From NCBI GenBank assembly GCA_019704295.1, contig AP024596.1:96001-160000 (forward strand): a DNA stretch of 64,000 nt, given 5' to 3'. The notes beneath the pieces were generated by a model. The model had not been told where the DNA came from, made no database searches, and saw only the letters and a program-made list of their open reading frames with translations. This document shows positions 1-64,000 of the stretch, one piece after another. This DNA comes from Sulfolobales archaeon HS-7 (GTDB taxonomy: Archaea > Thermoproteota > Thermoprotei_A > Sulfolobales > Sulfolobaceae). Numbering within the stretch: the first letter of the stretch is position 1; every line of letters begins with the position of its first letter. A program made the position numbers and the translations under genes.

Positions 1-113
1 TCAAGGTCTGACGAAGTATAACTAAAGAGACTCAAAATCGAAAGACTTTTGAGGTAAGCATTGTGTAAACAATAAGGGACAAACCTTTTAAAAGTTTAGA
101 AGGAAGGCACTAT

Positions 114-476
114 ATGGAGCAAAAATACGCATTTATAATATTTTCAGATCCAGATATAAGATCTGAGTTAGTTAAGGCGGCTCATGCATTACATTATGCT
201 ATAAATCTGAAGAAGAAAGGTAAGGACGTTTTCCTTTATTTTGAAGGATTAGGAGAGAAGCTTCTGGTTAACGACATACCGTATATAAAACCACTCATTG
301 ATGAGGCGATTAGGATGAACCTGATTTACGGCGTGTGTGGATATTGTGCTAGTCCTCCGCATCTTAACGTCAAAGACAAGCTCTTAGCCAAGAACTTTGA
401 ACTAATTGGAGATGAAACCGATCACAAGGACATTTCAACCTTCCTTGATGAGGGATATAACGTAATTATAGTCTAA
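114..476 (+). CDS. DsrE/DsrF-like protein
   Basis: 120 aa; N-terminal beta strand, A..AL..A..L helix, VxLYFEGxG, CxxC (VCGYCA), C-terminal GYNVIIV typical of the DsrE fold. Confidence 0.7.
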   Translation: MEQKYAFIIFSDPDIRSELVKAAHALHYAINLKKKGKDVFLYFEGLGEKLLVNDIPYIKPLIDEAIRMNLIYGVCGYCASPPHLNVKDKLLAKNFELIGDETDHKDISTFLDEGYNVIIV

Positions 477-604
477 TAATGAGATAGTTTTTCCTTTCCT
501 GTAATCAGATAATCCAACAAGGAGTTTTTCAGTAAAAGTTCCACTCCTCTACTTCAAAATGTCTGACTGCGGAAAATCTATACATTTAACGCTTTCAACC
601 TAAT

Positions 605-700
605 GAGGGATTAAGGGGGCAAAAGTCATCTTCCGTGAAGGAGCAGATGGATAGCCCCTTATAGAAGGGTCTTTATACTTCAATATCAAAATTTTCTTGA
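605..700 (+). mobile_element. IS200/IS605-family end remnant
   Basis: GAGGGATTAAGGGGGCAAAAGTC...GATGGATAGCCCCTT; same motif at the start of the 21781 and 50642 elements and, inverted, at 42711-42775. Confidence 0.5.
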
Positions 701-947
701 CCATAGCTGTAAAGGCTGCTAATAAGCTTATCTAACTCTAAGTTAAGTGTGTGGAGGACCTTTCGATCTGGACTGACATCCCATATACCTCTTCGAATTC
801 TAAAGATCAACGTATCTCCCTCTACCTCCTTTAGCATTAACCGTGTTCAAAAATGATCTTGAGAAGGAGAAGTTTGGTTCTTTTAAGGTATGAAGATATA
901 TATTTTAAGGACGTTAACTCTTTTTTAAACTAAGTTCACTATTCAGC

Positions 948-1631
948 ATGAAGGCAATTTACCTTACTAAAGACGAAATTAAGAGCATAGCAGTTCTTCC
1001 TATAGGTTCTTTAGAACAGCATGGACCACACCTCCCCATGGGGACTGATACCATAAAATCCCTTTACATAGCTGAGTTAGTGGAGCGTAACTATTCAGGG
1101 GGCATAATGATATTACCGCCGATTTATTACGGCGTCTCTATTGAGCATTCTGGTTTCCCCTACTTAGGGGTTAACTATGACGTATTTATTTCGTATGTTA
1201 AGCAAGTTTTACTCTCCGCTAGAGAGAGTGGAGTAAAGTGCGTAATAGTAATTAACGGTCATGGGGGAAATGTGCCCGCATTAGATATAGTGGCTAGGGA
1301 AATCAACTTTTCACTTCGTAATTTCAGGGTAATAAATTACTACCTTAAGTCAACAATGGAAAGCGATCTTCACGCCGGAACTGAGGAGACGTCAACCATT
1401 CACGTAATCGATCAATCTCTGATCAGAGTGAATGAAATTCCTCAGAGGAGCTACGAAATTCCTAAAGGAATCTTCTCATACATAGGAGTTAGAGAGGCGT
1501 CTCCTGACGGAATTATCGTCCAAGGGAAAATACTGATTGATAGCCAATTGGCAAGAAAGGCAATTGCTCAATGGGTTAAGGATGTAGAGGAATTGGTAGA
1601 GGAGTGTGATAGGTTTTCCAAAAGCTCGTAA
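948..1631 (+). CDS. Creatininase/ArfB/MftE-family amidohydrolase
   Basis: LPIGSLEQHGPHLPMGTD, GVSIEH, NGHGGN, HAGTEETS metal-binding motifs. Confidence 0.85.
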   Translation: MKAIYLTKDEIKSIAVLPIGSLEQHGPHLPMGTDTIKSLYIAELVERNYSGGIMILPPIYYGVSIEHSGFPYLGVNYDVFISYVKQVLLSARESGVKCVIVINGHGGNVPALDIVAREINFSLRNFRVINYYLKSTMESDLHAGTEETSTIHVIDQSLIRVNEIPQRSYEIPKGIFSYIGVREASPDGIIVQGKILIDSQLARKAIAQWVKDVEELVEECDRFSKSS

Positions 1632-1676
1632 AGCTTTTGAACATGAGCTTTATATCATTTCCACTTATCATCATTA

Positions 1677-4130
1677 ATGAAGTCATTGCTGATTGTCGTA
1701 ATACTTGTCATCTTGCTACTCCCCTTAGCCATTTCCCTAGAAAACACCGTAGTTTACTCTGATTCTCCCTTTCTCTCTAACTCCCTTTCCAGCTTCCGAA
1801 CTGATCTCCTAGTACAGAAGTACTTTCACAGACAGGAATACAGCGATCTATTCATTATAACTAGCGGGAATTCCTCTTATTCGAGTATATGTAACGCTTC
1901 AAAGGTTTTAAGTGGTGCAAAGGTTATTTTCCCCTCACAGGAACAATACAATTTCAGGTCATATCTCCTCACTCAAATCGAGGAAGCATTTAATGGTACA
2001 ATAAACTTCTGTCTAAAGAAGTATACTGAAATCCATGCACTTTACGTAAAGCTACTTAACGAGAAGAACTACGCGATATCGAATCTCTCATTGGATGAGA
2101 AAATACTGAACGTTACTTTCGGAGTCCCCACGGGAAAGGTGAGTTGTAAACCCCTCCTTAGCATTTACCTCAACTTGTCAAAGAGATATGGAGAAGTGAA
2201 GGGAGCTCAGATCGCAGGTAGTGAATTCTTCAATAGTACCCTTCCCCTGCACTTCTCATTCTCAAACTACACTAATCTCTCCCTTATAATGAAATTCATA
2301 CCTTATTCGTATCTTATACCATTAAATTCTCCTGCGGATTTCGCTTCGTATATTTCCTCAAGTTTAGGTACTCCGGTTAATTCAACGTTTATGCAGAACC
2401 CCGCACTTGTTTACACCTTATTTCTCTCTCGCCTGAAAGTAAATCTAAACACGAACAATCTTGTGATTGTCCAGGTACCGAGGAATGAAAGCCTGACCAA
2501 CGTAATAAAATTCATGCACTTAGTGAACGGTACAGTAACTGGGCATTTAGCGATTTACGCAGACTCAGCATACTATACGGAAAAGCAAATAGAGATAATC
2601 GATTTAACTACCGTCGTTCTCGTCGGGATTTTACTTCTCATACTAGTGAGGTCTATATTACCGATACTCGTTCTGGTGGGAACTGCGGGTTTCGGTATAG
2701 AATTAACGCTTGCCCTTCTTCGATTATTGGAGTTCGCAGGATATCAGGTTTACTACATTTCTAGCATAGTGGCAATTCCGATAGTTTTCGGGGTGACTAT
2801 TGACTATTCCCTCCTGATTCTGTACAGATATCTCGAGGGGCTTTCTAAGGGTTATAATTCCCTTAAAGAAGCTTATCAAAGAGGAAGCAAAGCGGTTCTG
2901 GTAAGCGGGGTTTCCGTAATTCTAGGCTTTACAATATTTACTCTATCTCCCTCAAGATTACTATTTAATATTGGTGTAGCCTTAGTTACTGCTGCGTTAA
3001 GCGCCTTGACATCTTCCCTTTTCATATCGAGGGCACTGCTCTCGAATATTAAGGTCGAGTGGTTGAAATTTCCCAGGAAAACGCTACCTTCGCCCGAGGA
3101 CGCGAGGGAGAAATATCTCGAAAAAGCAGCCGAGTTTTCCGTTAAGAGGAAATTCACAATTCTTGGGGTAATGATCTTGACCGGTGTGATCTGTCTCTCA
3201 GTTGTGCTTTTGACTCACACTAACGTTAGTGTAACACAAATCGTGCCCTCAGGCGCTGAGTCAATAGTTGGATTAAATCAACTCTCGAGACTCTACCCAT
3301 ACAGCACGGAACCGATTCTCATTAAGGCTAATCCTAACGTGAGCTATATTACTATTTACGATATATCGAATGAGCTGATCTCAAAGGGAATGCTAGTTTT
3401 TGGCCCCGCATCAATAGGAAATTTGACGATACCTTATCCTACGGCTCTTACTAATTATTATTACTCTCATAACTACACTCTTTTATGCGTATACATTCCC
3501 TATCCGGTTTTCTCAAAGGGGGCTATAACGATAACCGACGCACTAATAAGGAATTTCTCGATGGTAGGAGGTGCTAATGCACAAAGGGTTGACATAGTAA
3601 ATCAGACTACTAACGCTTATTTCTACTTTACGTTACCCGTAACAGTAGTGGCTGTACTAGTTTACGTTGCTTTTGTCCTAAAAACCGTCGTAATACCTCC
3701 ACGTCTAGTAGCGACCATACTTGTAAGCTCGCTCTTCGGGCTTGCAATAGCTGAAGTAATTTTTCCGACATACTGGTTAACGCCTCCTGTAGTGTTCGCT
3801 CTCATGTTCTCCCTCGGAATAGATTACGATATATTTATAGTTCTGAGGATTGCTGAGGAAGAAGGTAATGAAGAGGAGGAGAGAATAATTAATGGGGTTA
3901 AGAAGGCAGGACTAGTAATTACCGCTTCAGGACTAATTCTAGGAGGCGCTTTCCTTTCCCTATTAACCGCAAATATGATCTTCTTGAGGGAAATAGGAGT
4001 TGCAGTAGGTTCGTCAGTATTATTCGACACCTTTGTTGTAAGGACCTATTTCGTCCCCGCTATAATGTCGATATTAAAGAAGTATAACTGGTATCCTAGA
4101 GGACGTTCCCCTCAACAATCCACAAGATAA
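1677..4130 (+). CDS. MMPL/RND-family transporter
   Basis: 817 aa, two TM bundles with GVTIDYSL and GIDYDIF motifs, C-terminal DTFVVR..VPA. Confidence 0.85.
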   Translation: MKSLLIVVILVILLLPLAISLENTVVYSDSPFLSNSLSSFRTDLLVQKYFHRQEYSDLFIITSGNSSYSSICNASKVLSGAKVIFPSQEQYNFRSYLLTQIEEAFNGTINFCLKKYTEIHALYVKLLNEKNYAISNLSLDEKILNVTFGVPTGKVSCKPLLSIYLNLSKRYGEVKGAQIAGSEFFNSTLPLHFSFSNYTNLSLIMKFIPYSYLIPLNSPADFASYISSSLGTPVNSTFMQNPALVYTLFLSRLKVNLNTNNLVIVQVPRNESLTNVIKFMHLVNGTVTGHLAIYADSAYYTEKQIEIIDLTTVVLVGILLLILVRSILPILVLVGTAGFGIELTLALLRLLEFAGYQVYYISSIVAIPIVFGVTIDYSLLILYRYLEGLSKGYNSLKEAYQRGSKAVLVSGVSVILGFTIFTLSPSRLLFNIGVALVTAALSALTSSLFISRALLSNIKVEWLKFPRKTLPSPEDAREKYLEKAAEFSVKRKFTILGVMILTGVICLSVVLLTHTNVSVTQIVPSGAESIVGLNQLSRLYPYSTEPILIKANPNVSYITIYDISNELISKGMLVFGPASIGNLTIPYPTALTNYYYSHNYTLLCVYIPYPVFSKGAITITDALIRNFSMVGGANAQRVDIVNQTTNAYFYFTLPVTVVAVLVYVAFVLKTVVIPPRLVATILVSSLFGLAIAEVIFPTYWLTPPVVFALMFSLGIDYDIFIVLRIAEEEGNEEEERIINGVKKAGLVITASGLILGGAFLSLLTANMIFLREIGVAVGSSVLFDTFVVRTYFVPAIMSILKKYNWYPRGRSPQQSTR

Positions 4131-4154
4131 TAATAAAACCTTCCAAGGGACATT

Positions 4155-4676
4155 TTGCTTATGAAGGTTCTTTTCATAATAGGAGAGGAATTCGAGGACA
4201 TAGAGGTGCTTTACCCCTTCTACAGGTTAATCGAAGAGGGATTTACTCCGGTCATAGCCTGGAAGCAGGCAAAGTCAAAAGTCGAGGGTAAACATGGCTA
4301 TGCTGTCACATCTGACATAGCGTTTACTGAGGTGAGGCCAGAAGAATACGCTGCACTAGTAATTCCAGGGGGAAGAGGGCCGGAGAGAATAAGGAATTTA
4401 CAGGAGGTAAAGGAGATTACCAGGAAATTCTTCGAACTTAAGAAACCCGTAGCCGCAATATGCCATGGGCCACAGGTTCTCATATCTGCTGGGACTGTAA
4501 AGGGTAGGAAACTAACGGCAGTTAGTTCGATAAAGGACGATGTCATAGCTGCTGGAGGGGAATACGTTGATGATGTTGTAGTCACCGATGAAAACTTAGT
4601 CTCATCAAGGCATCCCGGCGATCTACCTTTCTTTGCCTCTTCGTTAATAAAGCAATTGAAGTCACTCAAACAGTAA
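4155..4676 (+). CDS. pfpI: PfpI/DJ-1 family intracellular protease/deglycase
   Basis: FEDIE, PGGRGPE, AAICHGPQ nucleophile elbow, SSRHPGDL; likely start is the ATG at 4161. Confidence 0.9.
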   Translation: MLMKVLFIIGEEFEDIEVLYPFYRLIEEGFTPVIAWKQAKSKVEGKHGYAVTSDIAFTEVRPEEYAALVIPGGRGPERIRNLQEVKEITRKFFELKKPVAAICHGPQVLISAGTVKGRKLTAVSSIKDDVIAAGGEYVDDVVVTDENLVSSRHPGDLPFFASSLIKQLKSLKQ

Positions 4677-4724
4677 TCCCCAAAGCTCACGAAGCGTTGA
4701 ATAGTACGTATTCAAATTTGCACT

Positions 4725-5561
4725 TCAACTGGAAGCCTTTATCCCCATCCACTGGCTCAAAAACACTCCGGTTATTGCAATCGCAGAACCTATAGCTTGA
4801 ATTAAAGTGGGTAAAACTCCTAGAATGGCAGCCGTTAACAAATACGCCGTAACGGGGACTAGAAGAGATATGGCTCCAGCGTTAACAGGTCCTATATCCC
4901 TCACTGCGCCAAACCAAAAGATGTATCCGAGAACTTGTGCTGTAGCCGTTACTCCAAGTGCTAGTAGTATGGGTATTGCACCAAAGGTGAAATGGGGAGA
5001 GAAGGCAATGGTAGGTAATACAAGAATTGCGGAAATTATTGCAAGGGACGCGTTCGTCTTTATGAGGGACTCTCCTGAAAGATTCTTCCTAAAGTATACA
5101 GTTCCGAAAGCCCAAAGGATTGCAGCTGATAACGCTATAAGAACCCCCAGATTAGGCCCACTTAACCCTGCAGATATAGTTATTCCAAGAAAGGAAAGGA
5201 GGATTCCGCTAATTTGGAGTCTATTAACCTTGGTCTTGAATACCACTGCGTATATTATTAGAACGAAAATCGGTTGAGAGTAGATTAGGACAGAAGCGAA
5301 AGCTGGGTTCTCCGAGAACATGATGGCTAAATTCAAAAGTAAAACGAAAAACGCCCCATTAAGCGCGGAGTTAACGAAGTCCCTAATCGTCAGTGAAATT
5401 CCTCTTGAGTAAATTGCCAGTATTATGCCTCCTACAGCAAATCTGAAAAAAGTCAATGTAAATGGGGACATGTAAAGTAGCGCTAGCTTAGTAAGGGGGT
5501 AGGAGAGTCCCCAGCAGATCAGAACGCCAAGCATGAAAAGGTATCCGTTGCCCTGTTTCAA
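4725..5561 (-). CDS. EamA/DMT-family transporter
   Basis: ~10 TM; WGLSYP..K, P.T..FFRF repeat-1 motif, second EamA repeat. Confidence 0.85.
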   Translation of the reverse strand: MKQGNGYLFMLGVLICWGLSYPLTKLALLYMSPFTLTFFRFAVGGIILAIYSRGISLTIRDFVNSALNGAFFVLLLNLAIMFSENPAFASVLIYSQPIFVLIIYAVVFKTKVNRLQISGILLSFLGITISAGLSGPNLGVLIALSAAILWAFGTVYFRKNLSGESLIKTNASLAIISAILVLPTIAFSPHFTFGAIPILLALGVTATAQVLGYIFWFGAVRDIGPVNAGAISLLVPVTAYLLTAAILGVLPTLIQAIGSAIAITGVFLSQWMGIKASS

Positions 5562-5653
5562 TGCGGAGGTTATTTTTCCCTTAATGTAAATAAACCCATC
5601 TGTTGCAGGTTTTTAAGAAAAAGTCTTTAATCACTCATTCCTCCTTTCATTTG

Positions 5654-6046
5654 ATGTCACAATTCCTTAGAGGCAATTACGATCTCTTTAGATATTATAT
5701 AGTAATATTACTGATTGTTTGGGCAATTCTCCACTTCATTCTAGCGATATCTTACCTGAATTCCTCTCCTGTGCTAGGGGACTTCTTTATTTTTGACTCT
5801 CTTCTTGCCATAATAGCTGCAGTCGTGGTATACCTCGACGTCAGGCTACTTTACATTCCTGTTATAGTTTACAGCTGGATTAACTATTTGCTTTTAGCCG
5901 AGTCTAGGTACTTTCCTGCACCTGTTCTTGGATATCCTCTGAGGGTTATAGGCTCTTTTGCTGTAGCCACGTTTGCAATAGACGTTGCTTTGATCGTACT
6001 AACGTTGCTTATCTGGTTGGCCTCGAGAAGGATAGGTAATGAGTAG
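5654..6046 (+). CDS. Small 4-TM membrane protein, paralog of 47824..48195
   Basis: Hydrophobic; shares WA..H, LYIP, SW.NYLLL.ESR..PAP.LG.PL with the 47.8-kb ORF; ATG at 5654 preferred over the ORF-track start. Confidence 0.7.
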   Translation: MSQFLRGNYDLFRYYIVILLIVWAILHFILAISYLNSSPVLGDFFIFDSLLAIIAAVVVYLDVRLLYIPVIVYSWINYLLLAESRYFPAPVLGYPLRVIGSFAVATFAIDVALIVLTLLIWLASRRIGNE

Positions 6047-7067
6047 GAAACTTCTCCTTCTAACTTTCGCACTGGTTTCGGTTGCACCCCTAACATACGT
6101 AGGAACTGTGACAGGTTTCACGAATGGGCTGTTAGGAGGTCTCCTTTCGCTATCTTACTTTGTAGTGATTTACGTTCTCTTTACCAAGAAGGGATGGAAA
6201 AGTACGGGTTTCTATGGTTACCTTGAGCAAAATAAATTCCTCGCAACTCTTCAGACGTTATCTTGGATCGGAAGTTATTCGTTATATGTTATCTATACGC
6301 CTTATTATATTTCCCTATACGTTCTTGGCTTATCGGGTATGTCGGCTATATTACTCTCCGTGATACTGTATTTCGTATCAGCAGTAATAGTGAAGTCGAA
6401 ATACGCTTACTACTCCTTAATTCCGATAGCTGTAGTTAATGTAATAGGTCTAATTTTTCCTAGAATTTCCTTTTCCACCTCATTACCCACAGTTAACGGG
6501 CTGTTGTCTGCTTCCCTTATACCTGTTTGCATAAACCTGCTACTCTATAACAAAGGGGATAAGACAGACTCATGGGTAGTTCTCCCAGCATTCGTGCTAT
6601 CCTTTATAGGGATAATTATCGCTTCACTATCCCACTATACAGCTCCCGCCTTCTCCTATCTTTTGGGAATATCAAACTTAGGACTCATATTGGCGGAGTT
6701 CATAGCCTTACGCAATCTCATCAGTGGAATTACAGTGAAAGGAGATACATTTTTCAACGTGCTTATCCTTATCGGAGGAGTGGTAACTTTAATTGGTTCG
6801 ATTAATCCCTACGCTTTTTATCAGCTGACTATTGTTCCCTCCCTAACATTACTCTACTTCTCGTTAATTCTGGGTTTCGGATTTCTTGGAACTTTTCGTA
6901 GGGTTTTCCTGTTATCTTTTATACCTGCATTTCTCTTCGGTTACGGTCTGTACTCCGTTATTTCAACGGCATCCGGCATACTTCTGTATGAGAGCCTCTT
7001 CTCAATGCTCATAATTTCAGGCTTATCTGTTTCACTATATCTTATGCAGTCCAAGATGACGGATTAG
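6039..7067 (+). CDS. Multi-pass membrane protein (APC-like N-terminus)
   Basis: ~11 TM; SVAPL and GFYGY motifs resemble APC permeases; overlaps the upstream gene. Confidence 0.55.
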   Translation: MSRKLLLLTFALVSVAPLTYVGTVTGFTNGLLGGLLSLSYFVVIYVLFTKKGWKSTGFYGYLEQNKFLATLQTLSWIGSYSLYVIYTPYYISLYVLGLSGMSAILLSVILYFVSAVIVKSKYAYYSLIPIAVVNVIGLIFPRISFSTSLPTVNGLLSASLIPVCINLLLYNKGDKTDSWVVLPAFVLSFIGIIIASLSHYTAPAFSYLLGISNLGLILAEFIALRNLISGITVKGDTFFNVLILIGGVVTLIGSINPYAFYQLTIVPSLTLLYFSLILGFGFLGTFRRVFLLSFIPAFLFGYGLYSVISTASGILLYESLFSMLIISGLSVSLYLMQSKMTD

Positions 7068-7347
7068 CTGCCTTTTCCCTTTTCTTATGTCTATTCTTTG
7101 AATCTATTGCTTCAAGAATGAGCCATAGTTCTGACGCGTCGCGTGTCTTCAGAATCTCCCATATCCTCTTAGCCGTCTTATTAAACCCTATCGGGATCAG
7201 GCCGTGGCTGGTAATGAACTTAATCTCGCAAATCTTACCGTATAGGTAAGCTAATTCCACGCTCTTAGGATTACCGTTAAAGATCTCCATCAGTAAATCC
7301 CGCCCTATCACATCTGCTCGTACGAAAATTTCCTTGTGTGTCCTCAT
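7042..7347 (-). CDS. Hypothetical protein
   Basis: 101-aa ATG ORF with an AT-rich upstream region; no recognisable motif. Confidence 0.4.
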   Translation of the reverse strand: MRTHKEIFVRADVIGRDLLMEIFNGNPKSVELAYLYGKICEIKFITSHGLIPIGFNKTAKRIWEILKTRDASELWLILEAIDSKNRHKKREKAANPSSWTA

Positions 7348-7543
7348 GTTTAATATAATTGATTAAAATTCCTTATAAGGCGGAGTACGAAGTGTTTTAA
7401 TAGATTTGCCTACTACTCATCTTACCTAGTTATGTTATATAAAGTGAGTGCCTCAGTATTTCCCTGAGGTCCTCTGTTTGATATCTCTAAGTATCTCCTT
7501 TTGGCTCTCCATCAAGTCAATCTCCATAATGTTGTAGATTTTA

Positions 7544-7695
7544 TCACGTGTTCATTACGAATTTAGTTTATTTAGAAAAATAGAATGAATTTGATTGAAT
7601 GTCGTTGTGTGGACTAGGTAGAGATTCGCACTTAACAATTTCTTTTATTTAATTGCAATTTGCAATAATTACAATTCGCAATGGAAGCTGAATCG
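7544..7695 (+). repeat. Dispersed repeat family A, copy 1 (~150 bp, stem-bounded)
   Basis: Aligns with 22087-22239 (rc) and 47395-47544; arms CATTACGAATT 7553-7563 and AATTCGCAATG 7673-7683. Confidence 0.85.
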
Positions 7696-7702
7696 CCGCA
7701 CC

Positions 7703-8638
7703 CTATAAAGATTCGAAATAATCTTTATCTATTTCCTTCAAAGAGTAACTCTGAATTTCTCTGACACCTACCATATTTTCGATCATTAATGACGCCAATT
7801 GAATACCATCAATGAGAATTATAATGTGGTCAGAATCTTTTTTAGCCGTCTCTATGGCTTCTTTGCTAAATTTTGCCGTAGTTATAAATATCCCCTTTTT
7901 GGCATGTTTAATCGTTAATGCACCTATGAAGTCCCTTATTTCTTTAGCTCCCACAGTTTGGTTTCTATTCCAACGCTTTGCTTGAAGGTATATCTTGTCA
8001 AATCCTAATTTATCTTGTGAAATTTCGCCATCGATTCCTTGGTCATTCGGTTGGCCAAGAACATTTGCCAATTCCTCGAAATTCTTTCCATATCCTAATG
8101 CCAATACTAGGTCTATTATAATTCGTTCAAAATCGGCTGGTTTTACATTCGATAAAACATTTAGTAAATCATTCGCTAATATCTTGTCTCTTTTTTTGAA
8201 AATCTCGGCAATTTCTTCATCGGGAGTAGATTCAGGTTCTTTCATTTCTTTTTGATAATTGGGCTTGTTCCTTCCCTTATTTCGCTTTGTTCCTATGAAC
8301 TCGACAAACGAGGGGAACTTTTCCAAATAAGTATAACGCACTCTCTCCGGAATAATCTTTGCCTCATTTTTCCCCTCATCAGAAATCTTGTACTTCGAAC
8401 GTCCTGTTCTGATTAAAAGGCCAGCCTGAACTAAGTAGGTGATGGCCCAGGATATCCTATCATAAATATACGTTCTCGTACCATTTGGCATTAGGCGATT
8501 CCTCTGCTCTTCATTTAGATTAAATTGCCTTGACATCTCTTCAATGGTTTCAGATAAGTCGTGCTCCTTACCATCACTGGCAAATCTTAATATGGGGGCT
8601 AAAAACTCATCAAATCTTGGTAGATCTATTTCCGTCAT
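7703..8638 (-). CDS. mrr: Mrr type IV restriction endonuclease
   Basis: Mrr_N wHTH (PIL..ASDGKEH...R.SWAITYL.QAGL) plus catalytic domain (P..FE, DQGIDG...IYLQAKRW, IRDFIGAL, KGIFITT, LIDG). Confidence 0.95.
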   Translation of the reverse strand: MTEIDLPRFDEFLAPILRFASDGKEHDLSETIEEMSRQFNLNEEQRNRLMPNGTRTYIYDRISWAITYLVQAGLLIRTGRSKYKISDEGKNEAKIIPERVRYTYLEKFPSFVEFIGTKRNKGRNKPNYQKEMKEPESTPDEEIAEIFKKRDKILANDLLNVLSNVKPADFERIIIDLVLALGYGKNFEELANVLGQPNDQGIDGEISQDKLGFDKIYLQAKRWNRNQTVGAKEIRDFIGALTIKHAKKGIFITTAKFSKEAIETAKKDSDHIIILIDGIQLASLMIENMVGVREIQSYSLKEIDKDYFESL

Positions 8639-8729
8639 TCAATCTTCACCTTTGTCTTATCATACGTCTTTGTGGTCTTGGCTTCTTTATTTTCTTTTGT
8701 CTATACCATAACGTAGATTTATTCAGTTT
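8635..8729 (-). pseudogene. Frameshifted 3' fragment resembling the C-terminal HTH tail of a solo/casposase-type Cas1
   Basis: Reads KLNKSTLWYRQKKIK then, after one missing base, (E)AKTTKTYDKTKVKIE*; stop overlaps the mrr start (ATGA). The Cas1 resemblance is from memory, not a search. Confidence 0.5.
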
Positions 8730-9010
8730 CCAGAAATTCCATTGCTGAGTAATCTACAACGGAACAATTCCTGTAGATCGTAAACGAGAGGCCCTACGCG
8801 CTTCGTCCCTAACACAGTTATGGGGATAAAGAGTCCAGAACCACCTACATCAACATGACAGTCCTTAACGTTCTTAGGCTTAGGTAACTTGGACTTACTC
8901 ACGACTAAACCCTTATACACCACCTCTGTAATAACGTGGTCACTGACGCTAGTGCTTGATTTTCCCCGTGGAAGAAGCCTAAACGGATTGAACATCTTCG
9001 CCAGCCTCAT
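8723..9010 (-). pseudogene. Hypothetical protein fragment
   Basis: Protein-like central part (KGLVVSKSKLPKPKNVKDCHVDVGGSGLFIP...); N-terminus runs into repeat B and C-terminus into the mrr segment. Confidence 0.3.
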
Positions 9011-9014
9011 AGGT

Positions 9015-9260
9015 CTATCTTATAAAATTCAGCGGTTTATGACCCTCAAGAACGTTGAACTCTAAGCTAAAACCTCGCTAGAAAAGCTCGTTGCTAGCCT
9101 TGATTATCGAAAATCACAAAATTATTTGTGATTATATTTAATAAATTAATTTTATATTATTGTTCTCCTCGTAATTAAACGAATTTGATTCTAGACTAAC
9201 GTGTTTATAATTTTTTACTTTATCTAGTTAATTACATTAATTATACATTGAACATTTTCA
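9015..9260 (+). repeat. Dispersed repeat family B, copy 1
   Basis: TTCAGCGGTTTATGACCCTCAAGAACGTT...CGCTAGAAAAGCTC matches 41126-41180; CTCCTCGTAATTAAACGAATTTGATTCT...AACGTGTTT...TTTATCTAGTTA matches 43957-44025. Confidence 0.7.
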
Positions 9261-9353
9261 CGTTTACCACCAGATGAGAAAGTGGATAATAGAATCACCT
9301 TTATAATATATATCTGATAAAGTTTGAGTCGTCAGTGAATAAAATTGTGGACA

Positions 9354-9524
9354 ATGGCATTACTAGGAGGGTTAGTATTAGAACAGTATTGGTACTTATT
9401 CGTAGTTATTGCCCTGATCCCGTTCATTATAGGGATAGTCTTTGGAATTGTATTGCCCGCGTTTCAAGAGAGACGTAGTAAACCTGTGAAGAAACCCCAG
9501 GTTAAGAAGAAAGCCAAAAAGTAA
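9354..9524 (+). CDS. Small single-pass membrane protein (56 aa) with Lys-rich tail
   Basis: MALLGGLVLEQYWYLFVVIALIPFIIGIVFGIVLPAFQERRSKPVKKPQVKKKAKK*; not in the ORF track. Confidence 0.65.
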   Translation: MALLGGLVLEQYWYLFVVIALIPFIIGIVFGIVLPAFQERRSKPVKKPQVKKKAKK

Positions 9525-9577
9525 TATAGGAAATTTCAACTCTAATTTATAATCCTGACGAACTATCACAGTAGTTA

Positions 9578-11653
9578 ATGAAAAGAACGGATGTGGTTGA
9601 ACCTCTTCGAGGAAGAGGAGGATTTGTGGACGATTTCGACTATAAGGGAAAATACGTTTCGTTTGTAAGGAGTCCTTATCCACACGCAAGGATTTTGAAG
9701 ATCGATTACACCGACGTTACAAGAAAAGGGGGACACGTTTTTACCGGTAAGGATATCCGACTCTCCGCTGTGAGAGCGGGAGAAAGGGAAGGAGGTGAAA
9801 CCTCTTCAATTTTAGCTAGGGACAAGGTAAGATACCTAGGAGAACCCGTAACAATGATTGTAGGGGACGATCCCTATCTACTTGAGGATTTAAAGGAATT
9901 AGTTGTAGTTGATTATGAGCCTCTCGAGCCTATTTCCTCCATAGAAAGGGCACTTAAAGACGACGTATTAGTATTCGAGAATTTAAAATCGAATTTGGTG
10001 CTTAGCAGGGAAACCTCATTTGGTTCCCTCCCAAAGAATGATAAACAGATAGAGCTTGAACTTTACTGGTCTAGAAGCTCTGGAAACCCGATCGAACCCT
10101 ACGCTGCAGTTGTTATTCCCCAAGGGGACTCATTAAAGATAATATCTAATCAGCAAGCCCCTTATGCCGTTATTCAGGAAGTAGAGAAAGCTGTTGGCGT
10201 TAAAATAAATCACATCCCTGCAAGACATGGTGGAAGTTTCGGCGCTAAATTCTCCCTTTCTAAATACCTGACCGTTCTAGCATACGCCTCTAAAAAACTG
10301 GATCTACCTCTTAAGTGGATCGAGACCAGAACGGAACATTTGCTCGCCTCTAACTCCAGTGGGCCAGAAAGGAAGTTCAAGGCTAGAGCGTACTTTAAAC
10401 CTTCAGGTGAGGTCACTGGACTGGACTTCGAGATATGGGAGGATATCGGGGCGTCCACTTTTGCAGGACAGCCATTCAAGCCTACCGGCATCTTAGCAGG
10501 TCCTTACAAAATAAGGAATATCAGGTACTTAGTAAATCTAGTGGCCACTAATAAGAATCCTCCTGGTGCATTTAGAGGAGCTGGTACTCCTCCTCATACT
10601 TGGGCTTTAGAAAGGGTCATGGATAACATAGCCGACGAATTGGGTATTGAACGCAGTACCGTAAGAAAGATTAACTTAATCGACTCCTTTCCATACGAAG
10701 CCCCATATGCAGTATACGAATCGGGTAATCCGAGAAAATTACTGGAGCTGGCTCTATCAAGGAATGACCTTTTCTCGCTTCGTAATAACAATATAGGTGT
10801 AGGTATAGCAACCTCGACAGATCCCAGTACACCCTCGGGTTCTGAGGGAGTCAGACTGTCAATTAAGAATGGAAAAATCGTCATAGGTCTAGGATATGGC
10901 CCTGAGGGTCAGGGAAATGAGGACAGTGCGCGGATCTTAGTGTCGAAGTTTCTAGATATACCGATAGACATGGTGGAATATCAGATAATGGATAACATGA
11001 CAGCACCGCAGTCATTCGGACCAGGCGGAAGTAGAATGGCGGCTTTCCTGTCAGGCGCAATAGCAGGAGCTAGTGAGGAATTATTAGCGAGACTCAGAAG
11101 AAAGGCCTTCTCAATACTAGGTGAAGGGTTGGAGTACAAGAGCGGTCATTTCTATAACGATAGGGGAAAGCTATCAATAACCCAACTCGGGGAGGAGAAT
11201 GTGGATTTCATATTCTCCTTGCAGAGTAAAACTAGGTTCAATGCCTATCCCTTTGCATGCGACGTTGCCGTTGTTAGAGTAGACGAGGATAAGATAACGC
11301 CAATCAAGCAGGTCGTATACATTGATTCAGGAGTTCCGATAGATGAAGATCTCGTAAAGGAACAGGTAATAGGAGGGACCGCAATAGGCATTTCCCTAGC
11401 TCTCTATGAATCATATAAGTACTCAGATGACGGATACCTCTTAACAACATCCCTTGCTGATTACGGAATGCCCTCAGCCGCTGACCTCCCAGAAATAGAG
11501 GTCAACATTGAGTATACCCCCTCTACGTCAAACCCTTATGGCGCAAAGGGAATAGGGGAGATCCCTGTAGGTGTTGCAGCTGCGGCGGTAACCAGTGCCG
11601 TAGAAGACGTAATAAAAAGGAAAATCACCAAGATACCTATAGTGCCCCTCTAG
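9578..11653 (+). CDS. Xanthine dehydrogenase/aldehyde oxidoreductase-family molybdopterin large subunit (CoxL/CutA-like)
   Basis: FVRSPYPHARI, GGSFGAK, GAFRGAG, GQG, GSR, QVIGG, GAKGIGE motifs. Confidence 0.9.
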   Translation: MKRTDVVEPLRGRGGFVDDFDYKGKYVSFVRSPYPHARILKIDYTDVTRKGGHVFTGKDIRLSAVRAGEREGGETSSILARDKVRYLGEPVTMIVGDDPYLLEDLKELVVVDYEPLEPISSIERALKDDVLVFENLKSNLVLSRETSFGSLPKNDKQIELELYWSRSSGNPIEPYAAVVIPQGDSLKIISNQQAPYAVIQEVEKAVGVKINHIPARHGGSFGAKFSLSKYLTVLAYASKKLDLPLKWIETRTEHLLASNSSGPERKFKARAYFKPSGEVTGLDFEIWEDIGASTFAGQPFKPTGILAGPYKIRNIRYLVNLVATNKNPPGAFRGAGTPPHTWALERVMDNIADELGIERSTVRKINLIDSFPYEAPYAVYESGNPRKLLELALSRNDLFSLRNNNIGVGIATSTDPSTPSGSEGVRLSIKNGKIVIGLGYGPEGQGNEDSARILVSKFLDIPIDMVEYQIMDNMTAPQSFGPGGSRMAAFLSGAIAGASEELLARLRRKAFSILGEGLEYKSGHFYNDRGKLSITQLGEENVDFIFSLQSKTRFNAYPFACDVAVVRVDEDKITPIKQVVYIDSGVPIDEDLVKEQVIGGTAIGISLALYESYKYSDDGYLLTTSLADYGMPSAADLPEIEVNIEYTPSTSNPYGAKGIGEIPVGVAAAAVTSAVEDVIKRKITKIPIVPL

Positions 11654-11656
11654 CCC

Positions 11657-12034
11657 TTAGAAGAAAAGCGATCTGTCAGCATCTAATGTAAGGTCTATGA
11701 GCGTGGAACCCCCTACTATACTTACGTCAGATATTACCTGGTCTTCTCTCATATGGCACATATCCTTCAAACTCTGAATACAAACGTACATTTTAACTCC
11801 GTTATCTTTTGCCATATCAAAAAACCTGATAAACGGGTTATCCCCTTTTTTCCTCTCCTCCTCTTGCCACTTTTTATCTAATAGAAGAGGTCCCTTTATC
11901 ATGAAAAATACTGACGTGTCCATTTCCATGGAGGCTGCTATCGATGCCATAAACATTGGGGCATACGTCCTGTCTATATCCTCTGGACCGTGGGTAACTA
12001 CAATCAATATTTTCTTCTTCTCTTCCTCAGCCAT
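11657..12034 (-). CDS. dsrE3A: Sulfur-trafficking protein DsrE3A
   Basis: [14 protein letters not shown], Cys-X7-Cys (CIQSLKDMC); divergent from dsrE2B-tusA as in Sulfolobales sHdr loci; GGTGA SD before the ATG at 12034. Confidence 0.85.
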
Positions 12035-12210
12035 AAACTTCACCAAAAAGATGTTACTAATACTAGATTAAATTTCTTTCTTTTAGCATTAACTAGATTA
12101 TGTCATAAACTTTACGAAATTTGTGTAGTAATAAAAATCAATAATATTTTTGTTTATCTAAATAAGGGAAAACTTAAAAATTAATACTCAAATAATGAAA
12201 TGGTGAAAGT

Positions 12211-12633
12211 TTGTCTCAGGACAAGAAAAAAGTCTCAATAATAGTTTTCTCCGGTCAACTGGATAAACTAATGCCCGTTGGGATAATAGCGAGTGGAGCT
12301 GCTGCGAGCGGATGGGAGGTTAATTTGTTTTTCACTTTTTGGGGACTCAACGCGCTAAGAAAGGACATGTTGGAAAAGAACACAGTAATTAGTAAGGAAT
12401 TTGAAAGTTACGCTCCTGCAATAATGGATGCAATGAAGAAAATGAATTACCCTCCATGGTTCGAATTAGTCAAGCAGGCTAAGGAGGTAGGGGAAGTTAA
12501 GGTATTTGCGTGCTCTACTACAATGGAGATGATGGGTGTTAAGAGAGAGATGTTACCAGAATTCGTTGATGACATTGTGGGTGTAGCGACTTTTCTAGAT
12601 AGAGCCGAGGGAGGAATCACCTTATTCATTTGA
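12211..12633 (+). CDS. dsrE2B: DsrE2-type sulfurtransferase
   Basis: SGQLDK, FFTFWGL, FACSTTMEM, VGVATFL; TTG start after GGTGA. Confidence 0.85.
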   Translation: MSQDKKKVSIIVFSGQLDKLMPVGIIASGAAASGWEVNLFFTFWGLNALRKDMLEKNTVISKEFESYAPAIMDAMKKMNYPPWFELVKQAKEVGEVKVFACSTTMEMMGVKREMLPEFVDDIVGVATFLDRAEGGITLFI

Positions 12634-12634
12634 G

Positions 12635-12880
12635 GTGGTAGAGGTGAGCGTAAAACCTGTGAAAACGGTCGATGCAAGGGGCATGTATTGTCCAGGACCT
12701 GTTATGGAAACTGCAAAGGCAATTAAACAGATTAATGTAGGCGAAGTGTTGGAAATTTTAGCAACGGATCCCGCAGCGAAGCCGGATATTGAAGCTTGGG
12801 CAAGAAGAACAGGAAACGAGATTTTGAATATAGAACAGCAGGGAGATGCTACCAGAATACTTATTAAAAGAGTTAAATAA
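12635..12880 (+). CDS. tusA: Sulfur carrier TusA
   Basis: DARGMYCPGP motif, GEVLEILATDP, DIEAWA. Confidence 0.95.
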   Translation: MVEVSVKPVKTVDARGMYCPGPVMETAKAIKQINVGEVLEILATDPAAKPDIEAWARRTGNEILNIEQQGDATRILIKRVK

Positions 12881-12931
12881 GAGTTTTTATAATATAAAGG
12901 TTTTTTATATTGTTTGAAAGTACGTTATTAG

Positions 12932-13774
12932 GTGTTTGAGTTGGCCACAGTAAAGTTATCCTTACCCGAGGACCCAAGATATCTCGACATGTCATATGCT
13001 GAGCAAGGACCTCTACCAGAGGAAATGAGAAATTTGGATCAGCTTTCGGAAAAAGATAGAAAACTAGCACTAGAATTTTACCAATCGCTTGCTTCCGACT
13101 TTAGATATAACGAATACTTAAGGGGATGCCTCAATTGCGGGGTTTGTACTTCGAGCTGTCCCGCTGCTAAATTTTACGATTTCGGTCCTCGTGAAATGAT
13201 ACAATACATGATGCGAGGCGAGTACGACAAAATTTATGAGTTCACTAACGAGAAGGTTTGGGCATGTGTCCAGTGCTATACCTGTAGTATGAGGTGTCCT
13301 TTCAACAATGAGATAGCCGGATTGATCATGCTACTGAGGGAGTACGCAGTTAAGTTCGGCTTGGAGTCCGCTAAACAAATACTTGCTCCTTATAGACGAA
13401 TATTGTTAACAGTTCTCACTACGGGTAATCAAGTTACGCCAGATATGATACAACCGGAAACATTTGCGGACTGGGGACCGCAGGCCTTAGAGGAATCAAA
13501 AAACATGGATGTCTACAGAAAAGCTATACCTGTGGACCTAATGCAGAGAACGGATATCGGATGGCATGCCTCCTTACAAACTGCAGTGGAACTCATGACT
13601 ATAATGATTGAAGCCGGGGTTATAGAAAGCCTGAAAAATATTGATAAAGATCTATACGATATGATCATCGACATTTATGAGGAAAGGAAGCAATTCCTTG
13701 AGGAAATAAAGGAGAAATATCAGAAAGGTGAATTAAACGAGGAAGAGCTACCCGATAGCTGGCTAGATTTATAA
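12932..13774 (+). CDS. shdrC1: Sulfur-oxidising Hdr-like complex subunit C1
   Basis: Two CxxCxxCxxxCP 4Fe-4S motifs; first hdr gene after tusA. Confidence 0.9.
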   Translation: MFELATVKLSLPEDPRYLDMSYAEQGPLPEEMRNLDQLSEKDRKLALEFYQSLASDFRYNEYLRGCLNCGVCTSSCPAAKFYDFGPREMIQYMMRGEYDKIYEFTNEKVWACVQCYTCSMRCPFNNEIAGLIMLLREYAVKFGLESAKQILAPYRRILLTVLTTGNQVTPDMIQPETFADWGPQALEESKNMDVYRKAIPVDLMQRTDIGWHASLQTAVELMTIMIEAGVIESLKNIDKDLYDMIIDIYEERKQFLEEIKEKYQKGELNEEELPDSWLDL

Positions 13775-13866
13775 CATAAAGTTCGTCAGTTGTGCAATTT
13801 ACTCATTTTGTCATTTTTTTGTGATTTAGACAGAAATCATGATATTTTATTAATAAAAACTTTTTA

Positions 13867-13881
13867 AGTATCAATGATACT
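13867..13881. promoter_or_regulatory. Perfect 7-1-7 palindrome AGTATCA-A-TGATACT, candidate operator
   Basis: Directly after the TTTTTAA TATA-like box and before the GGTGA SD of shdrB1; related ATCATGAT at 13836. Confidence 0.4.
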
Positions 13882-13902
13882 ATTTTGATTAGGTGAATTT
13901 GT

Positions 13903-15201
13903 TTGGAAAGTTCAGTAGAACAGAACCCTGAGAGGGAGATGGAGAGAGCATTTCCCAATGACCTGGATTGGGAGGAAATATATCAAAGGGTTATTTACAA
14001 GTATAGCTCACCCCATGGTATTCAACATATTAAAGAACTTATGTACAAGCTCGAGGATAAAGGGGAAATTATAGTCCAACACATAAAACCCAGCAATAAC
14101 CCAGTGGAATATCAAACAATAAATGGAAACCCCAAGAAAATTCCAACTACCAAATTGTGGAACCATAAGTCGTGCGGGCAATGCGGACATATCCCAGGGT
14201 ATCCGACGTCGGTTTTCTGGATAATGAATAAACTCGAGACTGATTACGTTGACGAACCACACCAAACATCATGTACAGGTTGGAATTATCATGCCTCAGG
14301 CGCTTCTAATCCCGTTGCACTAGCAGGTGTCATGGTTAGGAATTTCTGGAGAGCCTACGAAATAGATTATTACCCCCTAATTCATTGCGGAACTTCGTTC
14401 GGTCATTACAAGGAAATCAGAAACATGCTAATACTTCACGACGAAGTAAGGCAAAAGCTTAGACCAATAATGAGAAAACTTGATATGGACATAGTGATCC
14501 CTGAAGAAATTGTTCACTATAGTGAGTGGCTTTACGTAAATAGCAAAAGGGCTGCGTCTCATAAGAGATACGACCTGTCTGAAATAAAGGCCGCGGTCCA
14601 TACGCCATGCCATGTATATAAGTTAGTACCAGATGATACAATTTACGATCCAATAGTGTATCAGGGGAGAAGACCAGCAGCACCTACCGGAACAGTGATT
14701 AATTTCGGTGCAAAACCAGTGGACTACTCCACATGGTGGGACTGCTGTGGTTTCGGATTCAGGCATATACTTACTGAGAGGGAATTCACGCGATCTTTTG
14801 CACTTTTCAAAAAGGTTGTCCCAGCAGTAGAGGAAGCAAATGCTGACGTGTTTGTCACAAGCGATACTGGATGTGTTACTACGCTTGACAAGAGTCAGTG
14901 GGTTGGCAAGGCCCATGGATACAACTATAATCTCCCTGTTTTAGCTGACGCTCAGTTCGCAGCACTTGCTATGGGTGCTGATCCATATAAAATAGGTCAG
15001 ATTCATTGGCATGCTACAGACGTCGAAGGATTCCTAAGGAAGATAGGGGTTCCCATCCAGGAGTATAAGGAACAATTTATTCAATATCTTCAAGATATTA
15101 AAGAGGGAAAGGCTGAAACGGAGTTCCTCTATAAACCTCATAGGAAAATAGACTTTTACTTAGCCCTTCCTGACAGAGTTCAGTATGAAAGACCTCAATA
15201 G
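13903..15201 (+). CDS. shdrB1: sHdr subunit B1
   Basis: HKSCGQCGHIPGY, QTSCTGWNYH, HCGTSFGHY, WWDCCGFGFRH, DTGC signatures. Confidence 0.93.
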   Translation: MESSVEQNPEREMERAFPNDLDWEEIYQRVIYKYSSPHGIQHIKELMYKLEDKGEIIVQHIKPSNNPVEYQTINGNPKKIPTTKLWNHKSCGQCGHIPGYPTSVFWIMNKLETDYVDEPHQTSCTGWNYHASGASNPVALAGVMVRNFWRAYEIDYYPLIHCGTSFGHYKEIRNMLILHDEVRQKLRPIMRKLDMDIVIPEEIVHYSEWLYVNSKRAASHKRYDLSEIKAAVHTPCHVYKLVPDDTIYDPIVYQGRRPAAPTGTVINFGAKPVDYSTWWDCCGFGFRHILTEREFTRSFALFKKVVPAVEEANADVFVTSDTGCVTTLDKSQWVGKAHGYNYNLPVLADAQFAALAMGADPYKIGQIHWHATDVEGFLRKIGVPIQEYKEQFIQYLQDIKEGKAETEFLYKPHRKIDFYLALPDRVQYERPQ

Positions 15202-15209
15202 GTGTCATT

Positions 15210-16292
15210 ATGGAGAAGAAAGTATTAGTTATAGGAGCAGGGCCAGCAGGACTTTCAGCCACTAGAGAATTAGTTAATATGGACGTGGATGTAATACTTG
15301 TCGAAAGAGAGGCATGCCTTGGAGGAACACCGAAGAAACTTAATTACAGCCTTCTATTCCCTGAGTTAAGACCCGCTTCAGAGGTAATTGATCCCCTAAT
15401 TAAGGTCGCTAAGGAAAGTCCACGAGTTAAAAAATACGTAAACAGCATAATAGACTCAGTTAAAGAGAGTGAGGACGGATTTGAAGTCTCAATCAAAGAT
15501 AAGGAACAAAAGGTCTCCACAGAAAGAGTTTCGGCAATAATAGCGGCTTCAGGTTTTGAACACTTTGACTCTAGAAGGAAATACGAATACGGTTATGGAT
15601 TAATTCCTAATATATATCAAATCTCCGATATTGAGAGAATGCTAAGTGAAAACAAATTAGTGACGACTCGTGGAGTTCCCCCAAAAAGAGTGGCGATACT
15701 ACTCTGCGTTGGTTCTAGGGATGCAACGGTAGGGAATACCTATTGTTCTAGGGTTTGCTGTGCGGTCTCTATAAAGCAGGCCATGGAGATAAAGGAGAGG
15801 GTACCTGATGCAATAGTACATATCTACTATATGGACATAAGGACGTATGGACTAATGGAAGATAAGCTGTATTGGAGATCGCAATTGGAACACAGAGTGG
15901 GTTACATAAGAGGTAGAATTTCCGAATTCATGAGAGGACCAAACGACACCGTCATTATAAAAGGAGAGGACACTATGAATCTCAACAGAGCTCTTGTTGT
16001 GCCATATGATATGGTTATACTCGCTAACGGAATGGAATTAGGTTTAGGTTCTGCACAGGTGGCAAAGGTCTTAGGACTGCGGTTAGAGGAACACGGATTT
16101 ATAAAACCTTTAGATCCGGATAGACTTCCTGTAGTATCTCAAAGGAAGGGAGTATTCCTGGCGGGTGCATTAACGGGACCGAAGACAATGTCGGATTCCA
16201 TAACTGAAGGTCAAGCTGCAGCCATGAAAGCTTACGAATACGTAACGAAGGGTATATGGGAATACGAAGAGATAAAGGTGACTGCACATTAA
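15210..16292 (+). CDS. shdrA: sHdr subunit A (FAD, 4Fe-4S)
   Basis: GAGPAG Rossmann motif, LCVGSRD...YCSRVCC; short HdrA-like length (360 aa). Confidence 0.93.
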   Translation: MEKKVLVIGAGPAGLSATRELVNMDVDVILVEREACLGGTPKKLNYSLLFPELRPASEVIDPLIKVAKESPRVKKYVNSIIDSVKESEDGFEVSIKDKEQKVSTERVSAIIAASGFEHFDSRRKYEYGYGLIPNIYQISDIERMLSENKLVTTRGVPPKRVAILLCVGSRDATVGNTYCSRVCCAVSIKQAMEIKERVPDAIVHIYYMDIRTYGLMEDKLYWRSQLEHRVGYIRGRISEFMRGPNDTVIIKGEDTMNLNRALVVPYDMVILANGMELGLGSAQVAKVLGLRLEEHGFIKPLDPDRLPVVSQRKGVFLAGALTGPKTMSDSITEGQAAAMKAYEYVTKGIWEYEEIKVTAH

Positions 16293-16344
16293 GCAGACAC
16301 TGAATTTAGTTGACATTCATAGTATTACCGAAATTTATAATGCA

Positions 16345-17025
16345 ATGATGGCCAAGGACATAAAGAACACTGGAGGAAATCCAAAGGAATCGATAGAAAT
16401 AATTAGAAAAGCCATGGAAGTTAAGAGCGATTTACTGAAAAATAAGCGAATTTCGAGTGCTAAAGACGTAATGGAAATTTTTTCGATGATATTTTACCTG
16501 AGGAGAAGTGTAAATTCAATAGTGGAGCAGAATAGTATCGCGGAAATCGCGTCAGCTATTGAGAAACTAAGGGATACATCCCTTCCATACGAGGAAAGAG
16601 AAAAGGCATTGATCACTGTCAAGGGGGCTGAAAAAGAGGACTTAGAGGACGCTTCTAGAGAGATAATTCACTTTATCCAACCAGGGGTTTATCCGCTTTG
16701 GACAAGATGGATATGGAATCCTATGAGGAATACAGGTTCACTTACCTACGTTCTTAAGGAGGGTGTAAGGCTAGAAAATAAAGAGCAACTGTTTTCTGCA
16801 TTTAATGAAATCAGAACTGTTCTCGAAACGTTTAATCTAAACACAGGTAACTACTACGGCCTCTCCATATTCTTAGTTTACGCGTATGTTAGGTACTTGG
16901 ATTACACCACACTACTCGCAGTTGATAAGAAGGCAGCAGGACTTCTTCCAACCCACCTAAGTACAACGGCGATGGTGTTAGGGGTAAAACAGTTAATAAG
17001 GGGGATCAATTACGCCAATAGCTGA
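16345..17025 (+). CDS. shdrH: sHdr-associated conserved protein (hyp/sHdrH)
   Basis: Position between hdrA and hdrC2; [14 protein letters not shown]....TGSL motif. Confidence 0.8.
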
Positions 17026-17701
17026 AGTCGAGAAGAAAATAATCAAGGGGTTAATAGAGAAAGATAAGGTAATAGTTGACGGTGTGGAAGTTGATGGCAC
17101 ATGGAATGCATTCATCATAGACAGGACTCAAACTGGCTTTGATACGTCTGTATGGGATAAAATAGCCTCAACAGTAGAAGGTAATACGATCAGTCTGTGT
17201 TGGCAATGCGGAACATGTACTAGTGGTTGTACGGCGCGTGAATACGACCCCAATTTCAGTCCGCGGAGATTTATCGATTTAGCAAGGAAGGGAGATAAGC
17301 AATCATTACAGGAACTGGAATCTAGTCTATGGAGATGCTTCTCGTGCCAGAAGTGCACACATAGATGCCCTAAAGGCGTACTTGTGGAGGAGGTAGTTCA
17401 CGCCATTCACAACTACGCTCTGGAGGAAGGCTTAGTCAGAAAAGATCCAGGAACTAAGTTTGATGAGCTATTCCTAAAGGCCGTTATGGATAACGGAGGG
17501 AGGATTTCTGAATTACTCCTAGGTTCTATGGCGGCGAAATACGGTATGGTGTCGTTAAGCCTTAAAGATCTAATCAACGTTTCGTCTGCTCTTCTTAAAA
17601 CAGGTCTGATAAAAACTGTAATGAATCCGGAAAAAGTAAGAAACTGGGAGAAGATTAGAAAAGTATTGGAAAATGCAATGAAGGAGGAGATTAAACTATG
17701 A
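17012..17701 (+). CDS. shdrC2: sHdr subunit C2 (probable non-canonical ACG start)
   Basis: [11 protein letters not shown] and [12 protein letters not shown]; frame open from 17000; ACG at 17012 follows a GGGGAT SD; first canonical start is GTG 17084. Confidence 0.88.
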
Positions 17702-18606
17702 CCGAAACCTATGGAAAAGTCGCATTCTATCCGGGATGTGCCCTCGACGGGCTGGGAAAGCCTTATGAGGTTTCAATTCAATTGGTTGCTAACGATTTAG
17801 GTTTAAAGTACGAGAGGTTAGATGACTATAATTGCTGCGGTGCACTCGAAGTTAAGAACGTAAACACAATGGCAGGTTTCCTATTACCAGCAAGAAACCT
17901 CTCCTTGGCAAATAGGGTAAAAGCGAACACGGTAATGTCGGCATGCCCAGGTTGTCACTACTCCCTATCAAGGACTCACTACTTCATGTCCAAATACGTT
18001 AAGGTTAAGGATAGGGTCAACTTCTACCTAAAAGAAATGGGAGAACTTCCATATGAGAACAACTTATTTATGATCCATGTAGTTGAATTCATTAGGAACG
18101 CTTTCGGACCTGAAAAACTTAAAGCAATTGTAAAGAGACGGTTCGATGGACTAAAAGTTGCACCTTATTATGGTTGTCTCTATGTGAGGCCGAAGCAATA
18201 TCTTCAAACTGGGTATATGAAAATTAAAGACGATCCTGAGAGACCGGTTTTCATGGACGAGCTACTACAATCGATAGGAGCGGAGCCGGTCCAATTTGAG
18301 GCTAAGGTGATGTGCTGCGGTGGTCCACACGTATATTCCGACGCCGAAACCTCAATGCATTTGGAGGCAAGGATCATAAAGGAGGCAGTCAGGAACGGTG
18401 CTGAACTGCTTATCACGGACTGTCCATTAGGACATGTTGCAATAGAGACTAACATGACAAAAATTGAGAAAAAATACGGCGTAAGGATATCTCTAGTTTA
18501 CTTTACTCAGTTACTGGCGCTAGCATTGGGACATTCCCCAGAGGAGGTAATGTTAGATGCTAACATCACAAGACCAATGGACGTTCTCAAAAAATATTTA
18601 CGATGA
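17698..18606 (+). CDS. shdrB2: sHdr subunit B2
   Basis: Two CCG domains (YPGC, NCCG, ACPGC, YYGC, MCCGG, DCPLG). Confidence 0.92.
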
Positions 18607-18651
18607 AAGGATTTATAAAAAATGAAGAGTAGAGAGGAGTGGTGAGAGAAT

Positions 18652-19095
18652 TTGGTAGTAGAAGCTGGGTGTGAGATTCCTGAGGATCTAAGTTATTACA
18701 TAGAGGGTAAAAACACTGTATGGGTAAAGCCTGAGGGCGACGTGATAATTGTCGGTATAACTGATATTGCCCAAACTATGGCTGGAAAAGTAGTAAAGGT
18801 AAGGGTAAAGAGGAAGGGAATAAAGGTCGATAAGGGGAGACCAGTAGCGACTATGGAGAGTGGTAAATGGGCAGGACCTGTACCTGCGCCCGTGTCAGGG
18901 GAGGTGATCGAAGTAAACGAAGCTGTTGAGAAAACTCCTGTTATCGTAAATCAAGATCCTTATGGAAAGGGATGGCTGGTTAAGATTAAACCAAATAGCT
19001 CAGATGAGGTAAAGCAGCTATTATCAGGTCAACAGGCTCTTGACAAGCTAAGGCAGATAATATCATCTGAAAAAGTTCAGTGTAAGAGGCTATGA
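18652..19095 (+). CDS. lbpA: Lipoate-binding protein (GcvH-like)
   Basis: VGITD.AQ, MESGKWAGP lipoyl-lysine motif, NQDPYGKGW, N- and C-terminal Cys. Confidence 0.9.
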   Translation: MVVEAGCEIPEDLSYYIEGKNTVWVKPEGDVIIVGITDIAQTMAGKVVKVRVKRKGIKVDKGRPVATMESGKWAGPVPAPVSGEVIEVNEAVEKTPVIVNQDPYGKGWLVKIKPNSSDEVKQLLSGQQALDKLRQIISSEKVQCKRL

Positions 19096-19096
19096 T

Positions 19097-20191
19097 ATGA
19101 GCTGGAGGTACGTCAGGTTACCTCCTCAAGATCCTTATCATATGATTACATCTTTTCTGGCTGTAGGGGATCACGTCTCAAAAGGTACTAAAAACACCAT
19201 GTTAGTTTTTAACTCTTTGGAAACATTCGTTAATGTCGGTTTCCATCAAGAAGTATGGCTTGAAGTAGATCTGGATTACGTAAGGAAAAACGGAATACCT
19301 GTAGTTAGGAGGGATGTCGGAGGGGGAACAGTGGTGATTACCCCTGGCGAGGTAGATTACTTCCTGGTTATGAAAAGCGAAGACGCTCCAACAAACCAAT
19401 CGGAACTCTATAAAAAGTTCTTAAGCCCAGTTGCTAGTTTCCTTAATTCTTACGGAGTAAAAGCGGAGATCAGGGAGCAGGATATAGTAGTTGGAGGAAG
19501 GAAAATAAGTGGAAACGGCGCTATGACACGAGGTAAGTCAGTTATCCTTGCTGGAAACGTTTTAGTTGACGTTGACGTAAACGTTATTGCTAAGTGCCTC
19601 AGAGTTCCCAGTGCGAAATTCAGGGATAAACTAGCTAAGGAAATGAGTGAATGGATAACTAGTATGAAAAGGGAAACAGGAAAAACGCCATCTGTGGAGG
19701 AGGTTGCAAAAGGGTTGAAAAAAGCATTTGAAGAGGCGGGTTTTTCATTTTCTGAGGAGGAGCTAACCGAGGATGAAGTGAGAGATTGGAACCGCTTGGC
19801 AGAGGAGAAGATGAGGGAAAGCTGGATATACTATAAGGATTTAAGACATCCCGAATTAAGGAGTGAAAGATGCGTTAAAATAAACTTCTCAGTGACGTTG
19901 TGTCATGTCGATTATAAGGCAAGGAAACTGATAAGAATTACCGCTAAATTCTCTAAGGAAAAAGTAGAAGAGGTCTCTATATCAGGGGACTTCTTCGTTT
20001 TAACTCCTAGAGATTTCGTTGAGAGATTAGAGGATAGAATAAGGGGAATAAGGGTCGGGGACATAGAACAAGTTATACGAGATACGTTTAACGAATTCCG
20101 CCCCACAATATTCGGATTTGACGAGAACGATTTAATTAACGCCTTTAACGAGATGTTGATAAAGCCTGAAGTACAGGAAATAATTAGTTAG
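19097..20191 (+). CDS. Lipoate-protein ligase (sLpl-type)
   Basis: [36 protein letters not shown]-terminal ISGDFF domain. Confidence 0.88.
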
Positions 20192-21476
20192 CATTCCCTT
20201 TTATGTGGTCTATAACCTTTCTTATCTTAGATAGTCCACTTTTTGCATCTTCCTCTGAGATTATTAACGGCGGAATGAGTCGAATGGAACTCTCGCCTGC
20301 AGGCAATGCGATTATTTTTTCCTTATAAAGTTCTTTTATAACTTCATCACGAGTCTTAGGATCGGGTTTTTCGTTCTTAACGAATTCTAGGCCCCAAGCT
20401 AACCCTAATCCCCTTACGTCGTCGGCCTTCACTACACTTAACTCATCTTTAAATACCCCCTCTAATCGCTTGACGTTAGGCAGAACTTCTTCAATAACGT
20501 CTATAGTTTCACTTGCTATTGCACATGTTAAAGCATTCCCTCCAAAAGTGTTGCTATGTCCTCCCCTTTGAAAATCCAGCTCACTTCTAAAAACAGTTGC
20601 GCCTATTGGGACTAAACCGCCACCTAAAGCTTTAGCTAATGTGAATACGTCTGGGTTCAAGTGATAATGATGTATTGCAAGCATCTCCCCCGTTCTTCCC
20701 ATTCCCATTTGTACTTCATCGTCAATTAGCAATACCTTCCGCTTAGATGCAAATGAGTTCAAATGAGAGAAAAACTGGGGAGGAGGTACGACGTAACCTC
20801 CTTCTCCCTGGATAGGTTCGAAAAAGATAGCGCTAAGCTCATCTTCAGGTATTACCTTATTAAGTATCCATTCTTCAATATATTCGAAAACCCTATTCAC
20901 TAACTCTTCTGGTTCCTCGTAGCCGTTGATATGCCATGGATTTCTAAAGGGATTAGGATACGGTACGTGAATAACTCCTGGAATTAATGGGAAAAACCCC
21001 TTTCTTTGAACCCCCTTGCTTGCTGTTAAAGAGAGCGAACCTAAAGTTCTACCGTGAAATCCTCCTATGAAAGAAATAACATATTTACCGTTATTAGATT
21101 TTACGAGTTTAAGTGCAGCCTCTATCGTCTCCGTCCCGCTATTACTTAAAAAGACCTTCCTCTCTCCTGGTAGGAGAGGGACAAGTTTCTTTGCCAACTC
21201 TAACTGTTCTATATTGTAAAAGTCATTAGCTGCGGAATGCGCTAACTTCCTCATTTGCTTTTCCGCCCTTTCGATCACTCTGGGATGAGATGGCCACCCC
21301 AAGTTGTTTACTCCTATACCTGATGAAAAGTCGAGAAATTTCTCTCCATTAATGTCGTAAATCCACACACCTTCTCCACGTTCAATTACCAGGGGAAATT
21401 CATTAGGATCGCGTGTACTAATTGAAAGATATCTCTCTGTTTCTTCAATTACCGAGTTGTTTTTTTCGGTTAACAT
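20184..21476 (-). CDS. Class III PLP aminotransferase (GABA/acetylornithine-type)
   Basis: [49 protein letters not shown]. Confidence 0.9.
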
Positions 21477-21549
21477 AATAGAACTTATGTTTAACCTTTA
21501 TAATATTGTTGACGAAAGTACTTTGTTCATACGTAACTTAGTTGTCAGT

Positions 21550-21690
21550 CACTCACGACTTCATTGAGATTTGTAATTTGTGAGAATGATTATAAAATAA
21601 AGTAAAGTTTTAGGTGATGACGCGTAGTCGTTATGGTAGCGTCCAATTAAATTTCGTTCAATTCTTTAAATAAACCGAATACTTAATAGA
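21550..21690 (-). repeat. Dispersed repeat family A, degenerate copy
   Basis: CATTGAGATTTGTAATT...AAATAAAGTAAAGTTTTAGG...CAATTAAATTTCGTTCAATTCTTTAAATAAACCGAAT aligns with 22100-22230. Confidence 0.65.
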
Positions 21691-21780
21691 GAAAGGATTA
21701 CCTCGTCAGGGCTACTTATATCCCTATTACTACTTTAGTCTATTTCCATTAATGGTTCAACCATATAGGTTCACGGTAAT

Positions 21781-22036
21781 GGAAAATCAGGGGTAGATAG
21801 CCCCCTTTGTACTAGTTTAAGTCGGTTCGCAACCAGTATATCAATGACATTCATCGACGGGGTAAGCGTTACCAAGATACCCAAGCGGGGGTCTATGTGG
21901 CATACTTCTGCTCCAACTAAAGTCCCATATAGAACATTGCCTTTAATTTCGGACTACGACCCTCAGGACCTCTTTACCTCTTGGATAATACGATGCTACG
22001 AAGCAGGAAGCCTCTTCTAGGGCGTAGTGAGTTCAC
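21781..22036 (+). mobile_element. Non-autonomous IS200/IS605-derived MITE (SMN1-like architecture)
   Basis: GATAGCCCCCTTT at the left; GAAGCAGGAAGCCTCTTCTAGGGCGTAGTGAGTTCAC right end; colinear homolog at 50642-50895; no ORF. Confidence 0.7.
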
Positions 22037-22086
22037 ATTTTGCGTATTATGATTCGCAAAAAACCCTTAACTGCACTAAATAAGAC

Positions 22087-22239
22087 CGATTCAGGTTTCC
22101 ATTGTGAATTGTAATTATTGTAAATAGCGATTAAATAAAGGAAATTGTTAAGAGTAAATCTCTACCTAGTTCACACGATGGGACTCAATTAAATTCATTC
22201 TATTTTTCTAAACAAATAGAATTCGCAATGAACGCGTGA
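22087..22239 (-). repeat. Dispersed repeat family A, copy 2
   Basis: Reverse complement of 7544-7695; arms CATTGTGAATT 22100-22110 and AATTCGCAATG 22220-22230. Confidence 0.85.
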
Positions 22240-22264
22240 ATGGCCCCTAGATAAATACGAATAC

Positions 22265-22270
22265 AGTTTC
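22265..22270 (+). promoter_or_regulatory. ANTTTC DNA-damage-responsive motif, upsX promoter
   Basis: AGTTTC 43 nt before ATG 22308; same offset as at upsE. Confidence 0.55.
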
Positions 22271-22307
22271 AATGGGGAGGGCGCTAAATAAAAGATCTTT
22301 TCAATTC

Positions 22308-24260
22308 ATGTATCTCTCGTTTAACGACTTCAGAGCTCTAAAAATTCCTCCACTACTAACGTATTGGTTCGACGTAGTGAAAGAAAATATTTACTTAAGA
22401 TCGAACGCTCTTACCTCTCCTAGAATAAAGGTTTTTCCCACCTTTGAACAAGAAGGTAATAAATGGATTTATACCGATAATGAAAAATTGGTAGAATTCT
22501 ATGATGGGAAAACAGAGGTAATTGGGAAAAACACACCGGGAGATATTGCGAATATATTAGGGCTGGATATAACCCCTGATAAGGTTTTTACTTTTTCTTG
22601 GTACACCTTGACCGTTGCTGGAAAAAAAGTGTTAATACACTCATCAAATGGAATAGAAGAATTCCCACACCCGAAAAATTTGATCCCTAGGGAATACGGT
22701 TCTATCCTTAAGTATAAGGAAAAATGTATATTGTATACGAAGGCTGGGAAAATTGAACTTAATTCTGCGGAGGAGGTGATTTACTCCGATAATGACAACC
22801 TTATTTACAGCGAAAATGGAGGTATATGGTCATTAACCAGGAGAGGCATTAATTATATAGGATATTGTGAAAAACCTTCTTTCTTTCTCGGAATGGGAAG
22901 GCTTGGGTACACTTTTTCATGCAATGGTCTCGTCAAGGTCTTTCTTGGAGATTCTTGGAAGATTATAGGAAGGATTTCAAATCCCTACGCCTCTTACTCC
23001 AATTTTTATTTAACTATGCTCACTGGAACCTCAACGGAAGTGTTCGATAGTTCGTTCTATAGAAGGCTGAAGGAGATAAACAGAATAAGCGCAGGTATAA
23101 TCTACATGGATAACATAATAATGTTATCTAAGAATAAATCATATTTTGGAGTGGCTAAGCTAGAAAATGAGATAAAATGTATTAATATTAACAGTAAAAA
23201 CAACTTTAATTCCCCTGCATTCATCGAGGTAGATAAGAGCGTATGCCCTGGGGAGGTAATATTATCTGGAGAGATTGATGAGTTGAACAGGGAGTATAAA
23301 GAAAATACCGAGAGGATCTTTGTAGTTCCGAGGAAACTAACTGATACGGTAACTAAGATTACACTAATTAATCCCTTCGATTCATTTCAAAGAGACGTTA
23401 CAATAGAATCTGTTCCATATGAATTCACCGTGTTAAAGGCTGAATTGAGGAAGTCGATTAATGGGGTGTTGAAAGAAGATCGTTCTAAAAACTCACTACT
23501 CCTTTTAGAGTTTTCATCTAAGGTTCCCTCTCCAATTTCTCCTGTACTTCATATCGAAATAGGGGACTACGAATTTGAGTATAAGATTATGGACGACGGT
23601 AGCAACATTTTGAAAGTACCTGTTAGCCACTACTCAAGTAACGAAAAGGAGACTGTAAACTTTAGGTTGATTCATGCCGGTTCAATTTTATTTTCCGGTG
23701 GTGTAGAAGCAAAAGTAATAGAGGTAAGGGCATCAGGGGAAGAGATCATTAAAGTGGTACCGGGTTTAGGACGCATCGAGTACATAGCCTCACAGAGTGA
23801 TGGTTTATTCGTCTGGGAGAAAAGGAGAGTAGTTCCTATGACTCCAGTAATAAGAGTAATTAGAAATGGCGGTACACTACCTACTCAACATGAATCTAAA
23901 ACTAAGGTAAATACTCTAAACGAAAGAAACGAGATTGAGATATTAGCAGCTGATCCGTTGCATGAAGTTGGATTTAAGATTGTGAAGGACGGTATAGCCG
24001 TCGTGACAAGATTTACCGAAAACGTGATCCCTATAATAATAAACGGTCCTAATGTCGCTTTAGGAAATAATACAGGGGAAACCATACTTCCTATAGAGCC
24101 CACATATCCTCAGTTCGACATAAAATATGTCTATTATGGAATAGAATGGTCCAGGTCCTTTAGAATTAACGTCCTTGAGAGCTCAATAGCTATTGCAAGG
24201 AGAAACGCTGAGGACTTGTTAAGGAAAATAGATATTTTCGGCTACCCCATAACGGTTTAA
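22308..24260 (+). CDS. upsX: UpsX-like protein
   Basis: ~650-aa soluble beta-rich protein immediately before a pilus ATPase and TadC-like gene; call rests on size, synteny and promoter motif. Confidence 0.65.
   Translation: MYLSFNDFRALKIPPLLTYWFDVVKENIYLRSNALTSPRIKVFPTFEQEGNKWIYTDNEKLVEFYDGKTEVIGKNTPGDIANILGLDITPDKVFTFSWYTLTVAGKKVLIHSSNGIEEFPHPKNLIPREYGSILKYKEKCILYTKAGKIELNSAEEVIYSDNDNLIYSENGGIWSLTRRGINYIGYCEKPSFFLGMGRLGYTFSCNGLVKVFLGDSWKIIGRISNPYASYSNFYLTMLTGTSTEVFDSSFYRRLKEINRISAGIIYMDNIIMLSKNKSYFGVAKLENEIKCININSKNNFNSPAFIEVDKSVCPGEVILSGEIDELNREYKENTERIFVVPRKLTDTVTKITLINPFDSFQRDVTIESVPYEFTVLKAELRKSINGVLKEDRSKNSLLLLEFSSKVPSPISPVLHIEIGDYEFEYKIMDDGSNILKVPVSHYSSNEKETVNFRLIHAGSILFSGGVEAKVIEVRASGEEIIKVVPGLGRIEYIASQSDGLFVWEKRRVVPMTPVIRVIRNGGTLPTQHESKTKVNTLNERNEIEILAADPLHEVGFKIVKDGIAVVTRFTENVIPIIINGPNVALGNNTGETILPIEPTYPQFDIKYVYYGIEWSRSFRINVLESSIAIARRNAEDLLRKIDIFGYPITV
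24234..24239 (+). promoter_or_regulatory. ANTTTC motif, upsE promoter
   Basis: ATTTTC 43 nt before ATG 24277; TTTAAA box at 24256. Confidence 0.55.
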
Positions 24261-24276
24261 ATTCTACTGAATTGTC

Positions 24277-25683
24277 ATGGAAGAGAACCAATTAGATCAA
24301 TATCAAATTGGAATGGCCAAGTTTACCTTACTAGAAAAAGCAGACATTCCATATCTTCTCGTTAACGAACCTCTTCTCTCTCAAGAAGAAGAGGAAGCGG
24401 TAGAGAGAATAGTTAGCAAGATTCTCGCATACAATTCCTCAGAACCCTTTGAATTTCAACTATCGAAGGTGATAAATGAAGAGAATCTTGAACCTACAAT
24501 GCAGGAAAAAATTATTTATTATATAAAGAAAAGAATGTTTTACGGAAAATTAACTCCCTTTCTTGAAGATCCCGATATAGAGGAAATCGAATGTAGGGGT
24601 TATGGATATCCCATTACCGTTATTCATAGGAAATATCCTTACAAGCGACTTATCACTAACGTAATATTTACTTCGGAAGAGGAGATAGTTAATACAATTG
24701 AGAAATTAATCAACAGAGCGGAGAAGACTGTGTCATTAGCGAAACCATATGCCGAGTTTTCTCTCCCTGAAGGCCATCGAGTAGCCCTAACTCTCTCTAA
24801 CGAAATATCAATACCCGGTTCTACTTTTGATATAAGAAAGTTTCCCAAGACGCCATTGAGTATATTCGATTTGCTCTCAATGAAGGTGTTAACTCCCTCC
24901 ATTCTATCGTATATATGGTCTTCCCTTGAACACACTCCATTTATTTTCATAGTAGGGGCAACGGGGAGTGGTAAAACGACGCTCTTAAATGCGTTGCTGC
25001 AACTAGTAAATCCTCTATCGAAAATCGTAACAATAGAGGATACTCCGGAAATATCCCTCCTTAATTCGAACTGGGTGCGATTTGTAACAAGAACTTCCTT
25101 TGACGAAGGATATAGCATTACCCTCTCGGATCTAGCGCGGTTAGCACTTAGGTATAGACCAGATTACTTGGTCATAGGTGAAGTCAGAGGAAGGGAAATA
25201 GAATCTCTTGTTCACGCGTCAGCCACGGGTCACGGTTCTCTCTCTACTTTTCATGGTGCACATCCTAATGACGTAATAACGAGGGTAAAGGGGTTACTCA
25301 ATCAGGAGCTAGCTACGCTCTTCATTCATAATATTAAAATGATTATAGTAATGGACGCTGGACGGAGAAGAGGGGTTAAAGCAATATATGAAAACTTCGG
25401 TTACAGGACAGGCTTTAAAAAAGTAATTTATTACGATCCTATGAAAAAGGAATTTGTAAATGATAACTTTGTTGAACTTCTAACTACGTCAAAGGTAATC
25501 CGTAGAATTATGTTGGAGAGAGGAATTACTGAGGAGGAAATGAAATTACAGTTTGAAGAAAAGGCAAAGGTATTATCCGAAGGAACGGGAAGGCATCACT
25601 ACACGCCGGAGGATATCACCAGTATGATAGCTAATTATTACAAGAGTGGGGATAACTACGAAGCTGTTATTAGACAAAAATAA
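24277..25683 (+). CDS. upsE: Type IV pilus assembly ATPase (UpsE-like)
   Basis: DPDIEEIEC, IRKF, Walker A GATGSGKTT, TIEDTPE, LRYRPDYLVIGEVRG, TGHG..STFH. Confidence 0.85.
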   Translation: MEENQLDQYQIGMAKFTLLEKADIPYLLVNEPLLSQEEEEAVERIVSKILAYNSSEPFEFQLSKVINEENLEPTMQEKIIYYIKKRMFYGKLTPFLEDPDIEEIECRGYGYPITVIHRKYPYKRLITNVIFTSEEEIVNTIEKLINRAEKTVSLAKPYAEFSLPEGHRVALTLSNEISIPGSTFDIRKFPKTPLSIFDLLSMKVLTPSILSYIWSSLEHTPFIFIVGATGSGKTTLLNALLQLVNPLSKIVTIEDTPEISLLNSNWVRFVTRTSFDEGYSITLSDLARLALRYRPDYLVIGEVRGREIESLVHASATGHGSLSTFHGAHPNDVITRVKGLLNQELATLFIHNIKMIIVMDAGRRRGVKAIYENFGYRTGFKKVIYYDPMKKEFVNDNFVELLTTSKVIRRIMLERGITEEEMKLQFEEKAKVLSEGTGRHHYTPEDITSMIANYYKSGDNYEAVIRQK

Positions 25684-27154
25684 GCTGAGAATCTTATTGA
25701 TACAGAAAGTTCTCAACGAAAGAATTTTGGCTATGGCTAAATATACGGATATTTCTAGCGTTAAAAAGATTGTGAAATTAACACATTTCTCGACTTATTT
25801 CGCGCTAGCTACACTTGGAGTTTCTGCTCTTCTAACGGTATTATTCTCATCTTATTTCCCCCTATTTCTTTTAGTTACCATACCGTTAATTTATTTAGGG
25901 CCTGTGTTATACCTCAACTATAAGAAATACGAACATATTAATAAAATTAATTCAGAATTTCCTTTTTTTCTAATATTGGCTATGATAAATGAAAATATTG
26001 GAAAAAATATAGTGGACACATTCAAGGAAATATCCTCAGTGAGTCTGTTTCCAGCGTTATCAAAGGAGTGGCAATATATCCAGAAGAGAATGTCACTTAC
26101 TGGGGAACTTTTAGGTACAGTACTAATGAAGATAGGAGGAGAGATTGGCGGAGAAGTTGGAAATTTCTTTTATAGATATGGTTTGTTGAAAACGCAAGGC
26201 ATCACTAGAGAGTTAGTAAATGAAATGTCAAAGGAAAGTCTGTCAAACCTTAGTCAAAGATTCGCGGATTACCTATCTCATCTTGAGGAATTAATTGAAA
26301 TAGCATTCATGATATATCTCCTTTTACCTCTAACGATAATTGCCTTCTCCATAACTTTTTCTATAAACTACTTTATCCTAATGTTACCCCTACTCTTCGT
26401 CCCCGCTATCTTGATGTATGTAGATCAGCTTTCGCCCTTAAGGATGTATAACGTTCCATTAAAAAAGAGAGATTTCCTTCCTTTTATGTCAACTATTGTG
26501 TTTCTACCCTTCATTCACTTAACATTGGATGTCAAAATCTTAATCCTTTCATTAACTCTAGAACTCTGGTTTACTAATTATTACTTAGTTATAAGAAAAG
26601 CGGACAAAATGCAGTCGGAATTACCACTTCTTATTGAAAACACTATTAATTACTTTAGGACTGGGAAAAGTATAAAATATTCCTTAATAAAGTTGGGGGA
26701 AAGAAAGCTATCGTTAAGTCGGATAATCAGAGAAATAAAGAATGGCATATTTAAAGGAGGGCAAATCCCTGTAGTGAATAGCCCATCCACCATTGTAAAT
26801 TACGTCATTTCGATAATGAGAATATTAGATGAGAGAGGAGGTAGGAACGAAATCTCGTTAATTAGGCTTAGCGAATTTGTCCAATCGCTTAACATGTCAA
26901 CTAAGGTTTTCCTCAAGAAAATTAACTTGTACGAAGCCCTCTCCATAATTTCTCCACTAATACTAGTATATGCTTTTTCCATTATGAAATCTATTGGAAC
27001 TACTAATGATGCCTACTTACTGAAGCCGTTCATAATGATATACTCAATATCATTATCAGTTATTTTTACAAAGGCCTCTAGGTTTACTATTTTCTACACC
27101 CCTATAATAATTCTGACGACAGTAGTAAGCTATTTAGCCCTTCACTTTATATAG
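25646..27154 (+). CDS. upsF: Type IV pilus platform membrane protein (TadC/UpsF-like)
   Basis: Two T2SSF-like repeats (INSEFPFF; QSELPLLI...G.SI) with TM segments; overlaps the ATPase gene. Confidence 0.75.
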   Translation: MGITTKLLLDKNKLRILLIQKVLNERILAMAKYTDISSVKKIVKLTHFSTYFALATLGVSALLTVLFSSYFPLFLLVTIPLIYLGPVLYLNYKKYEHINKINSEFPFFLILAMINENIGKNIVDTFKEISSVSLFPALSKEWQYIQKRMSLTGELLGTVLMKIGGEIGGEVGNFFYRYGLLKTQGITRELVNEMSKESLSNLSQRFADYLSHLEELIEIAFMIYLLLPLTIIAFSITFSINYFILMLPLLFVPAILMYVDQLSPLRMYNVPLKKRDFLPFMSTIVFLPFIHLTLDVKILILSLTLELWFTNYYLVIRKADKMQSELPLLIENTINYFRTGKSIKYSLIKLGERKLSLSRIIREIKNGIFKGGQIPVVNSPSTIVNYVISIMRILDERGGRNEISLIRLSEFVQSLNMSTKVFLKKINLYEALSIISPLILVYAFSIMKSIGTTNDAYLLKPFIMIYSISLSVIFTKASRFTIFYTPIIILTTVVSYLALHFI

Positions 27155-27399
27155 TAGTAATTTTCTGAATCGCTATAACTTACGTGAATAGGTATTTGAA
27201 CGGACTCTGGATTGAAATCTTTCAATTACTTTTAGTGCTTCCTAAAGTAACTCAGAAAAGTAATGCATAACGTAATAACCTTCCCGGATCTATTTACTCC
27301 CCCTGTGTAAAAATCGCGCCGTAGCCGTAACAGTAAAAGCTTATTTGAAACTAAATAAACCATTGAAAAAAGTAACAAACGATAGTCATTACCAGCCAC

Positions 27400-28491
27400 C
27401 TAAAATCTCAATATCCTAGAGTCGTCATTTTGTGGGATATTAGTTGGAGCTATCCCTAATCCCTCTCCTCCTAGTGTAATCTTATTGGCATCTATAACTA
27501 CGTCGCTTTTGAAGAATTCTAGGGGAATTTCATTAGGAGGTGTTTCAATGATGGCACTATTTAGCCCTAACCCAGCGACGACATGACTTCCAACCAGTAT
27601 TCCTAACCAACCGTTATGAGGTCTATTGTGCAGTGCTATGGACACGTCCTTCAGTTTCAGAAACGTTAATACGTCAAGTAAGGGAGTTATTCCACCTATT
27701 TTAGTTACGTCAGGTTGAAGAAATGTTGCGGAATTAAGTTCTACTGCTCTCATGAAGTCGAATACACTGAACAGATTTTCACCTATTGCTATAGGTAAGA
27801 GCTTATTTAACTTCGAAAGACCTTCAAGATCGTCTGGGGGCCAAAGTGGTTCCTCTATCCACTTCAATTCATACCTCTGAACCTTATTAATGAAATTAAG
27901 CGACTCTTCAAACGTGAAACCACAGTTGAGGTCTACCATTAATTCGAAGTTATAGCCGTATTTTAGCCTGATTTCCTTTACAGCCTCTAAAGTTTCACGT
28001 GGAGGTTGATGCAATTTAATCTCCTTATATCCCTTTTCTAAAAGCCTTTCTATGACCTTCACTACATCTGGACCCTTATATCTCGATAACGATACATATC
28101 TTCTGACTTCGTTTCCTCCGCCAAATATTGAGTAAATGGGCAATCCGCTTCTTCTGCCCAAAATGTCCCAGAGGGCGATATCTACAGAGGATATCGCACC
28201 CGATACTACACCATATCCTCCTGTAAATGTGGCTCTCCTCATCTCATAATGAATTTCCCTGATCCTCCTTTCATCCATTCCTATTATTACGCTTTTTAGT
28301 CTCCTCACCAAGTCGATATAAGGTTCTCTCGTATTACCAGCTGCAGGTAGAGTCTCTCCCCAACCACAAATATCCTCAGTACAAACCTTTACGAGAAGCT
28401 GATTACTCCATTCCTCAAGCCATAACTGTTTTGGCTCTGTCTGTGTCAATGGAATGCTAGCTCTATAGATCTCAAGGGACTTTATTGTCAT
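27400..28491 (-). CDS. Mandelate racemase/enolase-superfamily sugar-acid dehydratase
   Basis: GWGE, AISSVDIALWDILG, K.H, MVDLN, WIEEP, IGEN, QPDVTKIGGIT. Confidence 0.85.
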   Translation of the reverse strand: MTIKSLEIYRASIPLTQTEPKQLWLEEWSNQLLVKVCTEDICGWGETLPAAGNTREPYIDLVRRLKSVIIGMDERRIREIHYEMRRATFTGGYGVVSGAISSVDIALWDILGRRSGLPIYSIFGGGNEVRRYVSLSRYKGPDVVKVIERLLEKGYKEIKLHQPPRETLEAVKEIRLKYGYNFELMVDLNCGFTFEESLNFINKVQRYELKWIEEPLWPPDDLEGLSKLNKLLPIAIGENLFSVFDFMRAVELNSATFLQPDVTKIGGITPLLDVLTFLKLKDVSIALHNRPHNGWLGILVGSHVVAGLGLNSAIIETPPNEIPLEFFKSDVVIDANKITLGGEGLGIAPTNIPQNDDSRILRF

Positions 28492-30358
28492 TAATCAACA
28501 CCTTCTGTCCGCGTTTAAGATTGATATGAGTTATTCCTTCATATTTAGTTCCTTCAATCGTCATGCCGTTCTGAGAGTAAAGTAAGTACTCCCCATCATC
28601 GAGGGTAACACACTGTTCCCCTGTACAAGATAACCCCTTTGGCATAACATACACTCTCTTCAATCCAAATGGAATGAACTCCTTTAACGGCGATATGAGA
28701 AAATATTTAAATTCAAGTTCATTTAATTCAAATGAAATTCTGTCAGTTGATAATACTCTATCCTCAAAGTAGTCATAGGAGATCAAGTTTTCCTCAGGGA
28801 AAACCTGTCTCAGTTCTACTTCACCCCTAATTTTCCCTTCCATTTTAACGTTTGCGATCAGTAGTAAGGCTATTCCATTAGCCCAATTAATACCGACTAG
28901 GGGGGTATCCTCGTTATAGGGGTCAACAACGATGTCCCCTAAAGGCGTTAACAACGAATCTGGGAGTGCTAACTTTCCTTGGGGCAGAGTCAATTTCTCT
29001 ATTATATCCCTTCTACTCAATCCTGGAATATCTGTAATGTATACGGGACCACCAGAGAGGACTCTGAGCAGGGAATGAAACTCAGAATACCTATCATGAG
29101 TCATAAACATATCGTAATCCGGTATTCCGAAATATCTAGTTAAAAGGGAATTATATAAATTAAAAATGGCATGAAGCTTGGCGAAATCGGGCGAATTTGG
29201 AATGTAATCGTCACTATTCCTTATAACATGGGAACCGTAAAAGAAAAACATATTCTCTGGGTTCATTGCCATACAATCTATTATGGACATACCTAGTGCG
29301 CATGCCGCTCCATGTAATGCCAATTCGATGGATCTGGAGACTGAAACGGGACGACCTAGGTAGTAGGAATCAGTAACTAACCCAGATTGATTATCTACTT
29401 TTAGGAAGTCCACCCCCTCAGTTTTAAGATAACTTATATAATCTTGGAAGAATTCGAAGCTTCTTTTGGGATCTGGAATTAGTCTGTCCTTTCCCATTAC
29501 TTTCTGATAGGGTAAGTCTTTCGTTAATCCGTTCCAGTAACCCTGAATCGTCAACCATACGCCTACATAAGGTACATGTTTCTTAATTTCCGAGATCAGT
29601 TCTCCTAAGTCCCCAATTTTCTCGTTGGGGTTAAAGGAAATTAACTGTCCTTTTGCATCAACGTTCTGCCATCCGTCATCTATAAGTAACCACTTTGCAC
29701 CAAGGTCACTAATAATTTTTGCTGAATTAATTATTTTCTCTCTGTCTATCTTTTGTAAAAACGCGTTCCAGGAGCACCACCCAAGATAATCGAACATAGA
29801 GGGCTTATTCACAATCCTCTTCCCGAAAAGCCTTAGGGTAAGATCCCTCATGCAATTTTCTACAGGTTGTAATGGATCATCGCCAGAACAGTAATTACCG
29901 ATGAAGATTTTCTTGTCGAATTGATTTTCGACATTTATGTAGTATTCTAATCTAGAAATGGTAGAAATGTAAACTTGGCCCGCTCCTATAGTGAAGAAAT
30001 GGTATTTTCCCTTCGATTTTAATAAAAGATACTTCGTATTCTCCGGGGGTAACTGGCCCTGTTTAAGGAAAACGGGAAACAGCCATGGTGACGTCCCCCC
30101 TGCCGGAGAAGGATAACTAAACTTCGGAAGATTTACGTTAGATAACTTTCCGTCATAGGCAGAGCCCAAGATGTACGTCTTATTGTATACGCCTCCTCCC
30201 TCCAACATAGATTGAGTCGTATATGCAAGTCCCCTCTCAAAATTCACCTCGATTTTTACGTTGGTTGGAGTATCTACGTATAACCTGGTCACCTCGCCTT
30301 CTTTGACCGCTTCAATCCCGTAGAACTCGTTTTCGTTTATTGATATTTTACTTTCCAT
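28472..30358 (-). CDS. GH36 Sip1/raffinose-synthase-like alpha-galactosidase
   Basis: LGWCSWNAF, LIDDGWQ, FLKVDNQ, IRNSDDY, PDYDMF, SGGPVYITD. Confidence 0.88.
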   Translation of the reverse strand: MESKISINENEFYGIEAVKEGEVTRLYVDTPTNVKIEVNFERGLAYTTQSMLEGGGVYNKTYILGSAYDGKLSNVNLPKFSYPSPAGGTSPWLFPVFLKQGQLPPENTKYLLLKSKGKYHFFTIGAGQVYISTISRLEYYINVENQFDKKIFIGNYCSGDDPLQPVENCMRDLTLRLFGKRIVNKPSMFDYLGWCSWNAFLQKIDREKIINSAKIISDLGAKWLLIDDGWQNVDAKGQLISFNPNEKIGDLGELISEIKKHVPYVGVWLTIQGYWNGLTKDLPYQKVMGKDRLIPDPKRSFEFFQDYISYLKTEGVDFLKVDNQSGLVTDSYYLGRPVSVSRSIELALHGAACALGMSIIDCMAMNPENMFFFYGSHVIRNSDDYIPNSPDFAKLHAIFNLYNSLLTRYFGIPDYDMFMTHDRYSEFHSLLRVLSGGPVYITDIPGLSRRDIIEKLTLPQGKLALPDSLLTPLGDIVVDPYNEDTPLVGINWANGIALLLIANVKMEGKIRGEVELRQVFPEENLISYDYFEDRVLSTDRISFELNELEFKYFLISPLKEFIPFGLKRVYVMPKGLSCTGEQCVTLDDGEYLLYSQNGMTIEGTKYEGITHINLKRGQKVLINDNKVP

Positions 30359-32875
30359 TTACCATTTCACCTCTAACTCGTCACCTGGGGAAAGGGATAT
30401 CTCCCCGCTAGTTTCAACCCCGTTAACCTTCACGTTAAGTATAGGTCTCTCTGTAACAATTTTCCTGATCCTCAGGAAACCGCCTAGAAGTCTCAACTTA
30501 ACGTAGTTTTCTTCGCTGGTAAATTTCCCCCAAGCGTAGGGAAATGTAAATATCCACTCAATTTTCCTCTGGTTTCTTATTGTGAGTTCTCCAGACTCTG
30601 GATCATATATCATGTTGTTCAAAACTAAAGGTATTGACCAGGCGCTAAGAGGTCTCATATAATGCGCGCCCCACTCCTCATGATTCCAGAAATTCCCTCC
30701 CAATTCGTACCTTTCATAAACGTTTTTCAGAATTTCCTTAGCCTCGTCATCCATTCCCAAGTACATCATATGGGAAGCTACTGAGAATTCAATACCCGTC
30801 CAAGGAGTGTCTACCTGCGGAGAGGCTTTAATTCCAATCCCCTCATACATCCCGGAAAAATTAGGACGATAACCTGAGGGATAAGCCCCATTGAGGACGC
30901 CTTCCTCTTTTTTATAATTGTATTTAAAAATCGATCTTAAGATGGAAATTTGTTCCTCGTAGGGTATGGAGGGAGGGAGACCTGCTAAAATTTCCACCCA
31001 CTGTCCGAGCAACTGTGATGCCACGCACGCATTGTCTTTATTACCCGAATTGGGTTCATACCAATCAATAAGGTACTCTCCGTTCCATAGGATCTTTTTG
31101 ATTTTGTGGTAAGTCTCATTTAAATTCAAAATGTCCTCATTAAATTGAGACATTGCGTTAGTAGTAGCTAAGAGAAGACCTGATGTGAGTCCGGTCCAAC
31201 CAATCATTGTCCAATCGTCTAAAGTAGTTATGGAAATGGGAATAACATTAGGGGCTAGGAGCAGAGAAATGGGTCTAAACATTTCTAAATCATAACTTGC
31301 TGCGTCCCTCAGATTAGTTGCCATCTCTCGCATCCACTCTAGTCCGGAGGGAAGGGAATGGTAAGGCAATCCATCCTTTAATTGCGTCCTGAGAACAGAG
31401 TATACCCCATCTTTTGCCTCTTGATGAACTTTGTCTACTTCTTTACCGATCAACTTTCTGGCAAAATACCACATTAAATAGTATTCAAACCCCAGGTCTA
31501 TTCTCTGATAACCATCGACTTTTTTGTAAGTGGTGAAGAAGTGGGGGATTCTTCCCTCTGGATCCTTTCCTGTAACGTTTGTTATTTTATTAACTAAGGA
31601 GTAAATTCTTGAGAGTTCGGTCAATATAGTTGGATCCTTTTCTACCTCTCTTACGTATAACTCCCTATTTTCAGGAAACGTAAGCGAATATAAAAGCCAT
31701 GGAGGGGAATTCCTCTTTATTGAATGTCTGCCTATTTCCTCAAGGTAATTGATTCCGATTTCAGGAAAGAGGTTAATTATCGCAGGGAAAGCATATATCA
31801 TTACATCCACGGTATTTAAGGCAGTTCTCACAGGTCCTCCTGTATATGAGAAAGGTCCGCTTTTCCTCTCGTCAGCAGTGTTGTAATAACCCTCCCAAAT
31901 CCCGAAAAATCCATCCTTACCTAACCAGGTTGACTTAACAAGAGTAGTTAACTGAGAACCCACAAGATCCGCTATCCACCTATCTATACCCTTAGGATTA
32001 TACAGAACATCATGAAATGACTTGGTTTTTTCCTCTAACTCACGGAGATTTGCCTCTACATAGTTAGCGACTTCTGCACAATCCGAAAAGAAATTCTCGT
32101 AGTAGTGTCCTATCCTTTCTCCTTCTCTAGAATAGAATGATGGAAAATACCATGATAAGATGAAGGTTACTTGCTTACCTCTAGATTTGATAATACCCCA
32201 GTCCTGCTTTTCGCCATACCTTCGCTTAAGCGCTCCGTTTCTAAAATCAATCCACATTTCCCTGTGTTGAGAGGGATCCCCACTCAATGAGGATGGAATT
32301 ACATCACCTCCTATTGCCTTCACGCATAGGTTCCCCTTATACCGAGGATCATTACTGCTTACCTCTCCAGCGAAAACTAACCAATTCGAAAAAGTGTCTA
32401 TTTTCCCTTCCTCGAATGGATTCCTTATTCCCATCAAGAAATCGCTCGTCTCTTTTGCCTTTAACCTAAAGATGGCTACTGGTAAGGAAGAGTTCTTAAT
32501 GTCGTTAGGTATGAATGGGGAAAACGCTGTTAGTTCGTATTCATCCGAATTGAGAAACGCAAAGGGAAACTCTCCTGAAAATTCTACGCGTTTTATAGGG
32601 CGAAGCCATGGGAGGTTATAGGGATCTCCCCCATAGAAGTAGTTATAGGCCTGTAATATTCTCGGATTGCTCCCATTTACTGCAAAAAAGGAATCCATTG
32701 GTCCTAGAAAATACGTATTTCTTAGGGATTGGATATCAGCTATCCCTCCGTTATTGAAGATAGTCCATTCGTAAAGCCTTCCATCGCTTCTTACTTCAAT
32801 CGAACCTGTTCCCATGCCTCCTAAAGGTATTCCCGAACCAAGTGTATACGAATATACATACTTCATTACTTCCAC
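30359..32875 (-). CDS. GH116 beta-glycosidase (GBA2-like)
   Basis: SGIPLGGMGTGSIE, AFSPFIP.D.KNSSLPVA, FGIWEG, SQLLGQW, WTGIE, HYMRPLSAW. Confidence 0.88.
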   Translation of the reverse strand: MEVMKYVYSYTLGSGIPLGGMGTGSIEVRSDGRLYEWTIFNNGGIADIQSLRNTYFLGPMDSFFAVNGSNPRILQAYNYFYGGDPYNLPWLRPIKRVEFSGEFPFAFLNSDEYELTAFSPFIPNDIKNSSLPVAIFRLKAKETSDFLMGIRNPFEEGKIDTFSNWLVFAGEVSSNDPRYKGNLCVKAIGGDVIPSSLSGDPSQHREMWIDFRNGALKRRYGEKQDWGIIKSRGKQVTFILSWYFPSFYSREGERIGHYYENFFSDCAEVANYVEANLRELEEKTKSFHDVLYNPKGIDRWIADLVGSQLTTLVKSTWLGKDGFFGIWEGYYNTADERKSGPFSYTGGPVRTALNTVDVMIYAFPAIINLFPEIGINYLEEIGRHSIKRNSPPWLLYSLTFPENRELYVREVEKDPTILTELSRIYSLVNKITNVTGKDPEGRIPHFFTTYKKVDGYQRIDLGFEYYLMWYFARKLIGKEVDKVHQEAKDGVYSVLRTQLKDGLPYHSLPSGLEWMREMATNLRDAASYDLEMFRPISLLLAPNVIPISITTLDDWTMIGWTGLTSGLLLATTNAMSQFNEDILNLNETYHKIKKILWNGEYLIDWYEPNSGNKDNACVASQLLGQWVEILAGLPPSIPYEEQISILRSIFKYNYKKEEGVLNGAYPSGYRPNFSGMYEGIGIKASPQVDTPWTGIEFSVASHMMYLGMDDEAKEILKNVYERYELGGNFWNHEEWGAHYMRPLSAWSIPLVLNNMIYDPESGELTIRNQRKIEWIFTFPYAWGKFTSEENYVKLRLLGGFLRIRKIVTERPILNVKVNGVETSGEISLSPGDELEVKW

Positions 32876-32949
32876 ATGTCATTTCTTAATCTAAAGCCTA
32901 TTCGTTCCTTCTTATCCTTGCTCTCCTCAATTTTTGAATATATCCTGAT

Positions 32950-33700
32950 AGGGAGTTAAAGGGGGATGAGACAAGTCAGGGTAACCCTTCTTTATTTGGA
33001 TAGATAACAATGACGTAATTTTCTGCTAATGTCTGGTGTAAGATTTAGGTTCATGACTTGCGTTGATAAACGTTGGCGACGTAAAAGTCCAAGTTGAGGC
33101 TTAAAGTACACAACCTCCTTCGTTGGGCAGACATTTTCTTTCAAGAAGGAACGGGAAAGGCTCAAATCAAAACCAGTTAAGGCAACTCGCCTTAGATCTA
33201 GGGAACTGAGCAAGGAGTATGGAAAACTGCGCTTTTAGGTGGTGCAGAACATCAGATACTGCTTTCATGAAACAAGACAGAGGTTCTTCAGCAAATTAGC
33301 CAGTTTCCCCAAGGAGGAGCCTAAGCGGTACTACCTTGTCTACCCGCAGAGCAATTGGATACTGCTAAGCGTAAGGTGATAGGGAAGAAGAGGACAAAGG
33401 AGGGATCTCCAAAGAAGTCATTTAGGGTTGAGAACCTTATACTTAGCGGTCTTCAAGGTTCTTGTTCTCAAGGAATTCCCCTTGATTGAGTGGAGAGAGT
33501 TATCGTAAAGTTAGGCTATCCGATAAACTCTACATTTCATTCGTGATTAAGGGTTACTGTTTCCCCAAGTTCAGGAACATTTCCGGGACAGTTGCTCTGT
33601 GTAAGGGGGATAGAGAAGCTATTGACAACATCAGAGAGCGGGCATTCCCCTAACCTCAATCCCTATGACAATGACTTGCGGAAAGCGCCCGTGAAGTGAG
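32950..33700 (+). mobile_element. Heavily degraded IS605/tnpB remnant
   Basis: Broken frames; near 33610 reads CKGDREAIDNIRERAFP* (DRD..A..NI-like), SYRKV near 33500; IS-end-like GGGAGTTAAAGGGGG at the left. Confidence 0.45.
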
Positions 33701-33802
33701 CTTTTTAGATAATCATTATACTCCCCTAGTTTGAAGTTTAAAACAGTAAACTTACATGACAGGCTAAAAGGCGGTTAGCCGACTAATAAAACTGTAAGCG
33801 GG

Positions 33803-34612
33803 ATGAATGTCGTAGAGGTAGATCAAATTCAGAAGAGATATGGTAAAAGTATAGCTAATGAGGCAATATCCATGACGGTTAAGGAACATGAGATAGTATC
33901 AATTTTAGGTCCTAATGGTGCCGGGAAGACAACACTGTTAAAACAGATTTACGGAGAACTGGAACCCGACAAGGGAGAAATAAGAGTTTTAGGTAAGAAA
34001 CCCGATAACGTGAAAAAGAAAATTGGAATACTCCCACAAGAAGTTAGACCTTTTGGATATCTGACAGTGTATGATAACTTATACTATATAGGAAGGATAA
34101 AAGGGGTTAATAAGGGGATTTTAAAAGAAAGAATAGATCAACTAACTGAGACGTTTGAGTTAGATAAGAGGAAATACGCTAGGGATCTGTCCGGAGGTAT
34201 GAAGAGGAAGTTGCTGCTAGCAATGGCAATGGTTAACGATCCAGAGCTTCTGATCCTAGATGAACCCACCGTGGGGTTGGACCCAGAAGGCAGGAGGAAA
34301 ATATGGGATCTCCTACTAGATTTGAAGAGAAGCGGGAAAAGTATACTTTTAACTACTCATTACCTAGATGAGGCGGAGAAATTATCGGATAGAATCTACT
34401 TCCTTAATAAAAAGGTCTTATTTTCTGGAACTCCCTCAGAAATTAAGACAAAGTTTACCGAGTGGTACGAAGTTATTGATTATACCGAGGGTAGGGTGTA
34501 CAGGGTTAACGGCGATGAGGTTAAGAAGTTAGTAATGTCAATTCACGGTAAGTTTGAGGTGAAGATGCCAAGCCTTGAAGAAGTGTATTTGCAAGTATTT
34601 AAGGGTGAGTGA
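33803..34612 (+). CDS. ABC-2 type transporter ATP-binding protein
   Basis: GPNGAGKTT, LSGGMKRK, ILDEPTVGLD, TTHYLDEAE. Confidence 0.93.
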   Translation: MNVVEVDQIQKRYGKSIANEAISMTVKEHEIVSILGPNGAGKTTLLKQIYGELEPDKGEIRVLGKKPDNVKKKIGILPQEVRPFGYLTVYDNLYYIGRIKGVNKGILKERIDQLTETFELDKRKYARDLSGGMKRKLLLAMAMVNDPELLILDEPTVGLDPEGRRKIWDLLLDLKRSGKSILLTTHYLDEAEKLSDRIYFLNKKVLFSGTPSEIKTKFTEWYEVIDYTEGRVYRVNGDEVKKLVMSIHGKFEVKMPSLEEVYLQVFKGE

Positions 34613-35337
34613 GGATGTTTAGGGAAATATTCTATCTGGTAGCGATGCAGATAAAAGGGATTAAGAGCTATGCGATAGGTTACGTATTCTTCTCATTACT
34701 GTTTCCTTTGGGGTTTATGCTAGTGTTCGGGTCATTCCTCACAGGCCCTTACGTCATCTACATAATCTCCGGCACTATTACTGCTTATTTGTTTGTGAGT
34801 ACTTTCGGCTCAGTGGCCAATAACCTAGCCAATGAGATTGAAGGGGGCAGGTTTTCATTAATTATAGGAGGGGGAGTTAGGAGAGAGGTCTACAGCCTCA
34901 GTATATCGTTATCGCAAGTGATCCTAGATATTTCATCAATATTAGCCATTTTGGCTGTAGGTTTTTTAGTTTATCACTTACAGTTAAAGTCAATACCCCT
35001 GTTCGTGATCGCCTTAGGCTCCTCTATAATAATGTCTGCTACGTTCGGAATGGTGTTAGCTTCAATTCTAAAGAACCCATACGTGGTGAGCCAATACTCA
35101 ACTGTGCTCGGTTTTGCCCTGACTTTTTTCGCCCCGGTGTACTACCCATTGTCCTTCATTCCTTTACCCTTTAGGTATTTAGTCTTCCTGGAGCCTAGCA
35201 CATACGTTTCCCAAGCAATATACTACTCCATAGAGGGCAATCCGTATTCATTACTTTGGAGTTTAGCAGTGATCGCGTTAGCCCTTTTTCTTATTACTAC
35301 GAACAAAATACCCCGCTTATTAAAGGTAATCCAATAA
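34609..35337 (+). CDS. ABC-2 type transporter permease
   Basis: 6 TM, FAPVYYPLSFIP motif, GTGA overlap with the ATPase gene. Confidence 0.85.
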   Translation: MRMFREIFYLVAMQIKGIKSYAIGYVFFSLLFPLGFMLVFGSFLTGPYVIYIISGTITAYLFVSTFGSVANNLANEIEGGRFSLIIGGGVRREVYSLSISLSQVILDISSILAILAVGFLVYHLQLKSIPLFVIALGSSIIMSATFGMVLASILKNPYVVSQYSTVLGFALTFFAPVYYPLSFIPLPFRYLVFLEPSTYVSQAIYYSIEGNPYSLLWSLAVIALALFLITTNKIPRLLKVIQ

Positions 35338-35658
35338 TTTTTTGTATTTTTCCAAAATTAATAGGTACTTTTCGGCTACCTCTTGACCCTTTTCAGTTAT
35401 TAGTATAATCTGTTTGGGTCTACTGCTATCCATCTTGTACTTTATGTGTATCAACCCTTCTGCTTCAAGGGCCTTCAAGTTTATCGATAATGTTGACTTA
35501 TTTATCTCAAGGGCCTTAACTAGTTCGGTGAAGTTAATTTCTTTGAAACCAAGCAGTGCCAATAGGATTGTCAACCTGATGGGCGATGAGAAGATCGAAG
35601 TGGAGGAGATTAGCTTGAGAATCTCATTTAACTCCTTCGCTATCTCCTCGTCACCCAT
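35320..35658 (-). CDS. ArsR/MarR-like wHTH regulator
   Basis: RLTILLAL...FTEL..AL.INKSTLS.NL..LE.EGLI...ITEKG. Confidence 0.85.
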   Translation of the reverse strand: MGDEEIAKELNEILKLISSTSIFSSPIRLTILLALLGFKEINFTELVKALEINKSTLSINLKALEAEGLIHIKYKMDSSRPKQIILITEKGQEVAEKYLLILEKYKKLLDYL

Positions 35659-36244
35659 ATACCCTCACCAGGGATATTATCCCTGAAATAATCCAACTAG
35701 CCCCAAAGAATATTGATAATAACTGATTTAGAGGGATAAAGGGCAGACTTATTGCTGTAATAATTGCTATCCAGTCTTCAAACTTTAGTTGAACTTTGTC
35801 GTATAAATACAGATGAGAGAGATAGTATTCTAGGTAGATAAAAGGTAATATGTATTGTAAATAAGTCACTGAGTAAAGTACTGCTATTACAGTGACTGGT
35901 AAAAAAACTATTGAGATTACGTCAAAGGAAAGTTTGCCCAAGTTGATAAAGAAGGAGTATTTAGGCTTCTCGTCATTTACTACGTTATTCAGCCTCTTCA
36001 AAATAGCTGAGGCATAACTTAACTTAAATTCTACGTAAATACAGAAAAATATTATAGATAGAAATAGTACATCTTGGAGTAAGTTGAGGACCCAAGTATC
36101 GGAGTATAACTTGGTGATAACGAATACTACTGGGAAATATAGTCCGATCGATAAATATATTGTCGCTAAGTATTTCCTCATCCGCAGCGAATATATCCTC
36201 TTTAGCCTTATCTCAGTCTCTTTAACAATATCCTGGATACTCAT
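35651..36244 (-). CDS. Membrane protein co-transcribed with the wHTH regulator
   Basis: ~5-6 TM; overlaps the regulator start. Confidence 0.65.
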   Translation of the reverse strand: MSIQDIVKETEIRLKRIYSLRMRKYLATIYLSIGLYFPVVFVITKLYSDTWVLNLLQDVLFLSIIFFCIYVEFKLSYASAILKRLNNVVNDEKPKYSFFINLGKLSFDVISIVFLPVTVIAVLYSVTYLQYILPFIYLEYYLSHLYLYDKVQLKFEDWIAIITAISLPFIPLNQLLSIFFGASWIISGIISLVRVYG

Positions 36245-36425
36245 TAATGAATTATTCAGTAAAATTATTTAATATTTTTTGATAACGCCTGTATAGCAGG
36301 TGTGCAACTGATAAGGAACCTATCTTACTCTGCAACGACTTAGGACTCCTAAACCGTAGTTGCTCCAGTAGTAATAGTAAGTTCTACAATCACATTATCT
36401 ATTATAGGCATTTTACAAGGAGGGT

Positions 36426-36570
36426 GATTCAGGGTTAGTTTGCGAAATGTAATTTTTAACAAGATAGTATAATAATGTGAACTACTGAGTGTAAACTCCT
36501 ACCTTTTAGATGCGATAATATTAAATTGAATTCGTCGCCTTCATTTTAATAAACTGAATTCGAAAAGGAC
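36426..36570 (-). repeat. Dispersed repeat family A, degenerate copy
   Basis: GATTCAGGG..TGCGAAATGTAATT...GAGTGTAAACTCCTACCT...AATTGAATTC...AATAAACTGAATTCG colinear with 22087-22230. Confidence 0.65.
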
Positions 36571-36699
36571 CTTAGATTGGCCCGAACGTATTTTGACTCT
36601 AAAGAGGAATTCGTATCCCAGTTATTATGAAAAATATTATAAAATACATTCAAATATACTTCGGAATACGTTATTATCCAGAAATTCAATAAGGAAAAT

Positions 36700-37194
36700 A
36701 TGATCCTTAAGGCATTTCTGATAGGTTCCCTAATAGTGCTAATTGTAGGGATAATGTTTTTCCCTATATCCTTGTTTATAGCAAGTGAGGTGATTTATAC
36801 GCATGAAGGAAAATTTCTACTATCAGAACTTGGTGGTACGACATTTCAATTACCCATATCTTCTGGCGACAAAGTGGTGGTCAAAGGAAATTCAAGTTAT
36901 TACATCAAAGTTGTTCCAGAGGGATTAAAGCCGGATACTCCGAATTATTATAATGGAAGTTTCTCTTTAGTTTTTATATCAGGGAGGGAGGGACCTTACT
37001 CGATCACTTTTGAGGGAACATTTAAACCTGCTAACGTATCAGCAGAAATTCTTGTATACAATACCTCTATAACTCAGATTGGTTATCCTATCGGTGGTCT
37101 CTTTACAATTCTCGGCGTAATTTTACTCCTTTATTATAGAGTATTGAAAAACAGTTTCAGCAGGGCTAGAAGTAAACAAAATCTAGGGAAGTAA
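36700..37194 (+). CDS. Hypothetical protein, two TM flanking a small beta domain
   Basis: N- and C-terminal hydrophobic helices, N-glycosylation sequons. Confidence 0.65.
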   Translation: MILKAFLIGSLIVLIVGIMFFPISLFIASEVIYTHEGKFLLSELGGTTFQLPISSGDKVVVKGNSSYYIKVVPEGLKPDTPNYYNGSFSLVFISGREGPYSITFEGTFKPANVSAEILVYNTSITQIGYPIGGLFTILGVILLLYYRVLKNSFSRARSKQNLGK

Positions 37195-38028
37195 CAAACC
37201 CAACCCCATTATATCTAATTATGAATTCATTCTTTACATACTGAAGATGGTAAGTTATTAGTGAGGTTTGGCTACACCTCCTTGCCGTTAAGTTGTTCTA
37301 AGAAGTTAATGATTAATCTTCCTACAGGTCTCCTGATATTGACATAATATCCTTAGAAATCAGTAGAGATAAATATGTTTCATTTGTTATCTCCTCACTA
37401 GTAGTGTTTAGAATACTACTCTAAATATTTTAAGAATATTATATTTATCTTAAATTTTAATTCAATGGACTCTTGAATTTCTTTTAGGTTCATTCAACTC
37501 TTCTTCACCATTTCACTCTTTTTCCATAATTATATAAGAAAATTGACTAAACATTGAGTAACATTAATTGAGATAGACGTGAGGCAACATAATGGAAACT
37601 ATTGAATGATTGATTAAGGCCATTTAGACATCAGAAATATACACAATAATTTCTATGATTGAATTGTATTTATTTAGGTAAAATATTATAACCCATTAAG
37701 GGGTTAGGTATCGTTGATGTTTTCCTGGTTTGTAGGGATTTACTATCTGTTCGCTAAAAGCGATTGAAAATCCTCAAATTTCAATATTAGTTTTTCAAGA
37801 TATTACTCTGATTAGTTACGCGAAATGAAACCGCTTTTACTACTTACCATCTGAACGGTGTACAAGGAGTCTCCATGATCATTAGTTAGGGTTATTAATC
37901 ATAAAGATATGTTTAAAATAACTCGCGCAAACATGTTACTAAGGCTTTAGCTCAACGATCCATAACAGGTTCTCAACCTCACCTGGCTAGAATAAAGTAT
38001 TTCCTCATCTTTGGTATTATGTGAAATG

Positions 38029-39171
38029 CTAAGCACTTACACGGGTCTTATAAGGCTTAGGTTCTGGTAAATATAAATAGAGAGTAGACGCGGCAATCCT
38101 CATAGCTCCTATTGAAATGAGAAGATCCCTAATTCCGGTGTCAATTCCTAACCAATCTATAAAAGCAGACGAAAGAAATGCACCTATTGTAGAGCCTATG
38201 AGTACCGAGACTCCTATTATAGCATTGTAAAGTCCCAGAACTGTACGAGTATTTCTTGAAGAATCGTAAAGATAAGCGAGATATGCCGTTGAACCTATTG
38301 AATTGGTAACCCCAGCAACTAATTCTGCGCCGTATATTCCATATACTGAAGGAGATAATCCGTATGCTAGAGGAAACGCCGCTAGGCCTAATCTTCCTAA
38401 AAACATCATCATCTTCCTATTCTTATCAACTATAGCACCAATTCTATTCTGTAAAAGTAGAGTTGAAGACCCCCCTATTACGTTTATTATGGCTACCTGG
38501 AGGAAATTCATCCTAAATACGTCAACTTGAGCTAGGGGAAAAACAGGCCAAGCCAGGGACCACACTATGTAAAAGACGAAGGATACTAACATGAAACTTT
38601 TTACCTGCTTTCCAAAGGAGAATGATATTTTCTCCGTTCTCTGATAATCCACATCGAATTTAGTTCCTATCCATGCGTCGAATATATACAGTACTCCGCA
38701 AAGGAAGAAAAAGTACCTTACTAGGAATGTATCGTCTCCTATGATAAAACCAGTAATTAAGGTTGCGCCAAGTCCTCCTAGTGTAGAGTAGAAGGAGTAT
38801 TGAGCGAGAGTTCTCCCTCGAGCTGATGTGCTAACGCTCTCCATAATAAGATACCATCCATATGAAGAGACCCCTATTACAATTTCAATTACAATGTACA
38901 AAATTGTGAATAGGTTGTTGAATGGTGAAAAAGATAAGATTATCCATCCAATGCCTGCGAGTAAGGTTCCGAAAACAGTGAATTTCTTCCCGCTTATTTT
39001 TAGGTAACTAAGAAAGAATTGAACTATGTCTGGAAGAGCTGTACCTGCGGATGATATAAGACCTAACTGTTCTCCTAGTATCCCAGTAGAGGCAGCAACG
39101 AAGGATATAAAGGGTTGTACCAGATTAGAGGCGAAGTTCTTCATGGTAATGTAAGTCCTAAGTGGCTTCAT
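38029..39171 (-). CDS. MFS transporter
   Basis: ~12 TM, RGRTLA and GAIVDKNRK loop motifs. Confidence 0.85.
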   Translation of the reverse strand: MKPLRTYITMKNFASNLVQPFISFVAASTGILGEQLGLISSAGTALPDIVQFFLSYLKISGKKFTVFGTLLAGIGWIILSFSPFNNLFTILYIVIEIVIGVSSYGWYLIMESVSTSARGRTLAQYSFYSTLGGLGATLITGFIIGDDTFLVRYFFFLCGVLYIFDAWIGTKFDVDYQRTEKISFSFGKQVKSFMLVSFVFYIVWSLAWPVFPLAQVDVFRMNFLQVAIINVIGGSSTLLLQNRIGAIVDKNRKMMMFLGRLGLAAFPLAYGLSPSVYGIYGAELVAGVTNSIGSTAYLAYLYDSSRNTRTVLGLYNAIIGVSVLIGSTIGAFLSSAFIDWLGIDTGIRDLLISIGAMRIAASTLYLYLPEPKPYKTRVSA

Positions 39172-39239
39172 TATTATCCTGATAACTATAGCTAAGCCTA
39201 AAAGACTTCTTACCTAATTTATTGAATCATACTTCTTGA

Positions 39240-39487
39240 TTTAAGGGGAATTAAGGCTGACCTATCCATAAGGATAAACATCTACCTAAATTAGGAATTA
39301 TTAATGGAGTAGTCATCACCCAGATGACAATACGGAGCAGGTACAGTACACCTTTGTCGCATCAGACTACTACTGAGAGGTAGATGGACGGCAGTTATAT
39401 ACCCGAGATTCGAGTGACCTACTGTGCCTATGGAGGCCTTCTACCACTATCAGAGCTGTGAAGTGGGGATGCCTATCATTTAGGGCA
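39240..39487 (+). mobile_element. Possible IS605-derived MITE remnant
   Basis: TTAAGGGGAATTAAGG start; GTGAAGTGGGGATGCC...TTTAGGGC end resembles 50861-50887. Confidence 0.3.
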
Positions 39488-39668
39488 ATTCGAATCGCAA
39501 AAGATTAGCATAAGTTTACTTATTACGAAAATATTTCGATAATGCATTTGAAGGCATTGTTGAAGAAATTTCAATTTACTCCCTATCTAAAAAGGTATTC
39601 CACTTTTCAACTTAGGAGATTTTTTTCAAGAGGATACAATTGGAGAAAACTGGAAAAGTTCTGTTCTT

Positions 39669-40763
39669 TCATTTCCTCTCTTCACCTGTTATATACAGTA
39701 AAAGCAATAGCGCTAATGTCGTACATATAATCATGAAGATTTTACTCCATGTTATATTCATACTCTCTATTATTCCAAATACAATTCCTCCCAGGATTCC
39801 CGAAACCGCCTTACCCGTGTAGAGGAGGGCTGTATTTGACGTCGAAAACTTGGAACCGAATACGTCTCCAACTAGCGAGAAGTAAAGGGGAATCATAGAA
39901 CCGCCGAAAAATCCTATTAACACAGCGGAAGCAAAAATGTTCACAAATGAAAGCGCGGATGCTAGTATTATAATCAATTCCGATACTATAAGAGTTCTAG
40001 TTCTACCTAGTCTATCTGAGGCGTACCCAATAAGGGGTCTACCAATACCACTAAAAAAGGGAAAAACTGAGATTAATATCTCAATATCTTTGGCAGTAGA
40101 GAACGTGGTTAGCGATGATGACATTATAAGCAGCGGCGTAACAATCAGTATATATGAAAAATAAATAAACCACCATTTTTTATTTCTAACTATTGCTTTT
40201 GGCGAAAGACCTGATGTTTTGCCCTTTGGGAAATCCGATATCCACAACAAGGTCGGTAATGTAATCATTTCGATTAAACCGATGATAAGAGTGGGAAATC
40301 TGAAACTCAACTCTTCATATATAAAGGGATTAACGATAGTCGCTCCGAGACCGAATCCTAAGGAGACCAATCCAGTGGCGAACCCCCGTCTAGAGGAAAA
40401 CCACTTAATTGCCAAATTCGAGGCTATACCGTAGAGCACACCTTCACCTGAACTTCCTACCGACCAAAAAAAGTAGAATTGATAGAGGTTTTTCGAAAAC
40501 GACGTTCCGAGAAAACCTATTGACGACGCTATGGCCGAGACAGTACCTATTACTTTCGGACCTTTAATGTCTGCCCAACTACCTCCTATGAGTTGAAAGA
40601 CTGTAGAAAATATCGTAAAAAGGGAAAACGCCACGTCAAGCTGAACAACTCCAGTATCAAATCCTCTTTGAAAAAGGGGGAAAAACGCGTTCCATGAATA
40701 CTGATATAGAGAGTTAAAGCACATTACGGTGAAACCGACTAATAAAAAAATTCTCTTATCCAT
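39669..40763 (-). CDS. MFS transporter (OFA-like)
   Basis: YQYSWN.F, G.WADIKGPK, KWF..RRGFATG, GYASDRLGR, GDVFG.K....N. Confidence 0.87.
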   Translation of the reverse strand: MDKRIFLLVGFTVMCFNSLYQYSWNAFFPLFQRGFDTGVVQLDVAFSLFTIFSTVFQLIGGSWADIKGPKVIGTVSAIASSIGFLGTSFSKNLYQFYFFWSVGSSGEGVLYGIASNLAIKWFSSRRGFATGLVSLGFGLGATIVNPFIYEELSFRFPTLIIGLIEMITLPTLLWISDFPKGKTSGLSPKAIVRNKKWWFIYFSYILIVTPLLIMSSSLTTFSTAKDIEILISVFPFFSGIGRPLIGYASDRLGRTRTLIVSELIIILASALSFVNIFASAVLIGFFGGSMIPLYFSLVGDVFGSKFSTSNTALLYTGKAVSGILGGIVFGIIESMNITWSKIFMIICTTLALLLLLYITGEERK

Positions 40764-40791
40764 GAAACAGTTAACAACACGTAGTGCCTAA

Positions 40792-40950
40792 ATGTGTTGT
40801 GTTTCCTTATTAAGGTTTTCAGAAAAACATTTTTTACATGCGATTGTCTACTGGGATTAATGAATTCGATAAGTTAATAGAGGGGGAATTCCCCACGGTT
40901 TTCTCGTTGCCGTTACCGGAGAGCCTAAGATTGGAAAAACCATATTCTCC
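40792..40950 (+). repeat. 159-bp perfect direct repeat, left copy (promoter plus kaiC-like 5' end)
   Basis: Identical by eye to 42914-43072. Confidence 0.92.
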
Positions 40951-41069
40951 TTAGCGCTATTTCGCCAAAAATCTTACCTAACAGTGTCCAATGTGCAACT
41001 AATGTTAATCTAAAACTAAATTTATAGATGTAGGAACAACTCGCCTTATAACACTCAATTAGGATAGTA

Positions 41070-41300
41070 ATACATGCAGATTGCCAGAGGTCGAACACCT
41101 ATGCTAATCTCTTGAGCTTACAATATTCGGCGGTTTAGAACCCTCACAAAACGTTTGACTTATCCCGCTAGGAAAGCTCATTTGATAATCCGTAACACAT
41201 TTCTACTTTCCGCACTTTATCGGAAATTAGCTAATTTCTACTTCTATTAGCGGGATTTTGATGTATTTTTGAAATTGTCTCATTTTTGATAAAATTGACT
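41070..41300 (+). repeat. Dispersed repeat family B, copy 2 (internally deleted)
   Basis: Matches 9020-9090 and 43790-43890; AATTAGCTAATTTC...GATTTT...TATTTT.GAAATTGT matches 44080-44156. Confidence 0.6.
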
Positions 41301-41636
41301 CCATATTAATCCACGTTTTACAACTTTCTGTTCATGTCTCTATTGACATTAATTACGCATTGGATAATATCTCGTAACGACTACTACAAATTCCGAAGGG
41401 AAGGGTCTTCCACTTTCTTTATAATGTAGAATCAATACTTGAGACCACGAAAACCTTATCTTCTAAATTCCCTAAGGCTAGATAAAAGGACCTTTACACG
41501 ATCTTAACTCTCTTATCTTGTGCTCTACAATTCTATAAGTAATTATTGAAAAAGAGCATTAATGTGAATGAGTGTTAGATGATATTTCCTGCCGTTAGGT
41601 CTAAAGGCTTTTTACGACAAAGTCTAATGTTGTTTT

Positions 41637-42011
41637 GTGGCAGAACACTTAAAGAGAAATGCGTTAGACTTCTTCGGCGAGTCTGAGCTAGACATCAAGA
41701 GGGGTAAATACAACTTAGCCATGTTCCACTTAGAACATGCACTACAACTGGCTTTTAAATATACACTGTTCCAGCTTAAGGGCAGCTTCGAAAAGACGCA
41801 CGACATCATTAGGTTACTCGACGAGGTTATTGAGCTGACCAATAATGAGAGATTACGGAATGTGAGAGATGAGGAGGCAACCACGCTCGAGGTAATAAGG
41901 GACTCATATATAACTTCCAGGTACTTTCCCTACTCAGTAGACAGGCTGGTAGTTGAGAGAGCGTATAATGTGGTCAAGGCGATATTAGATGAGCTCAAAC
42001 TGGTGGAATAG
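41637..42011 (+). CDS. HEPN domain protein
   Basis: G.YNLA.FHLE.A.QL..K, KTHDI..L, Y..SRY motifs. Confidence 0.9.
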   Translation: MAEHLKRNALDFFGESELDIKRGKYNLAMFHLEHALQLAFKYTLFQLKGSFEKTHDIIRLLDEVIELTNNERLRNVRDEEATTLEVIRDSYITSRYFPYSVDRLVVERAYNVVKAILDELKLVE

Positions 42012-42321
42012 GAGGAAGGAGATTCTAGCTCACGCTAGGGAGTATGTGAGGGAAATAAAGAGGATATGTGTGGAAAAGATAGACCCTGACTGCAGGGTTA
42101 TACTCTTTGGCTCGGTAGTCAGGGGGAATTACAGAGCAGACAGTGACATCGATGTGTTGTTAGTCATAGAGTTGGCGGATGACGTGTGGAAGAGGGCTGA
42201 GGTAGCCTTAAAGATCCACAGAGAGTTGGGGTTTAGCGACCCATTAGAACTCCACATAGTAACTCCCCGTATTTATGAGGAGTGGTATAAGAGGTTTATT
42301 GACGTCTACGAGGAGTTTTAG
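41989..42321 (+). CDS. Minimal nucleotidyltransferase (MNT)
   Basis: ILFGSVVRGNYRADSDIDVL (GS-X10-DXD); overlaps the HEPN gene. Confidence 0.9.
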   Translation: MSSNWWNRRKEILAHAREYVREIKRICVEKIDPDCRVILFGSVVRGNYRADSDIDVLLVIELADDVWKRAEVALKIHRELGFSDPLELHIVTPRIYEEWYKRFIDVYEEF

Positions 42322-42710
42322 GACTGTAACTCTCTCGTATATTAGGTAAGGTACATAGGGGCATCTTCTCTGCTTAGGCTTCGCAAAAAGATGCGAGTGA
42401 ATCACAAAAGTGTTCGGAAGTGAATTGTAGGGAGTAGTTTTGCGTAGTGATTTATAAGTTTGTGAGCCACTCCTTACTAAATAAGAGAGCTTCCCCCTTC
42501 GTAGGTCCGTGTTGTTGGTGGTATAAGACTTAATAGATTCTGATGATATCTCAAACATCGCAGCGAACTTAACGTTGGCGTCCCGCACTGGACTACTGAT
42601 AAAAGCAGAGGCCTATCGTCTCGATCTTCGTTTAGGCCTCTAAGTGACGCTTACACCTTATGGATTGTCATTATTAGTATCCGTGTCTTTTTTCGTAGTT
42701 AGGTACCAAA

Positions 42711-42775
42711 GCTATCCATTTTCATCTTAAAAGGTGGAGATTTTGGCCCTTTCGAACCCCTTCACTTGTAAAAGA
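42711..42775 (-). mobile_element. IS200/IS605-family end remnant (inverted)
   Basis: rc reads AAGGGGTTCGAAAGGGCCAAAATCTCCACC...ATGGATAGC, matching the motif at 605-660. Confidence 0.5.
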
Positions 42776-42913
42776 GCGTCGAGTTAAAAGCGAGCTGGAG
42801 CCATTATCCTCATTGCGTTAATCAATGGGCAAGGTCTCTAAGGTGAGAGTTTGAGCGAAACCGACCAATAAAAGATCCTGTCTATGAGACAGTTAACACC
42901 TTGTGGCACCTTT

Positions 42914-43072
42914 ATGTGTTGTGTTTCCTTATTAAGGTTTTCAGAAAAACATTTTTTACATGCGATTGTCTACTGGGATTAATGAATTCGATAAGTTAAT
43001 AGAGGGGGAATTCCCCACGGTTTTCTCGTTGCCGTTACCGGAGAGCCTAAGATTGGAAAAACCATATTCTCC
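42914..43072 (+). repeat. 159-bp perfect direct repeat, right copy
   Basis: Identical by eye to 40792-40950. Confidence 0.92.
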
Positions 43073-43675
43073 CTCAGTTTCATAAATTAGGGACTCCAAG
43101 AGGGAGATATTTGCATTTACGTTACTACGGAGGAGAGTAGAGATTCTATAATAAGACAGGCGAATCAATTCGGATGGGATTTGGAAAAACATTTCGGGGA
43201 GAGACTAATAATTATTGATGCCTTAATGAGAGAAAGAGAGGACGAGTGGTCAATTATTAACGTTACTCCTGAGGAAATCATTCAAAAAGTTATTGATGGA
43301 AAACAAAAACTTGGAAGCGGTAGAACTAGGCTGGTAATAGACTCGATAAGTGCTCTATTCCTTGATAAGCCGGCAATGGCGCGAAAGATAAGTTACCAGA
43401 TGAAAAGAATATTGGCAAAATGGCATTTCACTACAATAGTCACGTCCCAATATGCTATTACAACATCGCAGGCATTTGGGTTTGGAGTTGAACATGTAGC
43501 AGACGGGATAATAAGATTCAGAAGAGTGGTTAAGGAGGGGAGGCTAGTCAAGTACGTTTTGATTGAAAAGATGAGGCAAACTGATCATGATAGGTATGTA
43601 TGGGAGCTAGAGATCGTAAAAGGAAAAGGATTGGTTATCTTGAAAAGACTTGAGGAGCGAAAAGAGGACTTTTAG
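42960..43675 (+). pseudogene. KaiC/RecA-superfamily ATPase (aRadC-like) pseudogene
   Basis: MRLSTGINEFDKLIEG, frameshift in the G5 run at 43004-43008, GIPHG..VAVTGEPKIGKT, in-frame TAG at 43088, then YVTTEES...RLVIDS...VEHVADGII...IEKMRQT. Confidence 0.88.
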
Positions 43676-43789
43676 TCTTTTAGACACGAAGGCAAAAGAG
43701 GATAATTTCAACTACTCGTTTTCTATTCCAATCCTTGCTTATTTCTCATTCATACTATCACAGAATACAATTCAAGCGAATAATTACCT

Positions 43790-44156
43790 AAGTGCGGATC
43801 ATTAGAGAATGAACGCCCTTGTTAACTTCATCGCTCATAATATCCGACGGTTCAGTATTATAGGTAGACGCATAACTTCTCGTGTCAGAAAAGTTGGGTT
43901 TCCCTAACCTTAATCTCTACGACCATAACTAAATGAACTTATTTTATATCATTACCCTCCTCGTAATTAAATGAATCTAATTCTGAATAAACGTGTTTCG
44001 TAACTTTTTAGTTTATCTGGTTATTTACTTCAATTACTGACTTTTTATCAAAAAAACCGAACCTTTTCCGCCTCATCATAAATTTAGCTAATTTCCACTC
44101 CTGCCAACGAGATTTTCCACTATTTTCGAAATTGTAGTATTTTTAGTAAAATTGGC
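43790..44156 (+). repeat. Dispersed repeat family B, copy 3 (longest)
   Basis: Contains the segments shared with both 9015-9260 and 41070-41300. Confidence 0.65.
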
Positions 44157-44212
44157 ATAACGTCATTGCTTATATGTAAAGAATTTAAGCTTGTCCTAAA
44201 ATCCCATTAGCT

Positions 44213-45295
44213 ATGCAAAAAGACGTCTACAGTATAGCGTTCTCCGCTTTTTTCGCTGATTTAGGTTATCAGGCTGTTCTCGCAGCCTTGCCTCTTTACT
44301 TAGTAGTTATACTTCACGCTCCGATCTACCTCTATGGAATTGCAGAGGGACTCAACTACGGGGTCGGATCTATTTTCTCAACTCTTGGTGGAAAACTATC
44401 AGACAAATATAGTAGTAAAAAGGTTGCGTTACTGGGAAATTCGCTTATACCATTACTATCCTTAACCGCACTGACTTTTAATCCGATACTCGCAGTAATT
44501 CTTTTTGCTACCGGATGGTGGTTCAGAAATTTCAGAACGCCCGCTAGAAGGAAAATGTTGGCGTCAGTCACTTCAGCAAAAGAGAGAAGCGAGGCTTACG
44601 GAATACTACACGCCCTTGATCTCGGCGGGGGCGCATTAGCTGTTACTTACCTCGTCTTATCTCTTTATCTGGGTATATCGTTAAGACTCGTTTTGCTTTT
44701 TACAGTAATTCCCTTAATAGTCTCAACTTTAGTCCTTTTAATTCCAAAAGTTAGGCAAGTTGAAAAAGGAGAAAGTCCCATTGGAAAAAGCATAGTTAAG
44801 AGGGTGTTAGTAGCTGCCGCTCTTTTCGGATTCAGCTATTACAGCTTTGGATTTCCTATCTTATCTGTCTATTCTAGCTCAGGTAAACTTTACCTAGCAG
44901 CGGCGACCTATGCCTTCTTCTTATTCTCCTCCGCTCTAACGGGCTATGTTATTGGTAAAGTAAAAAGGAATCCTACTAGGATGTTAGGGTTAGGCTACGT
45001 AGTAGCTGCCATAGGTAGCTTAGGATTTGAAGTTCTCAGATCTCTCCCTCTACTGTACATATCCGCTCTCATTATAGGCATCGGGGCGGGATTTGTGGAG
45101 ACATTCGAACCTACTATAATTTCCCTATATTCGGAGAAAACTGGAACTGGACTGGGATACTTATCATCAGCCAGAAGCATCGGACTTTTCTTCGGGAATG
45201 TAATAATGGGTATATTATTCACAATCGATCTGGCCTACTGGTACGCCTTTGCCGTATCTCTCATTGCGTCGTTAGTGGTTTTTTCAATATCCTAA
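44213..45295 (+). CDS. MFS transporter
   Basis: SAFFADLGY, GGKLSDKY, R.P.R...LA, AYG.LHALD.GG. Confidence 0.87.
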   Translation: MQKDVYSIAFSAFFADLGYQAVLAALPLYLVVILHAPIYLYGIAEGLNYGVGSIFSTLGGKLSDKYSSKKVALLGNSLIPLLSLTALTFNPILAVILFATGWWFRNFRTPARRKMLASVTSAKERSEAYGILHALDLGGGALAVTYLVLSLYLGISLRLVLLFTVIPLIVSTLVLLIPKVRQVEKGESPIGKSIVKRVLVAAALFGFSYYSFGFPILSVYSSSGKLYLAAATYAFFLFSSALTGYVIGKVKRNPTRMLGLGYVVAAIGSLGFEVLRSLPLLYISALIIGIGAGFVETFEPTIISLYSEKTGTGLGYLSSARSIGLFFGNVIMGILFTIDLAYWYAFAVSLIASLVVFSIS

Positions 45296-45337
45296 ATACA
45301 CGTTAAACGCTTTAACCGTTAATTACAGGTATAAAAA

Positions 45338-46354
45338 ATGGACTCAGTGTGTATAGCTACTCCGTCCTTCCCGCCTATTTTAGGAGGCGGTGAGGTTCAC
45401 GCTTACCAAATAGCGAAGGCATTTAGTTCAATGGGGATTAGGGTAGAAGTACATACTTTGGGAAAATCTAGAACGGTGGATCAGCTATCAGTTGTGGGAC
45501 ACAGATTCGCGTGGAGGTGCGATTCCCTTCCCGTGTATTTGAACGGTCTAGCCATGTCTAGAAGAAGCTTCATTTGGAACTTGTACACCCTTACGAAAAG
45601 CGGATACGTGTTTACACCACATAATAGCGTAGAAGCCCTTTCACAAAGAGGATACAGGTGGCTTGGTGTGTCAATAGCAAATAAAGCATGCAAGATTATA
45701 GCAGTAAATGAATGGGAGAAAATGAAAATAGAGTCCCTTGGGGTAACTAGGGAGAAAATTGTGGTGATACCAAACGGTCTCCCCGATATGGCCATAAAGA
45801 AACCTGTAACTAAAGAGGTTGGAGATTATTTACTATATATTGCAAGGGTGTCTCCTGGGAAAAACCAATTATCCATAATTAAGGTAATGGATAAGGTAGA
45901 TCTAAAGCTATATATGATAGGGCCCATTGCTAACCAAAACTACTTCAATGAAATTGTAAGGGAAATTAAGTCAAGGAGACTTGAGGATAAAGTAAAATAC
46001 TTAGGAGTAGTCAGCGATGAGGAAAAATACGAGCTTATCGACAAATCGTTCGCAGCAATTTTATTTTCGAATACGGAAGAGGCAGAGGGAATAGCAGTAA
46101 AAGAGGCTATGGCTAGAGGAAAGCCAGTGATAGTATCTGCTAACGGAGCTCTTCCTTTTTTGGTGAAAAACGGTGATAATGGAATAGTTATACATAATGA
46201 AGAGGAGCTTCCTAATGCAATAGAGGAATTGAAGAATTCCACCTTAAGGGAAAGAATTGCAGAAAATAACATAAAACATCCTGCAATAATGACATGGGAT
46301 GAGGTCGCACATAGAGTATATTCGGTATTAATGAAATGTTATAGCAACTCTTAG
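45338..46354 (+). CDS. GT4 glycosyltransferase
   Basis: GGGEVH, TPH, VIPNG, R...GKN, EAEGIAVKEAMARGKPVI. Confidence 0.9.
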   Translation: MDSVCIATPSFPPILGGGEVHAYQIAKAFSSMGIRVEVHTLGKSRTVDQLSVVGHRFAWRCDSLPVYLNGLAMSRRSFIWNLYTLTKSGYVFTPHNSVEALSQRGYRWLGVSIANKACKIIAVNEWEKMKIESLGVTREKIVVIPNGLPDMAIKKPVTKEVGDYLLYIARVSPGKNQLSIIKVMDKVDLKLYMIGPIANQNYFNEIVREIKSRRLEDKVKYLGVVSDEEKYELIDKSFAAILFSNTEEAEGIAVKEAMARGKPVIVSANGALPFLVKNGDNGIVIHNEEELPNAIEELKNSTLRERIAENNIKHPAIMTWDEVAHRVYSVLMKCYSNS

Positions 46355-46863
46355 GAACTCAAAGATAACTGCTTTTTCGATTCGTTTCCTAAGCACAATA
46401 TAGTGTAAGGAATTTCTTAGTACATTTTAGGTCATATTCTCTGAATTCAATGGCACAAACCATATCAGCAACCAAATTTGTCATTTGGACCATTAAGGGG
46501 ATAGCGATTTCCTGCGTTTCAAGTGAATTACTTTGTGGGACGATTTAACATTAGAACTCTAAATGCTAAAAGACTCGCCTCTTTGAGAGAATTCACTATT
46601 TCGTTAGTTTCTGGGGATAATCGACTTAACTAGTTTCTTGAACTTCCGCTTAAGTTAATTAGTGTCAACCAAATATTGGGGTATAGTTTGCAAGGTAATT
46701 ACATAACGAGGTAATTTACTAAAAAATAGCGAACTTTCCATACTGCGTTTCCAAGGCATGATTTGAAACCCTGGGAATATTAATATATTGAGAGACTCTC
46801 CTAATGTTCTATAAATGTCTAGTGAGAAAAACTTAATAATTTTATCGATATGAGAATATTCTG

Positions 46864-47331
46864 ATGACAATAATAGTTAGGAAGGTTCACTCTAAGGGCG
46901 GGAAGCACGTATGGATGAGAGTAGGAGAAAGCCCTCCTATAGTTAGAGATGGTAGGATAAAGGAAGGGGCATTCTTCATCGTTATCGGCGACGACACTGG
47001 AGATAAAAGTATAAGATTATCGGATGAGGAAGCGCTAGACATAGCGAACAGGATAATATCTTCATATAACAGTCACATTAGGGAATACAGGCTATTGGAT
47101 AAAAAGACCTATGCTGAATACAAAATGAAGATGGAGTCTGAGGATGATGACACGGAGGAGAATATTGGACGTGAAGTCCTAGAGTTTCTCCTGTTACATA
47201 ACGGGAAAAGTACGATAGAGGATATTAGGAATCAGTTGGGTACGAGGTATGCAGACTCTCTATCTTATTTAGAGAGAAGAGGGCTTGTATCAATAAAGGA
47301 AAATGTAGTTTCAATTAAACTAAACTCATAA
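46864..47331 (+). CDS. Hypothetical protein with C-terminal wHTH-like domain
   Basis: N-terminal beta-rich domain plus helix, acidic linker, EFL..H.GK.TIEDI...L.YLE.RGLV.I. Confidence 0.7.
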   Translation: MTIIVRKVHSKGGKHVWMRVGESPPIVRDGRIKEGAFFIVIGDDTGDKSIRLSDEEALDIANRIISSYNSHIREYRLLDKKTYAEYKMKMESEDDDTEENIGREVLEFLLLHNGKSTIEDIRNQLGTRYADSLSYLERRGLVSIKENVVSIKLNS

Positions 47332-47394
47332 ATAATATACTCATTCTTTGCAGTCGGCTAAAAAAATCCCCCTTAGGAAATGTTCGTGAATTGC

Positions 47395-47544
47395 TCACGT
47401 GTTGATTGTGAATTCAGTTTATTTAGAAAAATAAAATGAATTCAATTGAATGCGATCGTATACACTAATAGGGGTTCACACTTAATAATTTTTTATTTAA
47501 TACTGTTTTATAATAATTACAATTTATAATCAAAACCTGAATGG
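47395..47544 (+). repeat. Dispersed repeat family A, copy 3
   Basis: TCACGTGTTGATTGTGAATTCAGTTTATTTAGAAAAATAAAATGAATT... colinear with 7544-7695; arms 47404-47414 and 47521-47531. Confidence 0.85.
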
Positions 47545-47823
47545 TGATGTTCGTATTAACTGATATTCCCCAAACTTGCCATAAAGTTTACAACCGCCAA
47601 TTTGGATTCCTAAGTATCGAATACACACTTTGACATTTTTCTAGGTTTTAGGTAACTAGCGTTGACAGATGTCTGAATGAACTTTTTGGAATTGAAACTT
47701 CTCTATCGTTTCACCCTAAATGTAATCGAAGTTTCGAAACTTATGAAAACTCAGTGCTCTCGATAAGACTAAGTTGAAAAATTTGGGAAAAACAATATAT
47801 ATATATTGTGAATGCATCGTATT

Positions 47824-48195
47824 ATGAGTAGCAGACAAGTGGTTTATTCAGCTCTAAGATATGTAACAGCAGTTCTTTTTGTAGCTTGGGCAGCAATACA
47901 TCTTTACCTTTATTCCGACCTGATAAAAATCCTTCCTATTGTTGCATACTTTTTTGTGATAGACGCAATATTGTCTCTCATAGGCGCAGTTGTATTTATA
48001 ATCGGGTTGAGAATACTTTACATTCCATCATTAATTTTTAGTTGGGCTAACTACCTTTTGCTGACGGAATCAAGGGTATATCCTGCACCATTCCTGGGAT
48101 TTCCGTTACCAGCTATCAACGTATACGTTATTTCAACGCTGATAATAGACGTGTTGTTAATAATAATAATAACTATTATTGAAATTATTACATAA
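47824..48195 (+). CDS. Small 4-TM membrane protein, paralog of 5654..6046
   Basis: WAAIH, LYIP, SWANYLLLTESRVYPAPFLGFPL. Confidence 0.7.
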   Translation: MSSRQVVYSALRYVTAVLFVAWAAIHLYLYSDLIKILPIVAYFFVIDAILSLIGAVVFIIGLRILYIPSLIFSWANYLLLTESRVYPAPFLGFPLPAINVYVISTLIIDVLLIIIITIIEIIT

Positions 48196-48245
48196 GCTCT
48201 CTAATTGTTTAGTTTATCATTATTCATCAACATCAAGGGCTCGTC

Positions 48246-48296
48246 TATACACTATTTAGGAAGTATATACGCTATTTAGGAAGTAAAAACGCTTTA
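48246..48296. repeat. Tandem 20-bp repeat (~2.5 copies)
   Basis: TATACACTATTTAGGAAGTA / TATACGCTATTTAGGAAGTA / AAAACGCTTTA. Confidence 0.75.
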
Positions 48297-48310
48297 TCAA
48301 GGATTTACTA

Positions 48311-49027
48311 TTACGCAATTTGAATTTGTTTGCTTAAGAGATTTCCCATATCATAATTTGATATCTCGTAGCTCTTCACCCTTATACCGTCCAATGGCAT
48401 CTGCTGGAGAGATAGTATAATTAAGTAACCTTCTCTTCTGGTCGCAAAGTTAAAAACTGCTGAGTCTGCATATCTATCGTATACATCCTTTGATCCAACT
48501 TTAATAGCGTAAAGGTACGGAAACTTGGATAGATCCATAATCGGGAGGATCCTTACGAACTTCCCTAAAAGGAACCTTATATGTCGTCCTGTAGCTCTAG
48601 GACTAAGAGAGACTAACGTGGCCAACTCTTTTTCCATCGCAGACGGATTCCTTTTTAGCGCCTCTATCAATATTTGATCTTTATCTGAAAGGGCAAAGTA
48701 TTCCTCTCTTTTTATCTCTATTCCGTCTTTAACCTCGTCTACAGATTCATATATCACTTGTCCGTTCTCAAGTTCGAAAAGAATCGAGTAACGATTAGGT
48801 CTCTTAAATGTTATCCATTTCGACTTCTGATAAACCAAAGGATCTACGTACGTTACGAATCCAGTAATAATTCCCTCGTTAATTGCCCTCTTCATGTGAT
48901 AATTTAGCATGCTACGTGAGATTCCCAGAGCTCTTGCCATTTCTGCAGGTTTCATTTTCCCTTCTTTTAACAAGTATGTTAATATTGAAACAAATGGGGA
49001 TTCCCTCGATAACCTAATGGATTGCAT
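48311..49027 (-). CDS. Lrp/AsnC-like regulator with two HTH modules
   Basis: EMARALGISRS.L.YH...GII.GF...VDP; second HTH D..LIEAL.RNP....ELA; TTTATAAA box upstream of ATG 49027. Confidence 0.75.
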   Translation of the reverse strand: MQSIRLSRESPFVSILTYLLKEGKMKPAEMARALGISRSMLNYHMKRAINEGIITGFVTYVDPLVYQKSKWITFKRPNRYSILFELENGQVIYESVDEVKDGIEIKREEYFALSDKDQILIEALKRNPSAMEKELATLVSLSPRATGRHIRFLLGKFVRILPIMDLSKFPYLYAIKVGSKDVYDRYADSAVFNFATRREGYLIILSLQQMPLDGIRVKSYEISNYDMGNLLSKQIQIA

Positions 49028-49353
49028 AATACTTCTACCGTCCAATACTTTATAAAGTGTAATAGAAAAAAAGTCCTTTTTTTCCATATAAGACCATTTT
49101 CAGATTGTTAAGAATAAACAAATTATCTAAAACAAATAATGAAGAAATCGCTTTATACTTCTTACAAGTGGCCTAATATGTCTTTAAAAATATGTATTCA
49201 TAACTCATCTCATTAATACAAAAATGTTTATTCATTAAATCAGTAAATAATTGAACTAATATTCTTGAAGCTAAATCGTCAAAAGCGGATAGCTTACGGA
49301 AAGGACTGAGAGTCTTTCTTTCAAGCGATTTGTAAAGGATATTAGGACGCTTT

Positions 49354-50508
49354 TCACCTTCTCCTGGCGGATACTTTGCTTAAATACGCAGCACCAACAA
49401 TCACTAGGATTAATGAAACTGCAAGATTGGTAACAATATCCCCCTTGAGTCCAAAGGGAAGTAGGAGTATTATAAATGCGCCAAACCCACCGCCCACTAA
49501 CCTACCAAGGAAAAAGACAACATTATTGGCGGTGACTCTTAGTTTAGGAGGGTAAAATTCGCTTATCCATACGCCGAAATGAGCAAAAAATCCTGAGAAG
49601 AAGAATATGAGGGGAATGATATACACAGGAGTGATAATTAACATTAATAAGGAGAGAATTAGCCCTATTGCTGAAAATATCAAAACGGGAACTTCTCTGC
49701 CCAGCTTATCTGCCAGATAACCGTCAACGAGGTATCCTACAAACCCGATGATAAATGAAATGGAAAGAAGTTCACTTGCATGAGCAGGAGAGAAAAAGTA
49801 AACTTTCTCCAGCAATGTAGGTAAGAGAGTTATGGTTGGAACTAGGTAAAGGAGAGAACCTATAGCTATAGCTGAACCAGCCAGTGTAATCCCCATGTAG
49901 TTTCCCAATGAGTCACCCTTAACTGAATTACTTACGTTCCTAGTCTCCCTCCAAACCTCCGATTCAGGAAGAGCGTATGTAATAACTCCTATTATGATAG
50001 TTATTGTTCCAAGTAGAGTTAAAACTGTCCTCCAATAGTTAGTTCCTAAGAACGTTAAATAACCTGCTGAAATTGCACTTAGAATTGCCCCCAAAAAATA
50101 GAGTCCTTGCATGAAACCTCCAGTAAATCCACGTTTTCCTTTTAACCATTCTGCGACAAGAGCGTAACTTACACCGTTCTCCCCGTTAACTCCAAGTCCT
50201 ACTAGGAAAAGGAGAGGAAAAAATATAAGAATTGATGATACCAACCCGGCTAAAAGAAGGAAAAGACCAGAAGTAACAACCGCTAAAGTTAAGGAGAACC
50301 TACGACCAATTCTATCAGCTAGCCTTCCAATTACTATTCCCCCTATTGCTCCCCCGATCCACGACGTTGCTACAACCAACGAGAGTTCGGAAAGATTAGT
50401 ATGCAATTCCTCTTCAATAGGAGTGAAGAGAAAGGGAAGAATGTAAATGCATGAAGAGGATATGAGAAAAGCCGCAAAGAGAATAATTATACGCGTTAGA
50501 GTCTTCAT
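49354..50508 (-). CDS. MFS transporter
   Basis: GRLADRIGRR, GYLADKLGR, SEFYP.KLR. Confidence 0.88.
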   Translation of the reverse strand: MKTLTRIIILFAAFLISSSCIYILPFLFTPIEEELHTNLSELSLVVATSWIGGAIGGIVIGRLADRIGRRFSLTLAVVTSGLFLLLAGLVSSILIFFPLLFLVGLGVNGENGVSYALVAEWLKGKRGFTGGFMQGLYFLGAILSAISAGYLTFLGTNYWRTVLTLLGTITIIIGVITYALPESEVWRETRNVSNSVKGDSLGNYMGITLAGSAIAIGSLLYLVPTITLLPTLLEKVYFFSPAHASELLSISFIIGFVGYLVDGYLADKLGREVPVLIFSAIGLILSLLMLIITPVYIIPLIFFFSGFFAHFGVWISEFYPPKLRVTANNVVFFLGRLVGGGFGAFIILLLPFGLKGDIVTNLAVSLILVIVGAAYLSKVSARRR

Positions 50509-50641
50509 GACAATAGGAGTCTTATCATCGATTAAAATTCTTGCTGATTAGGAACTGTTAAGCCTAAATATCTAAACTTATAGACTTAAGTGAGGATTCC
50601 ATATGTAACTTTTTTGTGGAAATGTTTTTACTTTCGTTGGT

Positions 50642-50895
50642 GGTTCCGAGTGGGCAAAAGATCCGCGAGGATGGACAACCCCTTTGTATAGGCTTGAGGG
50701 TCGGTTCGTAGCTAATATATATAAATCATACCCATAATAGAATAAGTGTTACCGTGACACTTAAGCGAGGGTTAATGTGGTATACCTCTGCTCCAATCAG
50801 TGGTTCCGTCTGGGTCATCACCGTTAACTTCTAGGTGGAACCCTAAGGGTCTGTGGAGCCGTGAAGTAGGAAGCCCCGTTTAGGGGTGAGTTAAC
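50642..50895 (+). mobile_element. Non-autonomous IS200/IS605-derived MITE, second copy
   Basis: Colinear with 21781-22036 (GTCGGTTCG, TAAG.GTTACC, ATGTGG.ATAC.TCTGCTCCAA, GAAGTAGGAAGCCCC...GAGTTAAC). Confidence 0.7.
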
Positions 50896-51059
50896 TGCTG
50901 GGTTTGTACCTAATATGATGGGGAACCACGCTGTTTAAACCTTTAGCACTATCCCTCATCTAAGTTATTACGGACTGTCTGATTTACCTTATGCTAGGAA
51001 TAGGGGTATACCGCGTAAGCGGAAATTGCTAGATGGAGATGCCATGTTATAGGAACAGT

Positions 51060-51701
51060 TCATCTTGAGTTCTTAGGAATTACTAAAACGTTATCAGCTA
51101 TTGCTTTCTCAACCCCTCTTTCCTCGTTATTAATCAGAACTTTTACCTCTGCACTATTTCTTTTACTTAAATGTATTTCAGTTCCCGGAAAGAGCCTTAG
51201 TTCGGCAACCCTACGTAGAACCCACTCCTCCTCACGTATAATCATCTTAACAATGTACACTCCCTCCTTTACCTGAGACAATTTGAATCCCTGCGAATCA
51301 GTCCTATTCCCTATTGGATGACCGTGAGGACAGGTTGATGGATAACCTAATGCCTTATCTATTACATCTAGCATATCTGAGGACCAGACGTGTTCAAGTC
51401 TATGAGCTATTTGGTGAGCTCTTATCCAATCTATATGCAGTAGATCAGTTAACAATCTCTCTGACAGTCTGTGCGCTCTTACTAACCTCTCCGCAATTAG
51501 CATTCCGTCATCTGTTAGCCTTATTCCCTTTCTCGTTCTAGTAATTAATCCTAGCTTTTCCATTCTACTGACCTCCTTACTTACCGTCCCTGGGGAAACA
51601 TTGAACGCTATTATTAAGTCGGTAACTTTCGCTATTCCCTTTTCTTCAATTTGCTCGTATATTTCTTTTAGGTAATTCTCGAGGGGTTCGGAGAGATCCA
51701 T
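51060..51701 (-). CDS. DtxR/MntR-family metal-dependent regulator with FeoA-like domain
   Basis: ENYLKEIY, HRLSERLL, AHRLEH, CPHGHPI. Confidence 0.9.
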   Translation of the reverse strand: MDLSEPLENYLKEIYEQIEEKGIAKVTDLIIAFNVSPGTVSKEVSRMEKLGLITRTRKGIRLTDDGMLIAERLVRAHRLSERLLTDLLHIDWIRAHQIAHRLEHVWSSDMLDVIDKALGYPSTCPHGHPIGNRTDSQGFKLSQVKEGVYIVKMIIREEEWVLRRVAELRLFPGTEIHLSKRNSAEVKVLINNEERGVEKAIADNVLVIPKNSR

Positions 51702-51716
51702 TAATAAACTATATTT

Positions 51717-52388
51717 TTACTTCCTAAAAACCTTATTTACGAATTCGTCAAATCCGAGGCATGCGGGTTTTGACATGACGTAAGTCACGTGGGAGAAAAT
51801 TCTAGGATCTGAGTCGCTCACAGCTCCAGAAACGTTAGCCTCTTTGAATTGGGATAGATCCGTTAGAGAGTCTCCTATTGCCGCGATCTGGTCCGATATT
51901 GAAAGGTCTTTAAGTAGAGCTCTTAATCCAACTCCTTTGCCTCCCTCCTTTGGAATTATATGTAGCGTATTCTTAGTTATGAGGATGTTAAATGAACCCT
52001 TTGTGATCTCCTTAACCCTATCTACTAAATCCGACGTCATATAAAGTATTTTATAGGAAAGGTCGTATTTCCTGAACTCAGCAAAGGTCGTCCTTCTAAG
52101 TTCTGGGAATCTATCCAAATACTTTACAAGGTCCCTACCTTTATTCTCGCAGATCTCCACTATTCGCTTCTTATCGTAATAGACGCAACCGTTTTCCGCA
52201 ATAACGTAATCAACGCCTAAATACCTATACAAAGATAGAAGAAAGGGTAAGGAGTTCCCTGAATTCAGGATTACTTTAACTCCTGCTTTCCTTAGTTCCC
52301 TAATCGCCCTCATCGAGTTTATACATATTTCATGTTTTCCCTGAATTGTTATAGTTCCATCTACATCAGTTGAAAGTAGCATTTGCAC
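51717..52388 (-). CDS. HAD-IIB phosphoglycolate phosphatase-like
   Basis: TDVDGTIT, SGN, AENG, KGVG, IGDSLTD. Confidence 0.85.
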   Translation of the reverse strand: MQMLLSTDVDGTITIQGKHEICINSMRAIRELRKAGVKVILNSGNSLPFLLSLYRYLGVDYVIAENGCVYYDKKRIVEICENKGRDLVKYLDRFPELRRTTFAEFRKYDLSYKILYMTSDLVDRVKEITKGSFNILITKNTLHIIPKEGGKGVGLRALLKDLSISDQIAAIGDSLTDLSQFKEANVSGAVSDSDPRIFSHVTYVMSKPACLGFDEFVNKVFRK

Positions 52389-52419
52389 CGATACCTCATC
52401 AACTTTTCAAGTTATTAAA

Positions 52420-54129
52420 TCACATTGACGATGTTACTCTGTATACCGTCATTTTTATCGCCTTATTGTAACACTCCATGACCTGTTCTGCTGAAGAGCT
52501 CCACCTGAAGTTCTTCTCAACAGTTCTAATAGCGTTCTCCCTCACCTTTTCCCAGAACGAAGCGTCTGTGATGTTAAGTTTATAGGGAATGTCGGATAGG
52601 AAGGACGGGTTGTTAACTTCGCTTGCTTGCTGAAGTTTGAGTGCAGTAATCAAGGCCGAGGCCAAGTCGTCAATGCTTTCCGGCCAAGCTAGCAATCCAT
52701 TACCCTCCTCATTGAAGCGAATGTCTCTAACGAACTCCGCTATTCCCCCAACGTGATAACCCACTACAGGGGTTCCAAGCGCCATTGATTCAACGCCAAC
52801 TATTCCGAAGGGTTCCCATCTGGAGGGAAAGGCAAATGCGGAGGAGGCATAGAAGTACAGTTTATACAAATTGTAATCAGGAAAGTTTCCTAACACTAGT
52901 CTCACGTTATCCTTTAGATCAAGGGAGTTGCTAATTAGATCGTAAGAAACCCCGTAATCGCCTGCCGGTATTCCGAGGATAAGTAAACGGGCGTTACTGA
53001 TCTTTTGTATAACCTGCTTGAAGGATCGTATAAGCAAGTCAACGCCCTTCTGATACGTAAGTCTTCCTGCGAAAAGAATTAGGGGGCCATCATCTAATGG
53101 TTCATATGTCCAGTCGTCCCTTATGCCAAGTCTGTGCCTATTATTCCACAAAAGATCTCCAGTGGAGTAATTTCGCGGAATGACCTTAACTTCCTTTAAC
53201 AAGGAGAGTAAGTTCTTTCTCAACAGCTTTCTGTCCGAAGTTCCAAACCTTCTTTCCGCCTCCTCTTTTACCTGTTCTACGTTCCAATCTGTACCGTCAT
53301 AGGTTACGCAGGTTTTATTCTCTAACCAGCTCCCCGTTAGGTTAAATACCTCGTACGTCAGGTAGTTCCTGCTAACCGAAGTGAGTACATCCGATTCATA
53401 AGCGCCGAACTTCTCGATGTAACCCCCTGAAAACTCGTTCCATACATCGCTGTATTTAAGTAATTTATGTCTTACCACGTTCCATACGTAATGCTTAACA
53501 TCAACCAATCCGCACCAATTCTCAGATGGGTAGTGCCAGGGTAGTGAAGTCTTTCCTAGGAGGTGAATAGTGTAAATTATCGGCACTCCCAATCTTCTGT
53601 ACTCAAATTCCTGTTTCATTATTACCCCTGGTATTACCATATGCCAATCATGAACGTGGATAGCATCAGGTATTTCCCCCTTTGATATCCCCCTTTCGAC
53701 AATGAAGGGAACTGCCCTTGACGTCAAGGAGATCTTTTCAAGGGTCTCTAAGTAAATGTCTTGCGAATCTAAGTACTTTCCTGAGTTATAGTCCCACCCC
53801 TTTACAAGGCTAATATTTATTCCGTCAATAACTCCTTCCTCCAGACCTAAGGAGTAAGGATATGTCGTCCCATCTACGCCTATTCTAAAGCCGTCGATCC
53901 TCATTCCGGTATCCTGTAAGGAAAGCAGTCCCCTATATTGGCCCTGTAGATGTCTTCCGTGACTTGGCATTATTACCCTGACCTTTACCCCCCTTTCTAT
54001 TAATGCACTGGCTAAGTTATACACGGCCACGCCAAGTCCACCCATTGATGCTACCTTAGCCATTTCAAAGGAGAGAAACCAAACGAGGTTCACGTTATCA
54101 GGTACCCAAAAGGACTCTATTCTGCGCAT
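52420..54129 (-). CDS. glgA: Glycogen synthase
   Basis: KVASMGGLG, HVHDWH, AGRLTYQKGVD, PSRWEPFG. Confidence 0.9.
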   Translation of the reverse strand: MRRIESFWVPDNVNLVWFLSFEMAKVASMGGLGVAVYNLASALIERGVKVRVIMPSHGRHLQGQYRGLLSLQDTGMRIDGFRIGVDGTTYPYSLGLEEGVIDGINISLVKGWDYNSGKYLDSQDIYLETLEKISLTSRAVPFIVERGISKGEIPDAIHVHDWHMVIPGVIMKQEFEYRRLGVPIIYTIHLLGKTSLPWHYPSENWCGLVDVKHYVWNVVRHKLLKYSDVWNEFSGGYIEKFGAYESDVLTSVSRNYLTYEVFNLTGSWLENKTCVTYDGTDWNVEQVKEEAERRFGTSDRKLLRKNLLSLLKEVKVIPRNYSTGDLLWNNRHRLGIRDDWTYEPLDDGPLILFAGRLTYQKGVDLLIRSFKQVIQKISNARLLILGIPAGDYGVSYDLISNSLDLKDNVRLVLGNFPDYNLYKLYFYASSAFAFPSRWEPFGIVGVESMALGTPVVGYHVGGIAEFVRDIRFNEEGNGLLAWPESIDDLASALITALKLQQASEVNNPSFLSDIPYKLNITDASFWEKVRENAIRTVEKNFRWSSSAEQVMECYNKAIKMTVYRVTSSM

Positions 54130-55457
54130 TCATTCCACTCCACAAGGTATTTTTCATGGTTCTTGAATACCTTTTCGTCTCTTTTTTTAACCTCGTTGAC
54201 CTCGTTGCAGTTCCAAACAATAGCGAATTTCCTCCCATTCTTATAAAAGTAAAAGGGGTTTTGACCTTTTACCCTGGACACCAGTTCTTTCGTAAAGTCG
54301 TTTATAGCGAAGAATTCGTTTATGAATCCCTCTATGGGACTCTGGAAGTAACTGAAGTAATTGTGAACCTCTGCCGGACCTCCAGAACCTGTAAAAAGAT
54401 AGTAATAATTGTCACTTGTAGTAAAGTATCTCCAGACCTTTAGGAACTCCCCACCTAATTCCTTAGCTGGATACTCTCCCCTTCTTACGACCTCGTCGTA
54501 AGCCCATTGCATCTGGTTCCCGAGCCAACTCGTTTCGTTTTTTTCTATGTCAGCCCATGACGAATACTCCCTAGGAGGAACTATTTCGGAGTAACTCTCC
54601 CCTCCAAGTTCGGACGGCATCCTCATCTTTATTTTTCTCTTCATGAGTTCCCTTGGTAAATGGTAAAGGAAATCCATTATTCCGCTTTCCTGAGGATGAT
54701 GTTCGCCAAAAGTTTCGTAATCTACGAAGATCGTAGCGTTATTTCCTTCGGAGAATTCTACCCACGTGGCATATTTGTCCGCAGTAAGGGGATATTGATC
54801 CCAATTTCTACTCGAAAACCTGAACGCTATATCATCACTAAGTCTATAATTCCTTAAGAGTAAAAGCAAATCCCTGCCCTTGACCTTATATACGTAGTTT
54901 GGGTTTCTGACTATAGACTCTTTTCCCTCGATAATTATGCTTTTGAAACCAAGTTTTTCCGCCTCATTAACTATCCTGTCGTTTGTGATTAATTCCGTGT
55001 TCTCGAAGGTTATGGGATTAACATCAAATAAATCCTTAATGGTCATCCTCTGCATCTCTACTTGTTCTCTCCATTCTGAGAGGTCTTCCCAGAGAGATGT
55101 AACAGAGTGATAATAGGTCTGTCCTAAAAATTCTATTTTTTTCGTAGATGCTAATTGTTTGAAAATATCAATTAGTTCTGGGAACCATCTCTCCGCCTGC
55201 TCAAGAAATACCCCGGATACGCTGAAGAAGTACTTTACGTCGTAACCCTCATTTTCCCCATTTTCAATCGATTCCAGAATTATCCTACTAGCTGGCAAAT
55301 AGCACTTTTCCGTCACTCTCTCCATGATTTCCCTATTTAGGCGTACGTCAAAGTACTTCTCTAAGCTTACTTCTGAGTTTAATACTGGTTCCCAGAACGA
55401 GTTCTTTCTCACTCTGAACGGTTGATGTACTTCGAAGCCGATAGTCACAGATTTCAT
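54117..55457 (-). CDS. amyA: GH57 alpha-amylase
   Basis: FEVHQP, CYLPA, QTYYHS, ENTEL, LSDDIAFRFS, DYETFGEH, SWAD. Confidence 0.9.
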   Translation of the reverse strand: MKSVTIGFEVHQPFRVRKNSFWEPVLNSEVSLEKYFDVRLNREIMERVTEKCYLPASRIILESIENGENEGYDVKYFFSVSGVFLEQAERWFPELIDIFKQLASTKKIEFLGQTYYHSVTSLWEDLSEWREQVEMQRMTIKDLFDVNPITFENTELITNDRIVNEAEKLGFKSIIIEGKESIVRNPNYVYKVKGRDLLLLLRNYRLSDDIAFRFSSRNWDQYPLTADKYATWVEFSEGNNATIFVDYETFGEHHPQESGIMDFLYHLPRELMKRKIKMRMPSELGGESYSEIVPPREYSSWADIEKNETSWLGNQMQWAYDEVVRRGEYPAKELGGEFLKVWRYFTTSDNYYYLFTGSGGPAEVHNYFSYFQSPIEGFINEFFAINDFTKELVSRVKGQNPFYFYKNGRKFAIVWNCNEVNEVKKRDEKVFKNHEKYLVEWNECAE

Positions 55458-55500
55458 TGAAACACCATAACATATTATTGACAATTACTTTATAATAAAT

Positions 55501-56751
55501 ATGGACTTGTCCGATGTAAAGGTGATAATACCAATAGGTGGAGAGGCAACTAGAATGAAACCCCTTACGGTGGAAACGTCAAAAGCTACGGTAAGGATTC
55601 TCAACAGGCCCTTACTTGAGTTCGCTATAATTGAGCTTGCTAGACAGGGAGTTAAGGAGTTCATATTCGGAGTTAGGGGTTATGTGAACTATAGGTCCCT
55701 ATACGAGGCATTTAAAGAGGGAATAGGAATTTCCGCCAGATATAAGATAAAGCCAAGACTTCACTTCAAATATCAGCCGAGGATAGATAGTGTAGGCAAC
55801 GCTGATTCCGTAAGGATTAACATGGACTATTACGACATAGAAGAGCCTACGTTAGTTATTCAGGGCGATAACCTGTTTAAACTCAACCTAGGGAATTTCC
55901 TAGAATATCATCTCAAAAACGACGCAACGATGACGATAATGTTGAAGAGCGTGGAGGACGTCTCAGAGTTCGGCGTAGCCAGGCTTACAGATGAGAATAG
56001 AATAGTGGAATTCGTGGAGAAGCCTAGACCAGAACAGGCCCCCTCAAAGCTAGCCAATACAGGCATCTACATGTTGAATCCGGCGATAAAGGAAGTATTT
56101 AAGGAGAAGGACGTGGTGAAGATGAGGAAGGAGGGACATCTGGATTTCGGGAAGGACTTCATTCCCTATCTAATAAAGAGAGATTACAAGGTTTTCGGCT
56201 TTACTTCGGAGGATTTGTGGTTTGATGTGGGTACTCCTTCTAGGTATTTGGAGGCAATGCAAACACTCCTCAGGACTCTCCCCCCTGACGATTTTCACGG
56301 AGAACAGCTCTCCCCAGAGGTTAAGGTTTTCGTTCAGGGGCAGAGTCCAGACTCAGTAAAGAGGAGAAATTACATAAAAAGGAAGTTTAAAGAAGGGGAA
56401 ATAAAGTTAGAGAACAACGTACTCATAGGTAGACATTGTCAAATAGGACCTGGGACCTACATAGCCGACTCGGTAATTGACAACTTCAGTATAGTTAGGA
56501 GTAACTCGATAATTGTAAGGTCTTCCGTTATGGATAGGGTATTTATAGGGGAAAACGCATATGTGGAAAATTCGATCATCGGTCGGCATTGCGAGATAAG
56601 ATCCACTCGGGATGAACCGGTTAAGATAATAGACTCCGTAGTGGCTGATGACGTAATAATAGAGGAGGGAACTACGGTAATAAGATCTAAGATTTACCCT
56701 CACAAAACGGTAACTTCTCATAGCAGGATAGAGGATACAACCATAATCTAG
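55501..56751 (+). CDS. NDP-sugar pyrophosphorylase (GlgC-like)
   Basis: PIGGEATRMKPLT, QGDN, FVEKP, ANTGIY, DFGKD, WFDVGTP, C-terminal hexapeptide repeats; divergent from amyA-glgA. Confidence 0.87.
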   Translation: MDLSDVKVIIPIGGEATRMKPLTVETSKATVRILNRPLLEFAIIELARQGVKEFIFGVRGYVNYRSLYEAFKEGIGISARYKIKPRLHFKYQPRIDSVGNADSVRINMDYYDIEEPTLVIQGDNLFKLNLGNFLEYHLKNDATMTIMLKSVEDVSEFGVARLTDENRIVEFVEKPRPEQAPSKLANTGIYMLNPAIKEVFKEKDVVKMRKEGHLDFGKDFIPYLIKRDYKVFGFTSEDLWFDVGTPSRYLEAMQTLLRTLPPDDFHGEQLSPEVKVFVQGQSPDSVKRRNYIKRKFKEGEIKLENNVLIGRHCQIGPGTYIADSVIDNFSIVRSNSIIVRSSVMDRVFIGENAYVENSIIGRHCEIRSTRDEPVKIIDSVVADDVIIEEGTTVIRSKIYPHKTVTSHSRIEDTTII

Positions 56752-56813
56752 GCAATTTTTGCACAGAAAAGTGAATTTATAACTTCAGGATGTGTTTCTT
56801 TAACAGTGAAAAC

Positions 56814-57461
56814 ATGAAACTTTATCAGAAGTTTCCAGATACTCAAGTCCTAACAACGAAGGGTCCGATTGATTTTTATAAGGACGTATTTAGCAAAGGA
56901 AAATGGTTGTTCCTATTCGCTCATCCTGCCGATTTCACACCAGTTTGCACAACGGAATTTGTCGGATTTGCTCAGGTGTATGATGAATTCAAGAAATTAG
57001 GTGTGGAAATGATAGGGATGAGTGTTGATAGCATATATTCACATCTCCAGTGGTTACAGGACATTGAGAATAGATATGGAGTAACGATCCCATTTCCCTT
57101 GATAGCCGATCCCGATAAGAAGTTGGCCAGAATGCTTGACATAATTGACGAAGCGTCCGGAGTGACTATCAGGGCAGTTTTCCTAGTGAATCCAGAAGGT
57201 GTGATAAGGTTTATGGCATATTATCCCATAGAATACGGTAGGAAAATAGAGGAAATGCTAAGGATTACGAAAGCTGCTATAGTAAACTATAAGGCAAAGG
57301 TATCTTTGCCCGCTGACTGGGAACCCGGAAAGGAAGTAATTCTGCCCACAGCAACAACCATAGACGAAGCTAGGATGAGAGCAAAGCTACCTAATGCGAA
57401 GGCCTGGTATATAGTAATGAAAAAGTATGAGGAGTTGCCTCCAGAACAGAGAATTCAGTAA
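56814..57461 (+). CDS. Peroxiredoxin (Prx6-like, single Cys)
   Basis: HPADFTPVCTTEF; no other Cys from ATG 56814. Confidence 0.9.
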   Translation: MKLYQKFPDTQVLTTKGPIDFYKDVFSKGKWLFLFAHPADFTPVCTTEFVGFAQVYDEFKKLGVEMIGMSVDSIYSHLQWLQDIENRYGVTIPFPLIADPDKKLARMLDIIDEASGVTIRAVFLVNPEGVIRFMAYYPIEYGRKIEEMLRITKAAIVNYKAKVSLPADWEPGKEVILPTATTIDEARMRAKLPNAKAWYIVMKKYEELPPEQRIQ

Positions 57462-58222
57462 AAGGAATAAGATACAACTAACATCGACCACAAGTTTTTA
57501 TCTATAAATCCACACGCATCAAGGAGATTTTTAGCCTTTTTTATAGATGTAGCACTCCCTACTAGGAAACCTCCATCTCCGCTTTCTACGTGAAACACCT
57601 CAAAGTTGTTAAGAAGTTTGTATATGTCCCCAATTTTTCTACTAAATAGGCTGAATACTGCTATATCTGCCCTTTCTAGGTCAATGATTGGGTAAATTCT
57701 CACCATCGCTTCCTTTATCATAAACTCTATTCTCTTTTTCACTATAGATGGGTTCACTCCTATTTTCTCGGCGATTTTATACACAGGTATTGTTGGCTCT
57801 TTTCTTAGAAATGATATTATTTCATAATCTGTTTTATCAATCTCGAGAATTTTCCGCTCAGGAATATATTTCAGTATAGGTTCACCTAGTTCCTCTGAAA
57901 TAATTTGGGATTTTTCCTCTAGTTCGTTTTGTGACTTTGCCGCTATTTGATAGACGTTGAATTCCTCCATGCATTCGAATCTTGAAACCAGCTCTCCATT
58001 GTAGTTTTTCCTATTTCTGAAGATGAGAATACCGTGATACAATCCGAGGGCATTAGGATCTACGTAACAACTGTACCCCTTTATGATCCCCTCCTTTTCC
58101 ATCTTATCTATTCTGTATCCTATTACTTGAGGTAATAGCCTTAATAGAGATGCAAGGGATGTAGTTTTTCTTCTCCCGTTTCTAAGTAAGTCGACAAGAA
58201 TTTCCCTGTCTATTTGATCCAT
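57455..58222 (-). CDS. Lrp/AsnC-like regulator with two HTH modules
   Basis: MDQIDREIL..L..NGR...YRI.KM...GIIKGY; second IDKTDYEII..L. Confidence 0.8.
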   Translation of the reverse strand: MDQIDREILVDLLRNGRRKTTSLASLLRLLPQVIGYRIDKMEKEGIIKGYSCYVDPNALGLYHGILIFRNRKNYNGELVSRFECMEEFNVYQIAAKSQNELEEKSQIISEELGEPILKYIPERKILEIDKTDYEIISFLRKEPTIPVYKIAEKIGVNPSIVKKRIEFMIKEAMVRIYPIIDLERADIAVFSLFSRKIGDIYKLLNNFEVFHVESGDGGFLVGSATSIKKAKNLLDACGFIDKNLWSMLVVSYSFY

Positions 58223-58458
58223 AGCTAAATTACGGGTTTTCGTAAATAAATATTGTCCAATAATATCTAACGCTTTCCATAATTTCCTTAAATTAGTTAC
58301 AAACGTTCACTGTATAATCCTTACTAATATTGAAATCCCTTAATCGCTTCAGTAAAACAGTGTTATGAACCTTAAAAGCTTGAATCGCAAATTTCCCAGT
58401 GATTGTATTGAATAGTAAAGCTTATTAATCATAAAATTTCATTTTAGGGTGACCCTAA

Positions 58459-60036
58459 ATGGCGGAAAAATCTCAAGAGGTTATTCCCAGATTAAGGAAA
58501 GGTGCTGTTAACACCTTGGAGGCGATAGCGCAGGAGATAGCAGCAATGGCTCCTGCATGTGATACAGTAGCCTTCATCACGTCCGCAGCAACAGCTGCAT
58601 TTGTCTTAACACCGCTAGCATTTCTGATCGCCATGGCCACTATGTATTTGGAGGTAAACACGTTATACCACTTATCGAAAAGACACGCGAGTGCAGGCGG
58701 TTATTACGGATATATAGCGACGGCATTTGGAGCCCGACCAGCTGCTGTATCGGGATTGCTTTACGTTCTTTACCAGGTTGCAAGTACGGCGGCTATACCG
58801 GTCTACGTCGCGGGTGTTGTCCTACCGGGCGTTTTAAACTACTTTTGGGGAATTCAGCTACCAGGGTGGATATGGATTCCGTTTATAGTGGGCTTCATAA
58901 TGATTCCGATAGTTTTGGCTATGGTTGGAATAAGGCCTCAGATGAAGTACGTAAGATACGCTGCTCTCACAGAGGTAGCTTTCCTAATGATCACCAGCGT
59001 GATAATCATATTGAAGGCACCTGACAATACGTTAGCAGTGTTTAATCCTTTTGATCCAAGATGGAATTTACTTTATGGAAAACAGTTTGGACTAGAAGGC
59101 GGTCCTTTGGCAGGTTTGGGATTGGGCATGATATTCGGGATTACCAGCTTCATAGGGTATGGAGGATCCGCTCCTTTAGGAGAGGAGGCAAAGAGTTCAA
59201 AGCAAATAACTAAAGCGCTAGTACTTGGAGTGTTAATTGTAGGCGCTGTTCTTACTAGCGTGTCTTACTCGCTCATTGTTGGTTGGGGGATAAACAACAT
59301 TGTGGCGTTCGCAAACAATCCTATTCCGGGGATAATAGTTTACGCTGAGTATTTGGGTGTAGCTGGAGGACTGATGTTAGCCCTCTTTGCATTTAACTCA
59401 GCTTTTTCCGACTCCGTAGCTATGCAATCAAATGCCGGTAGAGTATACTTTGCTATGGCAAGAGACGGTTTACTTCCCAAATTCTTCGCAGAAGTACATA
59501 AGAAGTGGATAACCCCACATAAGTCGCTTCTGTTTATCGGTATACTTTCGTCGATTTTGGCTGTCATAACTGGCTTTGGTATTGGATATATGTCAGGAGT
59601 AACTCCTTACCAGATGCTTACCCTACCAGCAACCTCTACTGACGTATTTAACGCCCTGAGTAATGGCTTTGACTTTCTAACCACAATAGCGCTGGTAGGC
59701 CTAGTAGTAACCCATATTCTGTTAAACACCTCAGTTATGACGATGTTCGCGAGATTAAAGGAAAAGCACTACGGATTCAAGAAAATCCTACATCCCCTAC
59801 AGCACTACGGCTTGCCAATAATTGCCACAATAGTTTTCGGATTTGTCGTTTACGAATCGCTTGCCTCTTTCGTATTTCCGTATAATATAGCTACTTACGC
59901 GTCGTTTGGTTACCTAGCTTTTGCCACAATATACGTTCTCATCAAAGCCAAAATGAATCCAAAATTCCTGCAAATAGCAGGCAAAAGGGTTAATCTCGTA
60001 GATGAAGAACGTGCAGAGGAAAAACACCTCTCCTAA
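58459..60036 (+). CDS. APC-family amino acid permease
   Basis: 12 TM, AMAPA, SAGGYYGY, FIGYG...PLGEE, RVYFAMARDG.LP. Confidence 0.9.
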   Translation: MAEKSQEVIPRLRKGAVNTLEAIAQEIAAMAPACDTVAFITSAATAAFVLTPLAFLIAMATMYLEVNTLYHLSKRHASAGGYYGYIATAFGARPAAVSGLLYVLYQVASTAAIPVYVAGVVLPGVLNYFWGIQLPGWIWIPFIVGFIMIPIVLAMVGIRPQMKYVRYAALTEVAFLMITSVIIILKAPDNTLAVFNPFDPRWNLLYGKQFGLEGGPLAGLGLGMIFGITSFIGYGGSAPLGEEAKSSKQITKALVLGVLIVGAVLTSVSYSLIVGWGINNIVAFANNPIPGIIVYAEYLGVAGGLMLALFAFNSAFSDSVAMQSNAGRVYFAMARDGLLPKFFAEVHKKWITPHKSLLFIGILSSILAVITGFGIGYMSGVTPYQMLTLPATSTDVFNALSNGFDFLTTIALVGLVVTHILLNTSVMTMFARLKEKHYGFKKILHPLQHYGLPIIATIVFGFVVYESLASFVFPYNIATYASFGYLAFATIYVLIKAKMNPKFLQIAGKRVNLVDEERAEEKHLS

Positions 60037-60284
60037 AAGTACTTAACTCAAGTGGGAGACTGTAATAAGGGAATCCTTAGGAATTCTGGAATGAGTTCTT
60101 TTTGTACACTTAGTAACCCTATTCGTGAATTAGCAGGAATGCTAAAAAATACACCCTTATGTTTTAGAGGATTTTTACGACCCTATTGTAATCTTTAAAT
60201 CATCTATTCTGGAAGGGGAATGTCACAATAGAAGGTTAAAGTTAATATTAAATGAACCTGCTCATTATGCAAATACGGCGCTCC

Positions 60285-61217
60285 TCAAAACTTCGAATAG
60301 TATTCAATAAACTTCTTTACATCGTCTAAGGATGCATACGTTTCTGCATCACCCTCAGTCATTAGCTTAATCCCTACAAAGGCCGCCGCGATTCTTAGGG
60401 ATTCTCCAAGTTCCCTTCCCGACAACCAGGATGCGATGAAGGCACCCGAAAACGCGTCTCCTGCACCTATGTCGTGAACTACTGGGACTTTGAAAGCCTG
60501 AGTTGAAGCCTTCTCTCCCTCATGCCACGCGGCGGCACCCTTCTCTCCTAGCTTGTAAACTAAAAGAGATACACCGTAGTCTTTTACGACACCTATCACC
60601 TTTTCAAAATCAGTTTCCCCAAAAATCAATGACGCGTCTCCTGGATCTGTTATCAGAACATCTACTAGCGGAAGAACGCTCAATATTGCCTTTCTTGCTT
60701 GCTCACCACTCCATAGCTTTAATCTAATGTTGGTGTCGAAGCTTGTCATCTTCGCCTTTTCAAACGCAGTTTTCAGGGCCTCTGACGCTGACTTGCTTAT
60801 TGCTAACGTTATTCCCGTAGAGTGCACTAAGTCCGCGCCCTTTATTTCGTCTGGTACGTCCTCTGGTGATATCATACTCCCTGCGCTTCCCGTTCTATAG
60901 TAGTAAACTTCGTTCCTGTTTGGTAGGGGAAAGTTCTTCTGAACGAAGAACACTGCCGTCCATGCCCCTTTTGTAGACTTTACGTAGTTTACGTTTACTC
61001 CCTTACCCATGAGATACTCAATTATGTATTTTCCGAATTCATCGTCACCAACCCTAGCTATCAGATGACACTCCACCCCTAACCTAGAAGCGCTTATGCA
61101 GAAGTTGGCCTCCGCACCTCCCATGTACTTTTTGAAAGAGAGTACATGCCTTAGCGGACCGGAATTCTCCGGTAATAATTGTACCATAGGTTCTCCAATA
61201 GCGAAAATTTTAGCCAT
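60285..61217 (-). CDS. kdgK: PfkB sugar kinase (KDG/KDGal kinase-like)
   Basis: IGEPM, GGAEAN, VGDDEFG, YYR.GSAGS, HSTGITLAIS, FDTNIRLKLW, DIGAGDAF. Confidence 0.75.
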   Translation of the reverse strand: MAKIFAIGEPMVQLLPENSGPLRHVLSFKKYMGGAEANFCISASRLGVECHLIARVGDDEFGKYIIEYLMGKGVNVNYVKSTKGAWTAVFFVQKNFPLPNRNEVYYYRTGSAGSMISPEDVPDEIKGADLVHSTGITLAISKSASEALKTAFEKAKMTSFDTNIRLKLWSGEQARKAILSVLPLVDVLITDPGDASLIFGETDFEKVIGVVKDYGVSLLVYKLGEKGAAAWHEGEKASTQAFKVPVVHDIGAGDAFSGAFIASWLSGRELGESLRIAAAFVGIKLMTEGDAETYASLDDVKKFIEYYSKF

Positions 61218-61294
61218 GCGTAATTAAAATATATGAGAATTAAAATAGGCGACGGATTCCTGGAAACTATTTATGGTACAACGTTTTCTATTAA

Positions 61295-62200
61295 GTGATG
61301 AGGATATTTTCCACCCGTAAACTTAACGAAAAGGCAAGGGAGTATTTGAGGGAATGGAAAGTGTACGAGGTTGACCCCCCTGAAGACGCCGATGCGATAT
61401 TGTGTTGGCCTTCAGAGTTCTCAAAGTACTCCTTTAAGAGCCTAAAAGTCGTTCAAACTTTCTCTGCAGGTGTAGACGACTTCCCCTTTCATCTCCTAAA
61501 GAAAGGGGTCAGGTTGTTTTCAAATGCAGGCGCTTACTCAGTTTCCGTAGCGGAACACGCCTGGGGGCTTATCCTCTCCTTAGCGAAGGGGATAGGTAAA
61601 AGGGAGAGAGAGAAGAGTTACGTTCTCAATGGGAAGAACCTCCTTATTCTAGGAGCAGGGGGGATAGGAACGGAGATCGCTAGAATGGGAAAATACGGAT
61701 TTAACATGAGGGTTATAGGAGTCTCAAGGAGTTTTAAAAATCCCGAATTTTTTGATGTAAGGTTTGGAATATTACAGTTGGATGAAGTTATTTCCGAAGG
61801 GGATGTAATAGCTATTTCTTTACCTCTTAATGAACAGACGAGAGGACTTATCAACTACCATAGAATGCAAAGAATGAAGGAGCAATCCATTTTAGTTAAC
61901 GTAGGAAGGGCAGAAGTAGTAGTATATGAAGATGTGGTCAGGATATTGAGGGAAAGAAGGGGATTCAGATTCGGGACTGACGTCTTCTGGAGGATCAACG
62001 GAAGGGAAAACTATGATTTAGATCTCTGGAATTTCAGTAACTTCACGGGAACACTTCACACGGCCGGCGGTTTAGCTAACGAAGAAGTTTTACAGAATGC
62101 AATAGAGAAAGCAGTTCTCAACCTAAGAAGAGTCCTTCTCGAGGGAAGAGGAGAGAACGAGGTGAAAATTGAGGATTACATTAATCAGGGTGAGCCGTAA
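61295..62200 (+). CDS. D-isomer-specific 2-hydroxyacid dehydrogenase
   Basis: SAGVD, VAEH, LGAGGIG, LPL...T, VNVGRA, DV.W, H.AG. Confidence 0.88.
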
Positions 62201-63138
62201 TGAGGAGATTTATAATCGACTGCGATACTGCAGAGGACGACATAATGAGCTTTTTCATGTTGGTAAGCAGGGGATTTAGTGTAGAGGGAATAACAGTAGT
62301 TGAAGGGAACATAAATTTTGACCAAGAGGTTAAAAACGCGCTATGGATGTCGGAGCTTGCGGAGAAATACACGGGGAGAAAATATCCCGTATTTCCAGGA
62401 ATGAGGAGGCCCATAGTCAAGGATTATAGAACGGTTGAGAACGTTCATGGTAACACAGGAGTAGGCGAATACGCGTTAACTCCAACACGTGAAAAGCCAC
62501 AATCTAAACACGCAATAGACGCGATCATAGAGCTCAGCGAAATTTACCCTGGCGAACTGGAGTTTCTAGCTATTTCTCCTCTTACTAATTTAGCCTTAGC
62601 ATGGTTGAAGTATCCGAGGATAGCGGGGGAAATAAAGAAAGTGTACGTCATGGGAGGAACGATCCACGGGAGAGGGAATATAACCCCCTCTTCCGAGTAC
62701 AACATATGGGTTGATCCCGAGGCAGCTAAAATCGTGTTTAATGCGGGATTTGACATCACTATGGTATCATGGGACTTGATTACCGATTACGTTATTGAGG
62801 AGACCGAATGGGAGAAAATTAAGTCAATGAAAACTGAGATGGCCCAGCTTTACGTAAAGATTTACTCTCATTATAGAAATTACGCTATGAGTAGGCAAAG
62901 GATGAAGGGAAATCCTCATCCAGATGTAATAACTACGTCTGTCGCCATAAATCCTGATGTAGCTAAAGAGGTAAGGGAAGAATACGTAATAGTAGATACC
63001 TCCGATGGTCCCTCTAGAGGGGCAACGTTCATAGATTACCTCGGTATTACTGGAAACAAACCTAATGCTAAAGTGGTTTACTCTATTAATAGGGAGAAAT
63101 TCCTGGAGGAAATCTTCTTCACCTTAGGCTGGAAATAG
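62200..63138 (+). CDS. Nucleoside hydrolase (IU-NH family)
   Basis: [23 protein letters not shown]...GN.T..SEYN.WVDPEAA, HPD. Confidence 0.9.
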
Positions 63139-64000
63139 GTTCTTTAATCCGTTGCCCGATATATGAATTACCGATTTTTCCTCAGGGATGACCTTTTTAT
63201 AACCAGCGTAACTCACAGCAGAACTGTACTCAGCTAGGATTCCCATTTTAGCGAGTTCCTCCCAAGCTCTCTTAATCTCGTCCTCATCCACAATTACGCA
63301 ATCGCCGTAATTCCTCAGCACTTGCACCATCTCTTCAAGGAGTACGGGGGAAGTTGAAACCAACGCATCAGCTATAGACGTGACCTGAGTCGGAGGAGTG
63401 TAGTTTATGCCCTTTAGTTTTGAACACACAGGACTTACCTGCTTTGTTTGAACGCCGATGAGCTTCGGTACCTCTGAGACGATTCCTGAATTCAGCAGGT
63501 GCATAAATCCTTCGTAAACGCCCAGTAGTAGAGTTCCAGCTGAGATTGGAATGAACACGTTTTTGACGTCTCGCAAAGAAGCTATTTCATATGAGAGGGT
63601 TCTTATCCCGTCTCTGAATTCGGGGTTAAGTACATGAGAGGCGTAGAAAGCACCGTCTTTCATCGCAGCGTCTGCAACGTCGTTCCTAGTCCCTTTAACC
63701 TTTATCACTTTTGCTCCATATGCCTCAATTTGCTCGACCTTGATCCCAGCAGATCTCTCCGGTACGTAGATCTTTACCCTCATGCCGGCAGCTGCTCCAT
63801 ATGCTGCAATTGATGCTCCGGCATTCCCTGAGGAATCTTCTGATATTTCGTTTATGCCCTTTTCTGCTAGAAAGGAGATTAGAGTAACCGCGCCCCTATC
63901 TTTATAGGAACCTGTGGGGTTTAACGAATCGAGCTTGAAATAAAGGTTTCCATGCGATACTACAGGGGTATTAAGTTCACCTAGGGTAACCCAGCGTTTA
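63124..64000 (-). CDS. Threonine-synthase-like PLP enzyme (5' end outside the window)
   Basis: Frame open to the window edge: [44 protein letters not shown]. Confidence 0.88.

Follow-up and report, generated by a model that had tools for sequence, protein, structure and literature searches.

The mrr locus of Sulfolobales archaeon HS-7

[quoted passage not shown] It consists of a single contig of 2,151,177 bp with a GC content of 39.6%, and the isolate is the sole representative of its genus among the genomes that we compared. We analysed a window of 64,000 nt (positions 96,001-160,000 of the contig), whose own numbering is used below unless a locus label or a genome position is given. It includes an intact gene for a type IV restriction endonuclease, mrr, which is preceded by remnants of a casposase gene and framed by decayed host repeats (Table 1). 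The protein has both domains of its family (Mrr_N and Mrr_cat in Pfam, E 2e-24 and 8e-30), matches the PADLOC model mREase_IV for type IV systems with an E-value of 1e-71, and carries an unaltered nuclease motif, D...QxK, in an alignment with eight homologues, in agreement with the published definition (D/E)..(D/E/Q)xK (PMC3874153). A sequence search found no solved structural homologue.

Positions 9578-20191 hold, as read from the translations, a gene for a CoxL-like molybdoprotein followed by a dsrE-tusA-sHdr-lipoate sulfur-oxidation cluster, which is usual in Sulfolobales. On the downstream side of repeat A lies an orphan ORF of 101 aa (7042-7347, reverse strand). We considered this ORF as casposon cargo and rejected it, as it has no match in Pfam, in the HS-7 genome, in the casposon loci or in the Atlas.

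Table 1. Features of the mrr locus, in positions of the window
Feature	Position	Strand	Basis or remark
Repeat A, one copy of a host MITE of ~163 bp with short imperfect inverted ends	7544-7698		End facing mrr adjoins the foreign DNA
Foreign segment in full, about 1.09 kb	7698-8791	-	Limits of homology to L001 and L090
Intact mrr, type IV restriction endonuclease, 311 aa	7703-8638	-	Mrr_N winged helix and Mrr_cat
Family-2 casposase relic, C-terminal HTH tail (residues ~383-413 in Cas1 of L007)	8635-8729	-	Net 1-nt deletion
Shine-Dalgarno-like GGTGA in the cas1 tail, 7 nt ahead of the mrr start codon	8646-8650	-	Read from the sequence; putative function
Chimeric 95-codon frame over repeats B and C and a Cas1 scrap	8723-9010	-	Probably not a gene
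Second casposase relic, catalytic region (residues ~259-281 of L007 Cas1)	8724-8791	-	5-nt deletion
Repeat C, one copy from a MITE-like host family of ~187 bp	8788-8975		Shares 3-5 nt with the catalytic-region scrap of Cas1
Repeat B, right end (~280 bp) of a decayed IS-like element of 1.27 kb that has inverted ends of ~50 bp	8976-9263	+	Repeat comparison
TATA-like TTTTATAA in repeat B, directed towards mrr	9020-9027	-	Candidate promoter only

Casposase remnants upstream of mrr

The initial annotation took the stretch before mrr for the tail of a casposase-type Cas1 that lacks a single base and whose TGA overlaps the mrr start codon. This is confirmed. The two reading frames before mrr yield the peptide that was quoted. 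The stretch 8729-8635 has 95 nt where intact homologues have 96, a net loss of one nucleotide, and its TGA (8637-8635) overlaps the ATG of mrr (8638-8636) as ATGA. The peptide does match Cas1: the tail is recovered by tblastn (E 1e-5) and by nhmmer, and it belongs to a longer DNA match to a cas1-mrr pair. When a DNA profile of casposase genes was run with nhmmer against the whole 2.15-Mb genome it returned only two matches, both at this locus (8728-8635, E 5.3e-8, and 8791-8724, E 1.5e-8), so that the resemblance exceeds chance. The annotation was correct about the tail and too narrow about the extent of the relic, which does not end with these 95 nt and reaches 8791 through a scrap of the catalytic region. 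Aligned to the casposon relic L105 described below, this second scrap has a score of 54, whereas shuffled sequences reach at most 24. Between it and the HTH tail about 300 nt have been deleted, with a short GAAA microhomology at the point of fusion. The two scraps stand in the correct order, with the ATGA coupling to mrr preserved; both are non-functional and nothing more than relics. A 37-nt resemblance to the deleted middle of cas1 occurs elsewhere in the genome, between a host polymerase gene and a copy of repeat B (G000:C1:881894-881930). It is probably due to chance (E 0.5-0.7), being unsupported by closer casposases or by nhmmer.

The match to casposon DNA is continuous. From 8730 to 7698 the window is 84% identical over 1035 nt to the cas1-mrr pair of the metagenomic locus L001, where a Cas1 gene lies directly upstream of an 84% Mrr homologue and where the neighbouring proteins fall into 90% clusters with proteins of Thermoplasmatales. 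A second locus, L090, also shows 84% DNA identity to the HS-7 segment. Homology to both stops at 7698, which is 5 nt beyond the mrr stop codon, and at 8791.

Old host repeats frame the segment

A segment of ~1.1 kb had been proposed to be bracketed by repeat A on one side and by a truncated ORF plus repeat B on the other. The repeats are real, A (7544-7698) and B (first delimited as 8985-9263) having about 82 and 89 BLAST matches genome-wide. The truncated ORF is not: the frame 9010-8723 is a chimera built of the antisense strand of repeat B, of a third repeat, C, and of 11 Cas1 codons, and has no Pfam match. Repeat C has about 30 BLAST matches in the HS-7 genome, and the three repeats together about 200. 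The copy of repeat A found here is damaged at its far end and lacks a target duplication. In the best-kept copies of its family this duplication has ~8 bp, and 11 of 48 full copies keep at least 6 nt of it; most copies of repeats A and C have lost theirs. Repeat B is 77% identical to positions 992-1274 of a full copy, and its family contains frameshifted transposase-like frames, for which a Pfam search of the element gave no match. No intact autonomous partner of these families was identified in the genome, which has at least four families of decayed repeats (A, B, C and one of ~410 bp) nested within one another.

The flanking copies are old, reaching no more than 80-86% identity with the best sister copy of each. 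Repeats A and B are found in other Sulfolobaceae, and the Thermoplasmata loci contain none of the three. The framing of the segment by repeats must therefore have occurred in the host lineage. Moreover, host repeats abut both ends of the segment within 6 nt. The chance that a random base lies so close to the end of such a repeat is roughly 0.2%, a crude figure that is higher for intergenic DNA, and the repeats are thus the probable cause of the trimming. We also considered whether repeats A and C had formed a composite transposon and captured the segment in this way. This is unsupported: they belong to different families, share no common target duplication, and the outer end of A is damaged.

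Casposons of the donor type in Thermoplasmata

Intact relatives of the cassette reveal what it was once part of. One of them, L007:1997-13781, from the Thermoplasmata bin LSA5.bin55, is a complete and intact-looking family-2 casposon of 11.8 kb inserted at a tRNA-Val(TAC) gene. It encodes a family-B polymerase of 883 aa, an HNH protein, two HTH proteins, a Cas1 of 413 aa, Mrr and a type IIG enzyme of 897 aa; cas1 overlaps mrr by ATGA and the type IIG gene comes next. The polymerase was identified by its motifs and by Atlas features, having no match in Pfam or NCBIfam. Cas1 is closest to the casposase of M. mazei (6OPM, E 5e-76), and the match takes in the C-terminal region. [quoted passage not shown] All that defines family 2 was found in it: Cas1 with its HTH, PolB, HNH, HTH proteins, TIRs, target duplication and tRNA target. 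The casposon of A. boonei targets tRNA-Pro (PMC5137440), which the targeting by L007 parallels, and restriction-modification (R-M) cargo on casposons was already known (PMC4046053). L007 also carries a 459-aa gene with a weak match to PADLOC PDC-M36A.

The element L090:8817-13818 is a non-autonomous derivative of 5 kb, which has kept both TIRs and the 14-bp duplication. An internal deletion fuses polB and cas1 in it, and the mrr and type IIG genes are intact. A second TIR-like end, facing outwards, is found at position 8802 of that locus. Intact cas1-mrr pairs are further present in CP009479 and L107, and relatives with visible casposon ends are located at tRNA 3' ends. The complete L007 and the deleted L090 add new members to family 2, located at tRNA-Val and other tRNAs. 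Because so close a relative as L090 is internally deleted, cas1 is commonly decayed in the donor lineage as well, and as the nearest relatives carry a broken cas1, part of the decay seen in HS-7 may predate the transfer.

Distribution and phylogeny of mrr

The proteins closest to HS-7 Mrr come from metagenomes (79-85% identity). They are followed by copies from Cuniculiplasma, Marsarchaeota, Nanopusillus, Micrarchaeaceae and Nitrososphaerota, bacterial Mrr being at about 42%. None of the 350 other genomes of the class has an orthologue; among the 351 searched, four others have weak matches only, to the Mrr catalytic domain and within longer proteins. In a quick maximum-likelihood search with midpoint rooting, HS-7 Mrr groups with the copies of L001, L002, L090 and L103 (SH-aLRT 92), and this group lies inside a clade with the Cuniculiplasma copies (SH-aLRT 98). 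The nearest homologues are found immediately behind cas1 in Thermoplasmatales casposons and are not Sulfolobales genes, contrary to what vertical inheritance predicts.

The cas1 tail is a frequent companion of these genes. A profile built from the final 150 nt of cas1 reaches 37 bits before HS-7 mrr, against 6.3 bits for the highest-scoring of 1020 shuffles. It exceeds the best shuffle in 16 of 23 loci of the clade and in none of 10 distant Mrr loci, counts that are not independent, since 3 of the 16 positive loci helped to build the profile and several are close kin. A scar of this cas1 tail precedes mrr in L008, L108, L112, L005, L014, L016, L019, L020 and L103, whose hosts include a Nitrososphaerota bin and Cuniculiplasma. 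In Nanopusillus (L110) mrr is preceded by a resolvase gene instead. The scar marks many mrr genes of the clade, and so the cargo of casposons survives the element itself.

A casposase and a casposon PolB of this type were found in only 1 of the 351 genomes of the class, that of Ca. Marsarchaeota G2 ECH_B_1 (G052), as a relic (L105:7137-12747) with one TIR, a polB tail and a split cas1 at 73% identity; the cargo of this relic is of the glycosyltransferase type. The 46 other Sulfolobaceae genomes have neither protein. A carrier virus or plasmid was sought as well: casposase relatives are absent from IMG/VR and PLSDB, and the segment is absent from phage records.

A fragment of a casposon, not a casposon

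The ancestry of the segment in a casposon is nearly certain. The segment itself is a casposon-derived fragment with an intact mrr and not a casposon, being negative in four of the five defining tests. The family-2 Cas1 with its C-terminal HTH is present in HS-7 only as the two scraps (residues ~259-281 and ~383-413). The L007 PolB has no match anywhere in the genome, the HNH and two HTH core genes have no significant match by tblastn or blastn, and the type IIG gene of the cassette has left no trace. Neither terminal inverted repeats nor a 14-15-bp target duplication were found near the locus. It has no tRNA gene, the nearest tRNA call being more than 180 kb distant, and no tRNA of HS-7 is followed by a TIR. 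A TIR look-alike at genome position 1,530,217 is a chance match: it is perfect over 17 nt with an E-value of 0.03, has no tRNA, and lies apparently in coding DNA just upstream of a PIN-domain gene.

How did such a fragment arrive? One might speculate that a complete casposon used its casposase to integrate in the HS-7 lineage and that IS and MITE activity of the host afterwards eroded or displaced it, which would mean that casposons can transpose in Sulfolobales. The relic in Ca. Marsarchaeota G2, with its TIR, polB tail and split cas1, is in the same class; HS-7 is rich in decayed repeats able to erase casposon ends, and the flanking copies are old. But this is at odds with the lack of any TIR, target duplication, polB, HNH or type IIG trace in HS-7, with the distance to the nearest tRNA, and with 46 other Sulfolobaceae genomes free of casposase and casposon PolB. 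We therefore hold this course of events to be unlikely. Entry of a fragment is favoured over integration by casposase at this site, and arrival as an already broken piece appears the most likely.

Selection on mrr and its possible expression

Compared with the nearest copies HS-7 mrr has a dN/dS of 0.11-0.15 with a dS of 0.56-0.70, and the pN/pS on its terminal branch is 0.11-0.16. Given this dS to the nearest relatives, the actual donor is unsampled. These comparisons show a gene that is intact and that bears the signature of purifying selection on the HS-7 branch, even if most of this selection may have been exerted in the unsampled donor lineage, before the transfer. The GC3 of the gene is 0.35, as in the donors, and that of host genes 0.37-0.44.

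Translation might make use of the GGTGA motif, which is also found before mrr in L001, L002 and L014; this resemblance to a ribosome-binding site may be the reason why the cas1 tail survives. For transcription there is a lead only, the TATA-like motif in repeat B (9027-9020), because two substitutions suffice to make it; it is unique to the copy at this locus among 14 aligned copies of the repeat. A sigma-70 promoter scan gave fewer sites than shuffles, with a model that is unsuited to archaea.

The Mrr family restricts methylated DNA, and the Mrr domain by itself does not determine the preference for methylated or unmethylated substrates (PMC3874153). The HS-7 genome encodes several N6/N4 methyltransferases and a single C5 methyltransferase, with which an active Mrr must therefore be compatible. 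Three N6/N4 frames of 790-874 aa (G000:C1:73147, 323123 and 443571) are possibly type III Mod-like; antagonism of E. coli Mrr to type III modification has been reported (PMC3152355).

These elements also lend themselves to a less favourable reading, in which the casposon ancestry is right and mrr is a silent passenger, severed from the cas1 promoter and not yet decayed. The donor promoter upstream of cas1 has indeed been lost, the sole candidate to replace it is the TATA-like motif at the end of the decayed IS element, and the host methyltransferases are possibly incompatible with Mrr. Yet 933 nt free of stops and frameshifts stand beside 155 nt of cas1 with three deletions, pN/pS is low on the terminal branch, and the trimming ends 5 nt past the stop codon and spared the ribosome-binding site. 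A silent gene seems to us an improbable outcome, and HS-7 Mrr is, on this pattern of conservation, quite likely a working enzyme.

Probable capture of a casposon cassette and its meaning

The initial annotation had proposed that mrr came from a cas1-mrr cassette of a Thermoplasmatales casposon-like element. This is borne out by the 84% match to the cassette, by cas1 upstream of the closest homologues and by the complete element L007. We propose that the segment is probably the remnant of a cassette of a family-2 casposon of acidophilic Thermoplasmatales, gained horizontally and likely as a broken piece; a co-habiting member of this order is a plausible donor. Its source would be the R-M cassette of cas1, mrr and type IIG genes, and in the HS-7 lineage MITE and IS elements of the host would have inserted at either side. 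Deletions would have left only mrr, the cas1 tail with the ribosome-binding site of mrr, and one further scrap. Mrr could now act on its own as a type IV nuclease, cleaving incoming DNA that bears foreign methylation, its gene transcribed perhaps from the upstream IS remnant.

Two other origins deserve little credit. An assembly chimera with a contaminating Thermoplasmatales genome might account for a gene found in HS-7 alone within the class, but the assembly is closed, hybrid and long-read and comes from an isolate (PMC8459659), both junctions carry repeats of host families, and the sequence is 16% diverged from every donor compared, with deletions that these lack; such an artefact is very improbable. 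The even weaker idea that the scraps stem from a CRISPR-associated cas1 or from chance A-rich matches, beside a native mrr, can call upon the A-rich tail and upon the CRISPR cas4-cas1 and adjoining cas genes that HS-7 has at 1.49 Mb (G000:C1:1489888-1494947, unrelated to the relic), and has against it a C-terminal HTH that among Cas1 proteins is exclusive to family-2 casposases (PMC4046053), the coupling of the relic to mrr, and CRISPR Cas1 proteins of the class that share only about 19-43% identity with the casposase and fail to align with its tail. It is refuted by DNA identity of 84% unbroken from the tail through mrr, by the lack of an orthologue in the 350 other genomes of the class and by a genome-wide casposase profile with its two matches here.

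The HS-7 locus is a case of horizontal capture of a defence gene with a clear scar of provenance, and no new mechanism is shown by it. Gene flow between Thermoplasmatales and Sulfolobales is known, and so are the other ingredients, casposons with R-M cargo and trimming by IS elements. The value of the locus is to provide a clean record, at the nucleotide level, of a defence gene moving from a casposon to another archaeal phylum. Its scraps are the only trace of casposon DNA among 47 Sulfolobaceae genomes, and none is reported in the literature searched. That a family-2 casposon actively integrated in an ancestor within Sulfolobales, and that casposons cross from Thermoplasmatota to Thermoprotei, is a doubtful proposition. 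If it were true, then, with the Marsarchaeota and Nitrososphaerota relics, one clade of casposons would be a carrier of the Mrr and type IIG pair across phyla, and the spread of this defence pair in acidic springs could be traced by the cas1-tail scar.

Comparison with known systems

The closest known kind to the HS-7 repeats is presumably that of the SM-type MITEs and IS remnants of Sulfolobales. They resemble Sulfolobales MITEs in their short length, multiple copies, inverted ends and nesting, and repeat A also in its ~8-bp duplication. HS-7 Mrr shares with Mrr of E. coli K-12 (PF14338 and PF04471) the two-domain build and the D...QxK motif (PMC3874153). It differs in belonging to a clade of acidophilic archaea, with 50-85% identity inside the clade and about 42% to bacterial Mrr.

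Among casposons the reference is family 2, as in AciBoo-C1 of Aciduliprofundum boonei and MetMaz-C1 of Methanosarcina mazei, whose casposase has been solved (PDB 6OPM). L007 is like them in PolB, HNH and HTH proteins, TIR ends, 14-bp duplication and tRNA 3' target (PMC4046053, PMC5137440, PMC10359463). The HS-7 relic has their Cas1-HTH, whereas the piece as a whole is devoid of ends, PolB, working Cas1 and tRNA site. Family 2 was described from Euryarchaeota, whereas the host here is a Sulfolobales archaeon. Finally, the donor-type clade adds to the described family 2 a tRNA-Val target besides tRNA-Pro, and a pairing of mrr with a type IIG gene that is undescribed in the literature searched.
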